Of a DNA stretch of 59,568 nt, positions 1-59,568 are shown one piece after another. The stretch is from Candidatus Buchananbacteria bacterium RIFCSPHIGHO2_01_FULL_44_11 (GTDB lineage Bacteria; Patescibacteriota; Patescibacteriia; Buchananbacterales; UBA6539). A program made the position numbers and the translations under genes. The stretch is from assembly GCA_001817345.1 (NCBI GenBank), contig MHIE01000006.1:1-59568 (forward strand), given 5' to 3'. How positions within the stretch are numbered: position 1 is the stretch's first letter; the number at the start of each line of letters is the position of its first letter. Under the pieces are notes generated by a model. It saw nothing but the letters and a program-made list of their open reading frames with translations, made no database searches and was not told the DNA's origin.

Positions 1-343
<343 letters not shown>

Positions 344-390
344 CAAGAATTAGGTCACAATTTCAGATAGTTTAACCCTATTTTTATAAT

Positions 391-678
391 GGGGTTCAAC
401 ATCCTGGTGCTTTTAGCGAGAGGGCCACACCTGATCCCATCCCGCCCCGCCCTTTTATTTGGATATAGAGTTCCCGTGCTTTTAGCGAGAGGGTCACACC
501 TGATCCCATCCCGAACTCAGTAGTTAAGCCTCTCAGCGCCAATGATACTCTTTCAGGGGAAAGTAGGTCAGCGCGGGAACTTTGTATCTAAATAAAATAT
601 AAAAAGGGCGGGGAAGCCTCTCAGCGCCAATGATACTCTTTCAGGGGAAAGTAGGTCAGCGCCAGGATATTGAACCTC
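391..678 (+). rRNA. Outer 5S rRNA shell: 5' part 401-444 and 3' part 614-668, split by a 169-nt insert (445-613) that carries the inner 5S
   Basis: Both parts are near-identical to the inner 5S (one C/T difference, 425 vs 494). The shell has its own 10-bp helix I, ATCCTGGTGC/GCGCCAGGAT, extended by further pairing 391-400/669-678. It lacks 12 nt of loop C (AACTCAGTAGTT). Confidence 0.6.
471..579 (+). rRNA. rrf: 5S rRNA, intact inner copy
   Basis: Helix I TTCCCGTGC/GCGCGGGAA closes. CCGAACTCAGTAGTTAAGC (loop C region) and GCGCCAATGATACT align to bacterial 5S along the whole length (~109 nt). Confidence 0.85.
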
Positions 679-693
679 ATTTTTTATCAAAAG

Positions 694-718
694 ATCAGTC
701 GAATAGACTGATTTTTTG
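694..718 (+). terminator. Intrinsic terminator after the rRNA operon
   Basis: ATCAGTC-GAATA-GACTGAT hairpin followed by TTTTTGTG. Confidence 0.6.
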
Positions 719-837
719 TGTAATTAAGCGATTTTTTAATCTCCAAAATTTAATTGAGAAGCTTGTTGATAACTAGCTTCTTTTTTTCTTGACGTCTAAC
801 TTTGTATGATATAGTATGATGATATGACAAGTTTACT

Positions 838-914
838 TGTCATCCCGAACTGGTTTCGGGATCTGCTAGTTATTAATAAATTATTACAGACCCTGAAATA
901 AATCCAGGGTGACA
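838..914. repeat. Paired-hairpin repeat (MITE-like), copy 1
   Basis: TGTCATCCCGAACTGGTTTCGGGATC ... AGACCCTGAAATAAATCCAGGGTGACA. A homologous copy lies at 47085-47150. Confidence 0.5.
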
Positions 915-921
915 CCTAAAA

Positions 922-1758
922 ATGGATCGCCAAAGATTAACCATTACTCTAAAAAAGGAAATTTTAAAGCAACTGGATGCTTATATTGACGGCGCCCGGA
1001 TTCGTAACCGCTCGCACGCGATTGAATATGTTTTAGCCAAGTATTTTTCACCCAAGGTAAAAAAAGCCGTTATTTTGGCCGGCGGCAAGGGTTTAAAAAT
1101 GTTGCCCTTTACTTATGAAATGCCTAAAGCGATGATTCCGGTCAACAACCGTCCGGTCCTGGAATATATCATTGAAAATTTACGCCGTTACGACATTAGA
1201 GACATCGCCATTTCCATCGGTCACCAGGGCGGAAAAATTAAGCAGTATTTCGGTGACGGTTCCAAATTTGGTGTCCACCTCACTTACCTGGAACAAGGCA
1301 AAAGGGAGACTGGCACTGCCAGTCCGGTTTTGCAAGCCAAAAAATTTATCGGTGCCAATTCCTTTTTAGTTTACTACGGTGACGTTTTATCTAACATTGA
1401 TTTGGACGACATGATCGATTTTCATCTTTCCGCCAATGCCATTGCTACCATGTCTTTAACTTCCGTCACCAAATCTTCCGACTGGGGCGTGGTCCGGGTT
1501 CAGGGCAGTCAGGTTCATTCATTTTTGGAAAAACCGGATGCCCGCAAAGATTTGTCACACTTGATTAACGCCGGGGTTTATATTTTTGAACCAAAGTTTT
1601 TTGATTACATCACCCCGGACACTAAAAGGCTGGAAAAAGAAATTTTTCCCAAATTGGTTGAGCAGCATAAACTGGCTGGTTACATGTTTGCCGGTCAATG
1701 GTTTGACGTCGGTAATCCCGGCAGTTACCAAAAAGCGGTCCAGATGTGGAAAAACTAA
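922..1758 (+). CDS. Ribbon-helix-helix domain fused to a sugar-1-phosphate nucleotidylyltransferase
   Basis: 278-aa ORF. The N-terminus, MDRQRLTITLKKEILKQLDAYI..RSHAIEYVL, looks like a CopG/RHH domain. The rest carries the NTP-transferase signature AVILAGGKGLKMLPFTYEMPKAMIPV plus GDVLSNIDL and EKPD. Confidence 0.7.
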   Translation: MDRQRLTITLKKEILKQLDAYIDGARIRNRSHAIEYVLAKYFSPKVKKAVILAGGKGLKMLPFTYEMPKAMIPVNNRPVLEYIIENLRRYDIRDIAISIGHQGGKIKQYFGDGSKFGVHLTYLEQGKRETGTASPVLQAKKFIGANSFLVYYGDVLSNIDLDDMIDFHLSANAIATMSLTSVTKSSDWGVVRVQGSQVHSFLEKPDARKDLSHLINAGVYIFEPKFFDYITPDTKRLEKEIFPKLVEQHKLAGYMFAGQWFDVGNPGSYQKAVQMWKN

Positions 1759-1853
1759 GGCAGCAACTTAGCTTCTCAGTCAGGCTGGGAGTCTGGGTTG
1801 GTTCTTTAGTCTGTATATTACAATAATATCGAATAGATGAAAGGAGAGCAGCC

Positions 1854-2963
1854 ATGAACGGTCAGGGGCCGTATCTGGTGAAACGGAACGAAACGTCTGG
1901 TCCGCTGATTTCAGTGAACATGCTGTTTACCGACCTGACACGTTGGGAGGCATTTGCCTCGGCTCGATTGACGGAGCTGGTATCAAGCCAGCTGCCGATT
2001 GAGCTTTTGATTGCTCTCAATGGTGAAGTTCCGCGGGAGGTTGTGGAATCAACGGTCAATGGAACACCAATTCCAACGACTGTATTCGAGACGGGGGAGA
2101 ATAATATCCCTCGCGCTCGCAACCTGCTCGCTCGGGAAAGCCGAGGCCGCTTCCTGTTGATTTCCGACGACGATTGTGAAATCAGCCCAGGTGGCATCGC
2201 CTTTATGCTTCACGTTATTGAGCAATACCCTCTCGGCGTTATCGGCCTGCGGTCACGCAGTGAGGCCGGCAAAGGCTTCAAGCCGCGCGACTGGGAGCCG
2301 CAGATTCGGCACCCCAAATTCGGCGACTTGTCGATCACTGCCGGTGTCCACGGCATGGCGTTTTTGACCTACCGAGATTTGTCGGTCAACTGGCCGCTTT
2401 CGGAGGTGCGAACGCTACGCGGTGAGTGGGTCGACTGGTTCACTCGCTTGTGGCGAAGTGGCGTGGTCTCGGCTTACGCCCTGGACGATCCTCGGTACTA
2501 CATCATCGATCATTTTATTCCGGAAGGTTCGGCGACTCGCTATCACACTCGGCTTCAGTATGTGTTGATCTCCCTACTCTCGTTGGTGTATGAATATTCA
2601 CTAACGAGTGACCGGTACGGTTCGGCAGTGCTATATGAGCATTATTTGCTGCCGAATTTACCGGAGGAAGATCGGCCCTATGCCGAGGAAATCTGGAGCG
2701 AATGTCTCCGGTTGGCCGCCGCGTCGTTCCAAACCACGCTGTGCCTGCCGTCAGTCTCCCATTTCTGCGGGCAGTGTTTCAGACGCGCCTTCGACCATTG
2801 CGTCTGTCGCCTGCAGGAATTGGAGCATTTCCGGACCGAAGTGATTGAGCCAAACACCGACTACGGCGTTGGACCGTTTGAGATGTTTGCTCCCGAGAAT
2901 CAAGGGATGTTGGCCGATGCTCTGAGTCGGGCGAAGGTTCCTTGCCTGGTTCATGCCCACTGA
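1854..2963 (+). CDS. Putative GT-A (family-2-like) glycosyltransferase, high-GC gene
   Basis: 369-aa ORF with RBS AAAGGAGAG. It has the motif PRARNLLARESRGRFLLISDDDCEISP (DxD-type). G+C is visibly higher than the flanks. Confidence 0.45.
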   Translation: MNGQGPYLVKRNETSGPLISVNMLFTDLTRWEAFASARLTELVSSQLPIELLIALNGEVPREVVESTVNGTPIPTTVFETGENNIPRARNLLARESRGRFLLISDDDCEISPGGIAFMLHVIEQYPLGVIGLRSRSEAGKGFKPRDWEPQIRHPKFGDLSITAGVHGMAFLTYRDLSVNWPLSEVRTLRGEWVDWFTRLWRSGVVSAYALDDPRYYIIDHFIPEGSATRYHTRLQYVLISLLSLVYEYSLTSDRYGSAVLYEHYLLPNLPEEDRPYAEEIWSECLRLAAASFQTTLCLPSVSHFCGQCFRRAFDHCVCRLQELEHFRTEVIEPNTDYGVGPFEMFAPENQGMLADALSRAKVPCLVHAH

Positions 2964-3066
2964 AGTGGGTTCAAAAAAAGTGCCCACTTAGGACACAAGC
3001 CGCTCATTATGTCTGGGGATCGCGTGCAACGATCCTCTTTTTTTTTCTGCCAACTTTACTTATAAT

Positions 3067-4296
3067 ATGACTATGACCAATTCAACTTCTACTAACAAGA
3101 CGGTAATCGTCGTGCCGACGTACTGGAGCCGACCACTGCCTGAACGGTGGCGTCAGGGCGATGCGGTGTATGATCATCCAACAGCGCTTAATGAGGATGA
3201 TACCCTTGGCCGATTTCTTAATAGCATCAATATATTACGTCAGCCCGAGTGTGAAGTCGTCGTATTGGTTTGCGTTACGACTCCGGAGATTGAAGCTGAG
3301 ACGGTCAAGCGAGTCAGGCAAATTGTTGCGTCTGCCAGTTGTCCGGTGCCGGTTTACTTGTTTAGCGACAGCCATTTGCGCCAGCTCCAAAAAACACTAA
3401 CAACCGCTGGTTTTAGTAATTTAGCCTCACGGCTGTCCCTGCGAGGCTATTCGTCAATTCGCAACGCCTGTCTTTTGGCGGCTCAGTTGCGTCAGGCCGA
3501 GCTTGCCGTATTGATTGACGACGATGAAGTGTTCGAAGACCCTGAATTTTTAAACAAGGCCCGACAGGCAATTTCGGCTCAGCGGCCCGGCATCGCCGGC
3601 TACTATGTCGAGCCCGATAACCAAGGCGGCCGGACATACATCAGGGAGCGCGCCATTCCTTTCTGGATGAAATTTTGGAATAAGTTTCGGTTTCAAAATG
3701 AATCGTTTCGGCGTATTATCGGTCAGGCTGAACCTCGGCTCAAGGTCACGCCTTTTGCTTTTGGCGGAAACCTGGTGATTCATCAAACGCTTTTTAGCCG
3801 CGTCCCGTTTGATCCGCTGGTCAACCGCGGCGAAGACATGGATTACGTCATGAACGCAAAGATGTTTGACGTTGATTTCTATCTTGATAATCATCTGGCC
3901 ATTACCCATCTGCCGCCAGTCCGTTCTCATCCGCAGTATCGTCGGTTGGCTGAAGATATGAATCGTTTTTCTTATCAGCGCTCAAAACTCCATCAGCAGC
4001 GACCGTTGCCTGGTCTGCGTCAAATCAGTGCCTCTGATTTTAATCCGTATCCGGGTTATTTTTTGGGTTCAGGTTTTATCCTTAAGGTAATTATTACCAG
4101 CCTGTTACTCAGCCTTGATTATTTAAGTCAGGCTGACTGGCGGGGAGTTTTTGGCGCCTTGGCCAATATGCGATTTATTTTCAGCCGTCACCCGGCTGCC
4201 TTTAGCCGTTTTATTGACTTTCAGCGAGATTGGCGAGAACTGATGACAAAGATTAGTGCATTGTCAGAGGGGTCATTTCTTGATAGGGTAGAATAG
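3067..4296 (+). CDS. Putative glycosyltransferase-like protein (DxD motif), high-GC gene
   Basis: 409-aa ORF with TVIVVPTYWSRP, IRNACLLAAQLRQAELAVLIDDDEVFEDP and GEDMDY. The family is not recognised with certainty. Confidence 0.4.
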   Translation: MTMTNSTSTNKTVIVVPTYWSRPLPERWRQGDAVYDHPTALNEDDTLGRFLNSINILRQPECEVVVLVCVTTPEIEAETVKRVRQIVASASCPVPVYLFSDSHLRQLQKTLTTAGFSNLASRLSLRGYSSIRNACLLAAQLRQAELAVLIDDDEVFEDPEFLNKARQAISAQRPGIAGYYVEPDNQGGRTYIRERAIPFWMKFWNKFRFQNESFRRIIGQAEPRLKVTPFAFGGNLVIHQTLFSRVPFDPLVNRGEDMDYVMNAKMFDVDFYLDNHLAITHLPPVRSHPQYRRLAEDMNRFSYQRSKLHQQRPLPGLRQISASDFNPYPGYFLGSGFILKVIITSLLLSLDYLSQADWRGVFGALANMRFIFSRHPAAFSRFIDFQRDWRELMTKISALSEGSFLDRVE

Positions 4297-4413
4297 AATT
4301 GACAAAAATCGTATTTTATAATAGCTAAATTTAGCTATTTTTTTAGTTATACACAGTTTTTGTAGAATAAAAGTTGACAATATTATTGATAAGACTATAA
4401 TAAGCTTATTGTT

Positions 4414-5148
4414 ATGATTGAATCTATTCTTAAAAAAATTGGCTTAAATGATAAGGAAATCCGGGTGTATCTCACTTGTTTGAAACTGGGCCCTTCGTCA
4501 GTCAGAAAAATAGCTGATAATTCGGAGGTGAATCGCGGCACTGCTTACGACATCCTGCGTTCTTTGATTTCTTTGGGTTTAGTGACTTATTACCACCAGG
4601 ATAAGCATCAATATTTTATTGCCGAAGATCCGGCTCGGCTCAAAGACACGGTCAAGCAAAAACAGCAGCAGCTTTTGGAAACAGAGCAGGAGCTCGTGGC
4701 AGCGATTCCGCAACTGCAATCGCTGCACGATAAGGCCGGAGAAAAACCAGTGGCTAAGTATTACGAAGAATTATCCGGCATCAAGGTGATTTTGCAGGAT
4801 TTGTTAAACACCTGCGCGGCGGGTAGTAAGCATTATTATGTTTATTCTTCTTCAGCGATTAAAAAGCATCTTTATGAAGCCTTTCGTAGTTTTTCGGCGG
4901 AGAGAATTAAGCTGGGCATTAAAGTTCAGACCATTTCTATTGGCCCAGGCGGCCAAACCCTTGGTTTAGATGAACGCAAGTGGTTGACCAAGAGTGACAG
5001 TGCGCCAACCTATACTTTGATTTACGAAGACAAAGTAGCGATGATTTCTTTGGGCGTTGATTCTAAGCCGATTGGCGTTATTGTTGAAGATAAAAATATC
5101 TACCAAACCCAAAAGATGCTTTTTGATTTTATTTGGGCTAAATTGTAA
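4414..5148 (+). CDS. TrmB-family transcriptional regulator
   Basis: The N-terminal wHTH, LGLNDKEIRVYLTCLKLGPSSVRKIADNSEVNRGTAYDILRSLISLGLV, is typical of TrmB. Confidence 0.65.
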   Translation: MIESILKKIGLNDKEIRVYLTCLKLGPSSVRKIADNSEVNRGTAYDILRSLISLGLVTYYHQDKHQYFIAEDPARLKDTVKQKQQQLLETEQELVAAIPQLQSLHDKAGEKPVAKYYEELSGIKVILQDLLNTCAAGSKHYYVYSSSAIKKHLYEAFRSFSAERIKLGIKVQTISIGPGGQTLGLDERKWLTKSDSAPTYTLIYEDKVAMISLGVDSKPIGVIVEDKNIYQTQKMLFDFIWAKL

Positions 5149-5186
5149 ACTTATTACTTACTAACTTATTAACTTGCTAACTAAGC

Positions 5187-7025
5187 ATGTGCGGCATTGT
5201 CGGTTACCTTGGTAAAAATCAAGCCCAGAATATTTTGCTGGACGGTTTAAAGCGCCTGGAATATCGGGGCTATGATTCGGCTGGCTTGACGGTTTATAAC
5301 GGTTCTGAGTTTAAAACCCTCAAAGTTAAGGGTAAAGTGGCGGAATTAGCCAAATTGCTTAGTCAGCAAAAAATTTCCGGCACAATCGGCATTGCTCATA
5401 CGCGTTGGGCGACTCACGGCGAACCCAGCGAGCGCAATGCCCATCCTCACAGCGATTGCCAGGGCGAAGTTTTTGTCGTCCATAACGGCATTGTTGAAAA
5501 TTACAAGGCCTTGAAGCAAGAATTGGAAAAAGAAGGTCATAAATTCAGTTCTGAAACTGACACGGAAGTCATCGCCCACTTGGTGGAAAAGTTTATTGCC
5601 GCCGGGCTTAATTTAGAGTCAGCGGTAAAAAAATCATTACATTTAATTAAAGGCACTTACGCCCTTTTGATTATGGCCAAAATTGAACCGGATAAAATTA
5701 TTGCCGCCCGGCTTTCCAGCCCTTTGAGAATCGGTGTGGGTCCGGATCAGTTTATTATCGCTTCCGACCCCTCAGCCATTTTGAATTATACCCAGCAGCT
5801 GATTACTTTGGACGACAAAGAAGTGGCCGTGATTGATCAACAAGGTTACCACATCTCAGCCTTAGACGGCAACGGTTCGGTTGATAAAGAAATTGAAAAA
5901 ATTGAGTGGGACATGACCGCGATTGAAAAAGGCGGCTTTGACCATTTTATGCTCAAAGAAATTTTTGAGCAGCCAGAAACGGTCAGCAACTCTTTGCGCG
6001 GCCGGCTGATTGATCAGCAGGGCTTAGCCGCTTTAGGTGGCCTAAAAGAAGTAGAAACAGAATTGCGCCGGATTAAGCGGATTAATTTAGTGGCTTGCGG
6101 CACGGCTTATCATGCCTGTCTAGTTGGCGAATACATGCTGGAAGAATACGCCGGTATTCCGACGGAAGTTTGCGTCGCTTCGGAATTCCGTTACCGCAAA
6201 CCGATTTTAGATCCGCAAACCGACGTGATTATTGTCGTCAGTCAATCGGGTGAGACGGCTGACACCTTGGCGGCGGTTAAAGAAGCGAAAGAAAAAGACG
6301 TTTTGACCCTAGGCATTGTTAATGTCATCGGCAGTACCATTGCCCGGGAAACTGACGCCGGCGTTTACAACCATGCCGGACCGGAAATTGGCGTCGCTTC
6401 AACCAAGGTTTTTATTTCGCAACTAGTCGTTTTAGCGCTTTTAACTTTATTTTTAGGCCGCCAGCGGCAGATGTCGCTTGTTACCGGCGGCCGGATTGCC
6501 GAAGAACTGAGGAAAATTCCCGGTTATATTAACCAAATTTTGGAACAAAACGAAAAAATTTCCCAAATGGCCAAAGATTACGGTCAGTTCAAGGATTTTT
6601 TCTATTTGGGCCGCAAATATAATTTTCCCGTGGCCCTGGAAGGCGCTTTGAAATTGAAAGAAATTTCTTATGTTCATTCCGAGGGCATTGCCGCCGGTGA
6701 ATTAAAGCACGGGCCGCTGGCGATGATTGAAAAAGATTTACCCTCAGTTTTTATTTGTCCTCAGGACAGTGTCTATGACAAAAATTTAAGTAATATGGAA
6801 GAAATTAAGGCGCGCCAGGGTAAAATTATCGCTATCGCCACCAGCGGCGACACTGAAATTGCCAAAATCGCTGACGAAGTAATTTATATTCCTAAAACTC
6901 TGGAGATGCTGACCCCGATGCTGGCGGTGGTGCCGCTCCAGTTGTTCGCTTATCACTTTGCTAACCAACGCGGTTTAGACGTTGACAAACCTAGAAACTT
7001 AGCTAAATCAGTAACCGTCGAGTAA
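5187..7025 (+). CDS. glmS: Glutamine--fructose-6-phosphate aminotransferase
   Basis: 612 aa, starts MCGIVGY (Ntn Cys), has two SIS domains and ends AKSVTVE. Confidence 0.95.
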   Translation: MCGIVGYLGKNQAQNILLDGLKRLEYRGYDSAGLTVYNGSEFKTLKVKGKVAELAKLLSQQKISGTIGIAHTRWATHGEPSERNAHPHSDCQGEVFVVHNGIVENYKALKQELEKEGHKFSSETDTEVIAHLVEKFIAAGLNLESAVKKSLHLIKGTYALLIMAKIEPDKIIAARLSSPLRIGVGPDQFIIASDPSAILNYTQQLITLDDKEVAVIDQQGYHISALDGNGSVDKEIEKIEWDMTAIEKGGFDHFMLKEIFEQPETVSNSLRGRLIDQQGLAALGGLKEVETELRRIKRINLVACGTAYHACLVGEYMLEEYAGIPTEVCVASEFRYRKPILDPQTDVIIVVSQSGETADTLAAVKEAKEKDVLTLGIVNVIGSTIARETDAGVYNHAGPEIGVASTKVFISQLVVLALLTLFLGRQRQMSLVTGGRIAEELRKIPGYINQILEQNEKISQMAKDYGQFKDFFYLGRKYNFPVALEGALKLKEISYVHSEGIAAGELKHGPLAMIEKDLPSVFICPQDSVYDKNLSNMEEIKARQGKIIAIATSGDTEIAKIADEVIYIPKTLEMLTPMLAVVPLQLFAYHFANQRGLDVDKPRNLAKSVTVE

Positions 7026-7031
7026 AATTAT

Positions 7032-7478
7032 ATGGTGATAAAAATTCGTTTGCTTCAAGCCGCTGACTTAAAATCTAAAAGTGGTTTCTGGGAAACTTTA
7101 ATCAACCTTGCTCCAATCAGGAAAGTCAGTTATTCTCAGGCGGTCAGGGCATATCATCGAGCCCAAAAACAAAATAGTTATACCTATGTAGCGGTTGATT
7201 CTACAGATGGCCAGATTGTTGGTACAACAAGGTTACTAGTTGAACAGAAATTTATTCGCAGTTTAGGTTTAGCTGGCCATATTGAAGACGTGGTTACTCG
7301 GAAAGGATATGAAGGTAACCGCATTGCTAGTCAATTGATTAGTAGGGCTTTACAAAAAGCCAAGGCCTTAGGTTGCTATAAAGTGATTCTTGATTGTCGT
7401 CAGGAGTTAATCAGTTTTTATAAAAAATTCGGTTTTAAGCCGGCTGAGATAGAAATGAAAATTTATTTTAAAAAATAG
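7032..7478 (+). CDS. GNAT acetyltransferase, glucosamine-6-phosphate N-acetyltransferase (GNA1)-like
   Basis: 148 aa. The GHIEDVVTRKGYEGNRIASQLI motif resembles the GNA1 acetyl-CoA site. The gene lies immediately downstream of glmS. Confidence 0.6.
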   Translation: MVIKIRLLQAADLKSKSGFWETLINLAPIRKVSYSQAVRAYHRAQKQNSYTYVAVDSTDGQIVGTTRLLVEQKFIRSLGLAGHIEDVVTRKGYEGNRIASQLISRALQKAKALGCYKVILDCRQELISFYKKFGFKPAEIEMKIYFKK

Positions 7479-7516
7479 AAAAATTTATTGCTTAAAATTC
7501 TATTAACCAATTAATT

Positions 7517-8731
7517 ATGAAAGCTTTGATCAAAAAAAGACCAGATAATCCGCCGGCCTGGTATCGCGGTCTGGACTTGGTCGAAAAACCCGAGCCCCAA
7601 GTTTCCGCCGACCGACCGGTTAAAATTAAAATTTTAGCCAACGGCATTTGCGGCACTGACGTCGGCATTTATCAGGGCAAAGACGCTTTGGCTAATGTTT
7701 TAGCCCGGTTGAAAACTCCAGACGTTACATTGGGCCATGAATTTTGCGGCCGGATTACCGAGCTTCATCCTGCCAGTCAATCTTATTTGGCTAAGTTGCT
7801 CCTTAGGCGGAAAAATACCACGAGGCCGGTGTTAGATTATTTGGCCGGTAAAAGTGAAGAGACGCTGGCGTCCGCTTCCGACCTGGCTGAGTTTTTAAAC
7901 AAAAATTTTTACGTGACCGCTGAAATGCATTTTACCTGCGGCCAATGTCTGCAATGCCGGACCGGTTATGAGCATGTTTGCAAAAATACTATCGGCAAAG
8001 GTATTCTGGAAGACGGCGCTTATGCCGACTATATGGTGGCGCCGGCTAACCGCATTATTTTATTTGAAGCCGGCGAGGTGGCGCCGGAAATTATCGCTTT
8101 TATGGACGCCTTAGGCAATTCAGTCCATATGGCCCAGTCGGTTGACCTGGTCGGTAAAACCGTTTTAATCACCGGCGCCGGCGTTCAGGGCTTAATGAGT
8201 TGCGCCGTGGCCCGTCAGTTGGGCGCTAATAAAATTTTTATCACTGATGTTATTCCTCAAGACCAGAAAAGTATTGATAAACTCGGTATCGCGAAAAAAT
8301 TAGGCGCCGACGGCGTTTTTGACGTTGGTAGTCCCGCGGGTCAGCAAGCATTAAAAGAGATGGTGGCAAAAGAGACCGATCAGACCGGGGTAGACGTTGT
8401 CTTCGAGATGTCTGGCCACTACGGTGCCTATAAGCAGGTGTTTGCCAATATCAGAATGGGCGGCACGATGCTGTTGCTAGGTTTGCCGGCCGGTCAGCTG
8501 GAAGTTGATTTTTCCAAAGAGATTGTGTTTAAAGGTTTAACCATCAAAGGAATTTACGGCCGCCGGGTTTTTGACACCTGGGATTTGATGCGGTTTTTAT
8601 TGTCTAAGGGATTGGAAAAAACAATTTTAACCAGCGGCATTATCAGCCATCAGCTGCCGTTAGAGAAGTTTGAGGAAGGTTTTGAAGCTTTATGCAATGG
8701 TCAAGCGATTAAAGTAATACTTAAACCATAA
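7517..8731 (+). CDS. tdh: Zn-dependent L-threonine 3-dehydrogenase-like dehydrogenase
   Basis: MDR family motifs: GICGTDVGIY, GHEFCG, CGQCLQCRTGYEHVC and GAGVQG. It is followed by kbl. Confidence 0.7.
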   Translation: MKALIKKRPDNPPAWYRGLDLVEKPEPQVSADRPVKIKILANGICGTDVGIYQGKDALANVLARLKTPDVTLGHEFCGRITELHPASQSYLAKLLLRRKNTTRPVLDYLAGKSEETLASASDLAEFLNKNFYVTAEMHFTCGQCLQCRTGYEHVCKNTIGKGILEDGAYADYMVAPANRIILFEAGEVAPEIIAFMDALGNSVHMAQSVDLVGKTVLITGAGVQGLMSCAVARQLGANKIFITDVIPQDQKSIDKLGIAKKLGADGVFDVGSPAGQQALKEMVAKETDQTGVDVVFEMSGHYGAYKQVFANIRMGGTMLLLGLPAGQLEVDFSKEIVFKGLTIKGIYGRRVFDTWDLMRFLLSKGLEKTILTSGIISHQLPLEKFEEGFEALCNGQAIKVILKP

Positions 8732-8823
8732 ATTTTTAAATAACCAATTTTAAATTTTAATTAAATACTTCAATATTATAATATTTATTTAAAATTTGAA
8801 ATTTAAAATTGAGAATTGTTTCT

Positions 8824-10050
8824 ATGTATACTCCAGAGTTACTAAAAAGCATTCAAGATGAACTGGCCAACCTTAAAGACCAGGGCAAATACAAAATTGA
8901 ACGGGAATTGACCAGCGCCCAGGGCCCGGAAGTTAAGATCGGCGATAAAACCGTTTTGATGTTTGCTTCCAACAATTATTTAGGTTTAGGCAATCATCCG
9001 GAGTTAGTGGCCGCCGCCAAAGCCGCTTTGGATCAATACGGCTACGGCCTGTCGTCAGTCCGGTTTATTTGCGGCACCCAGGATTGGCACCGGCAGCTTG
9101 AACAAAAATTAGCCGAGTTTCTAGGCGTTGAAGATGTCATTTTATATTCCACCTGCTTTATGGCTAACCTCGGATTTTTTGCCAGTTTGGTCAATGAGCC
9201 GTTTGGTCAAAACGAATATCAGGATGTGATTTACAGCGACGAACTTAATCACGCCAGTATTATTGACGCTTTTAAGCTGGCTAAAAAAGAACGGGTGGAA
9301 AAGCGGATTTATCCTCATTCTGATTTGGCGGCGTTGGAAAAAATGTTAGCTGATGATGCGACTAGTAACTTCCGCCATAAAATTATTGTCAGTGACGGTA
9401 TTTTTAGTATGGAAGGGGATATGGCTAAACTGCCGGAGTTAGTGGCCTTGGCCAAAAAATATTCCGCCTTGCTTTTTGTTGATGACGCCCACGGCGTCGG
9501 CGTCCTGGGCCAGCACGGCGCCGGCACTCCGGAACACTTGGGCGCTCACGGCCAAATTGACGTTTTATCCGGTACCTTGGGCAAAGCCTTGGGCGGGGCG
9601 GTGGGCGGCTACCTGGCCGGGAAAAAAGTCATAATTGATTTCTTGCGCCAAAAATCCCGGACTTACATGTTTTCCAATTCTTTGCCGCCGATGGTGGTAG
9701 CTGCTTCTTTAAAAGCTTTGGAATTTTTGGCAAAGAATTCCGAGCTGACTAAAAAGTCGGCGGCAAACACCCAGTATTTCCGGACTCAAGTTAAAGCCCT
9801 GGGCTTTAAGATTCCGGACGGTTCTCACCCAATTGTGCCGGTTATGCTCGGTGAGGCGGACAAGGCTCAAGCGATGAGTAAAAGACTGCTGGCAGAGGGT
9901 TTGTACGTAGTCGGGCTCTGGTTTCCGGTGGTGCCAGAAGGGACAGCGCGGCTGCGGTTCCAGGTTTCAGCCGCTCACAGTCAAGAGCAGCTAGACGCCG
10001 CCTTGGCCATTTTGGAAAAAGTGGGTAAAGAAATGAAAGTAATTAACTAA
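8824..10050 (+). CDS. kbl: 2-amino-3-ketobutyrate CoA ligase (glycine C-acetyltransferase)
   Basis: AONS-family PLP enzyme: SNNYLGL, DELNHASIID, DDAHG, SGTLGKALG. ATG at 8824 is preferred over the TTG at 8809 used in the ORF track. Confidence 0.8.
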   Translation: MYTPELLKSIQDELANLKDQGKYKIERELTSAQGPEVKIGDKTVLMFASNNYLGLGNHPELVAAAKAALDQYGYGLSSVRFICGTQDWHRQLEQKLAEFLGVEDVILYSTCFMANLGFFASLVNEPFGQNEYQDVIYSDELNHASIIDAFKLAKKERVEKRIYPHSDLAALEKMLADDATSNFRHKIIVSDGIFSMEGDMAKLPELVALAKKYSALLFVDDAHGVGVLGQHGAGTPEHLGAHGQIDVLSGTLGKALGGAVGGYLAGKKVIIDFLRQKSRTYMFSNSLPPMVVAASLKALEFLAKNSELTKKSAANTQYFRTQVKALGFKIPDGSHPIVPVMLGEADKAQAMSKRLLAEGLYVVGLWFPVVPEGTARLRFQVSAAHSQEQLDAALAILEKVGKEMKVIN

Positions 10051-10052
10051 TT

Positions 10053-10850
10053 ATGGACCAAAAAATCATCAAGCAAACAATTTTACAAGTCGGCGCCGAA
10101 AGTGGGGAATATTTGCGCAACCATTTTTACACCTTTAAAAATGTTTTTCGCAAAGACATCGGCAGTATTGTCACTAACGTTGATTTGGAGCTGACCGAAA
10201 TTATCATTCGGCGGCTGAAGACGATTTTTCCCAATCACGGCATTATTATCCATGGCGGGGAAAGTATCAACGAATCGGCGTCTTGCCGTTGGCTAGTTGA
10301 TCCACTGGACGGTAGTTCCCATTTTTCCCGCAACATTCCGATTTACACGGTTAATATCGCTTTTCAGGAAGATGGCCAGACGATTTTTGGCGCGGTCAAC
10401 CATCCGCAAACCCACCAATTGTTTTTTGCCCAAAAGGGCGGCGGCGCTTATTTGAACGGCATTGACATCAAGGTTTCAACTCAGGCCGAACTAGCCAAGG
10501 CGTTTATTTTTGTTGAGTTGCCGGAATATAAATTCAGTCACCAAAAAGATGCCGCGGCTAATTTCAGCCAGAACATGGCCATTGCCAATCAGTTGATCCA
10601 GCAGGCCGGCCAAGTGGAAAGTTTTCGGATTGGCGCTTTCGGCCAGTGTCTGGTGGCGGCCGGTTCATTTGACGCTTATGTTGATTTGTCCGGTTCGAGC
10701 CAAGAAGTGGGTCAGGCCGCTTCCACCTTAATTGTTGAAGAAGCCGGCGGCCAGGTGGTTAATATCACTAAACCCGAGAATGGTTTTGTTCAACTCTTGG
10801 TGACTAATAGTCATCTTGACCAGGCGTTAAAAAGTTTAGTTTTGTCTTAG
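10053..10850 (+). CDS. Inositol monophosphatase family protein
   Basis: WLVDPLDGSSHF motif; 265 aa. Confidence 0.8.
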   Translation: MDQKIIKQTILQVGAESGEYLRNHFYTFKNVFRKDIGSIVTNVDLELTEIIIRRLKTIFPNHGIIIHGGESINESASCRWLVDPLDGSSHFSRNIPIYTVNIAFQEDGQTIFGAVNHPQTHQLFFAQKGGGAYLNGIDIKVSTQAELAKAFIFVELPEYKFSHQKDAAANFSQNMAIANQLIQQAGQVESFRIGAFGQCLVAAGSFDAYVDLSGSSQEVGQAASTLIVEEAGGQVVNITKPENGFVQLLVTNSHLDQALKSLVLS

Positions 10851-10854
10851 AACT

Positions 10855-11604
10855 ATGAAAGAAATTCAGATTGTAATTTTAGCCGGCGGTTTAGGCAAAA
10901 GAATGGGTCGGCAAGATTTACCTAAAGTCTTGACGCCATTTAAGGGCCAGCCGTTGATTCAACACTTGCTTTCGGCGATCAAAGAATCCGGGGTTGATCC
11001 TCAGGTGGCGATTGTCGTCGGCCAGATGTCAGAAAAAGTCAAAGCCGCTTTGGGCTCGGAGTACATTTATATTTTACAGCCTGAACAATTGGGGACCGGC
11101 CATGCGGTCGCGGTCACTAAAACTGCATTAAGGCGTAAAGCCAAAAATATCATGGTTTTAAACGGCGACCATCCTCTGGTCAGCGCCGCCACCATCAAAA
11201 AAATCGCCCAGACTCATTTGGCGGAAAATAAAGTTTTAACCATGGCCACCACCCGGGTTGATGATTTTAGCGATTGGCGTCAGGATTTTTATTCATTTGG
11301 CCGGATCGTCCGTGATCCGGAGACTAATAAAATCATCGGTATTGTGGAAAAAAAGGACGCCACGCCCGAAATTTTGCAGCTGCGTGAAGTCAACCCGGCT
11401 TATTTCTGTTTTCAAGCTGATTGGCTCTGGCCGCATTTGGCCAAACTGAAGAACGATAACGCCCAAAGTGAGTATTATCTGACTGATTTGGTTGACTTTG
11501 CCTTTAAAGAGAACCAGGAGATTGCCTCGGTGGCGATTGCGGCCAAAGAAGCGCTGGGGATTAACACGGCCGAGGAATTAAAATTACTGGAAAAGTTATT
11601 TTAA
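10855..11604 (+). CDS. Sugar-phosphate nucleotidyltransferase, GlmU N-terminal-domain-like (no acetyltransferase domain)
   Basis: ILAGGLGKRMGRQDLPKVL, QPEQLGTGHAV, NGDHPL; 249 aa. Confidence 0.7.
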   Translation: MKEIQIVILAGGLGKRMGRQDLPKVLTPFKGQPLIQHLLSAIKESGVDPQVAIVVGQMSEKVKAALGSEYIYILQPEQLGTGHAVAVTKTALRRKAKNIMVLNGDHPLVSAATIKKIAQTHLAENKVLTMATTRVDDFSDWRQDFYSFGRIVRDPETNKIIGIVEKKDATPEILQLREVNPAYFCFQADWLWPHLAKLKNDNAQSEYYLTDLVDFAFKENQEIASVAIAAKEALGINTAEELKLLEKLF

Positions 11605-11631
11605 GAGTTAACGATAAAATTTTAAGCTGGT

Positions 11632-12915
11632 ATGCGCATTATTGCCGATTTACATTTACATTCAAAGTATTCCCGCGCCTGTTCCAAAGACTTGGATTTG
11701 GAGCACAACGACCAATGGGCCAGAATCAAGGGTATTAACCTGGTCGGCACGGCTGATTTTACTCATCCTTATTGGTTTAAAGAACTGAAAGAAAAATTGG
11801 TGGAGGAAAAACCTGGCCTATTCAAATTAAAAGACACCCGCCTGCGCCAAGGTTTCGGCGGGCAGGCTGACGGTCAAGTGCTGTTTTTATTTACGACGGA
11901 AGTCAGCTGCATCTATAAGCAAGGCGATCAAGTTCGCCGGATTCATCTTTGTCTTTTTGCGCCTGGACCGGAAGCGGTGGCAAAAATTAATGAATCTTTA
12001 CTTAAGCGCCGCGTCAATTTAAGCGCTGACGGCCGGCCGATCATGGGTTTGTCGGCCAAGGAAGTGACTAAAATTGTTTTAGACGCTGATCCGAATTGTT
12101 TGGTCATTCCGGCTCATGCCTGGACGCCCTGGTTTTCCGTTTTTGGTTCCAAGTCCGGTTTTGATTCTCTGGCCGAATGCTTTGGCGAAATGACGAAATA
12201 CATTTATTCAATCGAAACTGGGTTGTCTTCTGACCCGGGAATGAACTGGTCATGGTCGGCTTTGGATAATCTAACTTTAATTTCAAACTCCGACGCCCAC
12301 TCGCCGGCTAATCTGGGGCGGGAAGCTAATGTTTTTGAAATTGCCGATGCCGACTTAAGCTACGCTGAAATTCGCCGGATCATTAAAGAGAAGGATAAGA
12401 ATAAATTTTTATACACCATTGAATTTTTTCCTGAGGAAGGTAAGTATCACTTTGACGGTCATCGGGCCTGCCAAGTCGTTTTGCCGCCGGACAAAACCAA
12501 AAAACTGAAAGGTATCTGTCCGGTCTGTAAAAAAGGTTTGACTATCGGCGTTAACCATCGCGTTTATCAGCTGGCTGACCGGCCGCTGGGTTACCAGCTT
12601 GATTCTATAACCTACAAAAGCTTAGTGCCTTTGTCGGAAATTATCGCCGAATTTTTAGGCCAGGGCAAGCATACCAAAAAGGTCTCAGAGATCTATCAGG
12701 AGCTGATTAAAAAAGCCGGTAGCGAGTTTGAGATTTTGCTTAACTTATCGTTAGCTGACTTAAGCCAGATAGCTGATCCCAGGCTGGTTTTAGCCATTAG
12801 TAATATGCGCGAGGGCAAAGTCACTCTTTCTCCTGGCTATGACGGGGTCTATGGCGTGGTCAGTCTTTTAAGTTCCGAGCAGAAGGCGGAATCAAAGCAA
12901 AGAGCTCTGTTTTAA
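11632..12915 (+). CDS. Endonuclease Q-like PHP-domain protein (TIGR00375-type)
   Basis: MRIIADLHLHSKYSRACS, a PHP histidine pattern and a CPVCKKGLTIGV zinc knuckle. It carries an in-frame GC hairpin at 11837-11862. Confidence 0.6.
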   Translation: MRIIADLHLHSKYSRACSKDLDLEHNDQWARIKGINLVGTADFTHPYWFKELKEKLVEEKPGLFKLKDTRLRQGFGGQADGQVLFLFTTEVSCIYKQGDQVRRIHLCLFAPGPEAVAKINESLLKRRVNLSADGRPIMGLSAKEVTKIVLDADPNCLVIPAHAWTPWFSVFGSKSGFDSLAECFGEMTKYIYSIETGLSSDPGMNWSWSALDNLTLISNSDAHSPANLGREANVFEIADADLSYAEIRRIIKEKDKNKFLYTIEFFPEEGKYHFDGHRACQVVLPPDKTKKLKGICPVCKKGLTIGVNHRVYQLADRPLGYQLDSITYKSLVPLSEIIAEFLGQGKHTKKVSEIYQELIKKAGSEFEILLNLSLADLSQIADPRLVLAISNMREGKVTLSPGYDGVYGVVSLLSSEQKAESKQRALF

Positions 12916-12986
12916 AATTTTATTCCCGATTAACGCCATAACAAAAAGTTTCCTCGTGTTGCAAGGAAACCTTTTGTTACTGACTT

Positions 12987-13052
12987 CTATACTCTTTTTC
13001 TTTTAGAAGCTTTCTTTTTTGTCTTTTTGGCTGCTTTTTTCTTCTTTGCCAT
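12987..13052 (-). CDS. Candidate 21-aa Lys-rich micro-protein (MAKKKKAAKKTKKKASKRKRV)
   Basis: GGAGGTG lies 5 nt upstream of the ATG. The stop is followed by the hairpin GGTTTCCTTGCAACACGAGGAAAC plus a T-run. It is too short for the ORF track. Confidence 0.3.
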   Translation of the reverse strand: MAKKKKAAKKTKKKASKRKRV

Positions 13053-13288
13053 TATGATCCACCTCCTTTCACTTGACGGAGTTTTGTATTTTTACTAGGA
13101 TTTTTAAAAATCTTGCTCCGCTTTTAAATTTTTTTCTCTAACTTCATTATAAATCTTTTTTTTCTTGTTAACAATGACTTTTTGGTTTTTTTGTGGATAA
13201 CTTTTTTTCGGCCGTTTTGTTCCCTGGAGCAAAAATTGTCAAAATAAAAAACTTTTAACCGCTTTGGCTAAAAGTTTTTTATTTTCAG

Positions 13289-14071
13289 CTATAAGTTTTT
13301 AAGAATTGTAAAAAGTTTTTTGGTTAAAGCGTTGGTGCAGCCGGCCAGAAAGAAAGTTGAAAGATCTTTTTTGTCATCAAGGTTCTGAATTTTTCCGCCC
13401 GCCTCTTCCACGATAATTCTAGCGGCCGCGACGTCATAGAGGGCGACCCTGTTGGAAACAACCCCGTGGATTTTGCCTTCGGCCAGCCAGGCCAGTTCAA
13501 TGGCCGGTGCCCAGCTGTTGAGGACCCGAAAAATTCCTTTTTGGTATAGACTTTTTTGATTTTTAGGGTTAGTCATGTCATCTTTTGCGTTGACTTCCCA
13601 GCCCTGACTGTAAGCGACGATTGAGCCGGTCAGGTCTTGTTTTTTCGCCACTTGGATCCGCCGGCCGTTTTTGTAGGCACCGTTATTTTTTTGAGCCCAA
13701 AACAGCTGCTTTAAAACGGGAGCGTAAATTGCGCCGGCAATCATTTCGCCGTTTTTGATTACGCCGATTGAAGTCGTATACAAACCAGAGCCGATGGTGA
13801 AGTTGATGGTGCCGTCCAACGGATCAATGGCGAAGGTGTATTCCGACCCATTGTCTTCTGACCCCGACTCCTCAGCGATGATGTTAAAGTCGGGAAACTG
13901 TTTTTTCAAAATGCTTAAGATTTTTTTCTCTGAGGCCAGGTCAGCGCTGGTGCAGACGTCCCCGGTTGGTTTTTGTTTTCTTTCTACTGTTTTGTCAAAA
14001 AAACGGAGAGTGGCTTTTCCGCCCTCTTGCGCTGCTTCAATAATCGCCTTGAGAATATTTTTTTCGTTCAT
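13289..14071 (-). CDS. Inositol monophosphatase family protein (second paralog)
   Basis: FAIDPLDGTINF motif; 260 aa. Confidence 0.8.
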   Translation of the reverse strand: MNEKNILKAIIEAAQEGGKATLRFFDKTVERKQKPTGDVCTSADLASEKKILSILKKQFPDFNIIAEESGSEDNGSEYTFAIDPLDGTINFTIGSGLYTTSIGVIKNGEMIAGAIYAPVLKQLFWAQKNNGAYKNGRRIQVAKKQDLTGSIVAYSQGWEVNAKDDMTNPKNQKSLYQKGIFRVLNSWAPAIELAWLAEGKIHGVVSNRVALYDVAAARIIVEEAGGKIQNLDDKKDLSTFFLAGCTNALTKKLFTILKNL

Positions 14072-14088
14072 GATTTTTTTATTGAAAT

Positions 14089-14652
14089 TTAAATTTTGTT
14101 TGATTTTTTGATTAAAGAAAAAATAGTGATCATCAAAAAAGCGGTTAACGCCATCATAGGGATCGTGATGTAACCATAGTTGATAATACCAAAATTAGAA
14201 CAGGATTCAAGACCAGCGGTTCGGCAAAAAGGGGACGGAATGGCGGTCATTTGGAGGAAATAGTGGTAGCCGGCGATAACGGCACCAATTAAAGATAAGA
14301 CTAGGCTGTAATCAACGATATTTTTATCTTTTTTCCAGAGCGCCAGGCCTAATAATATTACCTGAGGGTACATTAGTATTCTTTGAAACCAGCAAAGTTT
14401 ACAAGGGACTAGCCCGACGATTTCCGAATAAAAAAGACTGCCTAAGGTGGCGATTAAAGCAACGACAAAAGCCAGAGCGATGCTGTTTTGCGAAATATTG
14501 TTTAAAAGCGGTTTAGTCGCCGCCTGCTTTTTGTAGATTAAAAAATACACCAGTATTAATATACTGATGACTTGTCCGATAATCGTGAGTAAAGACAGTA
14601 TTTGGTTGGCGGTTGGTATTAAATTTGTCATGTTATTTTCCATCCAATTCAA
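14089..14652 (-). CDS. Disulfide bond formation protein (DsbB/BdbC family)
   Basis: 4-TM protein with CKLCWFQRILMYP and a second Cys pair. Confidence 0.7.
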   Translation of the reverse strand: MNWMENNMTNLIPTANQILSLLTIIGQVISILILVYFLIYKKQAATKPLLNNISQNSIALAFVVALIATLGSLFYSEIVGLVPCKLCWFQRILMYPQVILLGLALWKKDKNIVDYSLVLSLIGAVIAGYHYFLQMTAIPSPFCRTAGLESCSNFGIINYGYITIPMMALTAFLMITIFSLIKKSNKI

Positions 14653-15274
14653 GCCTGAGCTCTTGTAAGAAATTGGTTAAGAACTTTGTCCTTCTTTTTG
14701 CTAATTCTCTCGCTTTTTTTGTATACATCATACCCTCAACTTTTAAGAGTCTAGTGTAAAATAAGTCTAACGCGTAGTTTTTGGGTGTTGGTTTTCTATT
14801 TTCACAAAACGGGTCATCTGGATTATAGAAAGGCCTCTTCATCTGTCCTGTAGAAGAAAAAGTTCTCATAATTGATATTGCCCCTGTCGCTTCTAATCGG
14901 TCTGCATCCTGCAATATTTTTGCTTCAATCAGGTTCGGGACAATGCTTTTAGAAAAAGAGCATTGTCTAATCGCCGTTTGAACTTTATCTATTTTATGTT
15001 TTGGATATTCTTTTATACTCATTAACAACCTTTGTGTATACTTCGCGCTTTTATCAGATTCATTCCTGCCACGCGGGTCATTTTTGGGATAGATAACAAC
15101 ATCATGAAATAGTGCGGCCGGAATAATAATGTCAAAATCTGCACCTTCGTCCTTAGCAATTTTTTCTGCAAGATCCAAGACTCTTACAGAATGTTGAAAA
15201 TCATGAGAGATGTCTTTAGTTGTTATTTTTTTCTTTGCTAGACGTATAAGCTTTTTTCGTAAGCCTTTTGTCAT
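14633..15274 (-). CDS. HD-domain phosphohydrolase
   Basis: HDFQHSVRV .. ALFHDV .. DADRLE. Confidence 0.7.
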   Translation of the reverse strand: MTKGLRKKLIRLAKKKITTKDISHDFQHSVRVLDLAEKIAKDEGADFDIIIPAALFHDVVIYPKNDPRGRNESDKSAKYTQRLLMSIKEYPKHKIDKVQTAIRQCSFSKSIVPNLIEAKILQDADRLEATGAISIMRTFSSTGQMKRPFYNPDDPFCENRKPTPKNYALDLFYTRLLKVEGMMYTKKARELAKRRTKFLTNFLQELRLELDGK

Positions 15275-15308
15275 ATTCTTAAAATAGGCATGTAACTACA
15301 AATAATTT

Positions 15309-15896
15309 TGGTGGACCGTGAGAGAGTTGCTCCGATCCCGACTTTACGTCGTGGATCGAGGATCCCGCCTTCTTTAATAAAAATAATTTGGTGGCGGGAA
15401 ACTCTCGACCTCCTGTTTGTCCCGATAAACTTTTGGACCGGAGCGGGGTCCCCGCCAGAGGCGGGTGCGCCTCTGGCGCAGAACCGTGCGGCCTCCACAT
15501 TGTCCCGACAAACTTTTGGACCGGAGCGGGGTCGAACCGCTTACCTCCACATTGCAAATGTGGCGTTCTACCAGGTGAACTACCGGCCCAAAAGTTTGTC
15601 GAGGATTCTCGACTACTTTTATTTGAAAAATTTGTAAGTCGGAACAAATGTGGTGCTCTAGCCAACTGAGCTACAGGCCCATTCTGAATTTTCGAGGATT
15701 CTCAACTACTTTAATTTATAAAAAACAGTAAGTCGGAACAAATGTGATGCTCTACCAGCTGAGCTACGGGCCCACCAAAGATATCGAGGATCCCGGTTTT
15801 TTAAAGTTTACAAATTAATGAGCCGGACAAATGTGGTATTCTAGCCTACTGCCTGCCCGCCGAAGCTCGGAGAGCGTAGGCGGGAGCTAACGGCCC
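15309..15896 (-). other. Concentric tRNA-Ala locus: three extra 5' exon-like pieces (15645-15680, 15739-15773, 15828-15896) and two extra 3' pieces (15434-15502, 15309-15419) around one intact tRNA-Ala
   Basis: See findings. All 5' pieces end ..C(A/C)CACATTTG and both 3' pieces start CAA. The outermost pair has a matching acceptor stem, GGGCCGT/ACGGTCC-A-CCA. Confidence 0.6.
15517..15589 (-). tRNA. tRNA-Ala(UGC), intact core copy
   Basis: GGGCCGGTAGTTCACCTGGTAGAACGCCACATTTGCAATGTGGAGGTAAGCGGTTCGACCCCGCTCCGGTCCA. It has the G3:U70 pair and anticodon loop TTTGCAA. CCA is not encoded. Confidence 0.85.
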
Positions 15897-15930
15897 AGGC
15901 TTTACAAACGCTTAACTTTAGTGGTTACTT

Positions 15931-16182
15931 TTAAATACCTGGGATGAGGATTTTGGCGATCATGTCCAGCACTGACTGAATCAAATTAGTCATAATCAGA
16001 AAGCCGAGAATACTGGCGAGAATGCCGATCAGTTTATAAGCCAACCGCGATCCACCTTCAGTCCCCAAGTATTTATCGGCCGAGGGGATGGCACCGAAAT
16101 TTTCATAAAACCATTCAGATTTGATGGTGACTAAGGCTCCGACAGCGGCAATGATCAAACCGAGAATAATTCGACCAAGCAT
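15931..16182 (-). CDS. Small membrane protein (2 TM), unknown function
   Basis: 83-aa ORF, hydrophobic at both ends. Confidence 0.4.
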   Translation of the reverse strand: MLGRIILGLIIAAVGALVTIKSEWFYENFGAIPSADKYLGTEGGSRLAYKLIGILASILGFLIMTNLIQSVLDMIAKILIPGI

Positions 16183-16255
16183 AGTGTTATAATTTTAAAT
16201 AACCAATTTTAAATTTTAAGTACTGGATATTTATTTATAATTTAATATTAACCGA

Positions 16256-16525
16256 TGGTGGGCAGCATAGGAATCCCCGCCAAAGGCGGGTGCGCCTTTT
16301 GAGCCAGAGGCTCATCTGCCTTTGGTATGAGGCGCAGAACCTATGACCTCTTCGGTGTAAATGAAGCGCTCCCCGCCCGTTTCGCCTTACCTGATTTATC
16401 AATGGGTTTGAGAGGAGTCGAACCTCTGACCTTCTCGGTGTAAACGAGACGCTCTAACCAACTGAGCTACAAACCCATAATACGGCGAAGCAAGGCGGGC
16501 GGGTAACCAGCTGAGCTAGCTGTCC
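16256..16525 (-). tRNA. Outer tRNA-Val(UAC)-like gene interrupted in the D-loop (insert 16371-16502, contains the inner tRNA-Val) and in the T-loop (insert 16276-16336)
   Basis: With the inserts removed it reads GGACAGC TA GCTC AGCTGGTTAC GAGC G CTTCA TTTACAC CGAAG AGGTC ATAGG TTCGATT CCTAT GCTGCCC A CCA. All four stems form, with A3.C70 and A31.C39 mismatches. Confidence 0.5.
16403..16476 (-). tRNA. tRNA-Val(UAC), intact inner copy
   Basis: GGGTTTGTAGCTCAGTTGGTTAGAGCGTCTCGTTTACACCGAGAAGGTCAGAGGTTCGACTCCTCTCAAACCCA. Confidence 0.9.
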
Positions 16526-16526
16526 T

Positions 16527-16610
16527 TGGTGCGGACGGAGGGACTCGCCCCGTCGAATGACGGGGCGCCCGATTGGATAATCGGGCGAACTCCTTTCTTA
16601 GTATAATTAC
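16527..16610 (-). pseudogene. tRNA-Leu-like 3'-end copy with hairpin insert
   Basis: TGGTGCGGACG is identical to the 3' end of the adjacent tRNA-Leu. It is followed by hairpins TCGCCCCGTCGAATGACGGGGCG and CCCGATTGGATAATCGGG, then GAACTCC. Confidence 0.5.
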
Positions 16611-16698
16611 TGGTGCGGACGAGAGGATTTGAACCTCCAAGGGATTGCTCCCACTAGCACCTCAAGCTAGCGCGTATACCAAGTTCCGCCACGTCCGC
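16611..16698 (-). tRNA. tRNA-Leu(GAG)
   Basis: Long variable arm, anticodon loop TTGAGGT, CCA encoded. Confidence 0.9.
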
Positions 16699-16780
16699 TG
16701 AGTCGACATTATGGCTCAAGAAAAAACATTGATGGTTTCGCCCGAGCCTTGTCATTGAGAAAAGTGGGGGAGAGGCGCTT

Positions 16781-17173
16781 TTACTTTTCAGTTAAGACTT
16801 TCTCTTTTAATCTTTTTTTGTAATTCCGCAAGTAATATAGTTTTGATTTACTCACCTGGGCCTGTTTAACCAGCTCAATTTTAACGACGTTTGGTGAGTT
16901 GAGAGGAAATATTTTTTCCACGCCAATGCCGTCAGAAATTTTTCTCACAGTGATTGTTGCTTCTTTCTCCTTACCGCTGCGGTGAGCCAAGACAATGCCT
17001 TCAAAAATTTGGACTCTTTCCTTTTCGCCTTTTGGTCCAAGTTCAGTGATTTTTTGATGCACCTTAATAGTCATCCCCGGTTTGATTGCCGGCAACGGTT
17101 CTTTGACAATTTTTTTAATTTGTCCTGTTTTTGCCTCTTTTTCAGCGGCGTTCTGTCCTTTTTTGTCGGCCAT
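16781..17173 (-). CDS. rplS: 50S ribosomal protein L19 with a ~30-aa N-terminal extension
   Basis: [48 protein letters not shown]. Confidence 0.9.
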
Positions 17174-17255
17174 AGAATTGATTGCAGTGGGTTAAACCCA
17201 AGCCTGAGTTACTTAATTATTAAAAAATTAATACCTCAAAACTATACGCTAAAAT

Positions 17256-17846
17256 TTAAAATAAGTCAACCCCCACACTCACCTCTTTTTTAATAATTGC
17301 CGCAACCGTGGCGGCGGCTTTTTCCGGATGGTCCTGTTCGTTTTCAATATAGTAATGAAAGTTAGCGTAGTCCTGGTGCCAGCGCTTGTTTTGTTCCAGC
17401 CGCTTGGCTAAGTCTTCTTTATGTTTGTCGCCCCGGCGGATCAGCCGTTCATTGAGTATTTCAATCGACGGAGGAGTGATGACAATAACTTTAGTTTCCG
17501 GGTATTGGCTTAAAATAGTCCGGGCGCCCTGGTAATCCATTTGCAGTAGTACACCCAGGTTGCCGTTGGCGACTTCCGCCAGTTCTTTATGAGTTGTGCC
17601 TTTCCAACTGTCAAAGACGCGGGCGTATTCGGCAAATTCACCCCGTTCAATCATTCCAGAAAATTCTTTTTCCGAAATAAAATAATAGGGTTGACCCTGG
17701 GTTTCACCAGCCCGCATTGGTCGCGATGTCGTGGTCGTGACGCGCTGCAGCGGCAAATTGTAACTTTGCATGTCGCGCATCACCGTGTCTTTGCCTACCC
17801 CCGAAGGTCCGGTGATGATAAAAATTTTATTGTTCCTTGTTGGCAT
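17256..17846 (-). CDS. gmk: Guanylate kinase
   Basis: GPSGVGKDT P-loop, TTTSRPMRAGE, YYFIS. Confidence 0.9.
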   Translation of the reverse strand: MPTRNNKIFIITGPSGVGKDTVMRDMQSYNLPLQRVTTTTSRPMRAGETQGQPYYFISEKEFSGMIERGEFAEYARVFDSWKGTTHKELAEVANGNLGVLLQMDYQGARTILSQYPETKVIVITPPSIEILNERLIRRGDKHKEDLAKRLEQNKRWHQDYANFHYYIENEQDHPEKAAATVAAIIKKEVSVGVDLF

Positions 17847-18801
17847 TGATAAAATCAGTCATTGATTTAGGCCAGGCAGAAACAAATTCCTGCCATTGGT
17901 TTTTTAGGTCATAAAATCCAATTTTGGTTGAGTGGAGCATAATCCGGTCGGCGGCAACTACTTTAATCCTTCGCCGCAAAAAATGAAAAATCTTTTTTTT
18001 CGGCTCGTAAATTTGGTCGCCGATGACCGGATGGCCCAGAGCCGAAAGGTGGACCCGGATTTGGTGGGTCCGGCCGGTCAGAATGTTAACTTTCAGCAGG
18101 CTGTAATTCTTTAGGTATTCTATCAGTTCGTATTTGGTTTTGGCAATTTTATCGCTGGCTTGGAATTTTTCATCTCCCTTTTTAGGGTGAGCCACGAACT
18201 GACCGTCTTTGTTGCGGCCAATTGGCAGATCAATTTCACCTTTCGGCTGAGAAACCCGGCCGTAGACAACGGCGGTGTATTCTTTTTTGACTACTCGTTT
18301 TTTGAATTGCTCTTTAAGGTGATTAAAAGCCGTCTGGGTTTTAGCTACCACCATTACCCCGGACACGTCTTTATCCAGCCGATGAATAATGCCGGCCCGG
18401 TACTGATTTTCGCCGACCGATTTTATCGCCGGGTATTTTTTGGCCAGCCAGGCGACCAAAGTTTCTTTTTCGCCCCGGGCCGTCGGGTGGACTAATAAGC
18501 CGCTGGGTTTTTCTATGACCAAAAAGTCTTGGTCTTGAAAAATGATATTCGGCGTCAGGTTTTGGCCCGTCATTTGTCCAGTTATTTCCGGTCTAGCGAC
18601 AACCGACTTTTTAATAACCTGGATCTGATCGCCGGTTTTAAGAAAGTAGTGCGGGCTGACGATTTTATCATTAACTAAAACCAAACCGGCCTTGATTATT
18701 TTTTTAATTTGCGAACGCGACAAACTCTTGATTTTTTCGTTAAGAAATTTATCAAGTCTTTGGCCTTGCGCTGCCGGTTTAATTTTTAGAATTTGAGCCA
18801 T
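17827..18801 (-). CDS. RluA-family 23S rRNA pseudouridine synthase (RluD-like) with S4 domain
   Basis: HRLDKDVSGVMVVAK, GRTHQIRVH. Confidence 0.85.
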   Translation of the reverse strand: MAQILKIKPAAQGQRLDKFLNEKIKSLSRSQIKKIIKAGLVLVNDKIVSPHYFLKTGDQIQVIKKSVVARPEITGQMTGQNLTPNIIFQDQDFLVIEKPSGLLVHPTARGEKETLVAWLAKKYPAIKSVGENQYRAGIIHRLDKDVSGVMVVAKTQTAFNHLKEQFKKRVVKKEYTAVVYGRVSQPKGEIDLPIGRNKDGQFVAHPKKGDEKFQASDKIAKTKYELIEYLKNYSLLKVNILTGRTHQIRVHLSALGHPVIGDQIYEPKKKIFHFLRRRIKVVAADRIMLHSTKIGFYDLKNQWQEFVSAWPKSMTDFINANKEQ

Positions 18802-18810
18802 AATTTTTAC

Positions 18811-20313
18811 CTAGTTATCGCCCGAGTTAGTTTTTTTCAAGATTTTTTTGACTAAATTTAGCCCCTGCGGCTTGGTTTTGATTTTGTCAGTCAATTGGGC
18901 TTCGCGTAATATTGACAGGAGCCGGCCGATTAAGGGGCTGGATTTGAGCTTAAATGCTTTGATTAAGTCGTGGCCGTCAAGAATCGGTTGGGGCAGAATC
19001 TTTTTATTTTTGCTTTTACCTTTTAATTTGTTGATTCGGGTCTGAAGGTTTTTATAACTGCCAAAGTCCGGTTTGCCCGAAGGCGGAATAGTCGCGGCAA
19101 TATCGGCAAAAATTAGCATCATCAATTCCCGGCCGGGGAAATTGTCGTTGAAAAAATATCTTTCAATGGTTGTTTCTTTCATCATATTGGCCCGTTCATG
19201 GGTCGGCAGCATGTGTTTGGCAATGATTTTTTCTATAACCTCAATGTCTAAACCGGTTGAGGCCAGCCTTAGCCGTTCCGCCACTTTTTTGAATAATTTG
19301 GCTGAAGCGATGTCGTGGCCGTTAAAACGCAGCCGGTCGGCTTTGACCAAAGTTTCTGGTTTGCCCGAGTCATGAAAAATCAAACCCCAAATCACTTCAT
19401 CAGTCAACGGGACGAGGCTAAATTCTTTTTTAAACTCTTTTGATTCAAGTTTTTCTAAAGCGAGCAGGGTATGGGTCCAAACATCGCCCTCAGTGTGCCA
19501 TTTTTTGGGTTGAGGGCAAGTTTTTGTCGGCAACAGCTCAGGCATCAGAATTTTCAAAGCCCCGCTTTGGTCAAGCAGGGTCAAAGCTTTTTTGGGATTG
19601 GGCCGCACCATCTTAACCAGTTCTTTAGCCATGACTTCATAAGGCACAATTTGTTCAGCCTGATTTTTTTTTGTCAAATTTTTAATGCTTTTCTTTATCT
19701 CCCGCCAAGTTTTTGCGTCAAGCGAAAAATCAAGCTGGCAACTGAATCGGATTGCCCGCAGCATCCGGGAATAATCTTCGGCAAAACGTTTTTTTGGTTC
19801 GCCAACGCAACGGATAATCTTTTTTTTGAGATCGGCCTGACCGGCAAACGGATCGAGCAACCGGGAATTTTTTACGTCCCAGGCCATGGCGTTAATGGTA
19901 AAATCACGCCGGCTCAAGTCGTCTTCAATTTTTATTTTTGGACTGCTGTTGATTTTAAAATCGCGGTAAGCGCCGGATAAATGCAGTGAGTGCTCGGTCC
20001 GGGGCAAGGCAATGTCAATTTCTTCAGCCGTTTGGGTTTTTCTATTTCCATTTGCCGGTTTTGGCTTGAATTTAAAAACGCCAAATTTTTTGCCGACCAA
20101 ATTTACTTTGCCCTGACGGGCCAGGAATTTTTCCAACTCCGCTTTGCCCACGCCGCGGATGACAAAGTCAAAATCATTAGTCTCACGGTTAAGGAGAATA
20201 TCGCGGACCGCCCCGCCGACTAAAAAGATTTCCGCCTTGGGAAACCGTTTTACCAACTGCTTAATAAAGGGCTTGGCCTGCCAGCCGTTTAGTTTTTTTT
20301 GCTCATTAATCAT
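18811..20313 (-). CDS. cca: CCA-adding tRNA nucleotidyltransferase / poly(A) polymerase family with HD domain
   Basis: LVGGAVRDILLNRETNDFDF, RRDFTINAMA, C-terminal HD region. Confidence 0.8.
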   Translation of the reverse strand: MINEQKKLNGWQAKPFIKQLVKRFPKAEIFLVGGAVRDILLNRETNDFDFVIRGVGKAELEKFLARQGKVNLVGKKFGVFKFKPKPANGNRKTQTAEEIDIALPRTEHSLHLSGAYRDFKINSSPKIKIEDDLSRRDFTINAMAWDVKNSRLLDPFAGQADLKKKIIRCVGEPKKRFAEDYSRMLRAIRFSCQLDFSLDAKTWREIKKSIKNLTKKNQAEQIVPYEVMAKELVKMVRPNPKKALTLLDQSGALKILMPELLPTKTCPQPKKWHTEGDVWTHTLLALEKLESKEFKKEFSLVPLTDEVIWGLIFHDSGKPETLVKADRLRFNGHDIASAKLFKKVAERLRLASTGLDIEVIEKIIAKHMLPTHERANMMKETTIERYFFNDNFPGRELMMLIFADIAATIPPSGKPDFGSYKNLQTRINKLKGKSKNKKILPQPILDGHDLIKAFKLKSSPLIGRLLSILREAQLTDKIKTKPQGLNLVKKILKKTNSGDN

Positions 20314-20340
20314 ATCCTAATTGTAACATAAAAGAGTAAA

Positions 20341-20369
20341 TTGACTAAATTAAGTTTAATTAGTAAGAT
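20341..20369 (+). promoter_or_regulatory. Sigma70-like promoter of the purD-like island gene
   Basis: TTGACT-N17-TAAGAT. It shares the 12-mer AATTAGTAAGAT with the promoter at 21897-21925. Confidence 0.45.
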
Positions 20370-20449
20370 GCAATCGCTCATTTGTATTATAGAGTACGGG
20401 GCAAGAACGCCCTTTACAATCCATTATTTTTAGGTCAGAGAAGGAGGAC

Positions 20450-21826
20450 ATGTCAATGGCGCGACGACGAGGTGATCCTAAAAGGGTGCTACTGATAGGC
20501 GGTGGTGGACGAGAGTTCATGCTCGCGTGGAAACTCAGCCAAGAAGGCTACACCATTCATTGGTACACCGGTAATCCGCTTCATTGTGGGTATCTGGATA
20601 TTCCCCACTGCCTTCTGGCCGATCCCGAATCCGATTCGGTCGAGGACTTAATCGCTTACGCCAAGCGAAATAGCATCGGCTGGGTCCTGATTGGTCCGGA
20701 AAAGTACTTGGCTGCCGGTTACGTCGATGGGTTCAAGTATGCCGGCATCGCGGTTTTTGGTCCCACCAAGGCGGCGGCCATTCTTGAAACCAGCAAGTAC
20801 GAATGCAAACGCCTGCTTGACTTGGCCGGTATCTTGACCGCCGACTGGGCTTTCTTTGACGTCACCAATCCAAGCCGGGCCCTGGATTTCATTCGCGACA
20901 ATTTCCGGAAAGGTTTTCGGGTCATTAAGGCCGTCGGTCTTTGCGACGGTAAGGGTGTGACGGTCGGCAAAACCTTAAAGGAAGCTGAAGAAGCGATTCG
21001 CGACTGCCTGAAGCGAGACAAATTCGGTGCCGCCGGTCGGCAGATCCTGATCGAGAAGAAGCTCAAACCACGCCGGGGTTTGGTTCGGGGTGAATTCTCC
21101 ATGACCGTTGTCACCGACGGTGTTGATTACCAGATTTTACTGGCGGCCATGGATCACAAGCAGGTGTTCGACGGCGACAAGGGACTCAACGGCGGCGGTT
21201 CGGGCGCGATTTCTCATCCCGACTTTGTCACCGCCAAGGTCAAACGGCAGTTTGAAAATGATGTCCTCAAACCCCTTTTGGCCACACTCAATAATCTTAA
21301 AATCAAGTTCAAGGGCGTCTTGTACTTTGGCTTGATGCTGACCGATAGGGGTCCCGAAGTGTTGGAGATCAACGTTCGTTTCGGCGATCCCGAGTGTCAG
21401 GTGATTATGGGTATGTGTCAACAGGGGATGGGCGAACTGCTCTACCGCGTTGCCACCGGCCAGAGCATCAAGGACATCAAGGTCAAGTTCCACCAAGGTC
21501 GGGCCGTGTACTTAATTCAGATGGCCGAGGGCTATCCGGGCACGGTGCGGCGCAAGGGATTTCAGGATGGCGACATCATCAGCGGCCTGGAGCAGGTCAG
21601 GCCACTCAAAGACATCATCTTCGTTCACGCCGGCACTACTTTTTCAGAAAAGGGCAGGGCCATCCGGACTAATGGTGGCCGGGTTACTGGCATTTTTTGC
21701 CGCCGAACCGGTCGGCGCGCCCGAGAGCTGGCTCGGCAGCGTACACTGGCAGTGGTCAGAATGGTCAATTGGCCCGGTCAGTTTCACCGCACCGATATCG
21801 GCGAAATCGGCTGTGAAGCCGCCTGA
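20450..21826 (+). CDS. purD: Phosphoribosylamine--glycine ligase-like ATP-grasp enzyme (high-GC gene)
   Basis: VLLIGGGGREFMLAWKL, GDPECQ, GGRVTG; RBS AAGGAGG. Confidence 0.65.
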   Translation: MSMARRRGDPKRVLLIGGGGREFMLAWKLSQEGYTIHWYTGNPLHCGYLDIPHCLLADPESDSVEDLIAYAKRNSIGWVLIGPEKYLAAGYVDGFKYAGIAVFGPTKAAAILETSKYECKRLLDLAGILTADWAFFDVTNPSRALDFIRDNFRKGFRVIKAVGLCDGKGVTVGKTLKEAEEAIRDCLKRDKFGAAGRQILIEKKLKPRRGLVRGEFSMTVVTDGVDYQILLAAMDHKQVFDGDKGLNGGGSGAISHPDFVTAKVKRQFENDVLKPLLATLNNLKIKFKGVLYFGLMLTDRGPEVLEINVRFGDPECQVIMGMCQQGMGELLYRVATGQSIKDIKVKFHQGRAVYLIQMAEGYPGTVRRKGFQDGDIISGLEQVRPLKDIIFVHAGTTFSEKGRAIRTNGGRVTGIFCRRTGRRARELARQRTLAVVRMVNWPGQFHRTDIGEIGCEAA

Positions 21827-21990
21827 ATCAAAATGCAACCAATTATTGTTCGTTCCCGCCTCGGGTCATTCTGGGGCGGATTTTTTATTATCCAGGTTGA
21901 CGAGAATTAACTAAATTAGTAAGATTCAGCCAGGTTGTAGGAGGGCGAATTATCCGTCGCTCTTTTCATCAATATTCAGGAGTAATTACC

Positions 21991-22254
21991 ATGAACAATG
22001 GCCTGAGTCGGAACCGTATCCGGCAGATGTTGTCTGGCTCTCATTCCTCGTCATTACCGAGGTCCGAGCGGCGAGAGATGAAACGGTCGTCTTATAAGTT
22101 TAATCGGTCCAGGAAGCCTGGTTGGGCCATGGCTCACCGCCACGGCCATGGAAAGCGCCGCAGCGGGCCAATGGCTGCCCCGATTGCCGATTCGACCTGG
22201 AGCCGGCTAAATAGGTTTGATTCTAGACCGACGATTCAGCCTCGTTTTTGGTAG
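21991..22254 (+). CDS. Hypothetical Arg-rich 87-aa ORF (may be spurious)
   Basis: AGGAG lies 8 nt upstream, but the composition is atypical and the context is high-GC. Confidence 0.25.
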   Translation: MNNGLSRNRIRQMLSGSHSSSLPRSERREMKRSSYKFNRSRKPGWAMAHRHGHGKRRSGPMAAPIADSTWSRLNRFDSRPTIQPRFW

Positions 22255-22313
22255 AGGTAATCGAACCGCAAGTTTATTCCTTTATTGGCGGTAATCGCAG
22301 AAAGGTGGCAGCC

Positions 22314-23009
22314 ATGAGTAGCCTTAATCCTCGTTTGCTGATTCTCGCCTCCGGTACCAAAGATGGCGGTGGCTCCGGGCTAGAGAAAATCATCGAGCAT
22401 GCCTTGGTGGACAATTTGTCGGTTGATATCGTCGGCATTGTGTCTAACCATGAATCGGGCGGCGTTCGCCAGATTGCCGATAAGTACCAGCTACCGTTTT
22501 ATCATATGGTCGGACCATTTGACGGTCAGGCCTACACAGCGGTACTTAATAGCTTTAAACCCGATTTCATCGTTTTGTCCGGCTGGCTGAAAAAGACTAT
22601 CGGCCTACCGCCGAACGTCACCATCAACATCCATCCGGCGCTATTGCCGAAGTTCGGCGGGCCTGGTCTGTATGGTCATTACGCCCATGAAGCGGTAATT
22701 GCTGCGTTCGAGTGCGGTGAAGTCACTCAGTCGGGCGTCACCATGCATTTTGTCACCGAGGTTTATGACGCCGGTCCTAGGTTCTTCGAATTTCGAGTGC
22801 CGCTGGTCAAAGGTGACACGGCCGAAACGCTTTACGAAAAGAAAATCAAGCCGGCTGAGCATGGTTGGCAATGGTTCATTATCAGATTAGTGATCACTCA
22901 TGACATTTATTGGAGCGGCGTGCCGGGTGAACCGGTAATTGTACCGGCCTGGTACTACGATCTGCCAATTTGTCCTGAGAGCACTGATGACAACTGCATT
23001 ATCACCTGA
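22314..23009 (+). CDS. purN: Phosphoribosylglycinamide formyltransferase-like protein (high-GC gene)
   Basis: LILASGTKDGGGSG, IVSNHESGG, FIVLSGWLK, NIHPALLPKFGG. ATG 22314 has RBS AAAGGTGG. Confidence 0.6.
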   Translation: MSSLNPRLLILASGTKDGGGSGLEKIIEHALVDNLSVDIVGIVSNHESGGVRQIADKYQLPFYHMVGPFDGQAYTAVLNSFKPDFIVLSGWLKKTIGLPPNVTINIHPALLPKFGGPGLYGHYAHEAVIAAFECGEVTQSGVTMHFVTEVYDAGPRFFEFRVPLVKGDTAETLYEKKIKPAEHGWQWFIIRLVITHDIYWSGVPGEPVIVPAWYYDLPICPESTDDNCIIT

Positions 23010-23152
23010 GGTGATCTTAAGTAAGAGGAATCCTAACCCCGCGTTTCTTGGTCAGAGCCGCGGATTTTTTTTAGTTTCAAATTTTTTGGTCTTAGCCGGC
23101 TTGACTTTTTGAAAATTTTTTTCTATGCTAACTCCATCGTTTTTGATTTTAC

Positions 23153-23359
23153 TTGGAGGAGGGTACCAAGTTGGGTAGTAACGGCAAGAACAAAAAAGGC
23201 CCAAGCCATCGCTTGAGTCGAAAAGAGAAGGAGGAACTTCGTTTGGCCAAAAAGCACAAGCGGCCAGTCCAGGTTCCTCACCGTGACGGTTTAGGTAGGC
23301 CGTCGGATCGTTATGTCCCCGGGCTTAGCCGGGGTCACAAAAATCACGGTCCAAAATGA
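23153..23359 (+). CDS. Small basic hypothetical protein
   Basis: GGAGGAGG precedes a possible TTG start. The sequence is Lys/Arg-rich. The start codon is uncertain. Confidence 0.3.
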   Translation: MEEGTKLGSNGKNKKGPSHRLSRKEKEELRLAKKHKRPVQVPHRDGLGRPSDRYVPGLSRGHKNHGPK

Positions 23360-23496
23360 AAGCCGCCAATCGGCAATCATAACTCCCCTGGGGTCACCGA
23401 TCAATTCGGCTGAACCCCTTTTTTTAACAAAAAGTAATTTTTAAGCCCTAAATACCAATTACTAACTACTAAAATTTTTGCTGGCGCAAAAATTTA

Positions 23497-23593
23497 TGGT
23501 GGGCGCACGTGGATTTGTCCCGATCCCGACTTTACGTCGTGGATCGAGGATCCCGCCTTCTTTTTAAAAATAGTAGTGGCGGGAAACCATTGG
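23497..23593 (-). pseudogene. tRNA 3'-end copy (..AAATCCACGTGCGCCCACCA) with a 67-nt T-loop insert (23518-23584)
   Basis: The insert is nearly identical to 15330-15399. No matching 5' half was found. Confidence 0.5.
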
Positions 23594-23611
23594 CCTTGTA
23601 TATGATAATTA

Positions 23612-23688
23612 TGGTGGGCTCGTGCAGATTTGAACTGCAGACCTCGTCGATGTCAACGACGCGCTCTAACCAACTGAGCTACGAGCCC
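23612..23688 (-). tRNA. tRNA-Val(GAC)
   Basis: GGGCTCGTAGCTCAGTTGGTTAGAGCGCGTCGTTGACATCGACGAGGTCTGCAGTTCAAATCTGCACGAGCCCACCA. Confidence 0.9.
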
Positions 23689-23798
23689 TCTTGCTAGATG
23701 TTATTTTTGTTTTTTGTTAGTTACCAATATAGCCTAAAAAAAATTCTTTGGCAAGATTAACGTTTTCAGACAATGGGCCACGTCTTTCGCGAAAGACG

Positions 23799-23968
23799 TG
23801 GTGGGCATGCCCGGATTCGTCCCGATTTTGTCCAAATCTTTGATTTGGTCACAAAATCGAGGATCTCACCGCCGTCGGCGGGACCCCGCCCATGGCGGTG
23901 GCCGCCTTTATTGAAAATAATTAATGTGGCGGGAAACTAGGAGCCACCGCCTTGTCTCAAGCATTTAA
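23799..23968 (-). pseudogene. tRNA 3'-end copy (..GAATCCGGGCATGCCCACCA) with a 115-nt T-loop insert (23820-23934), leading into the helix that carries tRNA-Ile
   Basis: Same module order as 15330-15399 and 23518-23584: GTCCCGA..TCGAGGA, then CCCGCC..GGCGGG. Confidence 0.45.
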
Positions 23969-24040
23969 TGCGCGCACCTGGATTCGAACCAAGAACCACC
24001 GCCTTATAAGGGCGGTGCTCTACCATTGAGCTATGCGCGC
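23969..24040 (-). tRNA. tRNA-Ile(UAU)
   Basis: GCGCGCATAGCTCAATGGTAGAGCACCGCCCTTATAAGGCGGTGGTTCTTGGTTCGAATCCAGGTGCGCGCA. Anticodon loop is CTTATAA. It is flanked by a perfect 14-bp inverted repeat. Confidence 0.75.
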
Positions 24041-24185
24041 ATTAAATGCTTGAGGAACTAATGGTTGCCTTTATATTATATGGATTAATTGGAGCTAAGT
24101 AAATCTATCCATGGAATCGCGTCGCTCGGCTCAAATGGACATTTACGCCCATTTGACTCCTCGCTAGCAATTATAACCACCTAAG

Positions 24186-25322
24186 TTATTTTTTACCAAT
24201 GTTGTATTTGATTTCTTCAATCACGGTTTTTTCCGCGGCCAGAAGCGTGGTGCCGGTCAGGGAGAAAGTGGCGACATTTTTTGTTCCTTCTGGCCGGAAA
24301 GTTTTTGCCAGATACAGGGCATTGTGATTTTTCAAGGCGTTAATCAGCACCTTAACTTGGCCGTTGAGCTGATAGATCAAGATCACCACTTCGACGCCGG
24401 GGATGAAAGATATCAATTCCTCCACCACGTCGGGCAAATCTTTTTGATCGGCCTGGGAATCAAGAAAATCGTGGTCGGTTAAAAGCGACCAGATCAATTT
24501 ATTGCTGTCGTCGCTTTTTAGGCGGGCTAGCGTCCGGCCCCATAAATTTAAAGTCGCCAGGGTCCGGCTGCGGTATAAGTTTTTAACGATGGTTTGTTGG
24601 TCGGCTTCCAGTATCAAAAGTTGGCTGGCCGCTTCTAAAGTTTTAGGTCTCACGTTGGCCGTTTTGAAGCTTCTGGTTTTAGCCACTAGACCGGTCAAAA
24701 GGCAAGTGGCAATCGGCTGGTCCAGTAAGTTTTCTCCCAGACCGTTGATTAATTCAAAAACCATTTCGGCGGTCGCTACCGCGTTGGGGTCGGTCAGGTT
24801 GATTTGGCCGAATTGCTCATTTTCCGACTTGTGGTCGATATTAATAATCGTTGTATTATAAAAAAATTCAGTTGACTTCTGGTAGATAGTGCCCAAAGAG
24901 TCCAGGTCGGCAGTATCTAAAACAAAAATTAAATCATATTTATATTCTGAACTTTCGGTTTTAATATCCTCGACATTAATGGTTCCGTCTTTTGGCGTCA
25001 AGTAAATTTTTAATCCGTCACCTTCAATGTTGTAATTAAACTGATCAATATTTTCTTTGCCGCCGGCAATTTTAATAATCAGTTTTTGGAGATTAGCCAG
25101 CCGCGGGCTGATTTTTTCCGCCTGAGGCAAGAATCTGAGGTTTTTGGGCAGGTCAAAGCCGTCACAGACAATATCAACCAATTTACCTTTTTTTTGCAAA
25201 ATTAAATAAAGCGCTAAAGCGCTGGCGACGGCATCAACCGAGTAATCTTTATCAAAAGTAATTAAAGCGTGACGACTCTGGTTGATTTCTTTTTCAATTT
25301 GTTGAACTTCGTTTAAGGCCAT
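24186..25322 (-). CDS. DHH-family phosphoesterase (NrnA-like)
   Basis: 378 aa with DHH/DHHA1-like layout (SVDAVASALAL, NIDHKSE). Confidence 0.6.
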   Translation of the reverse strand: MALNEVQQIEKEINQSRHALITFDKDYSVDAVASALALYLILQKKGKLVDIVCDGFDLPKNLRFLPQAEKISPRLANLQKLIIKIAGGKENIDQFNYNIEGDGLKIYLTPKDGTINVEDIKTESSEYKYDLIFVLDTADLDSLGTIYQKSTEFFYNTTIINIDHKSENEQFGQINLTDPNAVATAEMVFELINGLGENLLDQPIATCLLTGLVAKTRSFKTANVRPKTLEAASQLLILEADQQTIVKNLYRSRTLATLNLWGRTLARLKSDDSNKLIWSLLTDHDFLDSQADQKDLPDVVEELISFIPGVEVVILIYQLNGQVKVLINALKNHNALYLAKTFRPEGTKNVATFSLTGTTLLAAEKTVIEEIKYNIGKK

Positions 25323-25715
25323 AGTTTCAGTAAATTCGAAGCACCAAATCCTAAATTCGAAACAATATCAAAATTCAAATGCCCAATGTTTTAAACGCTT
25401 TGAATTTGTCCCGACTTCGTCGAGGATCCTCGATTACATCGGGATTTAGGATTTAGACTCGCCTCGCCGGAGCTACGGCGAAGCCGGGGTTGGGATTTCG
25501 GATTTAGAAATTATTTAATTATACCTTTTTTTGGGGAATCTGTCATTGTAATCATTTGCCCAGAATGTGTCAAGGGTAGGCCAGTTTGACCCTAAAAATT
25601 TGCAAAAAACCTGGAAATTAGCTAAAATAAAAGTATCAAAGCGGATTTATCCAGTTTTGGCTGGGGTTTAAAATCGCCTATTTTAAATGTATAATCAAAG
25701 GGTTAATCAGTAAAC

Positions 25716-28427
25716 ATGAGTAATCAGGAAATTCCCAAAGTCTACGAACCAAAAAACGTTGAAGACTCTATCTACAAAAAGTGGGAAGAGTCTGGTTTTT
25801 TTAATCCCGATAATCTACCCGGCCATCGGCCGAAAGCTTTTAGCATTGCCATGCCGCCGCCCAACGCCACCGGCGTGCTGCACATCGGCCATGCCGAGTT
25901 TATTACGATTCAAGACTTGGTGATTCGTTATCAAAGAATGCTGGGCAAGAAAACTTTGTGGCTGCCGGGCACTGACCACGCCGCCATTGCGACCCAGACT
26001 AAAGTGGAAAAATTAATCAAGGCCAAAGACGGCAAGTCTCGGCATGACTTGGGCCGGGAAGAGTTTTTAAAGCGAGTCAAAACCTTTGTGGTGGAGTCCC
26101 AAAATACCATCCGCAATCAAATCCGAAAAATGGGGTCGAGCTGCGACTGGTCGCGAGAACGCTACACGCTTGACAGCGGTTTGACCAAAGCCGTTAATGA
26201 AGCTTTTGTCCGGATGCATAAAGACGGGTTGATTTATCGGGGCAACCGGATTGTTAACTGGTGTCCGCGGTGCCAATCAACTTTAGCGGATGACGAAGTG
26301 GAATATCGGGAACAAAAAGCGCCGTTCTACTATTTTAAATATGGACCGGTGGTAATCGGCACCGCCCGGCCGGAAACCAAATTTGGCGATAAGGTGATTA
26401 TTGTCCATCCCGATGACAAACGCTATAAAGATTTGGTTGGCCAAGAGCTGCCGGTGGAGTGGATTTTAGGACCGATTACCGCCAAAGTGATTGCCGATCC
26501 AGTAGCGGAGATGGATTTAGGTAGTGGCGCCATGACAATTACCCCTGGCCACAGCTTTGTTGATTTTGAACTGGCTCAAAAATATCATTTACCGATCGAA
26601 AAAATCATTAACGAAAAAGGAGAGCTGACTCAAGTCGCCGGCTCGTTTGCCGGTCTGGACGTTGCCACCGCCCGGCATAAAGTTTTTGAATTGCTGAAAA
26701 GTAAAGGACTAGTTGATCACGTTGACGAAAATTACGTTCACAATCTTTCTGTTTGCTATCGGTGTGATACGCCGGTAGAGCCGCTGGTTTCAGAGCAGTG
26801 GTTTATCGCTGTTAATAAACCGATCAAAAAATTTGGCGGCAAATCTTTAAAGGAGCGGGCTTTGGCCGTAGTCAAAGACAGCCAAGTGGAAATTGTTCCG
26901 GAACGGTTTAAAAAAGTCTATTATCACTGGCTGGAGAATTTACGGGACTGGTGTATCAGCCGGCAAATTTGGTTTGGCCACCGCATACCCGTTTACTACC
27001 GTAAACGGGAAAATCCGAAATCCTCCGCCAAAGGCGGATCCGCCTCCGGCGGGAAAACTCAAAACTCAAAACTGGATAAAAGTCTAACGGAAGATGAAGT
27101 TTACGTCGGCTCTACGCCTCCGGCGGGCGAAGGCTGGCAACAAGACCCCGATACTCTCGACACCTGGTTTTCGTCGGGCCTCTGGACTTTTTCGACGCTC
27201 GGCTGGCCGGAGAAGACTAAGGATCTGAAGACGTTTCATCCAACATCGCTGATGGAAACCGGTTATGACATTTTATTTTTTTGGGTGGCGCGGATGATCA
27301 TTATGTCCACCTATTTGATGGATCAGGTGCCGTTTCAGCAGGTTTATCTTCACGGTTTGGTTCGCGACGAACAAGGCCGGAAAATGTCAAAATCTTTAGA
27401 TAACATTATTGATCCCCTGGAGGTGATCAAAAAGTTTGGCGCTGACGCCGTTCGTTTGAGTTTATTGATTGGCGTCACACCGGGTAATGACCTGAATTTG
27501 GCGGAAAGTAAAATTGCCGGCGCCCGGAATTTTATCAATAAACTTTGGAACATTTCGCGCTATATTTTAATGACTACTAAAAAGCCCGAACTGATTGAGA
27601 CGCGGCCAAAACCAAAAACTTTGGCTGATCAGTGGATTTTGGATGAATTAACCGTTTTGCAAAGTACGGTCACCACCCACCTTGATGCTTATCAATTTTC
27701 TATGGCCGGGGAGGCGATTTATGAATTCAGTTGGTCAAAATTCGCCGACTGGTATTTGGAGATCGCTAAAATTGAAGGCGGCAAAGACGACATTTTGCTT
27801 TATGTTCTGCAGAACTTATTAAAACTTTGGCATCCTTTTACGCCTTTTGTCACTGAGCGGATTTGGGCGATGATTGATCCCAACGGTAAGCCCAAAGCGC
27901 TTTTGATGGTGGAGTCCTGGCCTCAGGTTAGCCGCCAGGTCAGTAGTCGCGAAACCAAAGTGGTTAAGGATTTCAATTTGGTTCAGCAGGTTGTCTCCAC
28001 TATTCGCAATCTGCGGGCCGAGAGTAATATTGCGCCGGGCAAACTTTTGACCGCCATTATCGTGGCTGGCCCTAAGGTTAAAATAATCAAAGACCAGTCA
28101 GAGGTAATTAAGTCCCTGGCCCGTCTTGGCGAGCTTGAGGTTTTAGTCAAAGGCAAAAAGCCGGCCGGCTCTCTTTCCGCTTTGGCGGCCGGCCTGGAGA
28201 TTTATTTGCCGGTTTCTGATATGATAGACATAGGTAAAGAAGTTTCTCGGTTAAACTTGGAAGTCAAGCGTGTCAAAGATTTTATCATTCATCTGGAAAA
28301 TAAACTCCAGAATCAAAAGTTTTTGGAACGGGCGCCGAAAAATATTATTGCCAATGAGCAAAAAAAGCTGGAGGAAAATAAAGAGAATCTGGGAAAAATC
28401 CAGCAGCAGTTAAAAAGTTTAAAATGA
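25716..28427 (+). CDS. valS: Valyl-tRNA synthetase
   Basis: PPPNATGVLHIGHA, KMSKSLDN, C-terminal coiled coil. It carries an in-frame hairpin insert at 27024-27054. Confidence 0.95.
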   Translation: MSNQEIPKVYEPKNVEDSIYKKWEESGFFNPDNLPGHRPKAFSIAMPPPNATGVLHIGHAEFITIQDLVIRYQRMLGKKTLWLPGTDHAAIATQTKVEKLIKAKDGKSRHDLGREEFLKRVKTFVVESQNTIRNQIRKMGSSCDWSRERYTLDSGLTKAVNEAFVRMHKDGLIYRGNRIVNWCPRCQSTLADDEVEYREQKAPFYYFKYGPVVIGTARPETKFGDKVIIVHPDDKRYKDLVGQELPVEWILGPITAKVIADPVAEMDLGSGAMTITPGHSFVDFELAQKYHLPIEKIINEKGELTQVAGSFAGLDVATARHKVFELLKSKGLVDHVDENYVHNLSVCYRCDTPVEPLVSEQWFIAVNKPIKKFGGKSLKERALAVVKDSQVEIVPERFKKVYYHWLENLRDWCISRQIWFGHRIPVYYRKRENPKSSAKGGSASGGKTQNSKLDKSLTEDEVYVGSTPPAGEGWQQDPDTLDTWFSSGLWTFSTLGWPEKTKDLKTFHPTSLMETGYDILFFWVARMIIMSTYLMDQVPFQQVYLHGLVRDEQGRKMSKSLDNIIDPLEVIKKFGADAVRLSLLIGVTPGNDLNLAESKIAGARNFINKLWNISRYILMTTKKPELIETRPKPKTLADQWILDELTVLQSTVTTHLDAYQFSMAGEAIYEFSWSKFADWYLEIAKIEGGKDDILLYVLQNLLKLWHPFTPFVTERIWAMIDPNGKPKALLMVESWPQVSRQVSSRETKVVKDFNLVQQVVSTIRNLRAESNIAPGKLLTAIIVAGPKVKIIKDQSEVIKSLARLGELEVLVKGKKPAGSLSALAAGLEIYLPVSDMIDIGKEVSRLNLEVKRVKDFIIHLENKLQNQKFLERAPKNIIANEQKKLEENKENLGKIQQQLKSLK

Positions 28428-29059
28428 CACCCCTCTCCCCAACCCTCTCCCGCCAGGGGAGAAGGCAGTCTAAAACCACAGCCGCAGTCAAAATTTTAGT
28501 CCGGGGTTACGCTTGGGTTAAAAACGGCGTTTGGTTTGCTTCGCCGAACACGACACTGATTAAAGACCAGGGTTATCTGGTCATCGTTGACCCGGGCGCC
28601 AACGCGCCACGGCTGCTCTCGGCCCTGAAAAAAGAAGGTTTGAAGCCAAAAGACATTGATATTGTTTTTTTAACCCATTATCACTTAGACCATATTTTAA
28701 ACATCCGTCTGTTCCCCGACCATGATATTCATGATGGTAACACTATCAACCGGGGTGATAAAATTATTGAGTACAAAAAAGTCATTCCCGCTACTGGCAT
28801 TCAAGTAATTTCTACTCCCGGCCATGCTTTTGAGCACTGCTCTTTGTTAGTCCAGACAAAAAAAGGTAAAATAGCAATTGCTGGCGATGTGTTTTGGTGG
28901 GCAGATAAAGACAAACAAAAGCTGGATTACCAGAGTTTAGTTAACCGCCGCGATCCTTACGCCAAGGACTGGCAGCAATTGAAAGCCAGCCGGAAACGCC
29001 TGTTAGCTTTGGCCGATTATATCATTCCCGGCCACGGCAAAATGTTTAGAGTACAATAG
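28424..29059 (+). CDS. MBL-fold metallo-hydrolase
   Basis: THYHLDH motif. The ATGA overlaps the valS stop. The N-terminus, PLSPTLSRQGRR, is encoded by a GC hairpin repeat. Confidence 0.7.
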   Translation: MTPLSPTLSRQGRRQSKTTAAVKILVRGYAWVKNGVWFASPNTTLIKDQGYLVIVDPGANAPRLLSALKKEGLKPKDIDIVFLTHYHLDHILNIRLFPDHDIHDGNTINRGDKIIEYKKVIPATGIQVISTPGHAFEHCSLLVQTKKGKIAIAGDVFWWADKDKQKLDYQSLVNRRDPYAKDWQQLKASRKRLLALADYIIPGHGKMFRVQ

Positions 29060-29149
29060 TTATTAGGGGCTAGGTGATAGGTAGTAGATTGTCTAAAACC
29101 TATCATCTAATAACCTAAAACCTGCAAGCTACAAGCTAAAACTTAAATT

Positions 29150-30343
29150 ATGGCCAAACCAGACGAAAAGAAAATTAATGAGCTTTTAACCCGCGGGGTT
29201 GAGGCTATCTATCCTTCACGTCCAGAGCTGGAAAAGGTTTTACGTTCCGGCAAAAAGTTGCGACTTTACCACGGCATTGATCCGACCGGCCCGACCCTGC
29301 ATTTGGGTCACCTGGTTCAACTTTTAAAGTTAAGACAGTTTCAAGATTTAAACCATGAGGTGATTATTTTAATTGGGGATTTTACCGCCACGATCGGTGA
29401 TCCGAGTGATCAAAATTCAGCAAGAAAAATTTTAACTCGTCAGCAAGTTTTAAAAAATTCAAAGGATTATAAAAGTCAGATTTATAAAATTTTAGATCAG
29501 AAAAAAGTAATCTTTAGATATAATTCGGAATGGTTGGATAAATTAAAATTCGAGGACTTGATTAAATTATCTTCTCAATTTACAGCTCAGCAGACCTTAG
29601 CTCGCAGTATGTTTAAGAAAAGGATGGCGGAAGGTAAGGACTTATATATTAATGAATTTTTATATCCCGTTTTCCAAGCCTATGATTCGGTGGTTTTGGA
29701 TGTTGATTTAGAAATTGGCGGCAACGATCAGATGTTTAACATGTTGGCTGGTCGGACATTGATGAAAAAAACGAAAAACAAGGAAAAATTTGTTTTGACA
29801 ACAAAGTTATTAGAAGACCCAACCGGCAAAAAGATGGGTAAAACGACGGGCAATATGGTTAGCTTGGCGGATCAGCCGACTGAAGTTTACGGCAAAATAA
29901 TGAGCTGGCCGGATTCTTTAATTTTGACCGGGTTTGAGCTGATTACTCAGGTGCCGCTGGCCGAGATTAATCAACTCAAAGCCGATTTAGCCGGCGGGAG
30001 AAATCCCAAGTTACTGAAGATGCTTTTAGCTTATGAATTAATTCAGCTTTATTGGGGCAAGTCGGCGGCGATTAAAGCCGAAGAAAGTTTTAAACAAGTT
30101 TTTGAGGAAAAATTAAACCCCGATGAGATTAAAATTGTTCACGCCAAATCAAAAAATATTATCGATGTTTTGGAAGAAACAAAATTAGCCAGCTCCAAAT
30201 CCGAAGCTCGGCGGCTGATTAGCCAGGGTGGCATTCGAGTTGACGGCAAAGTGGTCAAAGACCAGAATTTTGAGATCGGCAAAATTGATCAAGACGGCGT
30301 GGTAATTCAAAAAGGCAAGAGACACTTTGTCAAAATCAAATAA
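29150..30343 (+). CDS. tyrS: Tyrosyl-tRNA synthetase
   Basis: LHLGHLV (HIGH), KMGKT (KMSKS), C-terminal S4 domain. Confidence 0.95.
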   Translation: MAKPDEKKINELLTRGVEAIYPSRPELEKVLRSGKKLRLYHGIDPTGPTLHLGHLVQLLKLRQFQDLNHEVIILIGDFTATIGDPSDQNSARKILTRQQVLKNSKDYKSQIYKILDQKKVIFRYNSEWLDKLKFEDLIKLSSQFTAQQTLARSMFKKRMAEGKDLYINEFLYPVFQAYDSVVLDVDLEIGGNDQMFNMLAGRTLMKKTKNKEKFVLTTKLLEDPTGKKMGKTTGNMVSLADQPTEVYGKIMSWPDSLILTGFELITQVPLAEINQLKADLAGGRNPKLLKMLLAYELIQLYWGKSAAIKAEESFKQVFEEKLNPDEIKIVHAKSKNIIDVLEETKLASSKSEARRLISQGGIRVDGKVVKDQNFEIGKIDQDGVVIQKGKRHFVKIK

Positions 30344-30344
30344 A

Positions 30345-30416
30345 ATGGCTAAAGATAAAAAAACAATTTTAATCATTGAAGACGACCCCGCACCAAACCC
30401 GAACAATTTCAATTGA
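30345..30416 (+). pseudogene. Relic of a response-regulator 5' end
   Basis: ATG lies 1 nt after the tyrS stop. ACAATTTTAATCATTGAAGACGAC encodes TILIIEDD but is out of frame with that ATG. The 17-nt repeat recurs at 30560-30576. Confidence 0.4.
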
Positions 30417-30534
30417 TAATTAAATTTTTTCCCTCGGAACCGCCTGCGGCTTAGTCGAATAAATATCCAATCTTTCGGTCTAACGGTTTAGTGCGGGGCG
30501 AGACGAGGTGACTTATTAACTCTTTATTAATTTT

Positions 30535-30918
30535 ATGTCTGGTGCCCGCAAAACAGTCCTAATCATTGAAGACGACGAAGCCTTGGTCCGTAGTTTGAGT
30601 TTAGGCTTGCAAGATAAATTTCAGGTGCTGACTGCCTTGAATGCCCACGACGGATTAGCTAAGGCCAAGTCAGAGGCAACAAAAAATAAACCGGACCTGA
30701 TTCTACTTGATATAAATTTGCCCGACATAAACGGTATTGAGGTTCTCGAAATTTTGAAAAAAACGGAACAGACTGCCGATATCCCAGTGATCGTCCTGAC
30801 TAATTTAAGTGATCAAGAAACCGTTAGCCAGATTTTACAAGCTGGCGGTAAAGAATATTTGATTAAATCCGATTGGACTATTGCTGATATCGGCAAAAAG
30901 ATTGAAGAGACGATTTAA
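30535..30918 (+). CDS. Single-domain response regulator (CheY-like receiver)
   Basis: KTVLIIEDDEAL, DLILLDINLPDINGIEV, LTNL, KEYLIKS. Confidence 0.85.
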   Translation: MSGARKTVLIIEDDEALVRSLSLGLQDKFQVLTALNAHDGLAKAKSEATKNKPDLILLDINLPDINGIEVLEILKKTEQTADIPVIVLTNLSDQETVSQILQAGGKEYLIKSDWTIADIGKKIEETI

Positions 30919-30932
30919 ATTTAAAGCAATGC

Positions 30933-30960
30933 AAAAACGCCCCAGTGGGGCGTTTTTGCT
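30933..30960 (+). terminator. Intrinsic terminator
   Basis: AAAAACGCCCC-AGT-GGGGCGTTTTT. Confidence 0.7.
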
Positions 30961-31578
30961 GTTTAGCGGCGCAGGGAGTATTCCATCTCTGGATAACCAA
31001 CTAACCAGCAAGACTGCTTTTTTTAACAATCTTTTTGGCGGTTTCGGCAAGATGGTGGCTGATTACCTAGGCCTCATTAACACTGTTTTGTGGTTATTAG
31101 GCCGGTTTTCAGGGCTGAAATATCTACTCCCTGCACTAAAGGAGACGGTAAAAGTGGTCTTTTATTACGTTAGATTCATCAAATTTTCATCAATACAAAA
31201 ACAGACCTCTTGGTCTGGTTTTGGTGTCAGCTTTAGCCAACGTAATTATATTTTTTGCTTCTCAAGTCCTTGGTGTGTTTAGCCAGTCGTTTGCCAATTT
31301 TAGTGTTCTTTTTGGCGTGTTTGATCCTGGCTTTTAAAGCGCTGTTTTGTCCCATAAATTTTGATTTTCAATTTAGATAATCATCTTAGCATCAAAATTA
31401 AATTTAATCAAGGCCACTTTTAATAGGCCAATCTCGCGTTCGGTTTTACCGAGTGCTATTTTTTATTCCAAATTCACAACAGATGTTAATCTTGACAGTA
31501 AAAATCGGTTTTGTTAAGGTGCCAAGTGTCCGGTCATATTTCCTCAAATTTTGGAAAAGGGAAAGGAGAAGGAAGACA

Positions 31579-33135
31579 ATGGCGAAGACCTACGTTGTAG
31601 CAATTGATGACGGAACGCAAACGCTGACGGCGGTTTTGCTTGATCTTGATGGTCAGCTTATCGTCCAAGGCGATTGCGATGTCCCCCTATTTAAAGGAGA
31701 TCGGGGGGAGAGAACTCAACGGCCGACGGACTGGCGAATAGCGCTCCAGACCGCCATGGCCAAGGTCCTGAAAGCGGCCGGAGACGCCGGCATCGAGCTG
31801 GGTCAGTGCCTCGGCATTTGCCCTTCAGCCCAGATGCATGGCCTAGGTATGCTGCTCGCGGATGGCCACTGGGTCGAGGACGTGATGCTGTGGTGTGATG
31901 AGAGAAACGATCCGGAGGCCCGGGAGCTCACCGAAGCCTTTGGTTGCTGGATTCCGCGTCGCCTAACCATCGCCCGCTGGCTTTGGGCGATTCGCAATCA
32001 GCCCAAGTTGGCTCGGCAGTGTTCGCTGATCATGCCACCGTCGGGGGTGATCGCGTCTTTCCTTGACCCGACGATCAGACAGCTCGGCCTGGGCGAAGCC
32101 CGAGGACTTTTCCCGATTGACCCGGCCACCGGCCAGTACGACTCTCGCCTGGCCGCCATTTTTGACCAGATGGTCAGCGGTCATGGTGTTCGGCCGATTC
32201 TCGAACTGCTGCCCGAGCCGGTGATGGTCGGAACAGTCGTCGGCGGGCTCAGCAAAGCCGGAGCCGAGCTGACCGGTTTGCCCGCTGGCACGCCGATTAT
32301 TTCACCGGAAGGCGATCAGCCCGCGGTCTTGGCCGGTACCTTCGTGGCCAAGCCAGGCATCGCCTCATTCTCGGTGGGTACCTCAATCTGCGCCAATCTT
32401 CTCAGCCAGGAGCAATTCCGCGGCCTGCATCCCGGCGTCGAGCCGTTCATGACCGCCGACGGTCTGCCGTTTCTCATGGTTCACGTGGAGAACGGCACCT
32501 CATATGCGAATACCTTTATCAAGAAGTTGTTCGGCGACCTGCTCGGCCGCTGCGTCAATCCTTTTACCGTTTTGCTGTCTGAAGCGGCCAGGGCTCCGAT
32601 CAACTGCGGCGGGGTAGTGATTCTACCCTTTGCCAATGCCGAACATGGCGTGGGTCTTGCCAGCGGTGCTTGTCCGGCCATGTTCAACCTCACGGATGAG
32701 AATGCCACGCCGGGTAACGTGGTCCGGGCGGCGCTCATGGCACCGATGCTTACGGTTCGGCACAGTATGGATGCCATCAGAGCTCAGGGCATTCCCCTGA
32801 ATGAAATCGTGCTGAGCGGCGGCATCGTCAAAAACAATGCGGACTGGTTTGCCCAAATGACCGCCGACATTTTCCAGGTGCCCGTGCGCATGACGGGCGT
32901 GGCCGAAGAAGCATCGGCCATGGGTGCTGGCCTCATGGCGCTGTATGGCTATCGTCGCGCCCAGGATGCCGCCCTGACCTGGCCTCGGTTCCTTAATGAA
33001 ATGCGTCCCAACGACGATCGCGTCTTTAAACCTCAGCCCGAGAATGCTCCGGTGTACGATCGGATGTTTGCCGCTTACGAACGGCTCGTGGAGAGAGTCG
33101 AGCCCGAGCTGCTCAATGTCGATTGGGAGAAATAG
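31579..33135 (+). CDS. FGGY-family carbohydrate kinase (xylulokinase-like), high-GC gene
   Basis: YVVAIDDGTQ, SAQMHG and a GG(I)VKN-type C-terminal motif. ATG 31579 has RBS GGAAAGGAGAAGGAAG. Confidence 0.7.
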   Translation: MAKTYVVAIDDGTQTLTAVLLDLDGQLIVQGDCDVPLFKGDRGERTQRPTDWRIALQTAMAKVLKAAGDAGIELGQCLGICPSAQMHGLGMLLADGHWVEDVMLWCDERNDPEARELTEAFGCWIPRRLTIARWLWAIRNQPKLARQCSLIMPPSGVIASFLDPTIRQLGLGEARGLFPIDPATGQYDSRLAAIFDQMVSGHGVRPILELLPEPVMVGTVVGGLSKAGAELTGLPAGTPIISPEGDQPAVLAGTFVAKPGIASFSVGTSICANLLSQEQFRGLHPGVEPFMTADGLPFLMVHVENGTSYANTFIKKLFGDLLGRCVNPFTVLLSEAARAPINCGGVVILPFANAEHGVGLASGACPAMFNLTDENATPGNVVRAALMAPMLTVRHSMDAIRAQGIPLNEIVLSGGIVKNNADWFAQMTADIFQVPVRMTGVAEEASAMGAGLMALYGYRRAQDAALTWPRFLNEMRPNDDRVFKPQPENAPVYDRMFAAYERLVERVEPELLNVDWEK

Positions 33136-33213
33136 TCGGTTTTCGGCAAACCAAGCAAGCCAACAGCACTGGCGTAGGAGGATTTGTAATTATCTGGATC
33201 TTTTGTCTGACAG

Positions 33214-33262
33214 TAAGCCGCGCACTCCTTTTTGGGGTAGCGCGGTATTTTTTTTGTAAAAA
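33214..33262 (+). terminator. Terminator-type repeat, copy 1
   Basis: TAAGCCGCGCACTCCTTTTTGGGGTAGCGCGGTATTTTTTTTGTAAAAA. Confidence 0.6.
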
Positions 33263-33368
33263 TATCACCAAATATTTATTTTTCCAACCGTTGACATTTT
33301 AAAAAAATCTGTTATCATAATTTTATTACTTTTTCAATTAACTAATAAAATTTAATTTCTAAACCAGC

Positions 33369-34757
33369 ATGAAGAAATCTTTTTTATTTTTCGTCGTTTT
33401 GGTGGGGTTATTTTTCGTCCAGGTGGCGCCGGTTTTGGCCAACAGTGAAGCAGCCGGTTCAGCCCATTCATTCGCCGAGACTTTTCTTTGGTTAGCTTTA
33501 ATCTTGCTGGCGGGCCGATTGGCCTCTTTGGTTGAACGAATTGGCCAGCCGGCGGTTTTAGGCGAGCTGATTATCGGCGTGGTTTTAGGCAATCTGATTC
33601 TGGTTGGCTTGGGTATTTTTGAAAATATCAAACAGGATCAATTTATCGCTTTTTTGGCCGAATTGGGCGTGGTCATTTTGCTTTTTCAAATCGGTTTGGA
33701 ATCCAACATTGAGCGGATGAAGCAGGTCGGCGTCAAAGCTTTTTTAGTCGCCTGTGTCGGCGTGATAGTGCCTTTTATCAGCGGCACTTATTTAATTGGT
33801 CCCTGGCTTTTGCCCGGGTTAAGCTTTACCACTTATCTATTTTTGGGCGCCACTTTAACCGCCACTTCGGTTGGCATCACCGCTCGGGTTTTTCAAGATT
33901 TAGGCAAACTCCAGACCAAGGAAGCTCAGATCGTTTTAGGCGCGGCCGTGATTGATGATGTTTTAGGTTTGATTATTCTGGCGATTGTTTCGGCCATCGC
34001 CACCACGGGCGGCGCCAGTTTGCTGACGATCGGCTTTATTACCTTAGAGGCTCTGCTTTTTTTGATCGGCGCCATATTTTTCGGTCGACTTTTGGCTCCC
34101 TTATTCGGCAAATATTTATCAAAGATTCATTCCGGCAGTGGCATGAAGTTTACCATGGCTTTAATTTTTTGTTTGTCTTTTGCCTACTTGGCCCAAAAAA
34201 TAGGTTTAGCGCCGATCGTTGGCGCTTTCGCCGCCGGTTTGGTTTTGGACCCGGTTCATTTCAAGGATTTCGAAAAACCGGAGATAGTGCGAGACGTTAA
34301 AACTGTCATGGCCAACGGTTCGGCCAGCGGCTTGGCCGAAATACACGAGGTTTTAGAACAGCATGAGGAAAAGCACGTGGAAGATTTAATCAAGCCGGTC
34401 GGCTACCTTTTGGTACCTCTATTTTTTGTAATGACGGGCATGAGTGTCAAGCTGGAAACTTTATTTAATTTGCCGATTTTGCTTTTGGCTTTAGGCATCA
34501 CGGTGGTGGCATTTTTAGGCAAACTGGTGGCCGGAACAGTCGCTGGCAAAGTTGATAAATGGATTGTTGGCGTCGGCATGATTCCCCGGGGCGAAGTCGG
34601 TTTGATTTTTGTCACGCTAGGCAGAACTTTGGGCGTGATTTCTGATTCGGTTTTTTCGGCCCTGGTCATCGTGGTTATTTTAACCACCCTTTTGACGCCG
34701 CCGATTTTAACCTGGCTTTTAAAAAAACAGGATAAAAAAACGCTTCAACCGGCCTGA
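33369..34757 (+). CDS. Cation:proton antiporter (CPA2/Kef-type membrane domain)
   Basis: 462 aa, multi-TM, GELIIGVVLG, LLFQIGLE. Confidence 0.8.
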   Translation: MKKSFLFFVVLVGLFFVQVAPVLANSEAAGSAHSFAETFLWLALILLAGRLASLVERIGQPAVLGELIIGVVLGNLILVGLGIFENIKQDQFIAFLAELGVVILLFQIGLESNIERMKQVGVKAFLVACVGVIVPFISGTYLIGPWLLPGLSFTTYLFLGATLTATSVGITARVFQDLGKLQTKEAQIVLGAAVIDDVLGLIILAIVSAIATTGGASLLTIGFITLEALLFLIGAIFFGRLLAPLFGKYLSKIHSGSGMKFTMALIFCLSFAYLAQKIGLAPIVGAFAAGLVLDPVHFKDFEKPEIVRDVKTVMANGSASGLAEIHEVLEQHEEKHVEDLIKPVGYLLVPLFFVMTGMSVKLETLFNLPILLLALGITVVAFLGKLVAGTVAGKVDKWIVGVGMIPRGEVGLIFVTLGRTLGVISDSVFSALVIVVILTTLLTPPILTWLLKKQDKKTLQPA

Positions 34758-34804
34758 ATCAATTTTTAGTTGTTTTTACCAGTTGATTTTTTGCCTTATT
34801 AAGA

Positions 34805-34863
34805 TAAGCCGCGCTCTCCTTTTTTGGAGCAGCGCGGTATTTTTTTGTAAAAAAATTGTCCAG
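34805..34863 (+). terminator. Terminator-type repeat, copy 2
   Basis: TAAGCCGCGCTCTCCTTTTTTGGAGCAGCGCGGTATTTTTTTGTAAAAAAA. Confidence 0.6.
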
Positions 34864-35290
34864 CCGTAAAGCGCTGGGCATAGAGACAGATTCAGTTTAT
34901 CATTGCTTGGCACTTTTATCTCTTCTGGCTTTCAAATTTTTGATTCTGCTTTTTGATAATGCCGTCCAACTCAAAACGCCGATAGCGGTTTTAACCGCTT
35001 CTTTTTCTTCGGCACCAAGCGAATCTTTATTCAGTAGATTGATTAATATTTTTGCCGCAATTTTGTCATCCATTGTATCCATAGTTTAATAATATCAAAT
35101 AAGCGTCTATTCGTCCCGTTGTTCGTAAACGACGGGATTCGGCGCATTTAGGACTGAGGATTGATCCAATTAAAATTGCCATTGGTAAGGTGCACCCTTG
35201 GTTGATCTAAAAAAAGTCCCATGCCAGCTTGATAACCGGCATGGGCTAACCTTGAAGTATCCAAGGGCAATTTACTGACTAATGGGTAAA

Positions 35291-35671
35291 TCAATCTGCA
35301 GTAGATTCGGGTGCACTTTCCAGGTACGCAAGCGCGGCGCGGAAGAATTCTGCTGCATCGGTGAATTCACATAGCACCCATCCGCGGGCCTCAGTTGGCC
35401 AATGGAGACAAACTTTCAGTGGGCGGGGTGCCATGGTCATGTGGCCTTGCTCTAGCTTCTTGGTTTCATCGAAGCCAATCCCCTGAATGATCCAGCAATC
35501 GTCGCCCAGTCTGGCCGACACCTTCGTCAGAAGTTGGATGGCACGCCCTCCCTTTCCCTTTAAAAACCACGCAACGATTGGTCGGTCAATCACCAGGTTC
35601 AGCAACTGTCTTTCGTTGCTTGCCGCTTCAACAGCATCACTCCACTGACGGCTGGTTGTCGGGATTGTCAT
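35291..35671 (-). CDS. Hypothetical protein (126 aa), high-GC gene
   Basis: RBS AGGAGGA is present and a terminator hairpin lies at ~35218-35252. No recognisable motif. Confidence 0.4.
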   Translation of the reverse strand: MTIPTTSRQWSDAVEAASNERQLLNLVIDRPIVAWFLKGKGGRAIQLLTKVSARLGDDCWIIQGIGFDETKKLEQGHMTMAPRPLKVCLHWPTEARGWVLCEFTDAAEFFRAALAYLESAPESTAD

Positions 35672-35876
35672 ACATAATCCTCCTAAACGTTGACGTTGTA
35701 AAAATGAGCTAACAACTTATACTATCACGCCCTCGTTATAATGTCAATCATATACGGATTATTTAGGGGAGCGGTTAGCATTGCTTGACAGTATAAACAA
35801 AAAATTGTAATTTTCTACTGCCATTAGGCAATCCCGGTTACTCGGGAAAACTCCAAACTATAGTGAGGGAAGAAAG

Positions 35877-37343
35877 ATGGACCTTGCAATTCAAAGTCAG
35901 GTGTTCGTACCGGAATTAGTCGATCTTGGCGGCAGCCAAGAATGGATTATTCGCGGCGGACGAGACAAGTTTCCGCTGCTCCCTGCGGCCTTCAAGGACA
36001 TCAGGCAAATCGGGGTTATTGGTTGGGGCTCACAAGCGCCCGCCCAGGCCCAGAATTTGCGCGATTCGCTCAAAGGTACCGGCATTCGGGTGAAAGTTGG
36101 ACTGCAGGCCGAAAGTCAATCAATCCCGAAAGCGATCGCCGCCGGGTTCACTTTCGAGGATGGGACACTCGGTGAGATGTTTAAAGTCATCCGCGAGTCG
36201 GACCTGGTGTTGCTCCTGATCTCCGATGCGGCTCAGGTTGAATTGTGCATCCATGTTTTCAGTGCAATAAGGCCGGGAGCCACACTCGGCTTTTCCCACG
36301 GATTCTTGGTTGGGCACATGAAAAGCGTGGGCGCCAGATGGCCCCGCGACATCAATGTCATTGGTGTTTGCCCAAAAGGCATGGGGCCTTCGGTCAGGCG
36401 TCTCTATCTCCAGGGGCAAGAAGTCAACGGTGCGGGCATTAACTCAAGCTTTGCCGTGGATCAGGATATCGATGGTCGGGCGACAGACATCGCGCTCGGC
36501 TGGGCACTTGCCATTGGCTCACCGTTCGTCTTCCAGACAACCCTGGAGAAAGAATACCTGAGCGATCTGGTTGGCGAACGCAGCATCCTGCTCGGTGCGG
36601 TTTATGGCATCGTCGAGGCATTGTTCCGCCGGTCTGTTCTGGCGAACAGTGGGCCCGAGACGGCCTTTATTAATTCGGTGGTTGCCATCACCGATCAAAT
36701 CAGTCCGCTCATTTCGCGTCAGGGAATTCTCGCAGTCTTTGAAAGCCTTGGTGATCAGCGTCCAACGTTTCTGAAAATCTACGCGAACGTTTACCCCCTC
36801 GCCCAGGCGTTGCTTGCGGAAATCTACGAGGAGGTGGCAAGCGGGAATGAAATCAGCAGCGTCATCATGGCAGGTGAACGACTCAAACGAATTCCGATGA
36901 CCAAAATCGGCAACACGCCGATGTGGCTCATTGGCCAGGGAATGCGTGACAGGGGGATTACCTGTCCGCAGGACATCCCGGTCGTTACCGCGGCAGTCTA
37001 TATTGCCGTTATGATGGCGCAGATTGACCTTTTGATGGTTAAAGGTCATTGTGTATCCGAAATCTGCAACGAAAGCGTCATCGAAGCCGTTGATTCGCTC
37101 AACCCATTTATGCGGGCTCGGGGAGTTTCGTGGATGGTTGATAATTGCTCGAGGACGGCACGGCTCGGAACACGCAAATGGGGACCGCGATGGCAGTATG
37201 CCGTCGAAGAAGCACTGGCCGCCTACGATGCGGGCGAAGTCGGCGACGTCCAGGCCGCTCGGCAATTCGGGATTCACTTGATCCATGGAGCGTTGGCGAC
37301 CTGTGCGCAGTTTCGACCCCCAGTCGACATCGCAGTTTCGTAG
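35877..37343 (+). CDS. Ketol-acid reductoisomerase-like, long (class II-length) form, high-GC gene
   Basis: IGVIGWGSQAPAQAQNLRDS Rossmann motif; 488 aa. Confidence 0.6.
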   Translation: MDLAIQSQVFVPELVDLGGSQEWIIRGGRDKFPLLPAAFKDIRQIGVIGWGSQAPAQAQNLRDSLKGTGIRVKVGLQAESQSIPKAIAAGFTFEDGTLGEMFKVIRESDLVLLLISDAAQVELCIHVFSAIRPGATLGFSHGFLVGHMKSVGARWPRDINVIGVCPKGMGPSVRRLYLQGQEVNGAGINSSFAVDQDIDGRATDIALGWALAIGSPFVFQTTLEKEYLSDLVGERSILLGAVYGIVEALFRRSVLANSGPETAFINSVVAITDQISPLISRQGILAVFESLGDQRPTFLKIYANVYPLAQALLAEIYEEVASGNEISSVIMAGERLKRIPMTKIGNTPMWLIGQGMRDRGITCPQDIPVVTAAVYIAVMMAQIDLLMVKGHCVSEICNESVIEAVDSLNPFMRARGVSWMVDNCSRTARLGTRKWGPRWQYAVEEALAAYDAGEVGDVQAARQFGIHLIHGALATCAQFRPPVDIAVS

Positions 37344-37557
37344 TGCTATCAGCACCTTAAAGCAATCAGAAAAGTTCACAAAGAGCCTAGCCAGCTCTTT
37401 TTTTATACAAAAATTCAGCTTTTTAACATTGACATTTTCAAGCTTGACAAAATTTGACAAGCCTTTAATTAAATGATATATTATCCACAGTTAATCTCAC
37501 TGCCTTCTCGAAATGTCGGGACGGCAGTTTTTTTGTATGATTAAGCCATAATACAAT

Positions 37558-38118
37558 ATGAAATGTTCAATTTTTATTGATGGCAATAACTTTTATAAAG
37601 GTGCCAAGAAGTTAATTAATGACAATACGATTAGTTTGCTTCATTTTGATTATACAAAATTTTGCCATTTTCTATGTCGAAGCAACAATTATGTTAGAGC
37701 AAGATATTATATCGGTGCTCTGAGTAGGGGTGGTGATGTTAAGTCAGAAGAAATGTATGCCAATCAGCAAAGATTAATAGGCCTACTCCAAACACATAAT
37801 ATCCCTACGGTTTTAGGAACTATTATTAAACATCCAGATGGTTCCTTTCATGAAAAGGGTGTTGATGTGCGAATTGGAATTGAGATGATTAAATTTGCTC
37901 GTTTAGATGAATATGACCAAGCGATATTAATTAGCTCAGATACAGATTTAGTTCCAGCTGTTGAAGAAGTAAAAACCTTTGGTAAAGAAGTTCTGTATGT
38001 TGGTTTCCCTTCAAATCAATCATTTGGTCTTACAAAAACTTCTGATAGTCTATTGTTGCTCAGAAAGGATGATTTAATGAATTTTTTTCCTCCAACAACT
38101 CAGAAGCTTGGTATATAG
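37558..38118 (+). CDS. NYN-domain (LabA/DUF88-like) predicted ribonuclease
   Basis: CSIFIDGNNFY, GVDVRI, ILISSDTDLVPAVEEV. Confidence 0.75.
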   Translation: MKCSIFIDGNNFYKGAKKLINDNTISLLHFDYTKFCHFLCRSNNYVRARYYIGALSRGGDVKSEEMYANQQRLIGLLQTHNIPTVLGTIIKHPDGSFHEKGVDVRIGIEMIKFARLDEYDQAILISSDTDLVPAVEEVKTFGKEVLYVGFPSNQSFGLTKTSDSLLLLRKDDLMNFFPPTTQKLGI

Positions 38119-38278
38119 ATATTATTTATTTTTATAATAAAAACCTCCCATTGCTGGGAGATTTTTTATCCTCGGATTTCGAGCAATATAACTCAGAGGC
38201 CAAGGTGGCAGATGGGGCAGGCGAGCCCACGACCGCCCCGACATTTTTAGCTTTTCGCTGAGTCTAAAACAACAAAGG

Positions 38279-38350
38279 GGTGACCAGAGGGAATTGAACC
38301 CTCGTCAAGGGTGCCACAAACCCTTGTGTTACCACTACACCATGGTCACC
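38279..38350 (-). tRNA. tRNA-His(GUG) with encoded G-1
   Basis: G-GTGACCA..anticodon loop TTGTGGC..TGGTCAC-C. It is flanked by the 12-bp inverted repeat ACAACAAAGGGG/CCCCTTTGTTGT. Confidence 0.85.
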
Positions 38351-38469
38351 CCTTTGTTGTCTAGATGAAAAAAGCCGATACGTTTTATTTTAAATTATAA
38401 ATTTTAAATAAAATCTCAATATTATAATATTTAATTAAAATTTAAAATTAATTATTGAAAATTGTTTTC

Positions 38470-38554
38470 TGGTGCACCCGACAGGATTTCCCGCCCGAGA
38501 CGGGTCCGCCTTCTTGTTTTCTTATTAAGGTGGGCGGAGAACCTTAGCCGGTAG
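38470..38554 (-). pseudogene. Copy of the tRNA-Arg(CCG) T-loop-to-CCA end with a 49-nt T-loop insert (38490-38538)
   Basis: TGGTGCACCCGACAGGATTT is identical to 38555-38574. The insert holds TCCGCC..GGCGGA and CCCG..CGGG hairpins and ends before GAACC. Confidence 0.6.
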
Positions 38555-38631
38555 TGGTGCACCCGACAGGATTTGAACCTGTAACCCTCAGCTCCGGAAG
38601 CTGATGCTCTATCCAGTTGAGCTACGGGTGC
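38555..38631 (-). tRNA. tRNA-Arg(CCG)
   Basis: GCACCCGTAGCTCAACTGGATAGAGCATCAGCTTCCGGAGCTGAGGGTTACAGGTTCAAATCCTGTCGGGTGCACCA. Confidence 0.9.
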
Positions 38632-38668
38632 TAACGCTTTGGCGGGTAAAAATTTCACCCCGTCTCAC

Positions 38669-38737
38669 TTGCTCCCAGCAGGAATCTCCGCCAGAGGCGG
38701 ATCCGCCCCTTTAGAATTTATAGGATGGCGGAGAACC
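38669..38737 (-). pseudogene. Orphan tRNA 3'-end fragment (..GATTCCTGCTGGGAGCA) with a 46-nt T-loop insert
   Basis: Hairpins TCCGCCAGAGGCGGA and TCCGCCCC..GGCGGA lie between GAATC and GAACC. There is no 5' half. Confidence 0.45.
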
Positions 38738-38802
38738 GTGATAGGCGAGTAGTGTGTCCAATTCCGCCAAAAAGTGGAATAATCTTTTTCTGTTATAACC
38801 AT

Positions 38803-38874
38803 TGCCCCCGGGAGGAATCGAACCTCCATCTAGAGCTTAGAAGGCTCCCATTCTATCCGTTGAACTACAGGGGC
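38803..38874 (-). tRNA. tRNA-Arg(UCU)
   Basis: GCCCCTGTAGTTCAACGGATAGAATGGGAGCCTTCTAAGCTCTAGATGGAGGTTCGATTCCTCCCGGGGGCA. Confidence 0.85.
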
Positions 38875-39207
38875 GTAAAACAAAATGATACTACTATAAA
38901 ATTAAGCTTTAGTCAACCAGCCAGCCGCTGCTGATGCAGCGGAAATATCAAATTACAAATTTTAATCCCCAAACAATTTTCAAAATCCAAAATTTAGTCA
39001 TGGCAGTTTTTGATGGTTGGGATTTATTGGCGACGTAGGGCGAGTGTCCGCCTGAGGCGGACCGAATTTAGCTAGCCAAAAAGGGTGTAATACCCCGTCC
39101 CGTATATAGTAAACTTAAAGCCTCTACGGGACTGCGTAAGAAGTGGACAGAGCAAGCTCTGCGGTCAATACCCTTTATTTGAGATTTGGTGCTTGAAAAT
39201 TCGTTTT

Positions 39208-40068
39208 TTACCTATATTTCCTGGTAGTTAAAATCGAAGAATGACCGAGTAAATTTTTGACCTGCTGCAAATCCGTGCCTTCTTTAATTAAATAGCTGGC
39301 AATGGTGTGACGGATAATCCTTGGGTTGACCGGATTTTTTATGCCCACCGCCCGGGCGTATGCCTGAATCAGACGCTGAATGCTTCTGGCTGTGATTGCT
39401 TTAATTTTACCCGGCCGAGTGGCCCGGTCGTGGCGGATGAATAAAAACGGCGACTGATCTTTTCTTTCAGCTAAATATTTTTTTAGCCAAAATTTAGCCT
39501 GGTTTGATATAAATACCTTTCTGGGTTTTTGCTTTTTGCCTAAAACCACAAAATCGTCGCGTTCTAATCTAACCTCCTGGGTGCGTAAATTGGCCAATTC
39601 AGATACGCGCAGGCCAGAGGCGAAAAGCAGCTCCAGCATCGCCTTATCGCGCCACTGAATGATTTTTGGCTGTTTGATTCTTAAAGGGGACTCTAACAAT
39701 CTTTCCAATTCCGAATTTTCCAGCCGACTAATTTTTCTATTGGGCAGCCTGGCTAATTTGATTTGTTCGGCCTTCAAGCTTGTTTGGTTTTGCCAATATT
39801 TTAAAAATGATCTTAAAGCGATCAGATGGTAGTTTTTGGTTGAGCCGGCCAAAGTTCGGCCAAAGCGGTTAGCTTGTTTATCTAGCCAGAGCCGGTATTG
39901 GTTGATTAATTTATCGTCCAGCTGACTGAGGTTAGTAATTTTTGAGGCTAATAAAAACCGCTTTAAATAAAAATCATAATTTTTTATTGTCGCCAAGCTT
40001 AGGTGGTCTTGATTTTTAAGATGGCTTAAAAATTTTTCTATTAATGGCGTAATGGCAAGTAACTTCAT
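39208..40068 (-). CDS. Tyrosine recombinase, XerC/XerD-like
   Basis: ASGLRVSELANL, HTIASYL, LLGHSSILTTRKY (catalytic Tyr near the C-terminus). Confidence 0.8.
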   Translation of the reverse strand: MKLLAITPLIEKFLSHLKNQDHLSLATIKNYDFYLKRFLLASKITNLSQLDDKLINQYRLWLDKQANRFGRTLAGSTKNYHLIALRSFLKYWQNQTSLKAEQIKLARLPNRKISRLENSELERLLESPLRIKQPKIIQWRDKAMLELLFASGLRVSELANLRTQEVRLERDDFVVLGKKQKPRKVFISNQAKFWLKKYLAERKDQSPFLFIRHDRATRPGKIKAITARSIQRLIQAYARAVGIKNPVNPRIIRHTIASYLIKEGTDLQQVKNLLGHSSILTTRKYR

Positions 40069-40171
40069 GTTTATATTTTACCCCCACACCTAAAATTAAG
40101 CTAATTTTAGGTGTGGGGGTGGTAAACTCCAGCGGGAATCTAGCAATTGTACCGCCGAATCCTGGTTCCGC

Positions 40172-40239
40172 ATCTCCGCCAGAGGCTTGCTCCAGAGGCC
40201 AGCCAAAGGCTGGCAGGCGCATCGGCCTCTGGCGGAGAT
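40172..40239. repeat. Long GC hairpin (15-bp perfect stem)
   Basis: ATCTCCGCCAGAGGC ... GCCTCTGGCGGAGAT encloses GCCAGCC-AAA-GGCTGGC. Confidence 0.7.
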
Positions 40240-40420
40240 CAGCCTTTAACTGAAAGTCTGGAATGACAGGCGGAGAAAAGGTGCGGGGTTGACAGTTATT
40301 CCTGCCTATGTTATGGTAGTTAAGCTAATTGTTAAAAGACGACTGCTCGGCTGCGCCTTAAACCGGCTGACCCCGGCTAACGACCAGACTTGGCAACCGT
40401 CAGCGAAAGGGCCAAGCATT

Positions 40421-40789
40421 GTGTTGAACAAAAAGAAGAAGGAAAAAATCATCGCTAAATACAAAACCCACTCCAGCGACACTGGTTCTTCTCCGGTTCA
40501 GATCGCGATTTTAACTGAAGAGATCAAAGAACTGACTAAGCACCTGAAGTCTCACAAAAAAGACTTCTCTTCCCGCCGGGGTTTATTAAAAAAAGTGGCT
40601 GAAAGACGGCGACTTTTAAATTATTTACGGCGCGAAGACGAAAAAACCTACCACTCTTTAATTCAGGATCTGAAATTGAAAGTTTTGGAACCGAAAATTG
40701 AAGGCGAAAAAGAAAAAAAATTGGCTGATGCGATTGAAGAGGTGGAAGCCGAAACCGAGCCGGAAGCAGAACCCGAGGTTGAGGAATAA
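40421..40789 (+). CDS. rpsO: 30S ribosomal protein S15 with a ~35-aa acidic C-terminal tail
   Basis: DTGSSPVQIAILTEEIKELTKHLKSHKKDFSSRRGLLKKVAERRRLLNYL. A GTG/TTG start near 40421 is preferred to the track's 40289. Confidence 0.85.
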   Translation: MLNKKKKEKIIAKYKTHSSDTGSSPVQIAILTEEIKELTKHLKSHKKDFSSRRGLLKKVAERRRLLNYLRREDEKTYHSLIQDLKLKVLEPKIEGEKEKKLADAIEEVEAETEPEAEPEVEE

Positions 40790-40807
40790 TTTTTTAAACT
40801 GTAACTT

Positions 40808-41380
40808 ATGATTAAGTATAAAGATCAACGAGTCGGCATCTTTGTTGACGTGGCCAATATGTATCATTCGGCCAAGAATCTTTATGGTGCCCGGGTGAAT
40901 TTTAAGGAAGTTTTGCGGACGGCGGTTGATGGCCGAAAATTGATCCGCGCCATCGCTTACGTCATTCGTTCGGAGTCCGACGAAGAGCGGGCTTTTTTTG
41001 AGGCTTTGGATAAACAAGGGTTTGAAGTTAAAGCCAAGGATCTGCAGATTTTCACCGGCGGAGCCAAAAAAGCCGACTGGGACGTCGGTATTGCCATGGA
41101 TGCGATTAAATTGGCTGATCGGCTTGATAGCGTTGTTCTAGTTTCCGGCGACGGCGATTACGTTCCCCTCGTCACTTATTTGCAGGAAAATAAAGGCTGT
41201 CAGGTGGAAATCATCGCCTTCGGCAAAACCACTTCTTCCCGGCTGATTACCGCTTCCGATGATTACATTGATTTAGGCCAAGACACCAAGCGTTATTTAA
41301 TTAACGTCAATAACAATCAGGTCTCGATTAAAAAATTATTGCCGGAGCGGATTAGACGTTTAACAAAAATTAATCATTAA
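40808..41380 (+). CDS. NYN-domain (LabA-like) predicted ribonuclease
   Basis: VGIFVDVANMYHS, DVGIAMD, LVSGDGDYVPLV. Confidence 0.75.
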   Translation: MIKYKDQRVGIFVDVANMYHSAKNLYGARVNFKEVLRTAVDGRKLIRAIAYVIRSESDEERAFFEALDKQGFEVKAKDLQIFTGGAKKADWDVGIAMDAIKLADRLDSVVLVSGDGDYVPLVTYLQENKGCQVEIIAFGKTTSSRLITASDDYIDLGQDTKRYLINVNNNQVSIKKLLPERIRRLTKINH

Positions 41381-41505
41381 TTAGTTGATTTGCCAGAAGT
41401 TAATTGGCGATGCAAATCTACGAATGCTGTCTAGGCGAGTGTTAACATTCGTGGGTATTCGCAGATTAGTATCGCGTTTCCGGCAAATCGAGAAAGGCAA
41501 TTACT

Positions 41506-43719
41506 ATGTCAGTAAAAACTTTTGAGTTAGATTTTGCCGGAAAAAAGCTGGTGATCGAAACCGGTCATTTTGCTCAGCAGGCCAATGGTTCCTGCACCGT
41601 CAGCTACGGTAGCACCGTAGTTTTAGCCACCGCCGTCTTGGGCGGTATCAGAGAGGGAGTTGATTATTTTCCTCTTTCGGTTGATTACGAGGAAAAACTT
41701 TATGCCGCCGGCAAAATTAAAGGCAGTCGCTGGATTAAGCGCGAAGGCCGGCCGAGCGACGAAGCGGTTTTAACCTCGCGGTTGGTTGATCGCTGCATCC
41801 GGCCGCTTTTCCCCAAAGAAATTAAAAATGAAGTCCAGGTTATTTTAACCGTGCTTTCGTTTGATCAAGAAAACGACTCGGACATTGTCGGTTTAGTCGC
41901 CGCCAGTGCGGCCTTGGCTATCTCCGACATTCCTTGGGGCGGGCCTTTGGCCGGCATCAGAATCGGCCGGGTTGAAGGAGAATGGGTGATTAATCCGTCA
42001 TTTGAAGCCAGAGAAAAAAGCGATCTGGATTTAGTCGTTGCCGCCAAAGAAAATAAAGTTTTGATGATTGAAGCCGAAGGCAAAGAAGTCGCCGAAGACG
42101 TGGTTTATTCTGCCGTTGAATTTTCCTTGAAACACACCAACCCGATTATTGATTTGATTAACCAGGTGGTCGCCGCTATCGGCCGGCCTAAAGCCGATTT
42201 ACTGTCCGCGACAACGCCAAGCAGCGAAGAAGATTCACAAGCCACTGACGCGGAAAAAGAAGCGATCCAAAAAACCCAGCAATGGCTCAAAGAAAATATT
42301 CCTCAGCTTTTATTCGCCCAAAAATTGGTGACTAAAGCTGACCGGCAGGCGGTTTCGACCAAAGCCGAGGCAGCCTTATTGAATTATTTAATCAGTGAAA
42401 ATATCGGTAAAGACCGCCGGAAAAAAGCTTTAGCCTTATTAGATGAGGCGATCGAAAAAGAAGTTTCGGCCGCTATCCTGGAGCGCCAGCAGCGGGTTGA
42501 CGGCCGGAAGTTGACTGAGATCAGACCTTTAGGCGTGGAAGTCGGGCTTTTGCCCCGGACTCACGGCTCGGCTTTGTTTAACCGCGGTGAAACTCAGGTT
42601 TTATCGGTGGTGACTTTGGGCGCGCCGGGCGATGAACAATTTTTGGAAGGTTTGGAAGTTTCCGGTAAAAAACGCTACATGCATCATTACAATTTTCCGC
42701 CTTATTCAGTCGGTGAAACCGGCCGGTTGGGTTCACCTGGCCGCCGGGAAATTGGTCACGGCGCTTTGGCGGAAAAAGCCATCAAACCGCTTTTGCCGGA
42801 CAAAGAAAGTTTTCCTTACACTATCCGGGTCGTGTCTGAAGTTTTTGGTTCCAATGGTTCCTCTTCCATGGCTTCCACTTGCGGCTCCGCTTTGGCTTTA
42901 ATGGATGCCGGTGTGCCTCTGGCTAAACCAGTGGCCGGTATTGCCATGGGTTTAGCGTCTGACAACGCCGGTAATTACAAAATTTTAACTGACTTGCAGG
43001 ACTTGGAAGACGGTCAGGGCGGCATGGATTTCAAGATTGCCGGCACTAAAGACGGCATCACGGCGATTCAGTTAGACACTAAAACCGCTGGGTTAAGTTT
43101 AAACATTATTAAAGAAACCTTAAATCAGGGTTTAACCGCTCGGCTAGAAATTCTTGGTGCGATGGATAAAGTTATTGCCCAGCCGCGAGCCGAACTCTCA
43201 CCCTTTGCCCCACGGATTATTTCCTTCATGATCAATCCGGATAAGATTCGGGAAGTGATTGGTCCGGGTGGCAAAATTATTAATGAAATTATTGACGCGA
43301 CCGGCGTCCAAATTGATATTGAACCTGAAGGCTTGGTGTTGGTGACTTCCATTGATCAGGAATCGGCGGCCAAAGCCGTTGATTGGATTAAAAATATCGT
43401 TCGGGAAATCACGGTCGGTGAAATTTTTGAAGGTAAAGTGATTCAGATCTTGGATTTTGGCGCTATTGTCCAAATTTTGCCCAGTAAAGACGGCATGGTT
43501 CATATTTCGGAATTAGCGCCGCATCGGGTGGAAAAAGTCTCCGACGTGGTTAAAATCGGCGATACGGTCAAGGTCAAAGTGATTAATGTGGAAAACGGCC
43601 GGACCAGCCTTTCAATCAAGGCTTTATTGCCCGGCGCCGTAGAATCCAGTTATCGTCCCGGCGGCCACGGCGGCCATGATCACAAGAATAAGTTTTTCCA
43701 GAAGCGTAATCGTTATTAA
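41506..43719 (+). CDS. pnp: Polynucleotide phosphorylase
   Basis: Two RNase PH domains plus KH and S1 domains; 737 aa. Confidence 0.95.
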   Translation: MSVKTFELDFAGKKLVIETGHFAQQANGSCTVSYGSTVVLATAVLGGIREGVDYFPLSVDYEEKLYAAGKIKGSRWIKREGRPSDEAVLTSRLVDRCIRPLFPKEIKNEVQVILTVLSFDQENDSDIVGLVAASAALAISDIPWGGPLAGIRIGRVEGEWVINPSFEAREKSDLDLVVAAKENKVLMIEAEGKEVAEDVVYSAVEFSLKHTNPIIDLINQVVAAIGRPKADLLSATTPSSEEDSQATDAEKEAIQKTQQWLKENIPQLLFAQKLVTKADRQAVSTKAEAALLNYLISENIGKDRRKKALALLDEAIEKEVSAAILERQQRVDGRKLTEIRPLGVEVGLLPRTHGSALFNRGETQVLSVVTLGAPGDEQFLEGLEVSGKKRYMHHYNFPPYSVGETGRLGSPGRREIGHGALAEKAIKPLLPDKESFPYTIRVVSEVFGSNGSSSMASTCGSALALMDAGVPLAKPVAGIAMGLASDNAGNYKILTDLQDLEDGQGGMDFKIAGTKDGITAIQLDTKTAGLSLNIIKETLNQGLTARLEILGAMDKVIAQPRAELSPFAPRIISFMINPDKIREVIGPGGKIINEIIDATGVQIDIEPEGLVLVTSIDQESAAKAVDWIKNIVREITVGEIFEGKVIQILDFGAIVQILPSKDGMVHISELAPHRVEKVSDVVKIGDTVKVKVINVENGRTSLSIKALLPGAVESSYRPGGHGGHDHKNKFFQKRNRY

Positions 43720-43766
43720 CAGTCGCGCCGCATCAAGCCCAAGCGTTTAGCTTAACTACTCTTAGC

Positions 43767-45245
43767 ATGGAAGATCCCTTCCAACATCAAAATTCCCAGG
43801 CTAATTTGTCCCGTTCCCAACACTCAACTTTGAGGGCAAAGAAATTCTGGTGGCTGTTGGCGGGGATTTTTGTTATTATTTTATCCGCCGCCTTAATTTA
43901 TCGCTCGACGGCCGATCAGTCTGAAATTCTATCCTTAGTGCCAATTGATTCAGTTTTTTATTTGCAAGCCAATGGTCCGGCTTGGCCCTGGTCTAAAGTT
44001 GAGATTGCCGATTTACCTTTTGCTAATTTTTACGGTCAGCTGGAAACTATTTTTAGTTGGCCAGCCGGCAGTTTTCAAAAAAATATTTTAGCCTTTAGCT
44101 CGCAAGTGACTTTGGCGGCGGTGCCGAATCAAAACAGCGGTCAGTTGGATTTTGTTTTAATCATTAAATCTAAAAATGATTCAGTAGTTTCTGTTTTGAA
44201 TCAATCGCCGCATCATTTGTTGCTGAAAAAAAACCTAACCGCCGTGACCACCTCCGAAGAGGCGATTAAAAAATTGCTTGAAGTTCAGCAAGGCCAAACT
44301 TTTTCTTTAGCCGGCAATGTCAATTCTAAAAAGTTTGGCCGCCAGCTTCTGATCGGTTATTTTAATCTTAGTAATGTCAAAAGTTATCTGGCGCCAGAAA
44401 ATTTAGCGGAAGAAATTTTTACTCAGTTTTTGACCGGGGAGTTATACCTAAACTTTAATCAGTCTGCCGGCGGTTGGCAATTCAGCTTGGTGAGGGAGAA
44501 GACTTTTATTTCCAGCAGCGCCAAAAGTAAAACTTCAATTAAATATTTGCCGGCTGATTTTTTTGAATTCAGTTCCGGCCTTAATCTTTCCGAACTTTTT
44601 TCAATCTGGTCTCAAGTTGATCCGGAATTAAATAAAACCTTCAGCCAAACCGCCGCCGCTGTCACCGCTTTATACAATTTTAATTTGGCCGATGAATTTT
44701 CTGATTTATTAAGTCAGCCGGTTGACTTAATTCTTTTGCCGGCTCAGACGCCGAATGTTTTTGGCCTGGATTTCATTTTGTCTTTGCCTTCTGACAATAA
44801 AACCCTCAACCAGCTGGAAAGGTTGATCAATATAATTTTAGCTCAGAAAAAACCAACGGCGGTTGATCGCCTTTTGCCTGACGGTAGTCAAGTCACTGAA
44901 CTAATTGCCGAGCCGGACTCATTTGTTTGGCAGACTAAAGATTTAGCTGGCCAAGTAGTCCGCTATCTTAGCGAACCCAGCCTTAATTTTGCCGCGGCTT
45001 ATGTTGTTTCTAATAATCGCGTTGTTTTAGCTACTTCAATTGAGCGGCTGGAGCAGTTTTTATCTACCAGCGAGATTGTCGTATCAGATTTAGTTGATCG
45101 TTGCGGCTTTGACTTGGCTGGCAATTTGATTTTTTTAAACCCACAGAACTTTACCTGGCCGGTCAGAGACTATCTGCCTCCAGGCGTAATTTTAATCAAA
45201 CCCCTAGAGTCTTCTGGTTTGTCTGGCTGCGTTATTGAAAATTAA
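43767..45245 (+). CDS. Hypothetical membrane-anchored protein
   Basis: 492-aa ORF with one N-terminal TM segment. No recognised motif. Confidence 0.5.
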   Translation: MEDPFQHQNSQANLSRSQHSTLRAKKFWWLLAGIFVIILSAALIYRSTADQSEILSLVPIDSVFYLQANGPAWPWSKVEIADLPFANFYGQLETIFSWPAGSFQKNILAFSSQVTLAAVPNQNSGQLDFVLIIKSKNDSVVSVLNQSPHHLLLKKNLTAVTTSEEAIKKLLEVQQGQTFSLAGNVNSKKFGRQLLIGYFNLSNVKSYLAPENLAEEIFTQFLTGELYLNFNQSAGGWQFSLVREKTFISSSAKSKTSIKYLPADFFEFSSGLNLSELFSIWSQVDPELNKTFSQTAAAVTALYNFNLADEFSDLLSQPVDLILLPAQTPNVFGLDFILSLPSDNKTLNQLERLINIILAQKKPTAVDRLLPDGSQVTELIAEPDSFVWQTKDLAGQVVRYLSEPSLNFAAAYVVSNNRVVLATSIERLEQFLSTSEIVVSDLVDRCGFDLAGNLIFLNPQNFTWPVRDYLPPGVILIKPLESSGLSGCVIEN

Positions 45246-45422
45246 GTCCGTTGGAAAGTTCATCATATTTTTCTTTTGTTTTTAGGCTTATCCACCTATG
45301 TTTATAGTAAATGTGGATAAGTTGTTAACACTTTGTAATATAGTAAAAAATCTTTCTTGGTTTTTGTAAAGTCATAAATTTTGCTAAAATAAAGCAATTT
45401 TTTTTGTTAATCACAATGGGGA

Positions 45423-45451
45423 TTGACACGTATAGTTTTGTGTGATATATT
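45423..45451 (+). promoter_or_regulatory. Consensus sigma70-type promoter
   Basis: TTGACA-N17-TATATT with TG at the extended -10 position. Confidence 0.6.
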
Positions 45452-45457
45452 AAATCT

Positions 45458-45812
45458 AGATATTGTTACTTTACATCAGAAAAGTTTCCCTAAAAGTGTT
45501 TGGAGAAACTTTTTTCTTCTCTACTACTCTTATTGAGCCGGGTCATAAAACTGACTATGGCCTACAAAAATAAAAACAAATTTTTAGGTTGAAGGACGCC
45601 AAAAAGAGAGTCCTAACCACAGAGAGGTAGAGGAGTGTTCCAGTCAGCGGGAACAAAAATATAGCAGTCTGTAAAGAATTTTCTGTTTTAGTGGGAAGAG
45701 AGTGAGTCAAAATTTGGCTTTCTGCCTTCTCACTAGAACAGTATAGACAGACTCCCAGGGCGCGTAGCCATCCATTATTATAAATTGGGCCATAATCGCG
45801 CCCTTTTGCTTT
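45458..45812 (+). ncRNA. Candidate ~350-nt structured non-coding transcript (family not recognised)
   Basis: It starts at the promoter at 45423-45451 and has no ORF >=60 aa. It contains a 10-bp hairpin at 45479-45514 and a 16-bp hairpin 45683-45698/45726-45741 whose two G.U pairs form only in the plus sense. It ends at terminator GGGCGCG..CGCGCCC-TTTT (45758-45812). Confidence 0.4.
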
Positions 45813-45874
45813 GGCTAAATTTTTGCTATGATGGTATTCCCTCCCAAATCAATTTACGTTATAATTATAATGAT

Positions 45875-46246
45875 ATGAATAAAGCGTCTTTGGCCAAAAT
45901 TCAAACCAATTTGGAAGAAGAAAAGGCTAGGATTGAGCGTGAGCTGGCCACTTTTACCAATAAGGACAGTAATAATAAAGACAACTATAATTCTCAGTTT
46001 CCTGAGTTTGGTAATGATGAAGATGAAAACGCCGCCGAGGTGGCTGATTACAGCGATCGGCTTTCTTTGGAGCACACCCTGGAAGTTCAGTTGCGTGACG
46101 TCAATAAAGCTTTGGCTAATATTAAAAACGGTAAGTACGGTATTTGTCAGTATTGTCATAATGAGATTGAAGAAGGTCGACTTTTAGCCCGGCCGGTTTC
46201 CAGTTCTTGTGTTAACTGCAAAAAGAAATTAAAAGGCGAAAATTAA
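45875..46246 (+). CDS. DksA/TraR-family C4 zinc-finger protein
   Basis: CQYCHNEIEEGRLLARPVSSSCVNC. ATG 45875 is preferred to the track's 45785. Confidence 0.75.
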   Translation: MNKASLAKIQTNLEEEKARIERELATFTNKDSNNKDNYNSQFPEFGNDEDENAAEVADYSDRLSLEHTLEVQLRDVNKALANIKNGKYGICQYCHNEIEEGRLLARPVSSSCVNCKKKLKGEN

Positions 46247-46249
46247 TTT

Positions 46250-46708
46250 ATGTTTAAAAAGTACCTAAGCATTAACTTGCCGGTGCTTTTTTTGTTTGTC
46301 TTAGATCGGCTGGCCAAACTTTGGTTTGTTAAAAATCCTGATTTTTTTAAAGAAGCCGTGGCTGGATTTTTGAGTTTTCAGCTGGAAAAAAATTTCGGCG
46401 TCGCTTTTGGCTTGCCCTTAAATAAAACCTTGACGGTGATTTTGACTGTTATCATCATCATCATTCTAATTTCCATATTGCTGAAGTTGTATTATAAAAA
46501 AAACGTTTGGCTCGTATTTTCTCTTAGTTTGATTATTCTGGGTGCCGGCTCTAATTTAATTGATCGGCTCAAGTATGGTTTTGTTGTTGATTACATCAAT
46601 GTGCCATTTTTCACGGTTTTTAATTTAGCTGACGCCATGATTAGCCTGGGCGTAGTTTTAGTCATCAGCCAGCAATTATTTTCTCAAACCAGGCATCAGC
46701 AGTCTTAG
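46250..46708 (+). CDS. lspA: Lipoprotein signal peptidase (SPase II)
   Basis: NFGVAFG, GSNLIDR, VVDYI, FNLADAMIS. Confidence 0.85.
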   Translation: MFKKYLSINLPVLFLFVLDRLAKLWFVKNPDFFKEAVAGFLSFQLEKNFGVAFGLPLNKTLTVILTVIIIIILISILLKLYYKKNVWLVFSLSLIILGAGSNLIDRLKYGFVVDYINVPFFTVFNLADAMISLGVVLVISQQLFSQTRHQQS

Positions 46709-46800
46709 ATTCTTTACTCTGGACAAAATATTAGAATTAAGATAAGCTGAGGTTACAATTGATAAATCAATATAGCGCACCATTTTGGCGCGTTTTTTGT

Positions 46801-47082
46801 ATGAAAAATTATTATATCTATATTATTACTAATCAAAGAAACAACGTTTTATATACCGGTGTTACCAATGACCTAAATAGGAGGATATATGAACATAAAA
46901 ATAAATTAATACCGGGTTTCAGCCATAAGTACAATTTAAACAAATTGGTTTATTATGAGGAATCTAATGGTATCTACAATGCAATCATTAGAGAAAAGCA
47001 GATTAAGAATTGGCACAGGGAATGGAAGGTTAATCTGATTACGAGCGTTAACCCTCGCTGGGAGGATTTATACATCTTATAG
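46801..47082 (+). CDS. GIY-YIG nuclease superfamily protein (UPF0213-like)
   Basis: YYIYIITNQRNNVLYTGVTNDLNRRIYEHK. Confidence 0.8.
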   Translation: MKNYYIYIITNQRNNVLYTGVTNDLNRRIYEHKNKLIPGFSHKYNLNKLVYYEESNGIYNAIIREKQIKNWHREWKVNLITSVNPRWEDLYIL

Positions 47083-47084
47083 TT

Positions 47085-47150
47085 GTGTCATTCTAAACTT
47101 GTTTCAGAATCTGAATCAAGAAGAGATCCTGAAATAAATTCAGGATGACA
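47085..47150. repeat. Paired-hairpin repeat (MITE-like), copy 2
   Basis: GTGTCATTCTAAACTTGTTTCAGAATC ... GATCCTGAAATAAATTCAGGATGACA. Confidence 0.5.
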
Positions 47151-47187
47151 AGAATAATCATTAATATTTTAACCCTAAATATATTCT

Positions 47188-48714
47188 ATGTCTGCTAAAG
47201 TTTTATCCGCCGCGGTTTTGGGGCTGGACTGTGAACTGGTAGAAGTGGAAGCTGATACCTCCCTGGCTTTGCCCGGTATTTATATTGTTGGTCTGCCTGA
47301 CAAAGCCGTGGATGAATCAAGGGAGCGGGTCAGGTCGGCGATTAAAAATTCCGGCCTGGAAATGCCACGGACTAAAGTAACTATTAATTTAGCGCCGGCT
47401 GATCTAAAAAAGATGGGCCCGGTTTATGATTTACCCATTGCCGTCAGTATTTTACTGACCACTAAGCAGTTAAAACTTGCAGCGGCTTGGTCGCGGCAGA
47501 TTTTTATCGGCGAGCTGTCTTTAGACGGTGGACTCAGACCAGTTAACGGCGTTTTATCTATTTGTTTAGCCGCCAAAGCCGGCGGCGTAACTACAATTTA
47601 TTTACCCCAAGATAATGCGGCGGAAGCCAGTTTAATTTCCGGCCTAACTATTATTCCTTGCCAAAATTTAAGACAGTTGGCGCGGCATCTATTAGGTCAA
47701 GAGCTGATCAGTCCCAGTCGGCCGGATTTCGCCAGCTACCTGGCGGACAATGCCGTGCCATTGCCTCATGATATGGCTTATATCAAAGGCCAGAATCAAG
47801 CTAAGCGGGCGCTGGAGATTGCCGCCGCCGGCGGCCATAACATCTTGATGTCCGGTCCACCCGGTTCGGGCAAAACTATGCTGGCCAAAGCGATGACAAC
47901 TATTTTGCCGCCAATGACCTTAGCTGAGTCTTTGGAAGTGACAAAAATTTACAGCGTGGCCGGAGTTTTATCAAACCACCAGCCTCTAATTACACGCCGA
48001 CCGTTTCGGCTGCCTCATCATACTGCTTCGGGCGTGGCACTCGTCGGCGGCGGCGCCTGGCCCCGGCCCGGGGAAATTTCTTTGTCGCACCGCGGGGTTT
48101 TGTTTCTGGATGAATTTCCCGAATTCCCCCGTTCAGTTTTGGAAAATTTGCGCCAGCCGTTGGAAGACGGCGTGATTTCTGTCTCGCGCGCCGCCGGCAC
48201 TTTGCAGTTTCCGGCTAATTTTATTTTGGTTGCGGCAATGAATCCCTGTCCTTGCGGTTATTTAACCGACCCGGATCGGCGTTGTACTTGCGGGCCGGCT
48301 CAAGTGATTAAGTATCAAAAAAAGATTTCCGGGCCTTTATTGGACCGGATTGATTTGCACGTGGCGGTGCCGAAAGTTAAAATTGACCGACTGATTGACG
48401 ATAATATTGCCGAACCGTCTGAATCTATTCGTCAGCGGGTGACTTTAGCTCGTCAAATTCAGCAACAGCGGTTTAAAGACTTAAACATTTTAACTAACGC
48501 CGAAATGTCCTCGCGCCAAACCCAGGCGTTTTGCCCGGTTGATCAAAAAACTGTTACCCTTTTGTCGCAAGCGGTTAACCGGCTGGGACTGTCCGCCCGC
48601 TCTTATTTCCGGATTCTAAAGTTAGCCCGGACCATTGCCGACCTGAACGGTGAAGAAAACATTAAGTTAGCGGACGTGGCCGAAGCATTGCAGTACCGGC
48701 CTAAAATTGAATAA
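47188..48714 (+). CDS. comM: Mg-chelatase-like AAA+ protein (YifB/ComM family)
   Basis: GPPGSGKTMLA, LFLDEFPEF, MNPCPCG. Confidence 0.85.
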   Translation: MSAKVLSAAVLGLDCELVEVEADTSLALPGIYIVGLPDKAVDESRERVRSAIKNSGLEMPRTKVTINLAPADLKKMGPVYDLPIAVSILLTTKQLKLAAAWSRQIFIGELSLDGGLRPVNGVLSICLAAKAGGVTTIYLPQDNAAEASLISGLTIIPCQNLRQLARHLLGQELISPSRPDFASYLADNAVPLPHDMAYIKGQNQAKRALEIAAAGGHNILMSGPPGSGKTMLAKAMTTILPPMTLAESLEVTKIYSVAGVLSNHQPLITRRPFRLPHHTASGVALVGGGAWPRPGEISLSHRGVLFLDEFPEFPRSVLENLRQPLEDGVISVSRAAGTLQFPANFILVAAMNPCPCGYLTDPDRRCTCGPAQVIKYQKKISGPLLDRIDLHVAVPKVKIDRLIDDNIAEPSESIRQRVTLARQIQQQRFKDLNILTNAEMSSRQTQAFCPVDQKTVTLLSQAVNRLGLSARSYFRILKLARTIADLNGEENIKLADVAEALQYRPKIE

Positions 48715-48725
48715 TTTTATTAGTC

Positions 48726-49334
48726 TTAATCTAGTTTTTTATTTTCAACGGGTACAAGTTCCATTCCGCACTTAGGACACAGGCCAGCCTGGTCTTGCTT
48801 TATTTCCGGATGCATCGGGCAGGTGTAAACAGCCCTTAACGATGTCTTTGGACTTGTAAAGTGACCATTTACTCCTTTAAGCATTTGGTTAACGCACCAC
48901 TTCGCATAAACTCCGCCAAATAATCGTCCCAGCCAGGCGTTATTTTTTGGCCAGTCATAATCAATAAAAACACGCAATAAAGAACCGGCCGGCTGCGGCT
49001 TTAACTCAATACCCATACGATAATGGCCGATGACCAAAAGTTTTAGGTCCCCGATTGTTTCCCAGACTTTCAGATGAGGCTGGTCGTAGTGGGTGACAAC
49101 TTCATCTAAGAACAATTTAATCCCAAGCACTTTCCCGCTTAGCCTAATGTGAGAACCAATTTTTTGACCTTGACTTTCGTCAACCGCTACTATCATCCGC
49201 CCGCCGCCCATTAGCCAAGACGACTGGCTCATGTGCGAGGAAAAACGAGCGTGATCGTCCACGTAAGAAAAAACCTCCGTCTGAGAAGCAGTAACAAAAA
49301 TACTATTTTCGTAATGTTTTAATGTTTTATTCAT
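48726..49334 (-). CDS. SRPBCC-like protein with a C-terminal heavy-metal-binding Cys motif
   Basis: The C-terminus, YTCPMHPEIKQDQAGLCPKCGMELV, is the motif seen on CopA/CusB-type proteins. Confidence 0.6.
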   Translation of the reverse strand: MNKTLKHYENSIFVTASQTEVFSYVDDHARFSSHMSQSSWLMGGGRMIVAVDESQGQKIGSHIRLSGKVLGIKLFLDEVVTHYDQPHLKVWETIGDLKLLVIGHYRMGIELKPQPAGSLLRVFIDYDWPKNNAWLGRLFGGVYAKWCVNQMLKGVNGHFTSPKTSLRAVYTCPMHPEIKQDQAGLCPKCGMELVPVENKKLD

Positions 49335-49379
49335 GCGCCTTACGTATTGCTGTCTAAGACTTTTTTAAAAATTTTTAAT

Positions 49380-50567
49380 TCATTTATCTACCCGAGCGGT
49401 GCCAAAACGAAAAAAATAGTATGCCGCCAAATAAGTGGTGATCGGTACGGCAATCACCAAGGCGCTGCTGCCAATTAGAGTCCGGACTATTTCTTCAGTA
49501 ATCCGTTCCGAATTTAAAGTCACCCACAGCGGCATGTATGATTGCGTTTTAAAAAGCAAAAGTAAAGGGAAGGAAGCGCCGACATAGGCCAGGGCTAACG
49601 TATTAACTAATGACACAATATGTTCATGGCCGACAGATAAACCACGCTTGGTTAATTCGCGAAAACTGAGTTTATTATTGGCTTTGTATATTTCTTCCAC
49701 CGTTGCCGCTTGGGCGGTGGTCACATCATCTAAAACACCCAAAATGCCGATGATAATTCCACCCAGCAGGAGCCCGCGTAAATTAATGGTGGCTAGATCG
49801 CCAACCTGAACGTAAAATGCTTCTTCCGTGCCCAGCCCGAACATTTTTGCCCACTTAATGGCAAATATAGCAACGCCAATTGAAATAATCAAGGTAATTA
49901 ACGTGCTCAAAACCGCCAGGGTGGTCCGCCGATTAAAGCCATGCCCCAGATAAATTGAAATCAAAGCAATAATGAGTCCGCCGATTAAAAAGGTGATAAA
50001 AGGACTGCCACCCTCAATAATCCGGGGCAAAATGTAAAAAACAATTACGGCAATAGTAAAGCCCAAACCAATAATTGAACGTATGCCTTTCCAGCCGGTG
50101 AAAGCCGCTACCAAGATAAAAAAGAAGATTGCCAAATAAACCACCGATTTAATGCGGTAACGATCAATAATATAATGCACCTCTTCTCCGAGCTGTTCGG
50201 TTTGGACCACCAGGATTTTTTCTCCTACTTTCAAATCCTGATCGCCATTGCCAGTTGAGCCAGGAGCATAAGACAGTTCCATGGTTTGACCGCTTTTTGG
50301 CCCTTGAAGTAATTTTACCTCAACGAGCTGAGAAAATCTTTCAATAGCCGGAATCAAAAGGTCGTCGTCGTAAATTTCGTCAATGATTTTGGTCACCACT
50401 GCCTGGTAGTAGCGATCGTCCGCCGGATCGTATTCCTGGACATTGAATTCGTCGGTGGTTTCTTGATTTACCTCAGCTAAAGAGTCTGGCGGCTCAGCGG
50501 CAGAAACATTGCCGGGTATCGCCAGTAATAAAAGAAAAATAATGAGTAAAAATTTGTTGATTAACAT
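49380..50567 (-). CDS. YibE/F-family membrane protein
   Basis: 395 aa: signal anchor, extracytoplasmic domain, then multiple TM segments. Confidence 0.65.
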   Translation of the reverse strand: MLINKFLLIIFLLLLAIPGNVSAAEPPDSLAEVNQETTDEFNVQEYDPADDRYYQAVVTKIIDEIYDDDLLIPAIERFSQLVEVKLLQGPKSGQTMELSYAPGSTGNGDQDLKVGEKILVVQTEQLGEEVHYIIDRYRIKSVVYLAIFFFILVAAFTGWKGIRSIIGLGFTIAVIVFYILPRIIEGGSPFITFLIGGLIIALISIYLGHGFNRRTTLAVLSTLITLIISIGVAIFAIKWAKMFGLGTEEAFYVQVGDLATINLRGLLLGGIIIGILGVLDDVTTAQAATVEEIYKANNKLSFRELTKRGLSVGHEHIVSLVNTLALAYVGASFPLLLLFKTQSYMPLWVTLNSERITEEIVRTLIGSSALVIAVPITTYLAAYYFFRFGTARVDK

Positions 50568-50618
50568 TATTGATTTGTTTGGGGCTAGTTGTCTAATTTA
50601 GATCAAAAAAGCATACAT

Positions 50619-50852
50619 TTAAAGATGCCGGTGACTATTGTGGTCATCTTGACTGCCGTCACTATCATGACCGCCGTGATTTTTGTGCATAAATAAATGC
50701 ATCAATGGGCATGCCAAAATCAATAGATATGGCAGAATGCCAAACACATGAGCCCAATGGTCAACTATTAGCAAAATAGCGGCAACGACCAAAATACAAA
50801 TTATAGTCCAATGTAAAGCCGACAATTTTTTTTTGAAATTTACACTAATCAT
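50619..50852 (-). CDS. Small membrane protein with a His-rich tail (DUF2933-like)
   Basis: ACPLMHLFMHKNHGGHDSDGSQDDHNSHRHL. The internal Met start was chosen to avoid overlap. Confidence 0.5.
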   Translation of the reverse strand: MISVNFKKKLSALHWTIICILVVAAILLIVDHWAHVFGILPYLLILACPLMHLFMHKNHGGHDSDGSQDDHNSHRHL

Positions 50853-50859
50853 ACGACTA

Positions 50860-51072
50860 TTAGTTATCACGTTCCAGCTGTCGGCGATATAAAGCACAAA
50901 CGCCGGCTGAGATCGCAATCAGTTGAAGCGCAATGGCATCGTTAAAAAGATGTGATTGGCTAAATCCCCAAAATGTCCCGCCTTGGCCGGCCAACCAGGC
51001 GCCGAGCAATGCCAAAGCACCCCAAATGCCCGTAACAATTGACGTTCCATGGATAAGTGACGATTTTTTCAT
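50860..51072 (-). CDS. Small 2-TM membrane protein
   Basis: MKKSSLIHGTSIVTGIWGALALLGAW.. Confidence 0.45.
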   Translation of the reverse strand: MKKSSLIHGTSIVTGIWGALALLGAWLAGQGGTFWGFSQSHLFNDAIALQLIAISAGVCALYRRQLERDN

Positions 51073-51180
51073 ATCAATAATAATAATCAATGATTAACGA
51101 TGGGCAGTTTACCCCGCACCTTTTATGTCTATAAAAGGTGCGGGGTTTAGGGTCATGTCCAGGATGACTCTTCAGCGTCC

Positions 51181-51225
51181 CTAGCAGCAGGGACCGGTTC
51201 TCGATATCATGAATCTTTTAATCAT
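51181..51225 (-). CDS. Micro-ORF MIKRFMISRTGPCC (14 aa)
   Basis: AAAGGAGGTG lies 5 nt upstream of the ATG. It is a paralog of the micro-ORF at 52943-53011. Confidence 0.4.
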   Translation of the reverse strand: MIKRFMISRTGPCC

Positions 51226-51313
51226 ATAGTCACCTCCTTTTAATTATTTTAGACATTAATTATTTATTTTTTGTGATTCTGTAATCAGTATAGCACACAT
51301 CTTTTGGTAGAGA

Positions 51314-52831
51314 TTATAGAATTTTTCCCAACTCATTAACTAAACCATTGTTATGAATTGCCATATTCGGGTCATCGTAGACATGCCTGACGATTCCTGC
51401 CTTATCAATAACGATATAAGTGTGCCCGGGGAGAGAACCATAATGCATAGAAGAAGGGGTGGTCAGCGCACCAAAGGCATTTGACATCTCTCGATTAGTG
51501 TCAAAAACTACGGTCGCCTCGGCCAGCTTAGGCATTTTGCTGATTGCTCTTTGCCAGTCTTGAGCTGAATCAACCACTACCGATAAGACGACCGTATCTT
51601 CTAAGCGACTATCATCAGCCAAAGCCACGATTTGATTCCAGCAGGCAGGATAGCACATCAAGCCCTCGTTAAAAAAAAGAACGACATTTTTTCCCTTAAG
51701 ACTTTCCAGAGAATAATTGTTGCCGTCAAAGTCAGATAAGGAAAAGTTAGGTGACACCTTACCAACTAACCCCTCTAATTTGGCGGTTGAAGCCGAATTT
51801 TTTACTCCTCCAGTATGATGACCGGCCATACTATCAACCGCTGGATTGGCCGCACCGGCCAAATCGGTTGATTGACCTCTATTACTAGCGTTGCCCAATG
51901 CCCAGACTAGGATTATTATTACACCAATCAGGACCCAAGTGGTAACGTTGTTATTTTTATTTAGATGGCTCATAGTATTTTGACTTTTAAATAAATTAAT
52001 AGCTTTAATGGTTATAATTACGAAGAGCATAAGGAAAAATATAGCCCAGACCCACTCGGGAAAAAACTTTATTGATCCTTTTAAGGAATCCAAGAGTTGC
52101 GTCAGATAAATATTAATATTTATCTGATAACTAGAATGAACCGCCAGGCGGTTGGTAGCGGCTAGAAAGAGAGTCAGAGCTCCCATCGCCAGAAATGTTA
52201 CGCCGGAGACCGCTTCAGTCCAAGTCAGCCTGATCCGCTTTTTCCCCAATAAGAATTCCAATGGTTTTCTGGCGGCCATGAATTTTTTAGTGATTTCCGT
52301 TTTATCAAGAAACAAAGCGATGAAAAATAGCGGTGAAACCATGCCCAAAACATAGCTTAAGGTGTAGATGCTGCCCCAAAAAAGAGAGCCCGGTAAAACC
52401 GAGAGCGCAAAAACTCCGGCTAAAACCGGCGCACAGCACGTCGTCGCTATGCCGGAAAAGATTCCCAGGGTGAAAACGGAAAAAACATTATTAGCCTTAA
52501 GAACAGGATGGACTCGGAATGGCAGGGATATGTGAACACCGAAAATCAAACTTAGTCCCAGCAGTAGCAAGAAGGCGCCGCCAAAAGCGAATATGATGTT
52601 GTGATAGCGGCTTAAGACTTGGCCAAAGGCCGCCAAACCAAGACCGAGAGGCAGAAAAACAAGCAGGATTCCCAAAAAGAAAACAAAAGTCATCAAGAAG
52701 ACTTTTCTCTTCTCGTGGAAAATCGAACCCAGGTATGAAGGCAAAAGCACGGTAATACAACAAGGAGCAAAGAGGGCGGCGACTCCAGCAATGAAAGCTG
52801 AGACGATTGAAGCACTAACTAGTAAATCCAT
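51314..52831 (-). CDS. CcdA/DsbD-like membrane thiol-disulfide transporter fused to a thioredoxin-fold (redoxin) domain
   Basis: N-terminal multi-TM region with conserved Cys residues. The C-terminal domain has VVLFFNEGLMCYPAC (CxxC). Confidence 0.7.
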   Translation of the reverse strand: MDLLVSASIVSAFIAGVAALFAPCCITVLLPSYLGSIFHEKRKVFLMTFVFFLGILLVFLPLGLGLAAFGQVLSRYHNIIFAFGGAFLLLLGLSLIFGVHISLPFRVHPVLKANNVFSVFTLGIFSGIATTCCAPVLAGVFALSVLPGSLFWGSIYTLSYVLGMVSPLFFIALFLDKTEITKKFMAARKPLEFLLGKKRIRLTWTEAVSGVTFLAMGALTLFLAATNRLAVHSSYQININIYLTQLLDSLKGSIKFFPEWVWAIFFLMLFVIITIKAINLFKSQNTMSHLNKNNNVTTWVLIGVIIILVWALGNASNRGQSTDLAGAANPAVDSMAGHHTGGVKNSASTAKLEGLVGKVSPNFSLSDFDGNNYSLESLKGKNVVLFFNEGLMCYPACWNQIVALADDSRLEDTVVLSVVVDSAQDWQRAISKMPKLAEATVVFDTNREMSNAFGALTTPSSMHYGSLPGHTYIVIDKAGIVRHVYDDPNMAIHNNGLVNELGKIL

Positions 52832-52942
52832 AATGATTGCTTGTGATAATTTATTATAATTGCTTAAGTGCCGCGTCCCGCTACCCAACCCTTTCCGTGC
52901 TTATCATATTAGACAGAAAAGGCTGGGTTGGTTTATCAATCT

Positions 52943-53011
52943 TTAATATCTTATTATCCAGTGACCGTCATCACAGTGAGCGGTTCGCGGTATCATGAAT
53001 TTTTTAATCAT
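52943..53011 (-). CDS. Micro-ORF MIKKFMIPRTAHCDDGHWIIRY (22 aa)
   Basis: Its ATG overlaps the TGA of the upstream gene (GTATGA). AAGGAGATGG serves as RBS. Confidence 0.4.
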   Translation of the reverse strand: MIKKFMIPRTAHCDDGHWIIRY

Positions 53012-53478
53012 ACAACCATCTCCTTTTTAATCAGTTTAGACATTATTTTTTTATTTTTCTGTGACAGGCATAGCATATAGGCAATTCCCAGCAGGTTGAT
53101 AGATACACCAAGAATCAGGAATGACTTCTGATATTGGGCCAGGAATATAGTTGCCCCCGAAACTCCTAGAATCGGTAGAACATCGGCCAGATGATGAGCA
53201 CAACAAGCTACCATGGCCGTACCCGACATTGTCCCGCTGGCTCCCGGTACGGCCCCATTAGTATGATTCATGCCGCAGTTTTTAAGGTAAACCCAAAGAC
53301 CGATTTGGACGCCAAAGCCAATGATGATTGCTAAGATTAAGTACCAGACTGCCAGAAAATTAAGCCAGACGGCTGATGGCGGCATAGTTAGGAGCATAAT
53401 CGTCAGATAAAATCCGGCCATTGCCGCACCGGCGATAATACCCCAGAACAACGATTTCATTTTTGGGTCTTTAGGCAT
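53008..53478 (-). CDS. Membrane protein with a CCAHH motif
   Basis: 156 aa, 4 TM, ACCAHHLADVLPILG. Confidence 0.5.
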   Translation of the reverse strand: MPKDPKMKSLFWGIIAGAAMAGFYLTIMLLTMPPSAVWLNFLAVWYLILAIIIGFGVQIGLWVYLKNCGMNHTNGAVPGASGTMSGTAMVACCAHHLADVLPILGVSGATIFLAQYQKSFLILGVSINLLGIAYMLCLSQKNKKIMSKLIKKEMVV

Positions 53479-53498
53479 AATTATTTAGTTTTAAGCTA

Positions 53499-53771
53499 TT
53501 ATCTTGCCTGGGCCAAACATTCTTGGTATTGGTCGGGGTGATGTGACATATGATCGAGCCAATCGGTTTCAGTATAGTCTGGAGGCGTTTGACACTTATC
53601 CGGCAACTCGGCTGCTTTAAAAGCCGCGAAATTTTCCGGCGTGTTTTCAATTCTAGAGACTGGAATTTTACTCGTCGTCAGAAAGCTAGTTACTGACCAA
53701 GCAAAACCAATAATTGCCAATAAGATAAGAGCGGTGATCGATATTTTTTCGATTCCTAGATATCTTTCCAT
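53499..53771 (-). CDS. Membrane-anchored hypothetical protein
   Basis: MERYLGIEKISITALILLAIIGFAW..; C-terminal HMSHHPDQYQEC. Confidence 0.4.
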   Translation of the reverse strand: MERYLGIEKISITALILLAIIGFAWSVTSFLTTSKIPVSRIENTPENFAAFKAAELPDKCQTPPDYTETDWLDHMSHHPDQYQECLAQAR

Positions 53772-53790
53772 ATATTTTCTAGCCTTAATA

Positions 53791-54048
53791 TTAGCAGCCG
53801 CCAACCTGAGAGGGTAGACCACTAGCGGCTGGCCTAGTTGGTAGTGGCGTTGCCGTCTGAGTCGTTATGGCTGAGGCTTTTACCGATTGAACCGTCAGTA
53901 GTCCTTTAGTATAGCCTTGCAATTTAGACAATTGAAAGGACTGAAACAGACTGACGACAATCATAATGCCCACTATTCCAGATAGCACTAAATTTTTTGG
54001 CACTGATTTGACTGATTGATTGGTTTGAGCAATATGTTCGTTATCCAT
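53791..54048 (-). CDS. Membrane-anchored protein ending ..GLPSQVGGC
   Basis: Met34 of the track ORF; one TM segment. It shares a C-terminal motif with the next gene. Confidence 0.45.
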   Translation of the reverse strand: MDNEHIAQTNQSVKSVPKNLVLSGIVGIMIVVSLFQSFQLSKLQGYTKGLLTVQSVKASAITTQTATPLPTRPAASGLPSQVGGC

Positions 54049-54103
54049 ATATTTGATTATTAATTGATTGTTTAATTTTAAGATGAATGTTTTTTTAAGC
54101 TGA

Positions 54104-54748
54104 TTAACAGCCGCCAACTTGCTGCTGTAAACCTTGGGCTGAAGCATTGGCTGGGCTAATTAAGCCATTGGCCACGGCGAATTTTTGGGTCATTGGGCCG
54201 GGGAAAAATACCGCTTTCCACTTATTAGCTTCACCTAGAATTTGTTGGTCGGTCATGTTGGTATTTTCAAGCAGATAAGCGACCACGCCGCGCATGGCGG
54301 CCGAATGAGCGCAACCGCAGGCCTTACTGCCGTCCGGGAAAACCATAGTGGTGGCGCCGCAGCAAAATTCACAGGCAGTCGACTGGCCAATTTTGATGTA
54401 GCGTTCAAGCTTTTCGCCGGTCAGTTTGTTCGGCCTGGTGTCCTGCTCATATTGAGCCAGGACATTAATGGCGGCTACCGGGTCGTCAAAGCTGACTTTT
54501 AGTTCAGCACCGTAGACTGGCGGGATGCCAAACGGCAGAAAATTTTTAGCTAGGGCGACCAAGTCAATACCCGGCTGACTGTTTGAGTTGCCTGAGACGT
54601 TGCCGTTTCCAGCTACCGGTCCAGTTTCAATTCCCTCAGTCGTATTTTCAACTATTATTTGACGCAATATTCCCAGCTGCGATTGGTTGAAGATTAGTAC
54701 TAGTGCCAGCGTGCTCATCAAAACAATTGGTAATGTTGATTTTTGCAT
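54104..54748 (-). CDS. Secreted/anchored Cys-rich protein (PCYCGC-like motif) ending ..GLQQQVGGC
   Basis: STACEFCCGATTMVFPDGSKACGCAHSAAMRG; N-terminal signal anchor. Confidence 0.55.
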   Translation of the reverse strand: MQKSTLPIVLMSTLALVLIFNQSQLGILRQIIVENTTEGIETGPVAGNGNVSGNSNSQPGIDLVALAKNFLPFGIPPVYGAELKVSFDDPVAAINVLAQYEQDTRPNKLTGEKLERYIKIGQSTACEFCCGATTMVFPDGSKACGCAHSAAMRGVVAYLLENTNMTDQQILGEANKWKAVFFPGPMTQKFAVANGLISPANASAQGLQQQVGGC

Positions 54749-54775
54749 AAGATTAGTTAGTTAATTATTTTTTAA

Positions 54776-54955
54776 TTATTGTTTTGTTTCTGATTTCTCA
54801 CCTCCTTTAGCTTTTAGTTGGTTAATTACCTCGTCAGACGCATGACAGAACGGGCAACTATCAGCATTTTTTCCCTCACGTTCACTCTTTGAATCGTTTT
54901 TTGATTCTTTAAGTGCCGGAAGTGCCGGGGGTCTTTTTAGCTTGAATAATCCCAT
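54776..54955 (-). CDS. 59-aa protein with a CPFC motif
   Basis: MGLFKLKRPPALPALKE..ADSCPFCHASDEV... It is just under the ORF-track cutoff. Confidence 0.35.
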   Translation of the reverse strand: MGLFKLKRPPALPALKESKNDSKSEREGKNADSCPFCHASDEVINQLKAKGGEKSETKQ

Positions 54956-55013
54956 ATTTTGTCATTAATAATTAGTGAAGTGAACTAGAGTACAACAAAC
55001 ATGACATTGTAGA

Positions 55014-55160
55014 TTAGGATATATCCAAATCCATGCCAAAAAATTTTTTGAGAGGCCAACCGGCCGACAGTTGGGCGGAAGCAATAAACGCGCCAGAGCC
55101 AATCACCACAACCGTAACTATACCGGCCGATGCCCATGATTCTAGGTTTTTTTGAGACAT
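55014..55160 (-). CDS. 48-aa single-TM peptide
   Basis: MSQKNLESWASAGIVTVVVIGSGAFIASAQ..; GGGAGA RBS. Confidence 0.35.
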   Translation of the reverse strand: MSQKNLESWASAGIVTVVVIGSGAFIASAQLSAGWPLKKFFGMDLDIS

Positions 55161-55238
55161 AAAAATTCTCCCTTGTTAGTTAGTCTTTCCATCTATCTTG
55201 TATAACAAGATAGATGGAAAATTACTCAAGAAACTAAA

Positions 55239-55535
55239 CTAAACAAGAGAGAATTTCGGCGGGGGAGAGTCTGGAGTTAAAATGACATCGTAGGGTAGCT
55301 CTTTGACGAAAGAATCAATTTTTTTGTTAATGGCGGGATCGGCCAATGATAATTCATTGGTGATGATGTAGGAATGAAGCATGTGTTGGACCGGACCGCA
55401 TTCAGTACCAAAACAACCATCATGGACAATATTATGGGACTGAGGTAATAAAGTGATAAGTAAAACCGAGCCGAAAATAAAAAATACGGTTATGGTTAGA
55501 AGAAAAATGGAAGTTATTTTAACAAAATAATTCAT
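55239..55535 (-). CDS. Membrane-anchored hypothetical protein
   Basis: 98 aa with an N-terminal TM segment and HDGCFGTECGPVQHMLH. Confidence 0.45.
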   Translation of the reverse strand: MNYFVKITSIFLLTITVFFIFGSVLLITLLPQSHNIVHDGCFGTECGPVQHMLHSYIITNELSLADPAINKKIDSFVKELPYDVILTPDSPPPKFSLV

Positions 55536-55813
55536 CGTCTATTAAGTTTATAGATTCTCAGTAATTCCTCAACTGCTTTTTGAATCTCTTTACCCCTGAA
55601 TGAATTCGCTACATGGGTGTGGAGATGGTTTTCCAGCATCAAGGCATCAAAACTTTTTAAGGATTCTTGGACCGCGCTTGATTGGGCTAAGATGTCCAGG
55701 CAGTAGTCTTGATCTTCTACCGCTTTCTCTAGCCCTCTCAATTGCCCGGCCAGTATTTTTAGTCTGTGGATAAGTCGTTTTTTATATTCCGGTTGAATAT
55801 GACCATGATCCAT
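55532..55813 (-). CDS. csoR: CsoR/RcnR-family metal-sensing repressor
   Basis: RLKILAGQLRGLEKAVEDQDYCLDILAQSSAVQESL (DUF156 fold; conserved Cys/His positions). Confidence 0.8.
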   Translation of the reverse strand: MDHGHIQPEYKKRLIHRLKILAGQLRGLEKAVEDQDYCLDILAQSSAVQESLKSFDALMLENHLHTHVANSFRGKEIQKAVEELLRIYKLNRR

Positions 55814-55831
55814 AAAATTTTATATACCTAA

Positions 55832-55846
55832 TACCCCCACTGGGTA
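55832..55846. promoter_or_regulatory. Candidate CsoR operator
   Basis: TACCC-CCACT-GGGTA palindrome lies 19 nt upstream of the csoR start. Confidence 0.45.
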
Positions 55847-55908
55847 CTATCACTGTCATCATATATCCCCAAGTCAAAGCTGTCAATAGAAGATTGGGAG
55901 GGGGGGGG

Positions 55909-55959
55909 TTGACAACTTTCTAAGTTTTGCTATTATACACCTATACCTATGGTATAGGT
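55909..55959 (+). promoter_or_regulatory. Promoter (TTGACA-N16-TATTAT) with an overlapping 9-bp inverted repeat, ACCTATACC-TAT-GGTATAGGT
   Basis: Read directly from the sequence. It is preceded by a G9 tract (55900-55908). Confidence 0.5.
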
Positions 55960-56001
55960 ACCTAGCTAAATTATTAGTTTTTAAAATTAACTACTAAAAC
56001 C

Positions 56002-57333
56002 ATGTTAAAACTTATCCTTCCGATTCGAGGCATGCATTGTAAGTCCTGTGAATTACTGATTGAGGAACACCTTAAAAGCATTCCTAACATTAAAAAGGTT
56101 CATGTTAGGCATCAAACTGGTAGAGCTGAAGTTTATTATCAGGGTGACGAGCCGTCGCCAGAGTCCTTAAACCAGGCGGTGACCGCCGCGGGCTATGCCA
56201 TTGGTGATAAAGACAAATTGCCCTGGGTTTCCCGTAACGCGCAGGATTATCAATATTTGGTTATAGCTGCCCTGATTTTGTTTGGCCTGTATCTACTGGC
56301 CAGCCGTTTAGGACTTTTAAATTTAAGCATCAATGCCAATAACAATTTTGGCTTGTTAGTGGCCCTGGTAGTGGGCTTGGTGGCAGGTATTTCTACCTGT
56401 ATGGCCTTGATTGGCGGTTTGGTCTTGGGGATTGCCGCTCGGCATGCCGATTTACACCCGGAAGCCTCTGCCGCCGAAAAGTTCCGGCCTCATCTTTTTT
56501 TCAATTTGGGCCGAATTCTAGGTTTTGCCGTTCTCGGGGGCTTGATTGGTTTAGTTGGGTCAGCCTTACAACCCTCAAATAATTTTTTAGGCATCATGAC
56601 AATGTTTGTCGGTGCCGTAATGATCTTTTTAGGTTTGAAATTGATAGAAATTTTTCCCATCCTGAAAGATAAATCAATTACTTTGCCCAAGTCTATTTCT
56701 AAATTGCTGGGCATTCACCGAGACGATCGCGAGTATAGCCATAAGGGAGCGTTTTGGGCCGGGGCTTTAACCTTCTTTTTGCCTTGCGGCTTTACCCAGG
56801 CGATGCAGCTTTACGCGGTTAGCACCGGCAGTTTTTTAAGCGGGGCTTTAATCATGTCTTTATTCGCTTTAGGCACCGCTCCAGGACTTTTGGGTATTGC
56901 CGGCTTAACCTCGGTTTTAAATGGCAAGAAAGCCAAATTATTTTTTATGACGGCGGGCTTGGCGGTTATATTTTTAGGCTGGTTTAACGTTTCTAACGCC
57001 AGTAATATTATTCATTTTCATCTTCAAACGCCCGGTAATGCAGCGGGGAACGCCGTCACTAATAATCAGGCGCAGGAGGTGCGGATGAATCAGGATGCCA
57101 GTGGCTATAAACCAAATTATTTTACCGTTAAAAAAGGCCAGCTGGTTAGATGGATTATTAATTCCACCAACCCTTACACTTGTGCCAGCTCGTTAGTCGT
57201 GCCCAGCTATGGTATCAGCCGCTCTTTAACCAAAGGAGAGAATGTTATTGAATTTACGCCGACTCAAGCCGGCGAAATTCCTTTTTCTTGTTCCATGGGC
57301 ATGTATCGGGGCAAATTTGTGGTGGTGGATTAA
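56002..57333 (+). CDS. HMA domain - polytopic membrane (TauE/DsbD_2-like) - cupredoxin-like fusion protein
   Basis: GMHCKSCELLIE at the N-terminus, ~6 TM segments in the middle, and FSCSMGMYRGKFVV at the C-terminus. Confidence 0.65.
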   Translation: MLKLILPIRGMHCKSCELLIEEHLKSIPNIKKVHVRHQTGRAEVYYQGDEPSPESLNQAVTAAGYAIGDKDKLPWVSRNAQDYQYLVIAALILFGLYLLASRLGLLNLSINANNNFGLLVALVVGLVAGISTCMALIGGLVLGIAARHADLHPEASAAEKFRPHLFFNLGRILGFAVLGGLIGLVGSALQPSNNFLGIMTMFVGAVMIFLGLKLIEIFPILKDKSITLPKSISKLLGIHRDDREYSHKGAFWAGALTFFLPCGFTQAMQLYAVSTGSFLSGALIMSLFALGTAPGLLGIAGLTSVLNGKKAKLFFMTAGLAVIFLGWFNVSNASNIIHFHLQTPGNAAGNAVTNNQAQEVRMNQDASGYKPNYFTVKKGQLVRWIINSTNPYTCASSLVVPSYGISRSLTKGENVIEFTPTQAGEIPFSCSMGMYRGKFVVVD

Positions 57334-57364
57334 TCAAGAGTTAATTTATTAAATAATTAATTTT

Positions 57365-59568
57365 ATGGCTGAGGTAAATCAAAAAATTAATTTATCATTG
57401 TCGGGCATGCATTGCGCTTCCTGCGCCCGGCTGATTGAAATGTCTTTAAAAAAAGTGGCCGGCGTCAGCCAGTCAAATGTTAACTTTGCGGCCGAGAAAG
57501 CCATGGTGATTTTTGATCCCCGGGTGACTAATCCGCCGGCTTTGATTGAGGCGGTTAAAAAAGCCGGTTACAAAGCAGAAGAAATAGACAGTAAAGATAC
57601 TGAGTTTGAAGCCCGGAAACGGCAGAAAGAGATTAAAAGTTATTTCAACAAGTTTATCCTCAGCGCTATTTTCAGCCTGCCTATGGCTTACTTCATGTTT
57701 TTGGATTTTTTTTCTTGGTGGCCGGGCGGCAGTAGTCTTTTGCCCTTTGTCGGCATTGTTTCTCTATTTTTAGCGACGCCGGTTCAATTTGTCGTCGGGG
57801 CGGGATTTTACAAGGGCATGTGGTCAAGCTTAAAGATGAAAACCTTTAACATGGATAGCTTGATTGCCATTGGCACTTCGACCGCCTACTTTTACAGTCT
57901 GGTTAATTTTATTTTATATTCTATTCAAAACCAGTCTTGGCTGGGTTTAGCCGGCCAAAAAATTCCCGAACTATATTTTGAGACCGCCGCGTTTTTAATC
58001 ACCTTTGTCATTTTGGGCAAATGGCTTGAAGCTCGGACTAAAGGCAAGACCTCGGAATCAATTAAAAAACTTATGGGTCTGCAGCCCAAAACCGCCCGCC
58101 GAATTCAGGGCGATAAGACCGAAGATGTCGCTATTGAATCAATTGTCGCCGGGGACTGGATTTTAGTTCGGCCGGGAGAAAAGGTGCCGCTGGACGGCAA
58201 AGTCGTTAAGGGTTTAACCGCGGTTGATGAATCAATGGTGACCGGCGAAAGTTTGCCGGTGGAAAAAAAAGAAGGCGACAAGGTCGTCGGCGGGACAATC
58301 AACAAAACCGGCAGTTTTGAATTTATCGTCACTCATACCGGCAGTGAGACGGTTTTGGCTCAGATCATCCGTCTAGTCGAAGAGGCTCAAGGCTCAAAGG
58401 CGCCGATTCAGGCTTTTGCCGACCGGATTTCCGCCTGGTTTGTGCCTGCCGTGATTGGCTTGGCGGTTTTAACTTTCGTCATTTGGTATTTTGTTTTTGA
58501 CGCTTCTTTAGCTTTCGCTTTAATGTCTTTTACCGCCGTGATTGTCATTGCCTGTCCTTGTGCCTTAGGTTTAGCCACGCCCACGGCGATTATGGTCGGC
58601 ACGGGTCGCGGCGCCGAACACGGCATTTTAGTTAAGGGCGGCGAGCCGCTGGAGATGGCCTGCAAAATTGATACGGTGATTTTTGACAAAACCGGTACTA
58701 TCACCAAGGGTCAGCCGGCCGTGACCGACATTCTGAATTTTGGTCAATTTGATCAAGCGGCGGTTTTACAGTTTGCCGCTAGTCTGGAAAAAATGTCCGA
58801 GCATCCTTTAGCCGAAGCCATTTACACTTACGCTCAGGCTCAAAGTGTTAAGCTGGTTGAAGTAAAAGACTTTAAAGCCGTGCCCGGTCATGGCGTTCAG
58901 GGAGAAATTAACGGTTCGTTGTTTTATTTTGGCAATCGGAAAATGATGACTGACATTGCCAAAACTGCTATTGATTCGTCAGCTGGGGAGTTAAAGCGCT
59001 TTGAGGCTGAAGGTAAAACGGCGATGATTTTGAGCGTCAATCATTCTTTAGTCGGAGTGATTGCCGTGGCCGATCAAGTCAAAGCCACTTCTTTAGCCGC
59101 GATTAAACGGCTAAAAGATCTTGGTTTGAATATTTTTATGATTAGCGGTGACAACGCCTTAACCGCTCAGGCCATTGCCGATCAGGTCGGTATCAGTCAG
59201 GTTTTAGCCGAAGTCTTGCCGGAAGACAAAGCTGAAGAAGTCAAAAAATTGCAGGCTCAAGGCCGCAAAGTCGCCATGGTTGGCGACGGCATTAATGACG
59301 CGCCGGCCTTAGCTCAGGCTGACCTGGGTATTGTCATGGGTTCGGGCACTGACGTAGCCATGGAAACCGGCGGCATTGTGGTGATGAAAAATGATCTCAA
59401 TGATGTGGCCAGCGCGATTGAACTTTCTCAGCAGACATTAAGTAAAATCAAACAAAACATGTTTTTTGCCCTTTTTTATAATGTGGTCGGCATCCCCATT
59501 GCCGCCCGGGTTTTTTCTTTTCTGGGTTTGATTTTAAAACCGGAATTGGCGGGTTTAGCCATGGCCTT
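57365..59568 (+). CDS. copA: Copper-translocating P1B-type ATPase (3' end beyond the window)
   Basis: [12 protein letters not shown] (HMA), [32 protein letters not shown]. The frame is open to the window end. Confidence 0.9.

Follow-up and report, generated by a model that had tools for sequence, protein, structure and literature searches.

A hairpin pair within valS

The window analysed here is the whole 59,568-nt stretch of contig MHIE01000006.1 (assembly GCA_001817345.1) from Candidatus Buchananbacteria bacterium RIFCSPHIGHO2_01_FULL_44_11, whose 78%-complete genome comprises 943,148 bases in 30 contigs. Positions 25716–28427 of the forward strand carry valS, a 903-aa open reading frame for valine-tRNA ligase (ValRS). 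The best PDB match of its translation is 1gax (E = 1.3e-189), and it is the only strong ValRS match in the genome. Two GC hairpins follow one another on the coding strand of this gene. Unit 1 (TCCGCCAAAGGCGGA, 27024–27038) has a 6-bp stem and a 3-nt loop and reads S-A-K-G-G, and unit 2 (TCCGCCTCCGGCGGG, 27039–27053), which directly abuts unit 1 and is followed by an A at 27054, has five perfect pairs with the outermost T opposite G and reads S-A-S-G-G. The pair (27024–27053) adds ten residues, SAKGGSASGG, and the translation across it, ...GHRIPVYYRKRENPKSSAKGGSASGGKTQNSKLDKSLTEDEVYVG..., is stop-free, which confirms the preliminary description of GC hairpins lying in frame inside valS. We infer from the sequence that the insert is translated and nearly neutral. 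An example of a peptide expected upon translation is SSAKGGSASGGK; among the public runs listed for the valS stretch there is no RNA run.

The pair interrupts A-rich heptamer repeats, with GAAAATC CGAAATC C on its left (27009–27023, forward strand) and about three copies of AAAACTC on its right (27054–27073, forward strand). Similar heptamer-type repeats, free of hairpins, occupy the insert site in ValRS relatives. An 18-mer of the right-hand heptamers also flanks the leuS copy described below, with 18/18 matches at C4:1530 and C2:2768. The predicted RNA fold of 26995–27090 has an energy of -28 kcal/mol (z -3.0). A second exact copy of the 13-mer CGCCTCCGGCGGG is found on the same strand at 27115–27127 in another reading phase, within the conserved PPxGxGW motif, which here is PPAGEGW and reads PPKG.GW in ValRS relatives. 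An intrinsic terminator was considered and rejected, as the plus-strand hairpins are followed by A-rich heptamers with no T run and lie inside an uninterrupted essential reading frame.

Codons 433–458 (27012–27089, forward strand) form a lineage-variable, predicted disordered loop that consists of the hairpin pair and its K/S/N/Q-rich flanks, the latter coded by the heptamer repeats. In the AlphaFold2 model of ValRS (mean pLDDT 86.3), residues 433–458 are the only stretch with a pLDDT below 50, and they are located between the strands 426–430 and 460–464 at the tip of a β-hairpin, in agreement with the surface loop that had been expected. The length of this loop varies from 21 to 255 aa among 117 ValRS homologues from the protein database, and the minimal loops of the related ValRS sequences from genomes read WYRGEEIYVG.

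The segment is lineage-specific. None of the 28 related ValRS sequences from genomes contains it, and three of these relatives (L008, L009 and L010) carry other GC hairpins at the insert site. Among the 117 loops, SAxGGSAxGG occurs in three, of which two are the window's own protein (the same sequence) and the third is a distant homologue, P0011. Five further loops carry the same kind of hairpin in another phase, xADxPxA as read from the peptides, and this favours insertions at the DNA level. No valS allele without the 30 nt was seen in the protein database, where the nearest non-identical ValRS is 73% identical over the region.

Related hairpins in the window and genome

The valS hairpins belong to a dispersed family, as the preliminary description had proposed; further members in the window sit at the T-loop position of tRNA-like sequences. 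The pattern CCGCCNNNGGCGG has nine matches in the window, whereas shuffled sequences have 0.10 on average and never more than 1, and TCCGCCNNNGGCGGA has three, compared with a mean of 0.00 in 100 shuffles; the CCGCCNNNGGCGG stem with a 4-nt loop has no match in the window. In the whole genome there are 33 matches to CCGCCNNNGGCGG. Genome-wide, 101 palindromes combine a GCCNNNGGC core with a stem of at least 5, versus 2–13 in 20 shuffles, and all three outer pairs are complementary at 52 of the 747 GCCNNNGGC sites, where about 11.7 are expected. In units with a perfect 6-bp stem, TCC (20), TCA (6), CCC (5), TGC (3) and CCA (3) are among the outer triplets.

Several of the copies in the window adjoin tRNA sequences. 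The tandem pair CCCGCCAGAGGCGGG + TGCGCCTCTGGCGCA (15451–15480) lies at the T-loop position of a duplicated tRNA-Ala 3' fragment, and its bases 15451–15478 match the valS pair at 24/28 positions. CCGCCAAAGGCGG (16277–16289), within a multi-hairpin insert, occupies the T-loop position of a tRNA-Val-like fragment, and another tandem pair (23868–23899) is located downstream of tRNA-Ile. The copy at 38487–38512 (23/26 identical to the valS pair) lies in the insert between two copies of a tRNA-Arg(ccg) 3' end, and TCCGCCAGAGGCGGATCCGCC (38686–38707, 21/22 identical) lies between two tRNA-Arg genes, between GGTTC and GATTCC of a tRNA-like fragment. A further copy, TCCGCCTGAGGCGGA (39047–39061), is part of a longer repeat that also occurs at C5:15673. 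The hairpin arms had been reported in tRNA T-loops. The T-loop position is correct, but these copies are in truncated 3' duplicates just downstream of intact tRNA genes, and none was found inside the tRNA genes called by ARAGORN and Rfam in the window. Rfam matches in the window comprise only rRNA and tRNA, and the hairpins match no family.

Eleven tandem arrays are present in the genome: two in real genes (valS and leuS), one just upstream of a start, and eight outside genes or in short reading frames of 128 aa or less. The 29-mer that recurs in other genomes has a single exact copy here, in valS, and the other arrays have variant stems. Two single hairpins in long reading frames of contig C22 (16734 and 20160) were dropped as apparent chance matches in low-complexity proteins.

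A second in-gene copy in leuS

leuS (G000:C4:117–2768) carries AKTQNSKSSAKGGPQPEADAPLVHASSGKSQSQ in frame directly after the WG.PIP motif, in a loop homologous to that of valS, both products being class Ia synthetases. This segment is found in none of the 19 related LeuRS sequences with an extractable loop (of 29). Its AAATCCTCCGCCAAAGGCGGA matches the valS pair at 21/21 bases, and its third hairpin unit keeps its pairing only as G-U, that is, at the RNA level. The leuS insert is homologous to an intergenic repeat: 53/56 bases match C10:14273–14328 (E = 5e-19) and 47/50 match C26:1319–1368, both of which are cores of a MITE-like repeat bounded by GTCATTGCGAG-type inverted ends. This repeat of about 170–190 nt holds the hairpin core and is present in four copies in the genome, all four matching the valS pair at 21/22 bases. 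IleRS was to provide a third test of the homologous site, and the motif used detected no IleRS-like reading frame in this 78%-complete genome.

Distribution across genomes and host proteins

The family is distributed far more widely than the window alone reveals. Exact matches to the 29-nt double hairpin were found in at least 120 GTDB genome contigs, which by their record titles come from many phyla; by our own arithmetic, about 0.02 matches in 596 Gb are expected by chance. Within the Patescibacteria class, the exact pattern is found in 96 of 401 genomes, with 1–14 copies each, and in 85 of 301 genera, and a reversed control pattern is found in none of the 401. Two genomes (G020 and G024) have one copy in common, which is embedded in a larger repeat. 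Contigs of 868 kb and 1.6 Mb, taken from their size and names to be long-read assemblies, also carry the double hairpin.

We read 81 copies, in 77 of the 80 loci examined. At least 81 copies, from unrelated genes in many phyla, have all 24 stem bases in common, and TTT and AAA are the most frequent flanks. Of the 81 copies, 47 are located in reading frames that stay open for at least 200 aa, and the reading phase of these 47 is strongly biased, with SAxGG (SAxGGSAxGG) in 41, PPxAD in two and RxRRI in four. The host frames are real conserved proteins (10/10 picked by eye), with 93 Pfam families among 45 of them. They include AspRS, ValRS, CysRS, PheT, UvrC, DnaJ, DnaG, ALAD and PGK, as well as Pol III alpha, RNAP beta', KsgA, L7/L12 and AdoHcyase, and aminoacyl-tRNA synthetase genes account for 5/45. 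The position varies within a given protein: in ValRS it is the N-terminus in L093 versus the loop here, and in AspRS it differs between L073 and L102. Compared with their orthologues, ValRS, LeuRS and KsgA contain the motif as additional sequence. A copy adjacent to a tRNA-like sequence is also found in another genome (L111).

The repeat in metagenome contigs

In four public DNA runs from four studies, contigs from both valS flanks enter the hairpins with no differences (26400–27051 and 27028–27299) and overlap by 24 nt, and an independent contig encodes the identical ValRS protein (P0002). The limits of the repeat are also visible from outside valS. Hundreds of unrelated contigs in four metagenomes have exactly 27024–27056 (33 nt, forward strand) in common, and the loose ends of other contigs start at 27023/27024 and 27056/27057. 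The summed contig depth of the bin 27016–27059 is 12,614–45,886, versus roughly 3–13 about 100–200 bases upstream, so that the hairpins are several thousand times deeper than their flanks in the four metagenomes. Logan contigs break inside the repeat. Among the contigs listed, no joint skips 27024–27056; the listed joints are short-sided and fit the ValRS of other organisms.

Origin of the valS insert

We consider, with a probability of roughly 0.68, that the valS hairpins are a tiny palindromic insertion element that is translated and tolerated in a disordered loop, resembling the Rickettsia palindromic elements (RPEs) in its working without being a member of them. The building block of such an element would be a 15-nt unit (NNNGCC-NNN-GGCNNN), and two units in tandem would usually make up a 30-nt pair with near-perfect palindromic symmetry of its own. 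The pair would have inserted into a ValRS loop already expanded in the clade by A-rich heptamer repeats, and its translation, SAKGGSASGG, would form a flexible Ser/Ala/Gly stretch tolerated at the tip of the surface β-hairpin. Since the unit measures 15 nt, the reading frame would be kept. Most copies that entered another phase or a structured protein region would be lost, and this loss would leave in-gene copies that are nearly all SAxGG. The observations that bear on this reading are family membership, lineage specificity and loop location, the in-frame leuS copy with its intergenic homologue, the phase bias and the breadth of the distribution.

A second, unlikely explanation is that the hairpin pair is a selected nucleic-acid signal kept for its function, such as a DNA or RNA hairpin to which a conserved protein binds, an element that pauses translation or affects mRNA stability, or a signal for uptake or recombination. 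The stems are maintained via compensating changes, as seen in the outer triplets TCC, TCA, CCC, TGC and CCA, and the RNA-level G-U pairing in leuS, the fold around the valS pair and the phase bias (41/47) are consistent with such a signal. The same holds for where copies are located: in this genome both in-gene arrays occupy homologous loops, each in a class Ia synthetase; proteins of translation recur among the hosts (5/45 host frames being aminoacyl-tRNA synthetases); and some copies adjoin tRNA-like sequences. However, the host proteins vary widely (45 reading frames contain 93 Pfam families), the insert positions differ within ValRS and within AspRS, and the presence is patchy (96/401 genomes, 85/301 genera). 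Orthologues also manage without the element, and no Rfam family matches it.

Far less probable is that the peptide is ancestral ValRS sequence lost in most lineages. Occurrence of the same peptide in orthologues from unrelated bacteria had been named as the finding that would speak for ancestry, and it was encountered once, in P0011. This ValRS, known from the protein alone, is 56% identical to that of the window and has SAKGGSASGGK at the same site. Closer relatives are devoid of the peptide, though: in alignment A1, 23 of the 39 other sequences are closer to the window ValRS than P0011 is, and all 23 are without it. Since these closer sequences lack the peptide and the 30-mer occurs in dozens of unrelated genes, independent insertion in P0011 is a better explanation than ancestry. 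The 0/28 among genomic relatives, the presence in only 3/117 loops, two of them the window's own sequence, and the five loops with the hairpin in the xADxPxA phase also argue against ancestry. The coincidence of peptide and site in P0011 could reflect site preference or ancestry, and not chance. P0011 (KKSKV[SAKGGSASGG]KSQKSKVEE) and P0017 (KKSKVKSQKSKVEE) look like a pair with and without the insert, a comparison that is no more than suggestive, as the two proteins are only 55% identical.

A local origin of the segment, through slippage and the emergence of a palindrome within a low-complexity loop, with convergence on the other hairpins, is strongly disfavoured. The loop is hypervariable, tandem heptamer repeats are abundant in relatives, and, by our own reading of the sequence, removal of the 30 nt restores a regular heptamer array; yet at least 81 copies across unrelated genes and many phyla have the same stem bases, the valS pair matches other loci of its own genome at 21/22 bases, the leuS insert shares 53/56 bases with an intergenic repeat, and the reversed control is absent from all 401 genomes. 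It is hardly credible that the assembly placed the hairpins in valS by mistake, for instance by joining unconnected sequences across a high-copy repeat: the 30-mer is extremely abundant in metagenomes of the source type and contigs break within it, but contigs of four runs from four studies enter from both flanks without differences and overlap by 24 nt, P0002 from an independent contig is identical, the flanks are contiguous in-frame ValRS sequence, and the phase bias in other genomes has no artefact origin.

Mobility and wider significance

How the insertion element preferred above moves is a guess: copying based on hairpins or single strands, by host replication or repair or by some nuclease. 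The valS pair has no target-site duplication or recognisable ends that we could find, and no transposase could be tied to the element. A link to Y1/RAYT transposases is unsupported, as the presence of PF01797 (Y1) does not track copy number: in this small sample of incomplete MAGs, it occurs in 3/5 genomes with 8–14 copies and in 3/5 with none. The three PF01797 genes of the present genome are flanked by different hairpins or by none, two of them by short hairpins of their own. Phages as vectors were likewise rejected, the pattern being present in only 2 of 2.9 million viral contigs.

A broader and more tentative proposal, to which we give a probability of about one in three, is that the 30-nt double hairpin is a protein-free "nano-element" spread across phyla. 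It would be a new kind of selfish DNA and the smallest mobile DNA known to colonise essential genes (RNA polymerase, DNA polymerase III, L7/L12 and many tRNA synthetases) and tRNA-like sequences, perhaps inserting at hairpin tips or A/T tracts by way of host replication or repair, with no transposase involved, and being read as a standard SAxGGSAxGG loop. In that case, uncultured bacteria would have in it a source of protein loop insertions that has gone unrecognised. Independently of this proposal, if the RPE-like behaviour of so small and widespread an element holds, it explains a class of odd inserts rich in Ser/Ala/Gly or Pro/Ala/Asp, small "hypothetical proteins" annotated in metagenomes and contig breaks in such assemblies. 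It would also offer a natural marker for permissive sites in essential proteins and raise the directly testable question of what allows a palindrome of 30 nt to spread when no transposase is recognisable.

No description of the element was found in the literature searched, which excluded supplementary files. Literature matches to GGCGGATCCGCC are, by title, unrelated biomedical papers and probably represent cloning primers.

Comparison with known elements

In-frame palindromic repeats have so far been a curiosity of Rickettsia and some mitochondria. RPEs, according to Ogata et al. (2000) and later Rickettsia genome papers, reportedly measure roughly 100–150 bp and add roughly 30–50 residues; to our knowledge, they are confined to Rickettsia and its close kin and have no transposase of their own. 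The parallel with RPEs that was drawn in the preliminary description holds for the way of working. Like RPEs, the present element is a dispersed palindrome, in frame in conserved housekeeping proteins at tolerated places (valS, leuS and other genomes), with copies in or beside RNA genes (here the T-loop position of tRNA-like 3' fragments, and L111) and without a known transposase of its own. The parallel fails in size and host range: a unit comprises 15 nt, a pair 30 nt, the shared stretch 33 nt and the added peptide 10 residues, and the hosts are Patescibacteria and, by record titles, other phyla, which sets them apart from the RPE description and speaks against RPE membership. The element is RPE-like in action but is not an RPE by size or host range. 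Of the suggestion that one family enters both proteins and RNA genes within 60 kb, the protein side stands with valS, but the RNA side consists of tRNA-like 3' fragments. RPE-like behaviour is thereby seen in an element of much smaller size, which is present in a quarter of the sampled Patescibacteria-class genomes and in MAGs from many other phyla and is located inside core genes of replication, transcription and translation.

MITEs such as Correia elements are non-autonomous, have palindromic ends and can sit in genes. The leuS insert, as the core of a repeat of about 170–190 nt with GTCATTGCGAG inverted ends, resembles them, as do the several near-identical copies per genome (four of the MITE-like repeat; the valS 29-mer is single). 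In contrast, the valS pair has no inverted terminal repeats beyond its own palindrome and is about five times shorter than a typical MITE; no direct duplication is seen at the valS site, where the pair itself is the palindrome.

Allomyces double-hairpin elements provide an organellar comparison for hairpin pairs. Mitochondrial GC clusters and repetitive hairpin-forming elements are described as small, mobile GC-rich hairpins in A+T-rich DNA, found in intergenic DNA, rRNA and sometimes coding regions (PMC4478555, PMC2800124). The present element shares with these and with the double-hairpin elements the embedding of GC-rich hairpins or pairs in A+T-rich DNA. The mitochondrial elements are organellar and lineage-specific, whereas here one sequence occurs in free-living or episymbiotic bacteria of many phyla.

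REPs are characterised in PMC3733652 as extragenic sequences of 20–40 bp with a GTAG or CGTC tag at one end. Short GC-rich hairpins, often paired and in many copies, are common to REPs/BIMEs and the present family, and the genome has the three PF01797 genes mentioned above. Unlike REPs, however, 47/81 copies lie in long open frames, as do 2/11 arrays of this genome in genes. The GTAG/CGTC tag is absent, the units beginning with TCCGCC, TCAGCC, TGCGCC or CCCGCC, and no cognate Y1 gene of this genome is flanked by the element as would be the case for REPs with RAYTs.

Uptake sequences (USS/DUS) of competent bacteria are strongly over-represented short motifs that are frequent in genes, with a phase bias, in poorly conserved parts and often as inverted pairs; they accumulate by substitution and are specific to one lineage. 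The hairpins are likewise an over-represented short motif in genes, with a reading-phase bias, in poorly conserved protein parts and with inverted pairs, but they constitute extra DNA relative to orthologues in ValRS, LeuRS and KsgA and are common across phyla.

In-frame hairpin pair in valS

The window is contig C6 (1-59568) of a genome of 943 kb in 30 contigs. The valS ORF of the window (25716..28427, + strand) encodes a 903-residue ValRS (match to PDB 1gax, E = 1.3e-189) and contains two directly abutting hairpin units: TCCGCCAAAGGCGGA at 27024-27038 and TCCGCCTCCGGCGGG at 27039-27053, both on the + strand. The ORF is intact across both units, in agreement with the preliminary description of in-frame hairpins, and their conceptual translation is SAKGGSASGG within ...HRIPVYYRKRENPKSSAKGGSASGGKTQNSKLDKSLTEDEVYVG.... 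If these 30 nt are deleted in silico, the heptamers form a regular array (GAAAATC CGAAATC CAAAACT CAAAACT CAAAACT). Since the heptamers are regular after this removal, the loop would have been expanded earlier by A-rich repeats, and the hairpin pair would be a younger layer nested inside it.

A-rich tandem repeats border the pair at 27009-27023 and 27054-27073. Similar repeats (AAAACTC, AAATCCC, AAAATTC and others) with a period of about 7 nt, or 14 nt in L003, encode K/S/N/Q-rich peptides in synthetase loops of relatives (loci L003, L004, L006, L008, L011, and L014), and A-rich repeats of about 7 nt likewise border hairpin pairs in KsgA of the related genome G005 (L188) and at loci L123 and L125. 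Such repeats may be targets, components of a composite element, or products of slippage. The 13-mer of the second hairpin, CGCCTCCGGCGGG, is found again 74 nt downstream (27115-27127) in another reading phase, within the conserved PPxGxGW motif, where the usual PPKGEGW has become PPAGEGW. The hairpin may have given rise to this copy by conversion or by a small template switch.

Lineage specificity and predicted structure of the ValRS loop

ValRS genes were sought in 40 related genomes, and 29 loci were taken, 28 of which yielded the stretch from WCISRQ to DTWFSS. The hairpin peptide is absent from this stretch in all 28, so that the lineage specificity proposed earlier holds in this ortholog comparison and the pair counts as additional DNA in comparison with orthologues; an ancestral SAxGGSAxGG peptide in ValRS is unlikely. 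The shortest related loops read ...VWYRGEEIYVG.... The site is hypervariable among relatives, with A-rich heptamer-type tandem repeats in some and other GC hairpins in three: two adjacent 6-bp/3-nt hairpins in L009, one 10-bp hairpin in L010, and one hairpin in L008. We also extracted 117 loops from 120 database ValRS homologues, labelled by source as Candidatus Buchananbacteria or Patescibacteria. These loops range from 21 to 255 aa, and SAxGGSAxGG occurs in three of them (the window protein, an identical copy, P0002, and P0011). Five further loops contain xADxPxA(D/E/G), which, on our reading of the codons, is what a double hairpin of this kind encodes when shifted by one base.

In an AlphaFold model from a 41-sequence alignment (mean pLDDT 86.3, pTM 0.80), residues 433-458 are the sole stretch with pLDDT <50. 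This stretch lies between strands 426-430 and 460-464 and coincides exactly with the insert and its repeat-coded flanks; the anticipated surface loop is thus matched by a predicted disordered loop. When aligned with Thermus thermophilus ValRS, the insert region is gapped, within the Cys-containing stretch of that enzyme.

The loop after GHRIPVWY is also a hot spot for whole-domain insertions in relatives (L017, L024, L028, L018, and L093; P0003, P0004, P0006, P0007, P0010, P0015, P0019, P0086, and P0118). One inserted module of about 120 aa (..GFHESVVPQV..TYRLRDH..) gave no Pfam match at E 0.001 (P0003), and the others are a histidine phosphatase domain (PF00300; P0118, P0086, and L093). Repeat-coded K/S/Q-rich linkers in turn border these domains.

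Related hairpins in the same genome

Hairpins of this type are in excess over chance. TCCGCCNNNGGCGGA occurs three times in the window (0.00 expected) and CCGCCNNNGGCGG nine times (0.10 expected; 33 in the whole genome), while the window holds no 4-nt-loop variant. Genome-wide, GC-rich perfect hairpins (stem >=6, loop 3-4) number 332, where 3 shuffles gave 64-74, and palindromes with a GCCNNNGGC core (stem >=5) number 101, where 20 shuffles gave 2-13. All three outer pairs are complementary at 52 of 747 GCCNNNGGC sites, where about 12 are expected, with outer triplets TCC (20), TCA (6), CCC (5), TGC (3), CCA (3), and others. Since these triplets vary yet stay complementary, pairing is kept via changes on both sides.

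The valS pair belongs to a dispersed family. It is identical at 21 of 22 positions to 38686-38707 and to each member of a four-copy repeat (C2:11575, C4:5526, C10:22845, and C22:12142), at 23 of 26 to 38487-38512, and at 24 of 28 to 15451-15478. Judged by sequence, this likeness extends past the bare stems; an origin of the segment in place is unlikely. The four-copy repeat is MITE-like, about 170-190 nt long (C2:11540-11720, C4:5490-5670, C10:22810-22990, and C22:12060-12240), has the inverted ends TGTCATTGCGAG...CTCGCAATGACA, and encloses hairpins in a nested series; single 15-nt hairpin units are present in some copies and absent from others. Elsewhere, TCCGCCTGAGGCGGA is contained in a segment >=130 nt long with near-identical copies at 39000-39130 of the window and C5:15620-15750, which has no Rfam match at the gathering threshold.

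Two of the 11 tandem unit arrays in the genome lie within real genes, valS and leuS. The leuS gene (C4:117-2768) carries a multi-hairpin in-frame insert, AKTQNSKSSAKGGPQPEADAPLVHASSGKSQSQ, at about C4:1527-1625, in the loop homologous to the valS site, and shares with valS the 21-mer AAATCCTCCGCCAAAGGCGGA and the 18-mer AAAACTCAAAACTCAAAA. Its units fall into two reading phases, owing to a 2-nt spacer. The insert is absent from all 19 related LeuRS with an extractable loop (of 29 loci), and the LeuRS at L050 has CEHCYTESTDAVEGVDY where 33 extra residues are present here. It matches C10:14273-14328 (53/56 bases, E 5e-19) and C26:1319-1368 (47/50 bases), which are cores of repeats bounded, as the four-copy repeat is, by inverted ends of the GTCATTGCGAG type. 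An in-frame synthetase insert thus has homologues among the intergenic repeats of this genome.

The preliminary description had also placed such hairpins in tRNA T-loops. They are real and of the same kind as those in valS, but they are sited in truncated tRNA-like copies, not in functional genes: downstream of intact, Rfam-supported tRNA genes lies a partial copy of the gene's 3' portion, and here the hairpins, as a pair or an array, separate GGTTC from the remaining T-loop. These duplicates (15427-15515, 16250-16400, 16540-16610, 38470-38555, and 38640-38800, - strand) follow tRNA-Ala, tRNA-Val(tac), tRNA-Arg(ccg), tRNA-Arg(tct), and, with other hairpins in the duplicate, tRNA-Leu. Such a truncated duplicate or tRNA-like 3' fragment is thus present behind five of the window's eight tRNA genes, and the fragment after tRNA-Val resembles a D-arm-less mini-tRNA with a CCA end. 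A comparable case lies beside a five-tRNA cluster in another Parcubacteria MAG (L111:2119-2147).

Distribution and reading phase of the double hairpin

The pattern TCCGCCNNNGGCGGATCCGCCNNNGGCGG, whose only copy in this genome is the valS pair, occurs in at least 120 contigs of GTDB species genomes, against about 0.02 matches expected by chance in 596 Gb by our own arithmetic. The 80 matches listed are all from MAGs, labelled as many Patescibacteria groups, Omnitrophota, Kiritimatiellae, Verrucomicrobiota, Lentisphaerae, Planctomycetales, Ignavibacteria, Bacteroidota, Chloroflexota, and others. Within the class of the window, 96 of 401 genomes (85/301 genera) have 1-14 copies each, and the reversed control pattern is found in none of the 401.

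Contigs from four DNA runs of four studies (groundwater and soil) were compared across 26400-27700. Those of the organism itself run into the hairpins from both valS flanks without difference and end there; an assembly artefact is an unlikely source of the hairpins. Summed depth at 27016-27059 is 12,614-45,886, compared with roughly 3-13 about 100-200 bases upstream, and loose ends of other contigs begin at 27023/24 and 27056/57. These values indicate a very high abundance of the repeat in the sampled communities, and limits at 27024-27056.

Reading of 80 loci gave 81 copies in 77 of them. The 30th base is A in every copy, TTT precedes 32, and AAA follows 25; with a purine-rich first loop and a pyrimidine-rich second, the pair is a near-perfect palindrome. 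Forty-seven copies lie within open frames >=200 aa, read as SAxGGSAxGG in 41, PPxADPPxA in 2, and RxRRIRLxR in 4, so that the valS pair shares the phase of nearly all genic copies. Hosts assigned by Pfam include AspRS (two different positions), ValRS (N-terminus), CysRS, PheT (two copies in one gene), UvrC, DnaJ, DnaG, ALAD, DEAD helicases, PGK, ArsA, DNA polymerase III alpha, RNA polymerase beta', adenylosuccinate and SAICAR synthetases, TatD, AdoHcyase, and a class-V aminotransferase with its copy in the basic phase. T9SS sorting domains are hosts in two Ignavibacteria MAGs. Two genomes from the same family as the window have KsgA and ribosomal protein L7/L12 as hosts; KsgA carries the element in G005 and lacks it in the present genome.

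Mode of action and comparison with known elements

The phase bias suggests selection on the peptide. Since the ORF is intact in the genome's only strong ValRS match and the phase is biased, the valS pair is probably translated, and it seems to be near-neutral. The serious alternative is that the double hairpin is a selected nucleic-acid signal. Compensating changes that preserve the stems, pairing in leuS through G-U only, an RNA fold z of -3.0, and the repeated occurrence in synthetases and beside tRNA-like sequences are consistent with such a signal, whereas the diverse hosts and positions and the patchy presence argue against it, and we consider it rather improbable. For a dispersed element inserted into tolerant sites such as the valS loop, spread might proceed by insertion into the tips of hairpins while DNA is replicated or repaired, a guess prompted by copies at T-loops, in larger palindromic repeat cores, and between T- and A-runs.

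The parallel drawn earlier with Rickettsia palindromic elements applies to the mode of action, in which the double hairpin behaves alike, but not to size, which is outside that defining those elements, nor, by database labels, to host range. It lacks three features of REP/BIME repeats (extragenic location, GTAG/CGTC tag, and cognate RAYT) and differs from uptake sequences in being inserted DNA; mitochondrial GC clusters and double-hairpin elements are similar in form. No published description was found in a literature search of titles and abstract openings. The double hairpin is notable for its small size, cross-phylum spread, and presence in core genes.

Two candidate carriers were not supported. 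Viral contigs gave two matches, so the pattern is nearly absent from them; in one of these contigs (L193:387-1868, IMG/VR), the double hairpin marks the C-terminus of an ORF of 494 aa for a reverse transcriptase (RVT_1, E 2e-37). Three Y1_Tnp (PF01797) ORFs of 177-187 aa are present in the 0.94-Mb genome (C28:118-669, C7:6247-6780, and C18:7959-8522). They are bordered by different hairpins or none, and the presence of PF01797 does not track copy number (3/5 high-copy vs 3/5 zero-copy genomes). The C28 ORF lies amid arrays of other short hairpins (CAGGCTTCAGCCTG, CAAGCTAAAGCTTG, and TCTCCGCTTGGAGA) and the C7 ORF has CCCACTTCAGTGGG on both sides; these two look like REP/RAYT-type pairs. Separately, ARAGORN calls a tRNA-Ile with anticodon TAT, unusual for bacteria, at 23968-24041 (- strand).
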